Source: Chiloscyllium plagiosum
Lineage: Eukaryota
Direction of reading: 5' to 3'
Assembly (NCBI RefSeq): GCF_004010195.1
Contig: NW_025213640.1
Coordinates: forward strand, 1 to 34,845
Length of the DNA stretch: 34,845 nucleotides
Under the pieces are notes generated by a model, which ran no database searches, was not told the DNA's origin, and worked only from the letters and a program-made list of their open reading frames with translations. This document shows, one piece after another, positions 1 to 34,845 of the stretch. Each line of letters begins with the position of its first letter. Within the stretch, counting starts at the first letter, position 1. A program made the translations under genes and the position numbers.

Positions 1-153
1 GGGATGTGCAGGTTAGGGAGGGTTGGCCGTGGGAAATGCAGTGTTACAGGGACGGGCTGTGGTTGTTCCGGGTTGGATGAAGACTGAACGGCCTGTGTGC
101 ACATTTTCGGGGGGGGGCAAGGCCGGGGGTTTTGCTCGTGTTTTGGTACTCAC

Positions 154-931
154 TGCGCCCTTTCTGTTTGATCTCTTGAATCAGAAAGTTGTAGTCGATG
201 GCTGTGCTCTCTTTGAAGGGGATGTCGAACACGGTGAGGTTCCTGAACTTGGGCACCTCCTGGTACAGCCCCTCGACGGCAAAGTAGCACGGCCGGTCAT
301 CTGTCTTCTCATCGTTGTAGATGAACAGCGCTCGCTTTGTCCAGTTGAAGAGCTGGTGGATGGAGGTCACGTACTCACCCAGTTTCCTGTGGGACGGCCC
401 AGTCCTGGTCAGCAGGGGGTAGCTGGCTGACCTGAGGGAGAAACCGTAGGCTGGTGCGCCAGCCGTCAGCATCGGCACTTTCCAGTGCCCGGTGAAACGG
501 GCCACAGGTGCCGCTGTGTACACACAGCCGGGTCCCACAAAGACGTTCGGGTTATTGGTGAACTTGAGGTCTACGGCCACCAAGGGGGCAATGGACTCAG
601 AGCAGGTACCCAGTTCATCCTCACAGTTACCAAAGACGTAGGTCAGGTGGTGCCCAGACAACAGCCAGGGCTCATTGTTAATGGTATCCTGTGCCAGACG
701 GACAGCTGGGCCCACTCTCTGCCAAACCCATGGGTACGAGGTGTTATTCTGAGGCAACACCACAGCGATGGTCAGCAGCTCTGGCTCAGACGTTCCCCCG
801 AGCTGCAGGTGGGCACACAGGGCCCAGAGTAGCCAACGCAGCCAGGCAGTGCCACTCCAACCCTCCAGCAACCTCCCAGAGTCACTCCGAGGCACACTGC
901 CACTGGCCACTGGTGAGGTAGTCAGCACCAT
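154..931 (-). CDS. NPR1: Natriuretic peptide receptor A (guanylyl cyclase-A), coding exon 1: signal peptide and N-terminal part of the extracellular ligand-binding domain; gene continues left of the window
   Basis: ATG at 931 in strong context (aagATGG). Translation MVLTT...LTIAVVLPQNNTSYPWVWQRVGPAV...CSESIAPLVAVDLK...FVGPGCVYTAAPVARFTGHW...TDDRPCYFAVEGLY...QKGR ends at a phase-1 GTGAGT donor (153-148), the junction I recall for mammalian NPR1 exon 1 (RKGR|V). The YPW, APVxRFT and KGR motifs and adjacency to ILF2 favour NPR1 over NPR2. Confidence 0.9.
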
Positions 932-979
932 CTTCCACACACTGGCAGCTCATCACAAACCCATTCTGCCTGGTCCGTC

Positions 980-1049
980 TCTCTCACACTCACACACACT
1001 CCCTGCCCCTCACACACTCACACGCACACACACACACTCACACACACAC
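980..1049. repeat. (CA)n-rich microsatellite upstream of NPR1, running into an assembly gap
   Basis: cacacacactcacacgcacacacacac directly before the Ns. Confidence 0.9.
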
Positions 1050-1853
1050 NNNNNNNNNNNNNNNNNNNNNNNNNNNNNNNNNNNNNNNNNNNNNNNNNNN
1101 NNNNNNNNNNNNNNNNNNNNNNNNNNNNNNNNNNNNNNNNNNNNNNNNNNNNNNNNNNNNNNNNNNNNNNNNNNNNNNNNNNNNNNNNNNNNNNNNNNNN
1201 NNNNNNNNNNNNNNNNNNNNNNNNNNNNNNNNNNNNNNNNNNNNNNNNNNNNNNNNNNNNNNNNNNNNNNNNNNNNNNNNNNNNNNNNNNNNNNNNNNNN
1301 NNNNNNNNNNNNNNNNNNNNNNNNNNNNNNNNNNNNNNNNNNNNNNNNNNNNNNNNNNNNNNNNNNNNNNNNNNNNNNNNNNNNNNNNNNNNNNNNNNNN
1401 NNNNNNNNNNNNNNNNNNNNNNNNNNNNNNNNNNNNNNNNNNNNNNNNNNNNNNNNNNNNNNNNNNNNNNNNNNNNNNNNNNNNNNNNNNNNNNNNNNNN
1501 NNNNNNNNNNNNNNNNNNNNNNNNNNNNNNNNNNNNNNNNNNNNNNNNNNNNNNNNNNNNNNNNNNNNNNNNNNNNNNNNNNNNNNNNNNNNNNNNNNNN
1601 NNNNNNNNNNNNNNNNNNNNNNNNNNNNNNNNNNNNNNNNNNNNNNNNNNNNNNNNNNNNNNNNNNNNNNNNNNNNNNNNNNNNNNNNNNNNNNNNNNNN
1701 NNNNNNNNNNNNNNNNNNNNNNNNNNNNNNNNNNNNNNNNNNNNNNNNNNNNNNNNNNNNNNNNNNNNNNNNNNNNNNNNNNNNNNNNNNNNNNNNNNNN
1801 NNNNNNNNNNNNNNNNNNNNNNNNNNNNNNNNNNNNNNNNNNNNNNNNNNNNN
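1050..1853. other. Assembly gap (N run) in the NPR1 5'/promoter region
   Basis: Run of n. Confidence 1.
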
Positions 1854-3087
1854 GCAATCCCTCCCACCCCCGCGCCCCCCACCCCCTCGTCCCACTCTCC
1901 TCTCACTGTCACACAGACCCTCTGCTGGCTTTTCACAGGCTCCCTCACTGCTGTAGAGTGACACTCTCTCCCTCTCTCTCCCGTCCCCTGTGGCGTCTCC
2001 CCTCCCCACAATGTACACACTCTCTCCTCTTCCCTCACAAACTGGAGCGACGATGCTGAGGATTCCGTGAAGTAGGGGCTTTGCGAGCAGAGGTTCACTT
2101 GCCCACCCCCTCACCAAGGTCCACCTCCCTCTCTGTTTCAAGGCTGAAAGCTCTCATCTCAGTCTACCATCCAAACACTGTCAAGCAAACCCATCCCCAA
2201 CGCCCCCCACGGGAATCTGTCTGCCCCCTCAGTCACAGCAAACCCCAGCTCCTGTCCACATCCTCCGGGCTTATCACTGAGCGAGGGCTGTCGGATTTCA
2301 ATGCAGTAAATTTCCTTGCCGGGTCAATATCCCCCGCATCATGCCAGGCGAATGGAAAGAATGAGATTACGGGGAGGGGAGAGAGAGAGAGAGAGGGTGA
2401 GGTGTGGGTGGTCTGAACAGCAGTATGGACTGGATTCTTTGACCCTTTCAGTGCCAGACACAGACTGAGCTACGCACTCCTGCTTCTCTGTGTGTGTTTG
2501 TGTGTATGTGTGTGTGGTTTTTTGGGACGTCGGAAGCCAGCTCTTGCCTGAAACCCTCAGCTTGCCAGCCAGTCCCTCCCCTACACCTCCTCAGACCACC
2601 CCGATGGGGCAGGGGCACTCACTACAGAATCAACTGGGGAGGTGGGCAGCACTGGTACTTTTTATTTTGCCTCAGAGCGCACTCAAAGGATGCACCAACT
2701 GAGATGATCAGAGGAAGGACTACCAACCGTAAACTGTTAAAAAATCACACAACACCAGGTTATAGTCCAACAGGTTTAATTGGAAGCACTAGCTTTCGGA
2801 GCGCTGCCCCTTCATCTGGTGGCTGTGCAGTGCACAATTGTAAGAGCCAGAATTTATAGCAAAAGTTTAGCGTGCTGTAACTGAAATTATACTTTGAAAA
2901 ATACCTTCAGTCGCATCTGTTAGAATGGCCATGATAGTTTCACTTCTTTCACGTGTAAGTCACAAAATCTTTTTTTTTAACAAGTAGCATTCTCAGGTTA
3001 GCTGTAACAATGAGTGTTAGCTGGGACAATATGTTGAAGGTGTTCGCCCCCTGCGTCCTCTGTCTATGTTTAGATTGATTCCAATCT

Positions 3088-3180
3088 GAAAATGCGTTGC
3101 TGGAAAAGCGCAGCAGGTCAGGCAGCATCCAAAGAGCAGGAGAATCGACGTTTCGGGCATGGGCCCTTCTTCAGGAATGA
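3088..3180 (-). mobile_element. Short Penelope-like (pLTR-type) repeat carrying a minimal hammerhead ribozyme motif
   Basis: Minus strand: attc-CTGAAGA-a-gggc-ccat-gccc-GAAAC-GTC-gatt followed by ctcctgctctttggatgctgcctgacctgctgcgcttttccagc. Related copies occur at ~3640-3730, 11192-11319 and 31442-31626. Confidence 0.65.
3146..3178 (-). ncRNA. Candidate minimal type I hammerhead ribozyme motif
   Basis: Intact core CUGAAGA, 4-bp stem II (GGGC/GCCC), GAAAC, self-complementary ACGU in place of stem III, and a GUC cleavage triplet; stem I is weak. Confidence 0.5.
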
Positions 3181-3569
3181 TTTTAGATTCTCACTTTTTA
3201 GATTCTAATCTAAAAAGTGAGATAACAGAGTTTTACATAAATTCATGCAGTTTTTGAGCAAAGTGCAATGTAACTCTGCAGTCGAATTATAACCTGGTGT
3301 TGTGTGATTCATAACTTTGTACACCCCAGTCCAACACCGGCATCTCCGAATCGTAACTTTAAACAGGATCGCTGCCTTGGAGTGGGTAAGGGTGTGCAGG
3401 GCTCAAGAGAATGCCAGAGGGCTCTTTGTGTAGGGGAGGGGGGTAACGGACAGGTTAAATGGAACTGCTCCCTCAATGAGCTGAAGAAGACCTGACCAGA
3501 TCTCCTCCTGTGTTAAACCAGTTAATGAAACCTTTCCTTAACCCATCACCGTTTCTAGAACCTGCCCTG

Positions 3570-4090
3570 GCAGAGTTGGTGGCTCAGTGGTTAACACTGC
3601 GAGACAGCGAGGTCCGCAAGACACTGGAGAGTCAAAGGCAAGAGTGTGGTGCTGGGAAAGCACAGCAGGTCAGGCAGCACCCGAGGAGCAGGAGGATCAA
3701 CGTTTCAGGCCGGAACACTTCATCAAGATGAAGCAAGATCGGGCCCGGGTTGGATTCCACCCTCCGGTGACTGCCTGTGCAGAGTTTGTACATTCCCCCC
3801 ACCATGTCCGCGTGGATTTCCTCCGGGTGCTCCGGTTTCCTCCCACAGTTCAAAGGTCGGCAGGTTAGGGTGGGTTGGCCGTGGGAAATTGTCCCATAGT
3901 GTCCAGGGATGTGCAGGTTAGGGTGGGTTGGCCGTGGGGAATTGTCCCATAGTGCCCAGGGATGTGCAGGTTAGGGTGGATTGGCTGTGGGAAATTGCAG
4001 GGTTGCAGGGATAAAGTGGGTCTGGGTGGGATTCTCTCTGGAGAGCTGGTGCTGAATGGTCTCTGTCTCTGTCCCATAGTTGGAGGGTGT
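3570..4090 (+). mobile_element. HE1-like tRNA-derived V-SINE, interrupted by a Penelope-like insert (~3610-3735) and carrying about 3 copies of an internal 53-bp unit
   Basis: A box ggtggctcagtggtt; B box gggttggattcc; V-domain ggtgctccggtttcctcccacag; repeated gcaggttagggtgggttggccgtggg. Confidence 0.8.
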
Positions 4091-4689
4091 ATGGTTTCCA
4101 CTTGGGCCAGCTATCCGACTGCGAGGTGCATCGCTGTCCTTGCGTGTTTACCCTCTTAGCGCCCCCCCCCTCTTACCCTCTTGACGTGGTCACCCCACCC
4201 CCGCCAATGATTCCTCATTTACCCCCCCACTCCCCCGACTCTACCCTCCTTCTCTCCCCCTAACTGTTGTTAGGTCCAATTATGTCCTAAAGCTGGCCTG
4301 GGGGAGAATCATGTCCCTCGTGCAGCTGCAAATTCCAGAACACATGGCGGGCACTGGTACCCACCCCCTGGCGAGGCAGCAGAGACCTCAAACTGGAAGA
4401 TAAACACCGAGGAGGGGGCCTTACAGGATAAGATCTGCTGGAGTGCGCTAACCCCGCTAGCTAAAGTGTCAGAGGGCACTTTGGCGAGTAGGTCTACTAG
4501 ACTGGGCGCTGGGGAGACGCTGGCGATTGCTGTCACCAGCACAGAGATTCTGGAGGGCTATCACAGCAGTATTTACCCTGAATGGCCTCTCTCTCTCACT
4601 CTCTCTCTCTGCGGGCAAGAGCAGCGATCAGCTGAGGGATGCTGCCATCTGCTGGGACACTCTGGTACTGTCCCCTCCACTTACGGGAA

Positions 4690-5040
4690 CCAGAGGAGAC
4701 TGTTCAGCCCCTTGAACCTGTTCCGCCACTCAGTGAGGTCATAGTTGATCTGTGGCTCGACTCCAGAGAGTGACCTTTGCCCCCCCCCCCCCATCCAGGA
4801 ATATCTTGGCTTCACAAAATACAACCTCTCTCAGATTCGAAACTGACCATGGATCGAGCATCCTTTGCTGTTTGTGGAAGAGATTTCCAAATCTCTCACC
4901 CTTTGTGTGATTCCTAACATCTCTCCTGAACACTCTGACCCTAATACTCCCCCTAGTTCCAGAATTCCCAACCAGTGGAAATAGTTTTATCTTTATCAAC
5001 CCTGGTATTTCCTGTCAATATCTTGAAGACTTCACTCAGG
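4690..5040 (-). mobile_element. Degenerate CR1/HER1-like LINE 3' fragment
   Basis: Minus-strand translation EVFKILTGNTRVDKDK...FPLVGNSGTRG resembles the CR1 ORF2 C-terminus. Confidence 0.65.
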
Positions 5041-5044
5041 TATC

Positions 5045-5400
5045 GAATCATAGATTTGGCCCACTGAGTCCACACTGATCCTCCAATGAGCATCACACCC
5101 ATCTCCACACCCACACCTGACCCTTTCTCTATAACCACGCGTTTCCCACGGCCAATCCACCCTAACCTGCACATCCCTGGACACTATGGGACAATTTCCC
5201 ATGACCAATCCACCCTAACCTGCACATCCCTGGGCACTATGGGACAATTACCCATGGCCAATCCACCCTAACCTGTACATCTTTGGACTGTGGGAGGAAA
5301 CCGGAGCACCTGAAACACGGGGGAGAATGTGCCAACAGATAGTTGCCTGAGGCTGGAATTGACCCCAGCGCCCTGGTGCTGTGAGGCAACACTGCTAACT
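5045..5400 (-). mobile_element. HE1-like V-SINE with about 3 tandem 53-bp internal units
   Basis: Reverse complement of the SINE head (ctggtgctgtgaggcaacactgctaac) and of the V-domain (ggactgtgggaggaaaccggagcacc). Confidence 0.8.
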
Positions 5401-5729
5401 TGTGGAAATCTTCACCCACCATCAGTTAAAGAGAGATAGATAAAAGGCGTCATAAATCAAACAAATCATGTTCAGAGAACATTCCCCTCCTTGAGACTAT
5501 TTCCATTCATCAGATACTTCAGGAAGGTCAGCTGCAGGGGATAAATGGGTGCATAAATCTTTGGAACGACATCTCGTTTCAGATACAGCAGGGAAGTTGA
5601 GACCCAATTTATTATGGTGCTGGAGATATAGTGAAAGGCATCTCAAGGTGCTCGCTTTCAAGCGTCCTTAGCAGGAGGTAAAACAGTGGCAGGTTCCAGA
5701 AGGCTGAGGCTGGAAACATGGCCATGAGA

Positions 5730-6150
5730 ACATCAGAAACCCGGAGCATTTAATAATGTCATGGCTGACCTTTCAACGGACTCAGCTCCAATTATCTGCC
5801 CGCACACTGTCACCCTTAATTCCTTTACTGTTCAAAACTCTATCTTTGCCCCAAAAACATTCAACAGGGTGCCCTCAGCTGGGCAGAGAATTTCAGATTC
5901 CCAATCCTTTGGATGAAGATGTTCCCCCTCAGCTCAGTCCTAAGTCTGCCCCCCCCACCTTATTCTGAGATTATGCCCCCTAGTTTCACCGTCCAATGGG
6001 AACAAGCTCCTTGCTTCTGTCCAGCCTGATCCCTTCATCATTTTGTATCTTCATATAAGATTCCCCCCTTTATTCTTATAAATCCCAATGAGTGTGGTCC
6101 CAGTCTACTTAATCTCTCCTCATAAGGCAACCCTATGAATTTCAGAACCG
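5730..6150 (-). mobile_element. Degenerate CR1-like LINE 3' fragment
   Basis: Typical reverse CR1 3' text (ctgagattatgccccctagt; cccaatgagtgtggtcccagtctact). Confidence 0.55.
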
Positions 6151-6519
6151 ACCTAGTCCAGGAGGGAAAGCATTCCAGAGGTCAGGAATATTTCGGTGAA
6201 ATCGCAGCTGCAGATTGAAAAACAGGATAATGCTGTTCCATAAATGCCTTCATCCCAGAACTAATCCGCGATACTGCAGACGTGAGGCTGCTGGTCAGTT
6301 CAACACCGACTCAGTGCAATGTGGAATCAATCCTGTTGCATGTGGAAGGGGTTCGCTCTCAACTGAAATCAAAAAGCCCTTCCAGTTAGGAACACTGTCT
6401 CAACTCCAACACAGACTTGAAGGTATATCTCTCCTGAAAGTGGGCATGATATCTGCTAGAGTTAAAAAGCATGGAGATACTCACTGGGATAGACACGTCT
6501 CTTTGGAATTACAAGAAGA

Positions 6520-7020
6520 TTAAAGAACAGTACAGCACAGGAACAGGCCCTTCGGCCCTCCAAGCCTGCGCTGACACATTTTGCCCTTCCATACTAAAAC
6601 TGTCTCGATCTACAGGATCTGTGTCCCTCTATTCCCTTCCTGCACGGTCCAGGTGCCTTTTAAAACTCTGCTGTTGTGTCTGCATCCTCTGGCACCCCCC
6701 CCCCCCCCCCCTTTGTATGAAAAACCTGCCCACACATCTCTTCTAAACTACCCCCCCCCTCCCCCCACACCTCGACCCTGTGTCCCCTCGTCATTGACCC
6801 TGCCATTCTGGGGAAAAGCCTCATAATTCCTACTCTATCCACTCCATTCACAATCTATAAACTTCTATAAGGTCAGCCCTCAACCTCCTGCGTTACAGTG
6901 AAACCCAGTCTATCTTCATTGCCCAAATCCCCCATACCAGGCAGCATCCTCGTAAACCTTTTCTGTACCCTCATCCTTCTGGTAGTGTGGTGACCAGAAC
7001 CGTACGCAATATTCTTGAGT
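6520..7020 (-). mobile_element. CR1/HER1-like LINE 3' fragment
   Basis: Tail taaagaacagtacagcacaggaacaggcccttcggccc; translation MNGVDRV...LFPRMAGSMTRGHR. Confidence 0.75.
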
Positions 7021-7279
7021 ATTCTTAACTAGACGTCCAGAGGTTTTATTGTCGCATGTACTCTAGTACAGGAGTATATTGAAAAGGGTTCAGTGTCACC
7101 CTACACAGCACCACCTTAGGTATAAAGTACCGAGTTACAAATCTTAACTACTAAAATAGATTAGCTACGAGAGAAGTAAAGAAATACCTACAAGTTCTAC
7201 TGGAGCACAGGTGATGCAGATGGAACCAGAACACAGTGTGAACAATTCTCATGCAAACAAAGAGTGGGAAGAAAATGTT

Positions 7280-8430
7280 TGATTTATTTAATGTCACGTG
7301 CACCAAAGTACAGTGCAAAGCTTTGTTGACGAGCAGTGCAGGCAGATTGTAGTCAGCAAGGAGGGACAGATCAGAGAGACTTAGACAGAGGCAGATAGGT
7401 TACATTGCACAGGGGCGTACAAGAGATCAGCGTTACCAAGGTTGGGATTATTTCAGACCAGAACAGCTGGGAAGAAGCTGTTCCTGGACCTGCTGGTGTG
7501 TGTGAGTGTGTGTTCAAGCTTCTGTATCTGCCTGATGGAAGAGGTTGTAGGAGATCATTACCGGGATGAGATGGGTCCTTGGTAAGGTCTGAGGGAGTGT
7601 TGCTGAACAAAGAGACCTTGGAGTGCAGGTTCATAGCTCCTTGGAAGTGGAGTCGCAGGTAGATAGGATAGTGAAGGCAGCGTTTGGTATGCTTTCCTTT
7701 ATTGGTCAGAGTATTGGGTACAGGAGTTGGGAGGTCATGTTGCGGCTGTACAGGACATTGGTTAGGCCACTGTTGGAATATTGCGTGCAATTCTGGTCTC
7801 CTTCCTATCAGAAAGATGTTGTGAAACTTGAAAGGGTTCAGAAAAGATTTACAAGGATGTTGCCAGGGTTGGAGGATTTGAGCTATAGAGAGAGGCTGAN
7901 NNNNNNNNNNNNNNNNNNNNNNNNNNNNNNNNNNNNNNNNNNNNNNNNNNNNNNNNNNNNNNNNNNNNNNNNNNNNNNNNNNNNNNNACGTGTATGGAAT
8001 GAGCTGCCAGAGGATGTGGTGGAGGCTGGTACAATTGCAACATTTAAGAGGCATTTGGATGGGTATATGAATAGGAAGGGTTTGGAGGGATATGGGCCGG
8101 GTGCTGGCAGGTGGGACTAGATTGGGTTGGGATATCTGGGTCAGCATGGACGGGTTGGACCGAAGGGTCTGTTTCCGTGCTGTACATCTCTATGACTCTA
8201 CGTTGGCAGCCTTTCTGCTGCAGCGTGCTGTGTGGATGGAGTCCGTGGATGGGAGGTTGGCATCGGTGATGGTCTGGGCTGTGCACACCACCCTCTGTAG
8301 TTTCTTACGATCCTGGGCAGAGCAGTTACCGTAACAGGCCGTCATGCACCCGGACAGTGGGCTTTCAATGGTGCATCTGGTGAAGTTGGTGAGGGTCTCT
8401 GTGGAGATGCTGAATTTTCTGAGCTGCCTG
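7280..8430 (-). mobile_element. Rex1/Babar-like LINE 3' fragment split by a CR1 insertion
   Basis: Minus-strand KDPSHPGNDLLQPLPSGRYRSLNT is characteristic of the Rex1 RT C-terminus. The element resumes after 8200 (gcagcctttctgctgcagcg...ggccgtcatgcacccggacag). Confidence 0.6.
7583..8200 (+). mobile_element. CR1/HER1 LINE 3' end (ORF2 C-terminus and 3' tail); contains the 7900-7987 gap
   Basis: ORF 7623-8120 LYRTLVRPLLEYCVQFWSP...LERVQKRFTRMLPGL...VWNELP; tail ggaccgaagggtctgtttccgtgctgtacatctctatgactcta. Confidence 0.95.
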
Positions 8431-8679
8431 TTGACGAGTCTAATCTAGGGGCTGTAGCTTCATGATGAGGCAGCAGTCATTTGGATCAGGGGTAAGGAGA
8501 AATGTATCCCCTTGTCTGGTACAAACCTTTGGAATTCTCTGTCCTGGAGAGCTCAGTCAGTGAGGTTATTGAAGGCAATCATTCACACAGAGTGAAAGCT
8601 GGAGGCTGGATCACTGAATTCATTCATCAGACAGACTTTTGATAAAGGAGTCATGCTCACAAGGAGGACAGAGACAGTA

Positions 8680-8870
8680 AATACTCAGAGAGTAGTAAGG
8701 GTATGGAATGCTTACTACTAATGGATTCGCCAACTTTAAGCACATTTAAGTCGCCATTGGACAGGCACAAGGACGTACATGGAATTGTGTAGGTGGGATG
8801 GGCTTCAGGTTGGTATGACAGGGCGGCACAACACCGAGGGCCGAAGGGCCTGTACTCTTCTATGTTCTAA
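8680..8870 (+). mobile_element. CR1 LINE extreme 3' fragment
   Basis: actcagagagtagtaagggtatggaatgc...gggccgaagggcctgtactcttctatgttcta. Confidence 0.75.
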
Positions 8871-9009
8871 ATTGGCATCAAGCTCACAGCAGATTCAAGG
8901 GGGCCAAGCGACCTCATCCTCAACCCTAAATTCCAAGCTCTATGTCGATAAACCCTTGTGTAGAGAGAACTGAGACAATGCAGGGGCAAGCGTGGGGTCA
9001 GGGGAAGGG

Positions 9010-9680
9010 AGGTGTCGATCAGAAACTCAGCAGGGCTAAGGGGGGACTTGATAGTCTATAAAATTATGCAAAGCGCCAAGAGGGTTGATGATCAGAATCT
9101 TTTCCCCCCAGTGTTGAAACTAGTGGGCATTCATTTAAAGTGAGACGGGGAAGGTTTAAGGGAGGTATGAGGGGCGAGTTTTTCGATTAGATTAGATTCC
9201 CTACAGTGTGGAAACAGGCCCTTTGGCCCAACCAGTCCACACTGACCCTCCGAAGAGTAACCCACCCAGACCCATTTCCCCTCTTGACTAATGCACCTAA
9301 CACTATGGGACAATTCAGCACGGCCAATCCACCTGACCTGCACGTCTTTGGAGTGTTGGAGGAAACCGGAGGAAACCCACGCAGACACGGGGAGAATGTG
9401 CAAACTCCACACAGACAGTCGCCCAAGGCTGGGACCCTGGTGCTGTGAGGCAGCAGTGCTAACCACTGAGTCACCGTGCTTACAGAGAGTGGTATAACGG
9501 ACTGCCAGGGTTGGCCCCGGAGGAAAATACGACAGGGGCATTTAAGGGGCTTTTAGACCAGCATATTAATGTGCAAGGAATGGAGGGATATGGGCCAAGG
9601 GCAAGCAGAAGGGATTCGTTTAATTTGGTGTCACGTTTGGGCCGAATGGCCCGTTCCTATGCTGTACTGTTCCATAATCT
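9010..9680 (+). mobile_element. CR1 LINE 3' fragment interrupted by a SINE
   Basis: gggctaagggggacttgatagtctataaaattatg...tttt | acagagagtggt...ggagggatatgggcc. Confidence 0.7.
9186..9478 (-). mobile_element. HE1-like V-SINE, near full length
   Basis: Reverse complement: tRNA head gcacggtgactcagtggttagcactgctgcctcacagc, V-domain, and CR1-like tail ending (aatct)n. Confidence 0.9.
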
Positions 9681-10346
9681 AGGTCTGTGGGAAGAAAGGA
9701 GAGTTAATGTTTCAATTCCAGTGACTATTTGTCAGGGGTAGGTCAGGCCTGACCTTATTAAATGAGACAGTGTTTACCAGAGGCCACATGGATTACAAAC
9801 AATCACGTTTCTTCATGTTTTTGTAGAATGCAAAGGTCTCAGGACTTCCCCCTCCCAAAAAAGCCTCAGCAACTCAGTCCAGCACGGAGTCCTGAGCCGG
9901 GGGGACACGAGGTTGCGAGGTGAAGGGAACTGAGATGAGATGAGCACGTTTTCACCTGCCCTCCACTCCCCTACCCCTGAGTGAAGACAGCTGTTGATAC
10001 AGATGGATCATTTCAATGACCCACTAGCGAGACATTTACAGAGAAGCTGCTTTCACAAATAATCCCAGAGCTGAGCAAATGTAGTCTTTTGCTGGTTTTC
10101 AGCTCTATCCATCCATCCAACCACTACTTCCTCAGTAAAACTGGGAACCAGACGCACAAACCTGCATAAAAACATATTCCAGGCCTCAACAAATTTCACA
10201 TTTCTTGCATGATATCCTGTTAACCCCTCAGTTAGACTCCAGCCCACAACTCAGTCCCCATATCTTTATTCTTTTTGATTTATTTAGGGCATCACTGATG
10301 AGACCAGCAGTCATTGGCCACCCCTAATTGCCCCTTGAGGTAGTGA

Positions 10347-10880
10347 TAGAACATAGAACAATACAGTGCAGAACAGGCCCTTCGGCCCTCGATGTTGCGC
10401 CGACCTGTGAACTATTCTCAGCTCGTCCCCTACACTATCCCATCATCATCATCCATGTGCTTATCTAAGGATTGTTTAAATCTCCCTAATGTGGCTGAGT
10501 TGACTACATTAGCAGGTAGGGTATTCCACACCCTTACCACTCTCTGAGTAAAGAGCCTGCCTCTGCCATCTGTCTTAAATCTATCACCCCTCAATTTGTA
10601 GTTATGCCCCCTCGTACACGCTGACGTCATCATCCTAGGAAAAAGACTTTCACTGTCTACCCTCTCTAATCCTCTGATCATCTTGTATGTCTCTATCAAA
10701 TCCCCTCTTAGCCTTCTTCTTTCCAATGAGAACGTACTCTGCCTTCCTGTTATTCTTCCCAAAGTGCATCACCTCACATTTAGTTTCATTCAACTCCATT
10801 TGCCACCTCTCAGCCCAATTCTGCAGCTTATCCACTGCAACCTGTAACATTCTTCCACACTGTCCACTACTCCACCGACT
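10347..10880 (-). mobile_element. CR1 LINE 3' fragment, internally deleted; inverted partner of 17135-17716
   Basis: ORFs LQNWAERWQMELNETKCEVMHFG and FSLERRRLRGDLIETYKMIRG...FTQRVVRVWNTLP. Confidence 0.9.
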
Positions 10881-10884
10881 TTAG

Positions 10885-11770
10885 ATGGTGAGCTGCCTTC
10901 CTGAACCACCGCAGATCATGCACTGTACTTGGACCCACAATGCCGTAAGGAAGGGAATTCCAGGATTTTGACCCAGCAACGCAGAGAGCTGTGGTGATAT
11001 ATTTTCAAGTTAGGGTGTCGAGTACTTGCAGGTGGTGGCGTTTCCATGTATCTGCTGCCCTTGACCTTCTAGGTAGTGAAGTTTACCAGTTAGAAGATGG
11101 TTAAGGAGCCTTGGTGAGCTTCTACAGTGCATTTTGTAGACGGTACACACTGCTGCTCCTGAACATCAGTGGTGGAGGGAGGGGAATGTGGTGAAAATGT
11201 GTTGCTGGAAAAGCGCAGCAGGTCAGGCAGCATCCAAGGAGCAGGAGAATCGCGCAGGAGATTCTCCTGTTCCTTGGATGCTGCCTGACCTGCTGCGCTT
11301 TTCCAGCAACACATTTTCAGCTCTGATCTCCAGCATCTGCAGACCTCACTTTCTCCTCGGAGGGGAATGTGGTGCCAATTGAGCAAGGGCTGTGTTGTAA
11401 TGGATGGTGTCAAGCTTCTTGAGTGTTGTTGGAGCTGCATCATTGAGGCAAATGGGAGAAATCCTTCACACTTCTACCCTATGCCTTGTGGATGGGTGGC
11501 CAGGCTGTGGGGAATCGGGGAGGCGGGGGGTAGTGATTTGCTGGATTCTTAGCCTCTGACCTGCTCTTGTTATAAGGTTTAGTTGAGTCTCTGGTTGTTG
11601 GTAGCTCCCTCCCCCAGGATATTGGCCGTGGAGGATTCAGTGATGATACTGCCACTGAACGTCACAATGCAAAGGCGAGGTTCTCATGTTGGAGACGACC
11701 ATTGCCTGGCATGTGACATTGCACTGTCTCAGCCAGGCCCTGCATTTCAACATGAACTGCTTCAGTATCT
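10885..11770 (-). mobile_element. Degenerate CR1/L2-group LINE fragment hosting a palindromic insertion
   Basis: Minus-strand AAPTTLKKLDTI and AAVCTVYKMHCRSSPRLL motifs. Confidence 0.6.
11194..11358. mobile_element. Palindromic Penelope-like insertion with a 16-bp target-site duplication
   Basis: 60-bp inverted arms 11192-11251 and 11260-11319 (1 mismatch); ggaggggaatgtggtg is duplicated at 11178-11193 and 11359-11374. Confidence 0.8.
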
Positions 11771-12283
11771 GGGAACTGCATTGTGTAACCTTCAGGGAAG
11801 ATCCCACTTCTCAAACAAGCACTGTAAATCTTTTTCTCAATTAGTCATATCAGACTCGAAACATTACTGTTATTTCTCTCACCACTGCTGCTGCGTGACC
11901 CACAGAGTTCCTTCAGAATGGGAAGTACTTGTTTTACGATCTCTAGTATCCACAGTACTTTGCTTGCTCCTCCACTTCTGACCTTATCGTGCAAGGAAGG
12001 TCATTGATGAAGCAACTAGCAATGGCTGACCCTTTTCCCATATCAAAGTACTTCATGTACCATACGGAACTACCTGTTCAGGTGTGTTATTTCTCACCTC
12101 TGAGCCATCAGAGACTTGAACATGGGCCTTCTGGCCCAGAGACAGGGACACTACTTCTGTACTACTCGAGTGCTCAAATTAATCTGCTCAAGACAAGTCC
12201 TCCAGGGCGGGGAGAACTTGAACCTAGCCCAGAAAGACAGCCATTCCCACTGCACTACGAGCACGCACTCACTAACCCCCAGT

Positions 12284-12712
12284 TAAGATTCCAGTCTGTA
12301 ACCCCCTCCCGGGGTATCTGTTATTCTGTATATAACCCACCCCGAACCCCTCGATTAGATTCCAGTCTGTAACTCCCTCCCGGGGTATCTGTTATTCTGT
12401 ATATAAACCACCCCGAACCCCACGATTAGATTCCAGTCTGTAACTCCCAACCGGGGTATCTGTTATTCTGTATATAAACCACCCCGAACCCCTCGAATAG
12501 ATTCCAGTCTGTAACTCCCTCCCGGGGTATCTGTTATTCTGTATATAAACCCACCCCGAACCCCTCGATTAGATCCCAGCCTGTAACTCCCTCCCGGGGT
12601 ATCTGTTATTCTGTATATAAACCCACCCCGAACCCCTCGATTAGATCCCAGCCTGTAACTCCCTCCCGGGGTATCTGTTATTCAGTATATAAACCACCCC
12701 GAACCCCTCGAT
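12284..12712. repeat. Minisatellite, ~71-72-bp unit, ~6 copies
   Basis: Unit ttagattccagtctgtaactccctcccggggtatctgttattctgtatataaaccaccccgaacccctcga. Confidence 0.95.
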
Positions 12713-12714
12713 TT

Positions 12715-12950
12715 CTGACAGTGCCCACTCCCTCAGCACTGACCCTCTGACAGTGCCCACTCCCTCAGCACTGACCCTCTGACAGTGCCCACTCCCTCAG
12801 CGCTGACCCTCCGACAGTGCCCACTCCCTCAGCACTGACCCTCCGACAGTGCCCGCTCCCTCAGCACTGACTCTCCGACAGTGCCCGCTCCGTCAGCACT
12901 GACTCTCCGACAGTGCCCACTCCCTCAGCACTGACCCTCCGACAGTGCCC
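12715..12950. repeat. Minisatellite, 32-bp unit, ~7 copies (probably derived from a Deu-domain SINE)
   Basis: Unit c(t/c)gacagtgcccactccctcagcactgaccct. Confidence 0.95.
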
Positions 12951-12992
12951 GGCGTGTACCTGAACTGGCGTGACGTTGGATTAAGTACTCAC

Positions 12993-13018
12993 CAGTACAC
13001 CTTCTCATCGTGGATCAC
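12993..13018 (-). CDS. SLC24 (NCKX3/4/5-like Na+/K+/Ca2+ exchanger) internal 26-nt exon, VIHDEKVY(W); last recognisable exon
   Basis: tttgtttgcag|GTGATCCACGATGAGAAGGTGTACTG|gtgagt; homologous to FIYDEKVSW of NCKX3. Confidence 0.85.
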
Positions 13019-13070
13019 CTGCAAACAAAGCAGAGATCTCTTCAGGCAAAATACAAGTGAGTCCATTAGG

Positions 13071-13340
13071 GGCGGCACGGTGGCTCAGTGGTTAGCACTG
13101 CTGCCTCACAGCGCCAGGGAGCCGGGTTCAATTCCAGCTTCGGGTGACTGTCTGTGTGGAGTTTGCACATTCTCCCCGTGTCTGCGTGGGTTTCCTCCGG
13201 GTGCTCCGGTTTCCTCCCACAGTCCAAAGACGTGCGGGTCAGGGTGGATTGGCCGTGGGAACTGCAGGGATAGGGTAGGGAGTCATTGCAGACTTGAGGG
13301 CCCGAATGGCCTCTTTTCACACTCCAGGGATTGTATGAAT
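13071..13340 (+). mobile_element. HE1-like V-SINE
   Basis: ggcggcacggtggctcagtggttagcactgctgcctcacagcgccagggagccgggttcaattcc followed by the V-domain. Confidence 0.9.
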
Positions 13341-13423
13341 CTGCATCACCACTCACCCTAACAGGAACATATCAATTACAATTGGCCAGAACTGAGCCCC
13401 AGGTCCCCAGGAGATGAACTCAC

Positions 13424-13498
13424 CAGAATGAGAGCAAGTACTGAGATGATGTAGGAGACAGAATCTCGGAACAGAGACCACCAAGTCAGGGCCACGTC
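13424..13498 (-). CDS. SLC24 exchanger 75-nt exon, DVALTWWSLFRDSVSYIISVLALIL
   Basis: ttccag|GAC...CTG|gtgagt; conserved RDS motif. Confidence 0.9.
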
Positions 13499-13554
13499 CT
13501 GGAACGCAACAGAAAGTACAGAGACTCAGTAATTCGTACCAGGTCCCAGTCCCC

Positions 13555-13556
<2 letters not shown>

Positions 13557-13591
<35 letters not shown>

Positions 13592-13725
13592 CAGAGAGAC
13601 CGAGCCTGTACCCCAGTGAGAGTCTGTGTGTGTGTGTGTCCGTACCCCAGTGAGAGTCAGTGTGTGTGTGTGTGTGTGAGAGCCCGTACCCCAGTGACAG
13701 TCAGTGTGTGTGTGTGTGTGTGAGC
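13557..13725. repeat. (TG)n microsatellite and gtaccccagtgagagtc-(tg)n compound repeat
   Basis: Directly visible. Confidence 0.9.
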
Positions 13726-13807
13726 CATACCCCGGTGGGGTGATGGGGGATGTGTGATGTCGGGGGGTTGATGGGACTGGGTAACACTAACTGAAGAGCT
13801 CACGTAC

Positions 13808-13911
13808 GTGTGCTGCAAAGAGTCCACAGAGGCCGATGATGCAGAGAATGTTGAAGACAGCTGAGCCCACGATGGTTCCCACTCCCACATCACTCTTTGC
13901 GATGAACACCC
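13808..13911 (-). CDS. SLC24 exchanger 104-nt exon, (G)VFIAKSDVGVGTIVGSAVFNILCIIGLCGLFAAH (alpha-1 repeat)
   Basis: ctgcag|GG GTG TTC...CAC|gtacgt; hallmark GTIVGSAVFNIL. Confidence 0.95.
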
Positions 13912-14079
13912 CTGCAGTGTGGAGAGAAAGCATGAAAAGGGAAACTGGGGGCAGGCTCCCCTTGCTGCATCCCCTCCCTGACTCAACAGCCTCGCACACA
14001 GCAGGAAAGTCCCAGGCTGTGTTTGTGGCCTACTGCTCACTTTATTTAACCCCTTCACAGGAATGCGGACGTTGCTGGT

Positions 14080-14350
14080 AAGAGGGGCATTTATTACCCA
14101 TCCTGGAACGTCCCTTGGGCTGATTGGCTTACACAGTGCTTTTCAGAGTCAGACGCGTCGCTGAGGGTCAGGAGTCACATGTAGGCCAGACAGGTAAGGA
14201 CGGCAGATTTCCTTCCCTCAAGGATCCAGATTGTTTTTTTTAACAACAATGGATGATATTTGCCGGGATCACCACACCCCTACCACCCTCACCGAGACTG
14301 GTTTCTAACTCCAAATACTTTGTTTGGGATGACCCACCAGTTGCCATGAC
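14080..14350 (-). mobile_element. Degenerate DeuSINE/SacSINE-like element
   Basis: gcatttattacccatcc...ggagtcacatgtaggccagacaggtaaggacggcagatttccttccct. Confidence 0.55.
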
Positions 14351-14611
14351 GATTGGCTGTGTGTACCCAGGACTCCTGCTCCTGGCCTCTGCTTTACAAT
14401 AGTCACTAGTTAGCCTCATGGAGCTGGATCCCAAACGCGCCCTCAGTCGGCAAGTTCGGCTCCATTCATGACCTAGTGTAGCCAAGCTACCTCACTGAAA
14501 CTGTGAGCAGGAAAATCCCAGGCTCCATTCACGGCCAGACAAAGCCAAATCACACAGAGACAGGCTCTGAATTGGGCTAGGCCCCAACCTCCTGACCTCA
14601 AGTACTGTACT

Positions 14612-14950
14612 TTTTATTTATTCATTCACAGGATAAGGGCATCGCTGGCCGGGCCAGCATTTATTGCCCACCCCTAATTGCCCAGAGGGCAGTTAAGAGC
14701 CAACCACATTGCTGTGGGTCTGGTGTTACGTGGAGAACAGACTGGATAAAGATGGCAGTTTCCTTCCTTAAAGGACATTAGTGAAGCAGATGGCTTTTTT
14801 CCGACAATTGGCAATGTTGGAATCATTAGACTCTTAATTCCAGATTTTTATTGAATTTAAATTCCACCATCTACGGTGGCAGGATTCGAACCCGGCTCCC
14901 CAGAACATGACCTGGGTCTCTGGGTTAATAGTCCAATGATAATATAACCA
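14612..14950 (-). mobile_element. DeuSINE/SacSINE-like element
   Basis: Tail tttattcattcac; body gccagcatttattgcccacccctaattgccc...gatggcagtttccttcc; reversed tRNA B box ggattcgaacccgg. Confidence 0.65.
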
Positions 14951-15065
14951 GGCCTTCGCCTGCCCGATCCACATTCCAGCCCTAGACCAGAGAGTAGGCC
15001 CAGGCTGGATTCTCGGCCTACTTCAGGCCTCGCTGTGCTGCCTGGCCAAGGTAAAGAGGACGTAC

Positions 15066-15150
15066 CAATCAGAGAGGTGAAAAGCTCAGGGGCCGAACTC
15101 CCAGCCGCCATGAAGGTAGCGCCGGCCACGTCTTCACTCAGGTGCAGGTG
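15066..15150 (-). CDS. SLC24 exchanger 85-nt exon, [28 protein letters not shown](G) (alpha-1 repeat)
   Basis: ttcacag|CAC...ATTG|gtacgt; hallmark [18 protein letters not shown]. Confidence 0.95.
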
Positions 15151-15329
15151 CTGTGAAATAAACAGCTCAAACAGTCAGAACGGTCACAGAGTGCGGGCAG
15201 GCCACACTGACCTCACCCTGCGGCTTTCTGGGACTCTTTCCCTGTATCTCCATTCCGAGGCTTAAATACAGAGAAAGTCCAACCCCGGTCCTCACTCACT
15301 ATTCCCAAACTGTCAGCCTCATCTGGTCA

Positions 15330-15733
15330 GGGACAGGGACAGCACGGGCTTAAATACAGAGTAAAGCTCCCTCTACACTGTCCCCCCATCAAACACTCCC
15401 AGGACAGGGACAGCACGGGGTTAGATACAGAGTAAAGCTCTCTCTACACTCTCCCCCCATCAAACACTCCCAGGACAGGGACAGCACGGAGTTAGATACA
15501 GAGTAAAGCTCCCTCTACACTGTCCCCCCATCAAACACTCCCAGGACAGGGACAGCACGGGGTTAGATACAGAGTAAAGCTCTCTCTACACTGTCACCCC
15601 ATCAAACACTCCCAGGACAGGGACAGCATTGGGTTAGATACAGAGTAATGCTCCCTCTACACTGTCCCCCCCATCAAACACTCCCAGGACAGGGACAGCA
15701 CGGGGTTAGATACAGAGTAAAGCTCCCTCTACA
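15330..15733. repeat. Minisatellite, ~70-71-bp unit, ~6 copies (probably derived from a SINE tail)
   Basis: Unit ttagatacagagtaaagctccctctacactgtccccccatcaaacactcccaggacagggacagcacgggg. Confidence 0.95.
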
Positions 15734-15862
15734 CCGTGCTGGTACAGGTATTGTGGGTAAATTGTTGGTTTTGGAAGTGGCTGTTGATCACTCCAGCTGA
15801 CACTCTAGTTTGCATCACATGACCATTCCGGATTATCCGGATCCTGGGAACGTCACACTCAC

Positions 15863-15937
15863 CTTGCAAATCTTTTCCAGAGATGGAACAAAGCAGCTGT
15901 CACACACAATTGCCAGGGCGTAGAACATGTACATTGC
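15863..15937 (-). CDS. SLC24 exchanger 75-nt exon, AMYMFYALAIVCDSCFVPSLEKICK
   Basis: ttcccaag|GCA...AAG|gtgagt; homologous to AIYMFYALAIVCDDFFVPSLEKICE of NCKX3/4. Confidence 0.92.
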
Positions 15938-16149
15938 CTTGGGAAGGAAGCAAGGGAAAGCTGCTTCAGCCTCCATACTTTCCAACAAATCATTCCACAA
16001 TCTCTGAAACACTTAACCGCCCCCCCACCCATCCACGGGGACCATTCGCCCATCCGTGCCTGTACTGTCCCTCCTGCCTCTGGGAGCAGCCTCTCCCTCA
16101 CTGACCCCTTCCCGATTCCGAACGCCTCGATTTGAGTCCCCTCACTCAC

Positions 16150-16230
16150 CACCCCCCAAACCTTCCCTGCTCCATAGAAATGATCCCACAGCATCTCCAG
16201 TCTCTCTCCACATCTCCTGAAGACTTCCAT
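16150..16230 (-). CDS. Candidate non-homologous start exon for the SLC24 cassette, MEVFRRCGERLEMLWDHFYGAGKVWGV
   Basis: gggaaATGG context; 27 codons; phase-0 GTG|gtgagt donor compatible with the phase-0 acceptor at 15937; no homology support. Confidence 0.25.
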
Positions 16231-16249
16231 TTCCCGCCCAGCAGCGTAA

Positions 16250-16730
16250 AAGTCAATTTACAAGGATGGTGCCTGGCCTCCAGGGTCTGAGTTACAGGGA
16301 GAGGTTGGACGGGCGAGGACCTTTCTCTTCAGAGTGTAGGAGGCTGATGGGGGACCTTATCGAGGTGTGTAAGACCATGAGAGGCAGGGATAGGGTGAAT
16401 GCACTCAGTGTTTGTCCCAGGGTTGGGGAGTCGAGGACTAGAGGGCATCAGTTTAAGGTTAGAGGGGAAAGAATAAAAGGGAACCTGAGGGGAAACCTTT
16501 TTACCCAGAGGGTGGTCCGCAGATGGAATGAGCTGCCAGTGGAAGGGGTTGGGGCGGGTACATTAACAACATTTAAAAGGCATTTGGACACACACATGGA
16601 CAGGAGAGGGATAGAAGGATATGGGCCAGGTGTAGGGAAATGGGGGTTAATGTGGATGGATGTTGGGGTTGGCAGGGACCAGTGTGGGCCGAAGGGTCTG
16701 TCTGCATGCTGTCGGACTTTAAGACTCTAA
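16250..16730 (+). mobile_element. CR1/HER1 LINE 3' fragment
   Basis: ORF MVPGLQGLSYRERLD...FTQRVVRRWNELP. Confidence 0.9.
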
Positions 16731-17134
16731 TTGACGATACAGAGGTGTCTGTAAGTATTCTCAGTAACTTTCAAAAAAGCATTGGACTACCCTGAAAAAG
16801 GTGGTTCACACAGTCACCTGACTGGACTCTGCAGTAACCTTCCAGAAGTTTCTCAGAGGTCATTGTTCACCTGACAACCTTTGACCTCTCCTGGTGGCTC
16901 TGGACATTGATGTTTGTTTCCAGCTGAAGAAATCCCTCCACATCTCGGTTCGCAAGGGTCGCCCACTTCACCCTCAGGCTGTGCCCTCAGCTCCTGGTCT
17001 CTCCTACCGATGGAAACATCTTCCCCGTGTCCCCTTCCCCCCCCTATCCAGATTCCCCCACCCCCCCCCCATCCTTCTAAACTCCATCGAGTACAGACCC
17101 CGAGTCCCCAACCACTCCTCATGTATCTGATCAA

Positions 17135-17716
17135 CTGCAGAATTGGGCTGAGAGGTGGCAAATGGAGTTCGATGCAGCTAAATGTGAGGTGATGCACTTT
17201 GGGAAGAATAACAGGATGGCAGAGTACTGGGTCAATGGAAAGGTTCTTGGTAGTGTAGATGTGCAAAGGGATCTTGGAGTCCATGTACATAGATCCCTGA
17301 AAGTTGAGGAAAGGCTGAGGGACTTGGGTCTGTTCTCATTGGAAAGAAGGCAGCTAAGGCGCGATTTGATAGAGACGTACAAGATGATCAGAGATTAGAT
17401 AGGGTAGACAGTGAAAGTCTTTTTCCTAGGATGATGACGTCAGTGTGTACGAGGGGGCATAACGACAAATTGAGGGGTGACAGATTTAAGACAGATGTCA
17501 GAGACAGGTTCTTTACTCAGAGAGTGGTAAGGGTGTGGAATGCCCTTCCTGCTAATGTAGTTAACTCAGCCACATGAGGGAGATTTAAACAATCCTTGGA
17601 TAAGCACATGGATGATGATGGGATAGTGTAGGGGGACGAGCTGAGAATAGTTCACAGGTCGGCACAACATTGAGGGCCGAAGGGCCTGTTCTGCGCTGTA
17701 TTGTTCTATGTTCTAT
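17135..17716 (+). mobile_element. CR1 LINE 3' fragment, internally deleted; same subfamily as 10347-10880
   Basis: MEFDAAKCEVMHFG...LGLFSLERRQLRRDLIETYK; tail gggccgaagggcctgttctgcgctgtattgttctatgttcta. Confidence 0.9.
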
Positions 17717-18400
17717 ATCCCCCCGCGATCATCCCTGTAAACCCCCTCAGCACGCATGCCCCCCTCCCCCTCCAATGGCAACACATTCTTCCTCAGAAAC
17801 GGGGCCCAAAACTGCTCGCAATATTCCAAAAGCAGCCAGACCCAGAGCCTTGTACAGCCTCAGCAGTACGTCTCTGCTCTTGTATTCTAGCCCTCTTGAA
17901 ATGAACGCTAACGCTGCATTTGCCTTCCTAACTGCCAACTGAACCTGCATGTTAATCTTGAGAGAATCCTGAACCAGGACTCCCAAGTCTCTTTGTGCTT
18001 CAGATTTCCCCCTTTCGAAAACGGTCCGTGCCTCTAATCTACCGGTCAAACCCGCACTTCCCCACATCGCGCTCCATCTGCCAATTCTTTCCCTGCCCTC
18101 CCAGCCTGTCCTAGCTCCGCCTGCAGCCTCCCTCCCTCCTTTACACTTCCCGTCTCTCCGCCTATCTCTGGTAACAATAAGGCCCTCAGTTCCTCCATCT
18201 GGATTGTTTATGTGGAACGTGAACAGCCAGGGTCCCAACACCGACCCCCTTGTGGAACCCCACTAGTCACCGGCTGCCATCCTGACTAACACCCTTTCAT
18301 CCCCACTCTCTGCTTTCTGCCATCCAGCCAATCCTCTCTCCATGCTGGCACCTTGTCCCGAACACCATGGGCTGCCTCCTGGGTGGCACCTTGTCAAAAT
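17717..18400 (-). mobile_element. CR1 LINE RT-domain fragment
   Basis: GVPQGGSVLGPWLF, RDLGVLVQDSLK and LLRLYKAL motifs. Confidence 0.85.
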
Positions 18401-20100
18401 ATTTTGGTTTCATTTATTAAACTGACGGGCAATTAATTGACCCATATTGGGTGATCCCATCAGACTGGGTCAATCCAGGGATGTGTAGGTCATGGTAATG
18501 ACCACAAACGGTTTTTAATCAACTTTAACATGGGCTGCCTCCTGGGTGGCACCTTGTCAAAATATTTTGGTTTCAGTTATTAAACTGACCCACATTGGGT
18601 GATCCCATCAGACTGGGTCAATCCAGAGACAGGTTGTTCGTGGTAATGACCACAAACGGTTTTTAATCAACTTTAATCTGGACATGGGGTTTTAGGAGTA
18701 AGTTGAGGTAGAGTAACTGACAGTTCACTCATCCTGAATTATCTTCAAGGCACCAATCAGTTCCATTAGTATCCAACATCAGCTTCCTTCCAATTCAATC
18801 CATCTACTGCCTCCACAAAAGAACCGAAACCCCCAGTGGATCTGTTAGCAATTATCGAATTTTTACAACCTTTATCATAGAATCCCGAGAGTGTGGACTC
18901 TGGCCATTTGGCCCATCGAGTCCACATCAACCCTCTGAAGAGCAGCCCACTCAGACCCACTCCATACCCATAACCCTGCATTTCCACATGGCCAATCCAC
19001 CCTAACCTGCACATCCCTGGGCACTATGGGACAATTCCCCATGGCCAATCCACCCTAACCTGCACATCCCTGGACACTATGGGACAATTTCCCATGGCCA
19101 ATCCACCCAAACCTGCACATCCCTGGGCACTATGGGACAATTTCCCACGGCCAATCCACCCTAACCTGTACATCCCTGGGCACTATGGGACAATATCCCA
19201 CGGCCAATCCACCCTAACCTGTACATCCCTGGGCACTATGGGACACAGCCAGGGTCCCAACACCGACCCCCTTGTGGAACCCCACTAGTCACCGGCTGCC
19301 ATCCTGACTAACACCCTTTCATCCCCACTCTCTGCTTTCTGCCATCCAGCCAATCCTCTCTCCATGCTGGCACCTTGTCCCGAACACCATGGGCTGCCTC
19401 CTGGGTGGCACCTTGTCAAAATATTTTGGTTTCAGTTATTAAACTGACCCACATTGGGTGATCCCATCAGACTGGGTCAATCCAGAGACAGGTTGTTCGT
19501 GGTAATGACCACAAACGGTTTTTAATCAACTTTAATCTGGACATGGGGTTTTAGGAGTAAGTTGAGGTAGAGTAACTGACAGTTCACTCATCCTGAATTA
19601 TCTTCAAGGCACCAATCAGTTCCATTAGTATCCAACATCAGCTTCCTTCCAATTCAATCCATCTACTGCCTCCACAAAAGAACCGAAACCCCCAGTGGAT
19701 CTGTTAGCAATTATCGAATTTTTACAACCTTTATCATAGAATCCCGAGAGTGTGGACTCTGGCCATTTGGCACATCGAGTCCACATCAACCCTCTGAAGA
19801 GCAGCCCACTCAGACCCACCCCATACCCATAACCCTGCATTTCCACATGGCCAATCCACCCTAACCTGCACATCCCTGGGCACTATGGGACAATTTCCCA
19901 CGGCCAATCCACCCTAACCTGCACATCCCTGGGCACTATGGGACAATTTCCCATGGCCAATCCACCCTAACCTGCACATCCCTGGACACTATGGGACAAT
20001 TTCCCACGGCCAATCCACCCTAACCTGCACATCCCTGGGCACTATGGGACAATTTCCCATGGCCAATCCACCCTAACCTGGACATCCCTGGACACTATGG
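18223..20100. repeat. ~1-kb direct tandem duplication (copies start at 18223 and 19245); copy 1 has an extra 163-bp internal duplication
   Basis: Near-identical text acagccagggtcccaacaccgacc...; the ORFs at 18766-19014 and 19625-19873 differ by one residue. Confidence 0.95.
18990..19243 (-). repeat. 53-bp SINE-internal minisatellite, ~5 copies
   Basis: Unit ggccaatccaccctaacctgcacatccctgggcactatgggacaatttcccat. Confidence 0.95.
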
Positions 20101-20616
20101 GACAATTTCCCACGGCCAATCCACCCTAACCTGCACATCCCTGGGCACTGTGGGGCAATTTCCCATGGCCAATCCACCCTAACCTGCACATCCCTGGGCA
20201 CTATGGGACAATTTCCCAGGGCCAATCCACCCTAACCTGCACATCCCTGGGCACAATAGGACTATTTCCCATGGTCAATCCACCCTAACCTGCACATCCC
20301 TGGGCACTATAGGACAATTTCCCAGGGCCAATCCACCCTAACCTGCACATCCCTGGGCACTATAGGACAATTACCCATGGCCAATCCACCCTAACCTGCA
20401 CATCCCTGGGCACTATCGGACAATTACCCATGGCCAATCCACCCTAACCTGCACATCCCTGGGCACTATGGGACAATTTCCCATGGCCAACCCACCCTAA
20501 CCTGCACATCCCTGGGCACTATGTGACAATGTCCCATGGCCAATTCACCCTAACCTGCACATCCCTGGGCACTATGTGACAATGTCCCATGGCCAACCCA
20601 CCCTAACCTGTACATC
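19849..20616 (-). repeat. 53-bp SINE-internal minisatellite, ~14.5 copies
   Basis: Same unit as 18990-19243; period 53 (19849, 19902, ...). Confidence 0.97.
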
Positions 20617-20699
20617 TTTGGACTGTGGGAGGAAACCGGAGCACCCGGAGGAAACCCACGCAGATCGGGGGGAGAATGTGCAAACTCCACACAGACAGG

Positions 20700-21150
20700 C
20701 ACAGTGTCTACAGCACGGAAACAGACCCTTCGGTCCAACCAGCCCGTGCTGACCCTAACCCCAAACTAAACTAGTCCCAGCTGCCTGCTCCTGGCCCATC
20801 TCCCTCCAACCCTTTCCTATCCAGGTCCTTATCCAAATGTACCCACACCCCCCACTCCCTCAGGAAGTTCACTCCACACACAGACCACCCTCTGGGTGAA
20901 AATATTGCCCCTCATGTCTTTGTTAAATCTCTCTCCCCTCTCTTCAAAAATATGCCCCCCTAGTCTTGAAATTCCCCACCCCAGGGAACAGACAGCTACC
21001 ATTCACCCGATCCATGCCCCTCATGGTTTTATAAACTTTGATCAGGACACCTCTCAACTTCCTACACTCCAGTCAATCTTAATAGCTCAAGTTTGCCAAC
21101 GCGAGCAAATCTCTTCTGAACCATCTCCGGTTTAATAATATCCCTTCCAA
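20700..21150 (-). mobile_element. CR1 LINE 3' fragment
   Basis: Reverse tail tacagcacggaaacagacccttcggtccaacc. Confidence 0.8.
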
Positions 21151-21544
21151 TAATTCACCCGAGGCTAGATTTGAATCCAGGTCCCTGGCGCTGTGAGGCA
21201 GCGGGGCTAACCACTGAGCCGTCACACTGCCCCGACTTGAATGGGCCTACACTGGAATCATTTTCTCCATATATAACCTCGGAAATCCTTTCAAGAGCTG
21301 ATTAGCTCAGCCCTTAATCCCTTTGAGGAGAGAGAGAGAGGACCCAAGGCTGATCTTTCACACGCAGCGCTGCTGATATTGTTAGGAATTTCTTGTTTTT
21401 TGCTGTCGGAATGATGTACTGCTGTGAGCATTTTCCATTTGGAGACCAGACCTGTGTGCATTACCTCCAAAGCAGTTTGAACATTTCTGCCGTCTATCCC
21501 CCTCGAAAGGAGCCACGTTGTTTTCGTTTCCTCTGGCCTCATCA

Positions 21545-22101
21545 GTCACAGAGACATAACAGCAGCAGAATCAGATCCTTTGGTCCAACCCTGTCCATGC
21601 TGACCCAGATATCCCAACCCAATCTAGTCCCACCTGCCAGCACCCGGCCCATATCCCTCCAAACCCTAACTATTCATATACCCATCCAAATGCCTCTTAA
21701 ATGTTGTAATTGTACCAGCCTCCACCACTTCCTCTGGCAGCTCATTCCATACACACACCACCCTCTGTGTGAAAAAGTTGCCCCTTAGGTCCCTTTTATA
21801 TCTTTCCCCTCTCACCCTAAACCTATGCCCCTCTAGTTCTGGGTTCCCCACCCCAGGGAAAAGACCTTACCTATTTATCCTATCCGTGCCCCTCATGATT
21901 TTATAAACCTCTGTAAGGTCACCCCTCAGCCTCCGACGCTCCGGGGAAAACAACCCCACACTACTCAGCTGGAGGGTCTGAGCTACAGGGAGAGGCTGAA
22001 CAGGCTGGGGCTGTTTTCCCCGGAGCGTCGGAGGCTGAGGGGTGACCTTATAGTGGTTTACAAAATTATGAGGGGCACGGATAGGATAAATAGGCAAGAT
22101 C
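21545..22101. mobile_element. Head-to-head CR1 3' fragments (minus 21545-21958; plus 21968-22101) forming a fold-back
   Basis: 21870-21958 is the approximate reverse complement of 22006-22094. Confidence 0.85.
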
Positions 22102-22581
22102 NNNNNNNNNNNNNNNNNNNNNNNNNNNNNNNNNNNNNNNNNNNNNNNNNNNNNNNNNNNNNNNNNNNNNNNNNNNNNNNNNNNNNNNNNNNNNNNNNNN
22201 NNNNNNNNNNNNNNNNNNNNNNNNNNNNNNNNNNNNNNNNNNNNNNNNNNNNNNNNNNNNNNNNNNNNNNNNNNNNNNNNNNNNNNNNNNNNNNNNNNNN
22301 NNNNNNNNNNNNNNNNNNNNNNNNNNNNNNNNNNNNNNNNNNNNNNNNNNNNNNNNNNNNNNNNNNNNNNNNNNNNNNNNNNNNNNNNNNNNNNNNNNNN
22401 NNNNNNNNNNNNNNNNNNNNNNNNNNNNNNNNNNNNNNNNNNNNNNNNNNNNNNNNNNNNNNNNNNNNNNNNNNNNNNNNNNNNNNNNNNNNNNNNNNNN
22501 NNNNNNNNNNNNNNNNNNNNNNNNNNNNNNNNNNNNNNNNNNNNNNNNNNNNNNNNNNNNNNNNNNNNNNNNNNNNNNNNN
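22102..22581. other. Assembly gap
   Basis: Run of n. Confidence 1.
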
Positions 22582-23425
22582 TCTTTGAGGGGCCCTATTC
22601 TCTCCCTAGTTACCCTTTTGTCCTTAATTTATTTGTAAAAACCCTTTGGATTCTCCTTAATTCTATTTGCCAAAGCTATCTCATGTCCCCGTTTTGCCCT
22701 CCTGATTTCCCTCTTAAGTATACTCCTACTTCCTTTATACTCTTCTAAAGATTCACTTGATCTCTCCTGTCTATACCTGACATATGCTTCCTTCTTTTTC
22801 TTAATCAAACCCTCAATTTCTTTAGTCATCCAGCATTCCCTATACCTACCAGCCTTCCCTTTCACCCTGACAGGAATATACTTTCTCTGGACTCTCGTTC
22901 TCTCATTTCTGAAGGCTTTCCATTTTCCAGCCGTCCCTTTACCTGCAAACATCTGCCTCCAATCAGCTTTCAAAAGTTCTTGCCTAATGCCGTCAAAATT
23001 GGCCTTTCTCCAATTCAGGACTTCATCTTTTAGATCTGGTCTATCTTTTTCCATCACTGTTTTAAAACTAATAGAATTATGGTCGCTGGCCCCACTGACG
23101 TCTCAGTCACCTGCGCTACCTTACTTCCCAAGACTAGGTCAAGTTTTGCACCTTCTCTAGTAGGTACATCCACATACTGAATCAGAAAATTGTCCTGTAC
23201 ACACTTAACAAATTCCTCTCCATCTAAACCCTTAACACTACGGCAGTTCCAGTCTGTGTTTGGAAAGTTAAAATCCCCGACCATAACTACCCTATTATTC
23301 TTACAGATAACTGAGAGCTCCTGACAAATTTGCTTCTCAATTTCCCTCTGACTATTAGGGGGTCTATAATACAATCCCAATAAGGTGATCACCCATTTCT
23401 TATTTCTCAGTTCCACCCAAATATC
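22582..23425 (-). mobile_element. CR1 LINE ORF2 fragment (AP-endonuclease C-terminus and tether), frameshifted
   Basis: IWVELRNKK...LLGLYYRPPNS...VMVGDFNFP...PTREGAKLDLVL; NWRKANFDGIRQEL...IKENPKGFYK. Confidence 0.95.
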
Positions 23426-24244
23426 ATGAACTTCAGTTGATGTCTGGTAGAGAGGATTGATTACATGCCTGGCTGTGGAAGTCATCTGACCCAGAGCAGC
23501 AGCAAACAGTTTCAACCGAGGTGGCATGTAAACGCCATAGGAACTAGGAACAGGAGTAGGTCACACATCCTGTCAAGCCTGCATCACCATTTCATATGAC
23601 CAAAGCTGATTGAACATTTCCAATGTCTTTTACCCACACTATCAATAATCAAAAACTTATCACCTGCTGCTTTAAACTTAAGTAGTAATTATGTCGCACT
23701 TAAATCACAGCTTGAAAATGACACACTGATGCACATACCTCGCTTTGAACTGCAGAAGCTTGACACCATTTCTCCACACACTATCCCAGCAACTTTGGGC
23801 ATAAGTGAACAACAAACGTGCCTCTTCCTGTGTTGGTGCAGGGAGGAATGGTGGACCAGGACCCAGGATAACCCCCTGCTTAGTCATGTCCTGAAGTACA
23901 GTATTGCTTACAATACAACAGATCTTCAAGCATTACAGTCAGATAGGAGAGTCACCGGCACTAACTAAACCACACCATTGATAACTAAATGATCCCATAG
24001 GTCCACTAAAATCCCCCCCCCCCCCCCCCCGAGCTTCCACTCCCCATATCTGAAGGAACAAATTGAACTCAGCTGCACTGGCCAGTTTGGTTTTGAACTT
24101 ACCAAATGGCACAGCTTCCCCACATTCCCTGCTTCACACTGTGATCCAGAACACTCACAATAGGCTGCTTTCATCATCACAAACAGCTTTCATTAACACA
24201 ACGGCATGCCACAGCTTTGAATTCAAAACAAGCAGTCAACTATT

Positions 24245-24875
24245 TCAGTAGGGATGCCTTGCTGCAATTATACAGGGCTTTGGTGAGGCCACACCTCGAG
24301 TACTCTATGCAGTTTTGTTGTCCCAGTCTGAGGAAAGACATTGTTGCTACTGAAGGGGTCCAGCAAAGTTCACTGGACTGATTCCCAGGATGACAGGAGA
24401 GACAGAAGAGGAAAGACTGAATCGATTGAGCTTGTATTTGCTGGAATTTAGAAGAACTGGGGGGGGGGGGGGGGGAGAGAAAGAGAAAGAGTCTTATAGA
24501 AACATACAAAACCATGGTGAGTCTGGACAAGTTACATAGGGAAGAATGTTCCCGATGGTGGGCAAGTCCAGAACTGGGGGCCACAGACTCAGAAAAAGGG
24601 GTAAGCCGTTCAGGACGGAGATGAGGAAGAACATCTTCACTCTGGGTTGGGAACCTGTGGGATTGTCTCCCAAGGAAACTGTTGGGGCCGGTTCGTTAGA
24701 TATATTCAAGAGGGAGCTGGACGTGGCCTTTGTGGCTAAAGGGGTCAAGGGGTATGGAGGTAAAGTGGGAGTGGGATACTCAATGTGCATGATCAGCCAT
24801 GATTGTATTGAATGGTGGCGCAGGCTGGAAGGGCTGAATGGCCTCCTCCTGCACCTATTTCCCATGTTTCTATAA
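24245..24875 (+). mobile_element. CR1 LINE 3' fragment downstream of the ILF2 stop codon
   Basis: LQLYRALVRPHLEYSMQF; MFPMVGKSRTGGHRL; tail ggctgaatggcctcctcctgcacctatt. Confidence 0.9.
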
Positions 24876-25142
24876 CGGGCCGGTTAACTATGGAACAGAG
24901 AAACAGTACAGCTTTCATCCAGGGCTACAGCTGGAGGCAGCACATTGAGCTGGATAACATGGGAGTGATTTACTGGTAGGTACAGATCTATCACTTGTGG
25001 TAGGAACAGTGTGTGGATATAAATTGAAGACATTTTATAACAAAATGGTACCGATGGCACAGGTGAAATAACCTTGATGATAACACTAAAGGGTGAAAGT
25101 GACATTGCACGTACCACTCAGTAACATCACAGCAAGAGGCCC

Positions 25143-25373
<231 letters not shown>

Positions 25374-25671
25374 TCAAAACCCATCCTCCAAACATTCCTG
25401 GGAATAGTTCGACAAAGAGACCATACCTAAACCCCAATCTGCAGGATACTAATTATCCAAGGAGAGAATCTCACGGTGAAACCATCCCACCATCCAGAAC
25501 TATTTCAAATCTTCAGCAGCTTTGCAAGTAATTCCCAAAGATGCTTCCTTCACGTGTACTTGCCATGAATCCATGCTGAGTCCTGATAGCTCCATCGATA
25601 TTGTCTGCCTCATCCTCTTAACCTCTGGCCTGGACATTGGAACCCAAACTGCTCCCACCTTGCCTCTATGT

Positions 25672-25980
25672 TTAGATTAGATTACATTACAGTGTGGAAA
25701 CAGGCCCTTGGGTCCAACAAGTCCACACCGACCTGCTGAAGCGCAACCCACCCATACCCCTTCATTTACCCCTTACCTAACACTATGGGCAATTTAGCAT
25801 GGCCAATTCACCTGACCTGCTCATCTTTGGACTGTGGGAGGCAACCGGAGCACCCGGAGGAAACCCATGCAGACACTGGGAGAACGTGCAAACTCCACAC
25901 AGTCAGTCGCCTGAGGCGGGAATTGAACCCGGGTCTCTGGCGCTGTGAGGCAGCAGTGCTAACCACTGTGCCACCGTGCC
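25672..25980 (-). mobile_element. HE1-like V-SINE, full length
   Basis: Reverse complement: ggcacggtggcacagtggttagc head, gggttcaattccc B box, V-domain, (aatct)n tail. Confidence 0.92.
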
Positions 25981-26699
25981 TCCTTCATCCCTTTTACCGT
26001 TTACAATCTGCCCTGATGATACTTCAGTCTCTAACCCCACCATTCGCAAGCTTGTGAGAAAGCACCTGGACAGCTTGACTTTCAACCTGGGGTACCCTCA
26101 GCTTAGCTCCCTGCAGCCTGAAAGGAACTTGGCAGCATTCGCCTGACCACTGGCCTCAAGTGTTGGTTCCCCTGTTGCAGAGTTACTGATCGGTCGCTCA
26201 GGACAACAGGGGTTGACCTTCCCTTGTCCCTCACGTTCAAGGTCTGCCTGAGTAGCTGAGTCACATTGTCTGCCCATGTTTGGCCACTTGAGGGAAGTGC
26301 TTAATAATGAAGAGCAATGCAGCCTGCATTCAAGGAGAAACATTTATGTGCCAGTCCCTGAATGCAAAGCTTTACCTTTTAAAATAAAAATTCAAGCTGA
26401 GTAGCTAAAGATTGGGGCCTCAAGATAGTGCATTACATCTGTAGCACTGGGGTCCAAAGGAGGCACACATAAACTCAACACTTCAGATCTAAGTAATACC
26501 AAAATATTCTCCTGCTTCTGTCACAAATTAGCACTTTAGACAAGCACGGGGCCACTGAGATTGGCCTGCCTGCTGTGTGCTGAATATTCATGAGGGAACA
26601 GATTGTTAAAAACAGCCTTACTGCTACCGTCAGTGACGTATGGATGAAAGCAAAATAGTAGTTACATTAAAAAGAACCAAAAAGGCATTAACCTCCTAC

Positions 26700-29600
26700 T
26701 GCATTCTGCTTACGTCTGTGATTACAGCGGCTGACGTTCAAGATGTTGGACCTGATTCAGAGGAAGTTGACCAGACTGATACCTGGAAGGAACAGGCTGT
26801 CTTACAGAGAAAGGTTGGACAGGCTGGGCTCGTTTCCCACTGCAGCTTAAACCAGTGAAGGGTGACATCAGGGAAATGCATAAGAACCTGAATGGTCCTG
26901 ACAAGGGGGACATGGAGAGGAGGTTTTCCTCAGTCTGGAACCTGAATGGCCCTGACAAGGGGGACATGGACAGGAGGTTTTCCTCAGTCTGGAACCTGAA
27001 TGGCCCTGACAAGGGGGACACATGGAGAGGAGGTTTTCCTCAGTCTGGAAACTGAATGGCCCTGACAAGGGGGACACATGGAGAGGAGGTTTTCCTCAGT
27101 CTGGAACCTGAATGGGCCTGACAAGGGGGACACATGGAGAGGAGGTTTTCCTCAGTCTGGAACCTGAATGGTCCTGACAAGGGACACATGGAGAGGAGGT
27201 TTTCCTCAGTCTGGAACCTGAATGGTCCTGACAAGGGGGACATGGAGAGGAGGTTTTCCTCAGCCTGGAACCTGATTGGTCCTGACAAGGGGGACACATG
27301 GAGAGGAGGTTTTCCTCAGCCTGGAACCTGAATGGCCCTGACAAGGGGGACACATGGAGAGGAGGTTTTCCTCAGTCTGGAACCTGAATGGCCCTGACAA
27401 GGGGCACACATGGAGAGGAGGTTTTCCTCAGCCTGGAACCTGAATGGCCCTGACAAGGGGCACACATGGAGAGGAGGTTTTCCTCAGCCTGGAACCTGAA
27501 TGGCCCTGACAAGGGGCACACATGGAGAGGAGGTTTTCCTCAGCCTGGAACCTGAATGGCCCTGACAAGGGGGACACATGGAGAGGAGGTTTTCCTCAGC
27601 CTGGAACCTGAATGGCCCTGACAAGGGGGACACATGGAGAGGAGGTTTTCCTCAGTCTGGAACCTGAATGGTCCTGACAAGGGGGACATGGAGAGGAGGT
27701 TTTCCTCAGTCTGGAACCTGAATGGCCCTGACAAGGGGCACACATGGAGAGGAGGTTTTCCTCAGCCTGGAACCTGAATGGCCCTGACAAGGGGCACACA
27801 TGGAGAGGAGGTTTTCCTCAGCCTGGAACCTGAATGGCCCTGACAAGGGGCACACATGGAGAGGAGGTTTTCCTCAGCCTGGAACCTGAATGGCCCTGAC
27901 AAGGGGCACACATGGAGAGGAGGTTTTCCTCAGCCTGGAACCTGAATGGCCCTGACAAGGGGCACACATGGAGAGGAGGTTTTCCTCAGCCTGGAACCTG
28001 AATGGCCCTGACAAGGGGGACACATGGAGAGGAGGTTTTCCTCAGCCTGGAACCTGAATGGCCCTGACAAGGGGGACACATGGAGAGGAGGTTTTCCTCA
28101 GCCTGGAACCTGAATGGCCCTGACAAGGGGGACACATGGAGAGGAGGTTTTCCTCAGCCTGGAACCTGAATGGCCCTGACAAGGGGGACACATGGAGAGG
28201 AGGTTTTCCTCAGCCTGGAACCTGAATGGCCCTGACAAGGGGGACACATGGAGAGGAGGTTTTCCTCAGCCTGGAACCTGAATGGCCCTGACAAGGGGGA
28301 CACATGGAGAGGAGGTTTTCCTCAGCCTGGAACCTGAATGGCCCTGACAAGGGGGACACATGGAGAGGAGGTTTTCCTCAGCCTGGAACCTGAATGGCCC
28401 TGACAAGGGGGACACATGGAGAGGAGGTTTTCCTCAGCCTGGAACCTGAATGGCCCTGACAAGGGGGACACATGGAGAGGAGGTTTTCCTCAGCCTGGAA
28501 CCTGAATGGCCCTGACAAGGGGGACACATGGAGAGGAGGTTTTCCTCAGCCTGGAACCTGAATGGCCCTGACAAGGGGGACACATGGAGAGGAGGTTTTC
28601 CTCAGCCTGGAACCTGAATGGCCCTGACAAGGGGGACACATGGAGAGGAGGTTTTCCTCAGCCTGGAACCTGAATGGCCCTGACAAGGGGGACACATGGA
28701 GAGGAGGTTTTCCTCAGCCTGGAACCTGAATGGCCCTGACAAGGGGGACACATGGAGAGGAGGTTTTCCTCAGCCTGGAACCTGAATGGCCCTGACAAGG
28801 GGGACACATGGAGAGGAGGTTTTCCTCAGCCTGGAACCTGAATGGCCCTGACAAGGGGGACACATGGAGAGGAGGTTTTCCTCAGCCTGGAACCTGAATG
28901 GCCCTGACAAGGGGGACACATGGAGAGGAGGTTTTCCTCAGCCTGGAACCTGAATGGCCCTGACAAGGGGGACACATGGAGAGGAGGTTTTCCTCAGCCT
29001 GGAACCTGAATGGCCCTGACAAGGGGGACACATGGAGAGGAGGTTTTCCTCAGCCTGGAACCTGAATGGCCCTGACAAGGGGGACACATGGAGAGGAGGT
29101 TTTCCTCAGCCTGGAACCTGAATGGCCCTGACAAGGGGGACACATGGAGAGGAGGTTTTCCTCAGCCTGGAACCTGAATGGCCCTGACAAGGGGGACACA
29201 TGGAGAGGAGGTTTTCCTCAGCCTGGAACCTGAATGGCCCTGACAAGGGGGACACATGGAGAGGAGGTTTTCCTCAGCCTGGAACCTGAATGGCCCTGAC
29301 AAGGGGGACACATGGAGAGGAGGTTTTCCTCAGCCTGGAACCTGAATGGCCCTGACAAGGGGGACACATGGAGAGGAGGTTTTCCTCAGCCTGGAACCTG
29401 AATGGCCCTGACAAGGGGGACACATGGAGAGGAGGTTTTCCTCAGCCTGGAACCTGAATGGCCCTGACAAGGGGGACACATGGAGAGGAGGTTTTCCTCA
29501 GCCTGGAACCTGAATGGCCCTGACAAGGGGGACACATGGAGAGGAGGTTTTCCTCAGCCTGGAACCTGAATGGCCCTGACAAGGGGGAGGAAGGAAACAT

Positions 29601-29925
29601 GTTTCCGCTGATGGGTGAATGCCGAACCAGAGGACACAGCTTAAAAATACAGGGTAGACCATTTAGGACAGAGATGAGGAGAAACTTCTTCACCCAGAGA
29701 TTGGTGGCTGTGTGGAATGCTCTGCCCCAGAGGGCAATGGAGGCCCAGTCTCTGGATTCATTTGAGAAATAGTTGGATAGAGCTCTCAAAGATAGTGGAA
29801 TCAAGGGTTATGGAGATAAGGCAGGAACAGGATACTGATGAAGGATGATCAGCCATGATCATATTGAATGGTGGTGCAGGCTCGAAGGGCAGAATGGCCT
29901 ACTCCTGCACCTATTGTCTATTGAA
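26700..29925 (+). mobile_element. CR1 LINE 3' sequence expanded internally by a 56-bp satellite
   Basis: Before the array: SYRERLDRLG...KGDIREMHKNLNGPDKGDMER. After it: NMFPLMGECRTRGHSLKI...FFTQRLVAVWNALP and a CR1 tail. Confidence 0.85.
26883..29586. repeat. Tandem array, 54-56-bp unit, ~48 copies, in the last ILF2 intron
   Basis: Unit gaacctgaatggccctgacaagggggacacatggagaggaggttttcctcagcctg. Confidence 0.98.
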
Positions 29926-30546
29926 TTAAAGGCTCTTGGGCTTAGATGACCACATGGAATTCAGAACCCAAACAGATCAGCTATGACCTTACTGAATGGT
30001 GTAGGAGGCTCACAGGGCCGAGTGGGCTACTTCTGCTCCTAATTCTTGTATTTGTAAGTGACCAGAGAATGCCTGAGTGAGCTTCTTATCTCCTCCGCCC
30101 TTGTGGTTTGTGTAACTAACCACTCTCTGCTGCCAAGTGCTCACCCTCTGAGAGAACGCTACTGATCAGGAGGATGCCACAAACCAAGCCAAGACCTTCT
30201 TCAACTCGTGCCCACCCACAGGGGCTGTGGGACATTGGTCAGGAGCATGACGCCCAGCCGACTTCTCACCTCCCCAGGCTGAAGGCACACCAGCAGAGCA
30301 GGCTTAAATTCCACCCCCCCTCCCCCAGCAGACCAGGTTTAGTCGCCGTCCGCCAACACTGAGATAACATTAAATGGGATTTCAAAGCTGGCATCTCAAC
30401 ATCATCACAGAAGGAATTGCTTTTGCTGCAAGTGTTTCATCATTCCAACTTGTCAGGTGATAGGTGGTGACGTGGAGAAGTGTTTCAGATTCCTGGAGAA
30501 CCACGTTTGGGAGGGCAAGAGAGAGAGGGGATAATTCTAAGTTTCA

Positions 30547-30642
<96 letters not shown>

Positions 30643-30959
30643 CTAAAAGAAGAAACAAGATTCAGTGCACTCAGATCAGTCACAGGGGAAATGGAAGACA
30701 AAACAACCCAAATTCACACAGCACCTTCTGGGGAAAAGTCAGAAGCCTTTCCTGAAAGTTAGTCACCCTTGTTTGTACACAGCAAGATCCCCTAAGTGGC
30801 AAACGGATAAATTGAACCGATGGGGTTTTGGATTGAAGTCTCATCTGAAAGGTGGCACCTCAGGCACAGCGTGTTCTCCTCTCATCACTGCTCTCACACG
30901 TCAACTTCCATCGTGTGCTCCAGCTCCTGCAGTGAGGCTGGAACCAGTTCCAGCTCAGT

Positions 30960-31380
30960 TCAGAGGAGGGAACTCAGGCCAAAAGGTTTATAAACTACCT
31001 CTGCAGGAGTATGGTGGACAATTTGGGCACCATGTCTCGAGGAAGATGTAACAGTCTTCGAGACAGGACACAGAAGGTTTACCAGGATGTGACCAGGGGG
31101 GGCTGGAAAAGTTAGAGGTCTACTCTTCTCAGAACAGAAGTGATTTTGGAAATTGATAAGTGGTTTTGGTACGCTCCATGGAAGGAGTGAAAGAGCTGTT
31201 CTCACAACTGAGTTGACAACCAGAGACCATAGGTTTAAAATCGTTGGTAAGAATCTAAAGAGCAGGTCAGGAGAAGAGTTTTCACGTCTGGGACCTGGGA
31301 TGTTCAACCTGAAGGCGGCTGAATTCCACAGATAATTTTATATACAAGGGAGCTGAACAGGGGTTGGAAGGCGAGGAACT
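30960..31380 (+). mobile_element. Degenerate CR1 LINE fragment
   Basis: ggagtatggtggacaatttgggcaccat...cagaaggtttaccaggatg...accagagaccataggtttaaaat. Confidence 0.65.
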
Positions 31381-31409
31381 TGTAGCGATTTGCATATGCT
31401 CTACGCAAC

Positions 31410-31626
31410 ATAAAACTCAAAGGACTGCGGATGCTATGAATCAGAAACAAAAACAGAAGGTGCTGGAAAAGCTCAGCAGGTCTGGCAGCGTCTGTGAAGA
31501 GAAATCAGAGTTAACGCTTTGGATTAGAAGGAAGGATCATCAAACCCAAAACATTAACCCTGATTTCTCTTCACAGATGCTGCCAGTGCTGCAGAGCTTT
31601 TCCAGCGCCTTCTGTTTTTGTGTCTG
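31410..31626. mobile_element. Palindromic Penelope-like/MITE-like element
   Basis: ~73-bp imperfect inverted arms 31442-31514 and 31554-31626, related to the 3088 and 11192 family. Confidence 0.7.
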
Positions 31627-32047
31627 TATCAACATGATGCGCCAAATGACTTCCTTCTGTCCTATTATTATAGAATTAAGCAGGGCGGGAGAAGATTTTT
31701 TTCCACACACTCACACAGCAGAGTCAGAAACAGAAGGCACGTAGCTGCTGATCTTCATAACTTGAGCTCTTTTACAAGGACGTAAGACCTTGTATCGTAT
31801 TGCAAGAGACAGATCCCCCCATAAAACCTCTCCCACTGGTTATCATCCCTTCAGAAGGCACAAAAGCCTTGCTGGGACGTGCTACTGTAGATGATGCACA
31901 CTGAACGGACTAATTTTCTTAGAAAGTCAGCAAACACCCCAATTACAAGAAACAGAGGCCCAGTGCTGATTTCTCAGGCTACAAGTCACTTTGAAATTCA
32001 ACTGGCCCATAACCTTGGTAAAGCACAAAGTCAGTAACCTCAGATCA

Positions 32048-32194
<147 letters not shown>

Positions 32195-32476
32195 TCAAGC
32201 ATCAAATATTTAATGTCTGATTCCAACCGCACCCCTCCAAAACACAGATGACCATGTGTCTTACAAACCCATGAGAGTATGGCCCATTGATCAGACTGCT
32301 CTGGAGTATTTATTCCACCTCCAAATTATCCCACCACATCTCTCTCCCGTCCCTACTCCAAACACACAAGACACACAACTTGACTCCTTCAGTTTCTCTC
32401 ATCACAACCTTGCACTTTTCCACATATTTCTTTCCAGCACCACCCAACCCATGGACGTACACTCAACAGCACATAC

Positions 32477-32538
32477 CTGAAGCCAACATTGAGTGCCAGT
32501 GGCTGCCTGGATGGGTTGTTCATTACAGCGGAGTGGCC
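32477..32538 (-). CDS. ILF2: ILF2 coding exon (62 nt)
   Basis: ctgcag|GGC...AG|gtatgt; [20 protein letters not shown](R). Confidence 0.97.
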
Positions 32539-34037
32539 CTGCAGGGTAATTCAAGGGAAGAGTCAGCTCCAGGTGATAACTCTCTGGGCAGTGTATACAT
32601 TTCTGGTAACATGCTGTTTGTTGCCTCGCCCTTCAGCACAAGGCCAGGCAGCCTCTCACGGCCCAAGGAGGTCACAGCATGGCTCTTGTTCTCCTACAGG
32701 AAAGCACTCAGCAAACAACGGTTGGATAGATCAGGCAAAAGGCTTACACTTCTTGCACTACCTTATGCCCTCAGAATGTTGCATCATTTTGGGAACTGTG
32801 AACTGGTTTTACAGAAAGTGACATCACCAGGACAATTGAGGGCAAATAAAAAGTAATGTTATATAACCCCCAGGGAAAGTAAAGTGAATAAAGCAAAAGT
32901 CTAGATCATCAATTGCACGGGAACAGAACAACTACTTGAACAGGGTGATTGCAAATGGAAAGACTAAAGCAGGGAGGCCCAGTTGGGTAATAATGGAAGA
33001 GCAGTTTGCTGCATTTTCTGTATTTTACTAATGTCCCAAAAGACCCAGTGCCAGAGAGGGAACTTACTGTCCAGAGTTCCTGCTCCTGAGAAACATCCAG
33101 ATTAATCTGCTGGACTGCATGCAGAGGTTGGTGTTGAGAATGAGCAAAAGCAGAGTTTATTTGGAGCAAGTTCCTGGAAACTGATGGCCACATGATGCTG
33201 CTCACTCAATGCAGCACGTCCCGTGGGAATTGGAAGGGTAAAGCCAACTCGGTCTGGAAATCTGCTCCCTAAAACACGACGCACGCCAGAAATCGGGATA
33301 ATTCTGCAGCCACATTAGACTGTCACTGTGAACTTGGATCATCCCTCTGCAGGAACTGGCAGACCTGCTGAACTTCTCTAGCAGAGTGCTTTTGTAACTG
33401 CTTCGCCTCCCATTCAGAAATGAGGTCACCCCTCACCCCTTCCCCCCCATGCCACAGAATTACACTCCTACAGTCCACAGGATAACAAAAGCCCCAACCA
33501 AAACCATTTGTGTCCAGGAAGAATTGTGAAACGTGTGAAGGAAACAAAAGGCATTATTTTTCCTCTACGCTGGCAGGTTTTCTTTTATAATAAGCAGACA
33601 GCCAGCAGTTAAATGGGTGTCACTAAGGGAGGCATATACAATAGATTAGATGAACAACAAGAGATTTCACAGAAGCTCAATCACGTTATTTTGTCAGTAC
33701 ATATTTTAAAGATGTGTCTTTTTCTCACCCACTGTTCTAACCCCACTCTCCCTTCCAGAGGAACAATGGAGTTACTGCCTATTTTGTTATTTATCGGCGA
33801 TTCTGTCCAGTGAGGTGTTGACAGGCAATGCGTTCAGCCAGGCCTTACCCTGAGTTCGTACACACATAGCATTTCCAACAGGCAGCCATACAGGAAATCA
33901 GGACGCGGAGTGTTCTCTACTTTCCAACTTTCCTCACCCAACGGGTGTCAAGTTCAATGGTAAGCCGAAACCAGCTGCAGTCAGTGAACTCAGCACATTA
34001 CAGACCTGGGTTTACAGGGCCTCACTGGATTAACTCA

Positions 34038-34211
<174 letters not shown>

Positions 34212-34845
34212 CTATTTACAGCACAGACCCTCAAGATCCCAACGCCTGAAGTCAACCACCCCATTAATACACTTCTACCAGTAAGGATCCCAATCTCCAG
34301 TTTATTAATCAATGATGAACCAGTGCTGAGAAAAGCCTATCCCAATGTTCAGGATGGAAATAATAAACATAAGCAAGATGAGAAGAGCTCAGCTACATAG
34401 ACTATGTTGGACAAGCTCAGATATAGATGACAGGCCAAGGTTTGGATATTCACTTTTTATTCCACGTACAATCGAATGCAGAAAATCTTCGTAACTCAAC
34501 GCAAACATGCTTCATTTTTTAAAAATGTGCATTTCTAAAGCTGGATTGGAATTGTATCTTCATGATAACTGGTCTCTGCTGATGGTTACAGTTTTGAGCA
34601 GGGATTTGCAAAAGAGAACCATCACTACATGGATCATTCAGCCTCCATTTCCTGCATTACTGTAAGAGCTATGACAGCATAGGCACTGAAGCACATCCTC
34701 AACCACACTTCTGGTCCTGAGCTGTGTATTATTCATCTGGATGCAAACCAGCAACTGGGGAGTTAACAACTCAGAGGAAACAGAAAAGCAAGCAAAACAG
34801 CAATGGGTATTCAGGCACCAAATTGAGAGGAGGACTTGAATCCTA

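Follow-up and report, generated by a model that had tools for sequence, protein, structure and literature searches.

The window analysed here, 34,845 nucleotides of Chiloscyllium plagiosum DNA, is an entire unplaced scaffold (C100235) of a 3.56-Gb assembly in 101,977 contigs (G000). Along the minus strand it carries, in this order, the 3' part of a DZF-domain gene, exons of an NCKX (SLC24) gene and exon 1 of an NPR1-like gene, together with assembly gaps and tandem arrays, as follows (positions are those of the window).

32063..32176, minus strand: DZF_C exon of an ILF2-like gene, whose last exon ends near 25140
22102..22581: assembly gap of 480 N that separates the 3' end of ILF2 from the NCKX exons
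16150..16230, minus strand: ATG exon candidate, rejected as repeat-derived
15863..15937, minus strand: NCKX3-like coding exon 1, 75 nt (AMYMF...ICK), with CDSCF where CDD[FY]F is usual
15066..15150, minus strand: coding exon 2, 85 nt, first part of alpha-1 with SAPE (E188 equivalent)
13808..13911, minus strand: coding exon 3, 104 nt, present once in the assembly, with the second part of alpha-1 (GTIVGSAVFN)
13424..13498, minus strand: coding exon 4, 75 nt, carrying RDS
12993..13018, minus strand: coding exon 5, 26 nt, ending in phase 2 (TG), the Trp codon being completed by the first G of C70638:409-462
12717..12950: 32-bp tandem array right after exon 5, a candidate break point
12286..12713: 71-bp tandem array of unrelated sequence directly next to the 32-bp array, with a candidate misjoin near 12715
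10053..10160, minus strand: last exon of the 156-aa NCBI model P0001, 35 aa and TGA, similar to no fetched NCKX
7900..7987: assembly gap of 88 N that separates the NCKX exons from NPR1
1050..1853: assembly gap of 804 N immediately upstream of exon 1 of NPR1
143..931, minus strand: NPR1-like exon 1 (ANF_receptor), with three more exons on three other unplaced contigs

The DZF-domain neighbour we take to be ILF2 from features of its sequence; a search with DZF_N did not place the 5' part of this ILF2-like gene. DZF_N matches in adjoining frames with stops at G000:C21:49961914-49962487 have the look of a processed DZF-domain pseudogene. In the ILF2-like gene, 2.7 kb of the last intron (26884-29588) are taken up by a 56-bp satellite (48.5 copies, 98% matches). 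Between 18420 and 19900 a block of about 860 bp, with ORFs of identical length (18721-19005 and 19580-19864), is repeated almost exactly amid 53-bp arrays, which may be an assembly duplication.

The NCKX exons of the window

All five minus-strand exons described in the earlier note were found again. Each is bounded by AG and GT, the end phases are 0, 1, 0, 0 and 2, and their sum of 365 nt gives 121 codons with no stop, in which SAPEL and RDS are kept. As 114 of the 121 residues are identical to the NCKX3-like protein of Heterodontus, the match is, on its sequence, not one of chance. The alpha-1 repeat with its SAPE glutamate is present in exons 15150-15066 and 13911-13808; a model already annotated on the window by NCBI (P0001, 'NCKX3-like', Chiloscyllium plagiosum, XP_043542219.1, 156 aa), identical over exon 3, matches Na_Ca_ex at E=6e-26, and a PDB sequence search with exon 3 gave no match at E<=1. 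The exon pattern had been ascribed to the SLC24A3/4/5 subgroup, and the genes on C9, C10 and C36 of the same assembly, with an alpha-1 half likewise split into small exons, do match exon by exon, unlike SLC24A1 and SLC24A2 (C32 and C2) with their one large N-terminal coding exon.

In exon 15937-15863, CDSCF stands against DD[FY]F in 163 of the 165 motif-scored NCKX proteins (182 aligned), and the exon ends in K, not E. The same stretch is also altered in Stegostoma (CDHYF, ICK), hinting at a shift in this loop in carpet sharks.

Both proposed ends of the gene are doubtful. The in-frame ATG exon candidate at 16230-16150 turned out to be repeat-derived, with matches of 75-81% at four other genomic places, and it abuts a LINE-like ORF at 16221-16730, presumably of CR1; as a start exon it lacks a Pfam match, a BLASTP match to any fetched NCKX protein and a hydrophobic stretch (maximum hydropathy 0.23). 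At the other end, exon 10160-10053 of P0001 is likely a gene-predictor fill-in, and a stretch of 1.5 kb contains a single poly(A)-like hexamer, one ATTAAA. The 156-aa RefSeq model is best regarded as a fragment whose last exon is likely false.

Exons on four small contigs

The absence of a WE..MK exon, of the alpha-2 exons and of the upstream EFP exon, reported by eye in the earlier note, holds inside the window, where tblastn with six shark orthologues found no NCKX exon beyond the five, but for the WE..MK and alpha-2 exons it does not hold in the genome as a whole. Genome searches with PF01699 and with the Heterodontus orthologue recovered five further exons, among them both alpha-2 exons, so that the lack of an alpha-2 half is not confirmed. 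They lie on four orphan contigs of 1.4-3.0 kb each, 8,635 bp together, and all have AG/GT ends.

C70638:409-462: WEAL..MK exon
C70638:2534-2670: next loop exon
C38470:287-447: VDEL loop exon
C44662:83-197: alpha-2 exon with GTSVPD (D548 equivalent)
C74301:1267-1379: alpha-2 exon with GSNVFD (D575 equivalent)

The window exons and the first three orphan exons join to 717 nt or 239 codons and the two alpha-2 exons to 228 nt or 76 codons; over the 945 nt of all ten there is no stop, AG and GT flank every one of them, and they cover 315 of the 583 residues of the Heterodontus orthologue. All four testable junction phases match, which for random exons would happen once in 81; the same would be expected of any paralogue that shares the exon pattern, and the orthology of the orphan exons therefore rests on their sequence. 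In this respect the shark NCKX3-like group gives their best or joint best scores, the variable loop exon sharing 23 of 45 residues with Stegostoma (4-15 for other NCKX3-type proteins). GC3 is 0.64 in the window exons and in both orphan sets. Each of the genes on C9, C10 and C36 (SLC24A3-, A4- and A5-type) has alpha-2 exons of its own, so that the orphan alpha-2 exons are surplus to them. The window and the orphan pieces would, by these comparisons, belong to one locus.

For at least five exons of the gene (upstream EFP, a loop exon, ..WMV and the final two) no member of the NCKX3-like clade turned up in the assembly, two of these searches having used a stricter first look; presumably these remaining exons were left unassembled. 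Two further contigs were rejected as parts of the gene: C51835 carries an SLC8-type exon instead, and the match on C80838 is full of stops.

A recent truncated duplicate in the window, with the orphan exons coming from a second, complete copy elsewhere, would suit the odd place between ILF2 and NPR1 and the presence in this assembly of other duplicated SLC exons on unplaced contigs (C101961). Exon 3 with its flanks, however, has one near-identical match in the assembly, the next best reaching 79% and 77%, and no second set of alpha-1 exons of the NCKX3-like clade came up in the genome searches, which leaves such a duplicate barely credible. The idea of a recently truncated paralogue is accordingly given up, the exon 3 region being single-copy and the lineage old. 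On C101961 (L017) the SLC24A4-type alpha-2 exon of C10 is repeated with the same translation, and C100970 (L006) carries a further SLC8-type large exon; both are possibly redundant haplotype scaffolds.

Gaps, arrays and scaffold order

The window very probably holds the exons for the 5' transmembrane half of a single, ordinary NCKX3-like (SLC24) gene of full length, which the assembly has scattered over at least five pieces. Incomplete assembly, the last of three options offered in the earlier note, is supported by the five missing exons on other contigs, which chain in phase and frame, and one gene in pieces is the simplest account. The neighbouring NPR1 serves as a control, with matches of at least 80% on at least four different unplaced contigs. 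Of the eight ends of the orphan contigs, seven match satellites, simple repeats or other repeats that also occur in the window, and the GC content of these contigs is 0.51-0.57 versus 0.39-0.47 for five paralogue loci; repeat- and GC-rich regions are reported to cause assembly gaps (PMC7757076).

The two gaps downstream of the NCKX exons hold 892 N versus 8,635 bp of orphan contigs, which points to either undersized gaps or a misjoined scaffold, one or the other being probable. A misjoin of the scaffold is favoured on three grounds: the 32-bp and 71-bp arrays abut, which makes the vicinity of 12715 a candidate point; C70638 starts in a unit similar to the 32-bp array and in the same orientation (28 nt, 86%, E=0.007, a weak match); and the NCKX3-like orthologue and NPR1 lie apart in other species, on sequences of 27.5 Mb and 22.1 Mb in Heterodontus and of 24.6 Mb and 172 Mb in Latimeria. 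The 23-base junction near 12715 occurs once in the assembly, in the window itself, and is uninformative on whether the junction is real. The orthologue sits on scaffolds of unplaced size (98-664 kb) in four other shark assemblies. The placement of the NCKX-bearing middle contig (7988-22101) between ILF2 and NPR1 may be wrong, and synteny comparisons should leave aside the scaffold order ILF2, NCKX3-like, NPR1 until it has been checked.

The same layout could be taken at face value, as a true fission in bamboo sharks that left the alpha-1 half between ILF2 and NPR1 with a last exon of its own, encoding a membrane protein of about 150 residues that dimerises or pairs with a separate alpha-2 half. 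The assembled scaffold does have this layout, P0001 closes at 156 aa with exon 10160-10053, and a real move would also explain why the orthologue and NPR1 are on different chromosomes in Heterodontus and Latimeria. A credible start or leader exon is nevertheless absent, the closing exon has no homologue and only the one hexamer near it, the break falls inside an intron, C70638 takes up the phase of that intron exactly and itself starts in a similar repeat unit, and NPR1 is equally broken. We consider a fission very unlikely; if true, it would mean a vertebrate Ca2+ exchanger that is split in nature. The proposed role as half-transporter or regulatory subunit is likewise improbable given the intact alpha-2 half of the same clade in the genome. 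The literature search for functional truncated exchangers brought up only papers on circular SLC8A1 RNA.

The NCKX3-like lineage and the predicted exchanger

The orthologues of the window exons are shark RefSeq records named 'sodium/potassium/calcium exchanger 3-like' (XP_067877810.1 of Heterodontus, XP_072345437.1 of Scyliorhinus torazame, XP_059499912.1 of Stegostoma). In the NCKX3-like proteins of six shark species 109-114 of the 121 residues are identical to the window exons, with which they share a clade in all trees, and six of seven other shark orthologues have both alpha repeats. They are 493-738 aa long and differ in this from the 156-aa window model, which is short owing to a scaffold without the 3' exons, and also in having CDDYF for CDSCF. 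In separate trees of the window exons (UFBoot 74) and of the orphan exons (100), each set is sister to Stegostoma NCKX3-like; these trees used 24 of 27 comparison proteins, without P0123, P0021 and P0118, which were partial or redundant.

Canonical SLC24A3/NCKX3, which in C. plagiosum lies on C9, has the same exon pattern and motifs and, over 440 aligned residues, is about 66% identical to the Heterodontus orthologue, but it forms a clade of its own (UFBoot 96) apart from NCKX3-like, and the same shark species carry both genes. The window gene is therefore not SLC24A3 itself, as it falls outside the canonical clade while canonical NCKX3 is found elsewhere in the same species. The NCKX3-like clade unites sharks, coelacanth and ray-finned fishes (P0002-4, P0007, P0014, P0121, P0130, P0175, P0181, P0182, P0184 and P0188) with UFBoot 96 on 284 conserved columns, a tree that includes SLC24A4 and A5 pieces and drops eight rows of the 526-column set, and with 66 on 526 columns; the position of SLC24A4 has weak support (46-54). 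The NCKX3-like clade also takes in some teleost records that bear the name 'exchanger 3' (Anguilla, Brienomyrus), and no tetrapod member was found among the 35 and 29 sequences of the two trees. By its place in these trees NCKX3-like is an old sister lineage of SLC24A3, common to sharks, coelacanth and ray-finned fishes and already annotated by machine.

A full-length gene that is decaying in carpet sharks, by relaxed selection or as a young pseudogene, with some of the unfound exons truly deleted, is unlikely, if somewhat less so than a fission. What speaks for decay are conserved columns with changes private to C. plagiosum (D>S, E>K and L>I) along with one loop change, where each of six other shark orthologues has 0-2, and the Stegostoma model, which has 20 departures where 10-12 are usual and is without two alpha-1 exons. 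In the same direction, among the best 120 matches listed there was no NCKX3-like record of Chiloscyllium punctatum, Hemiscyllium or Rhincodon, three related carpet sharks, and exon 4 has no coverage in three contig sets guessed to be RNA, where in the window interval 13300-13545 only the repeat at 13300-13344 is covered; the tissues of these sets are unspecified, however, which weakens the point. A raw single-cell run gave 0 reads from about 2/100 of the run, a sample too small to be a test. Against decay, all ten found exons are open with intact splice sites, the equivalents of the three acidic residues E188, D548 and D575 are, by motif spacing, all kept across window and orphan exons, and the 12 departures at 204 conserved columns in C. 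plagiosum lie inside the range of 10-12 of the six other sharks. The Stegostoma gene moreover sits on a 147-kb scaffold, and its missing exons may also be a gap. Its model P0121 is without exactly the two alpha-1 exons, a mirror image of the defect of the window.

If the pieces are read as one intact gene, the full protein would be a normal K+-dependent Na+/Ca2+ exchanger. The stoichiometry of NCKX transport and its alternating-access mechanism belong to the general knowledge of the family. The predicted whole protein would work like NCKX2 and NCKX3 as a membrane exchanger that moves Ca2+ and K+ against Na+ by alternating access, its central cation sites being formed by alpha-1, with the SAPE glutamate of the window, and by alpha-2, with the TSVPD and SNVFD aspartates of C44662 and C74301. 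The spacing of these motifs suggests that the equivalents of E188, D548 and D575 of human NCKX2 are provided by SAPE (window), TSVPD (C44662) and SNVFD (C74301), respectively. For NCKX2, E188C and D548C are reported to show no transport, and D575 is listed among the site residues (PMC12150658). A lone alpha-1 half would be without two of the three acidic residues.

The half size is very probably an effect of the assembly and has no significance as a half-transporter. A literature search, with most subscription journals outside its scope, found no paper that names the NCKX3-like paralogue, and in the accessible part of PMC6170504 NCKX3-5 serve only as an outgroup. For the SLC24 family, this little described NCKX3-like lineage poses a modest gene-family question.
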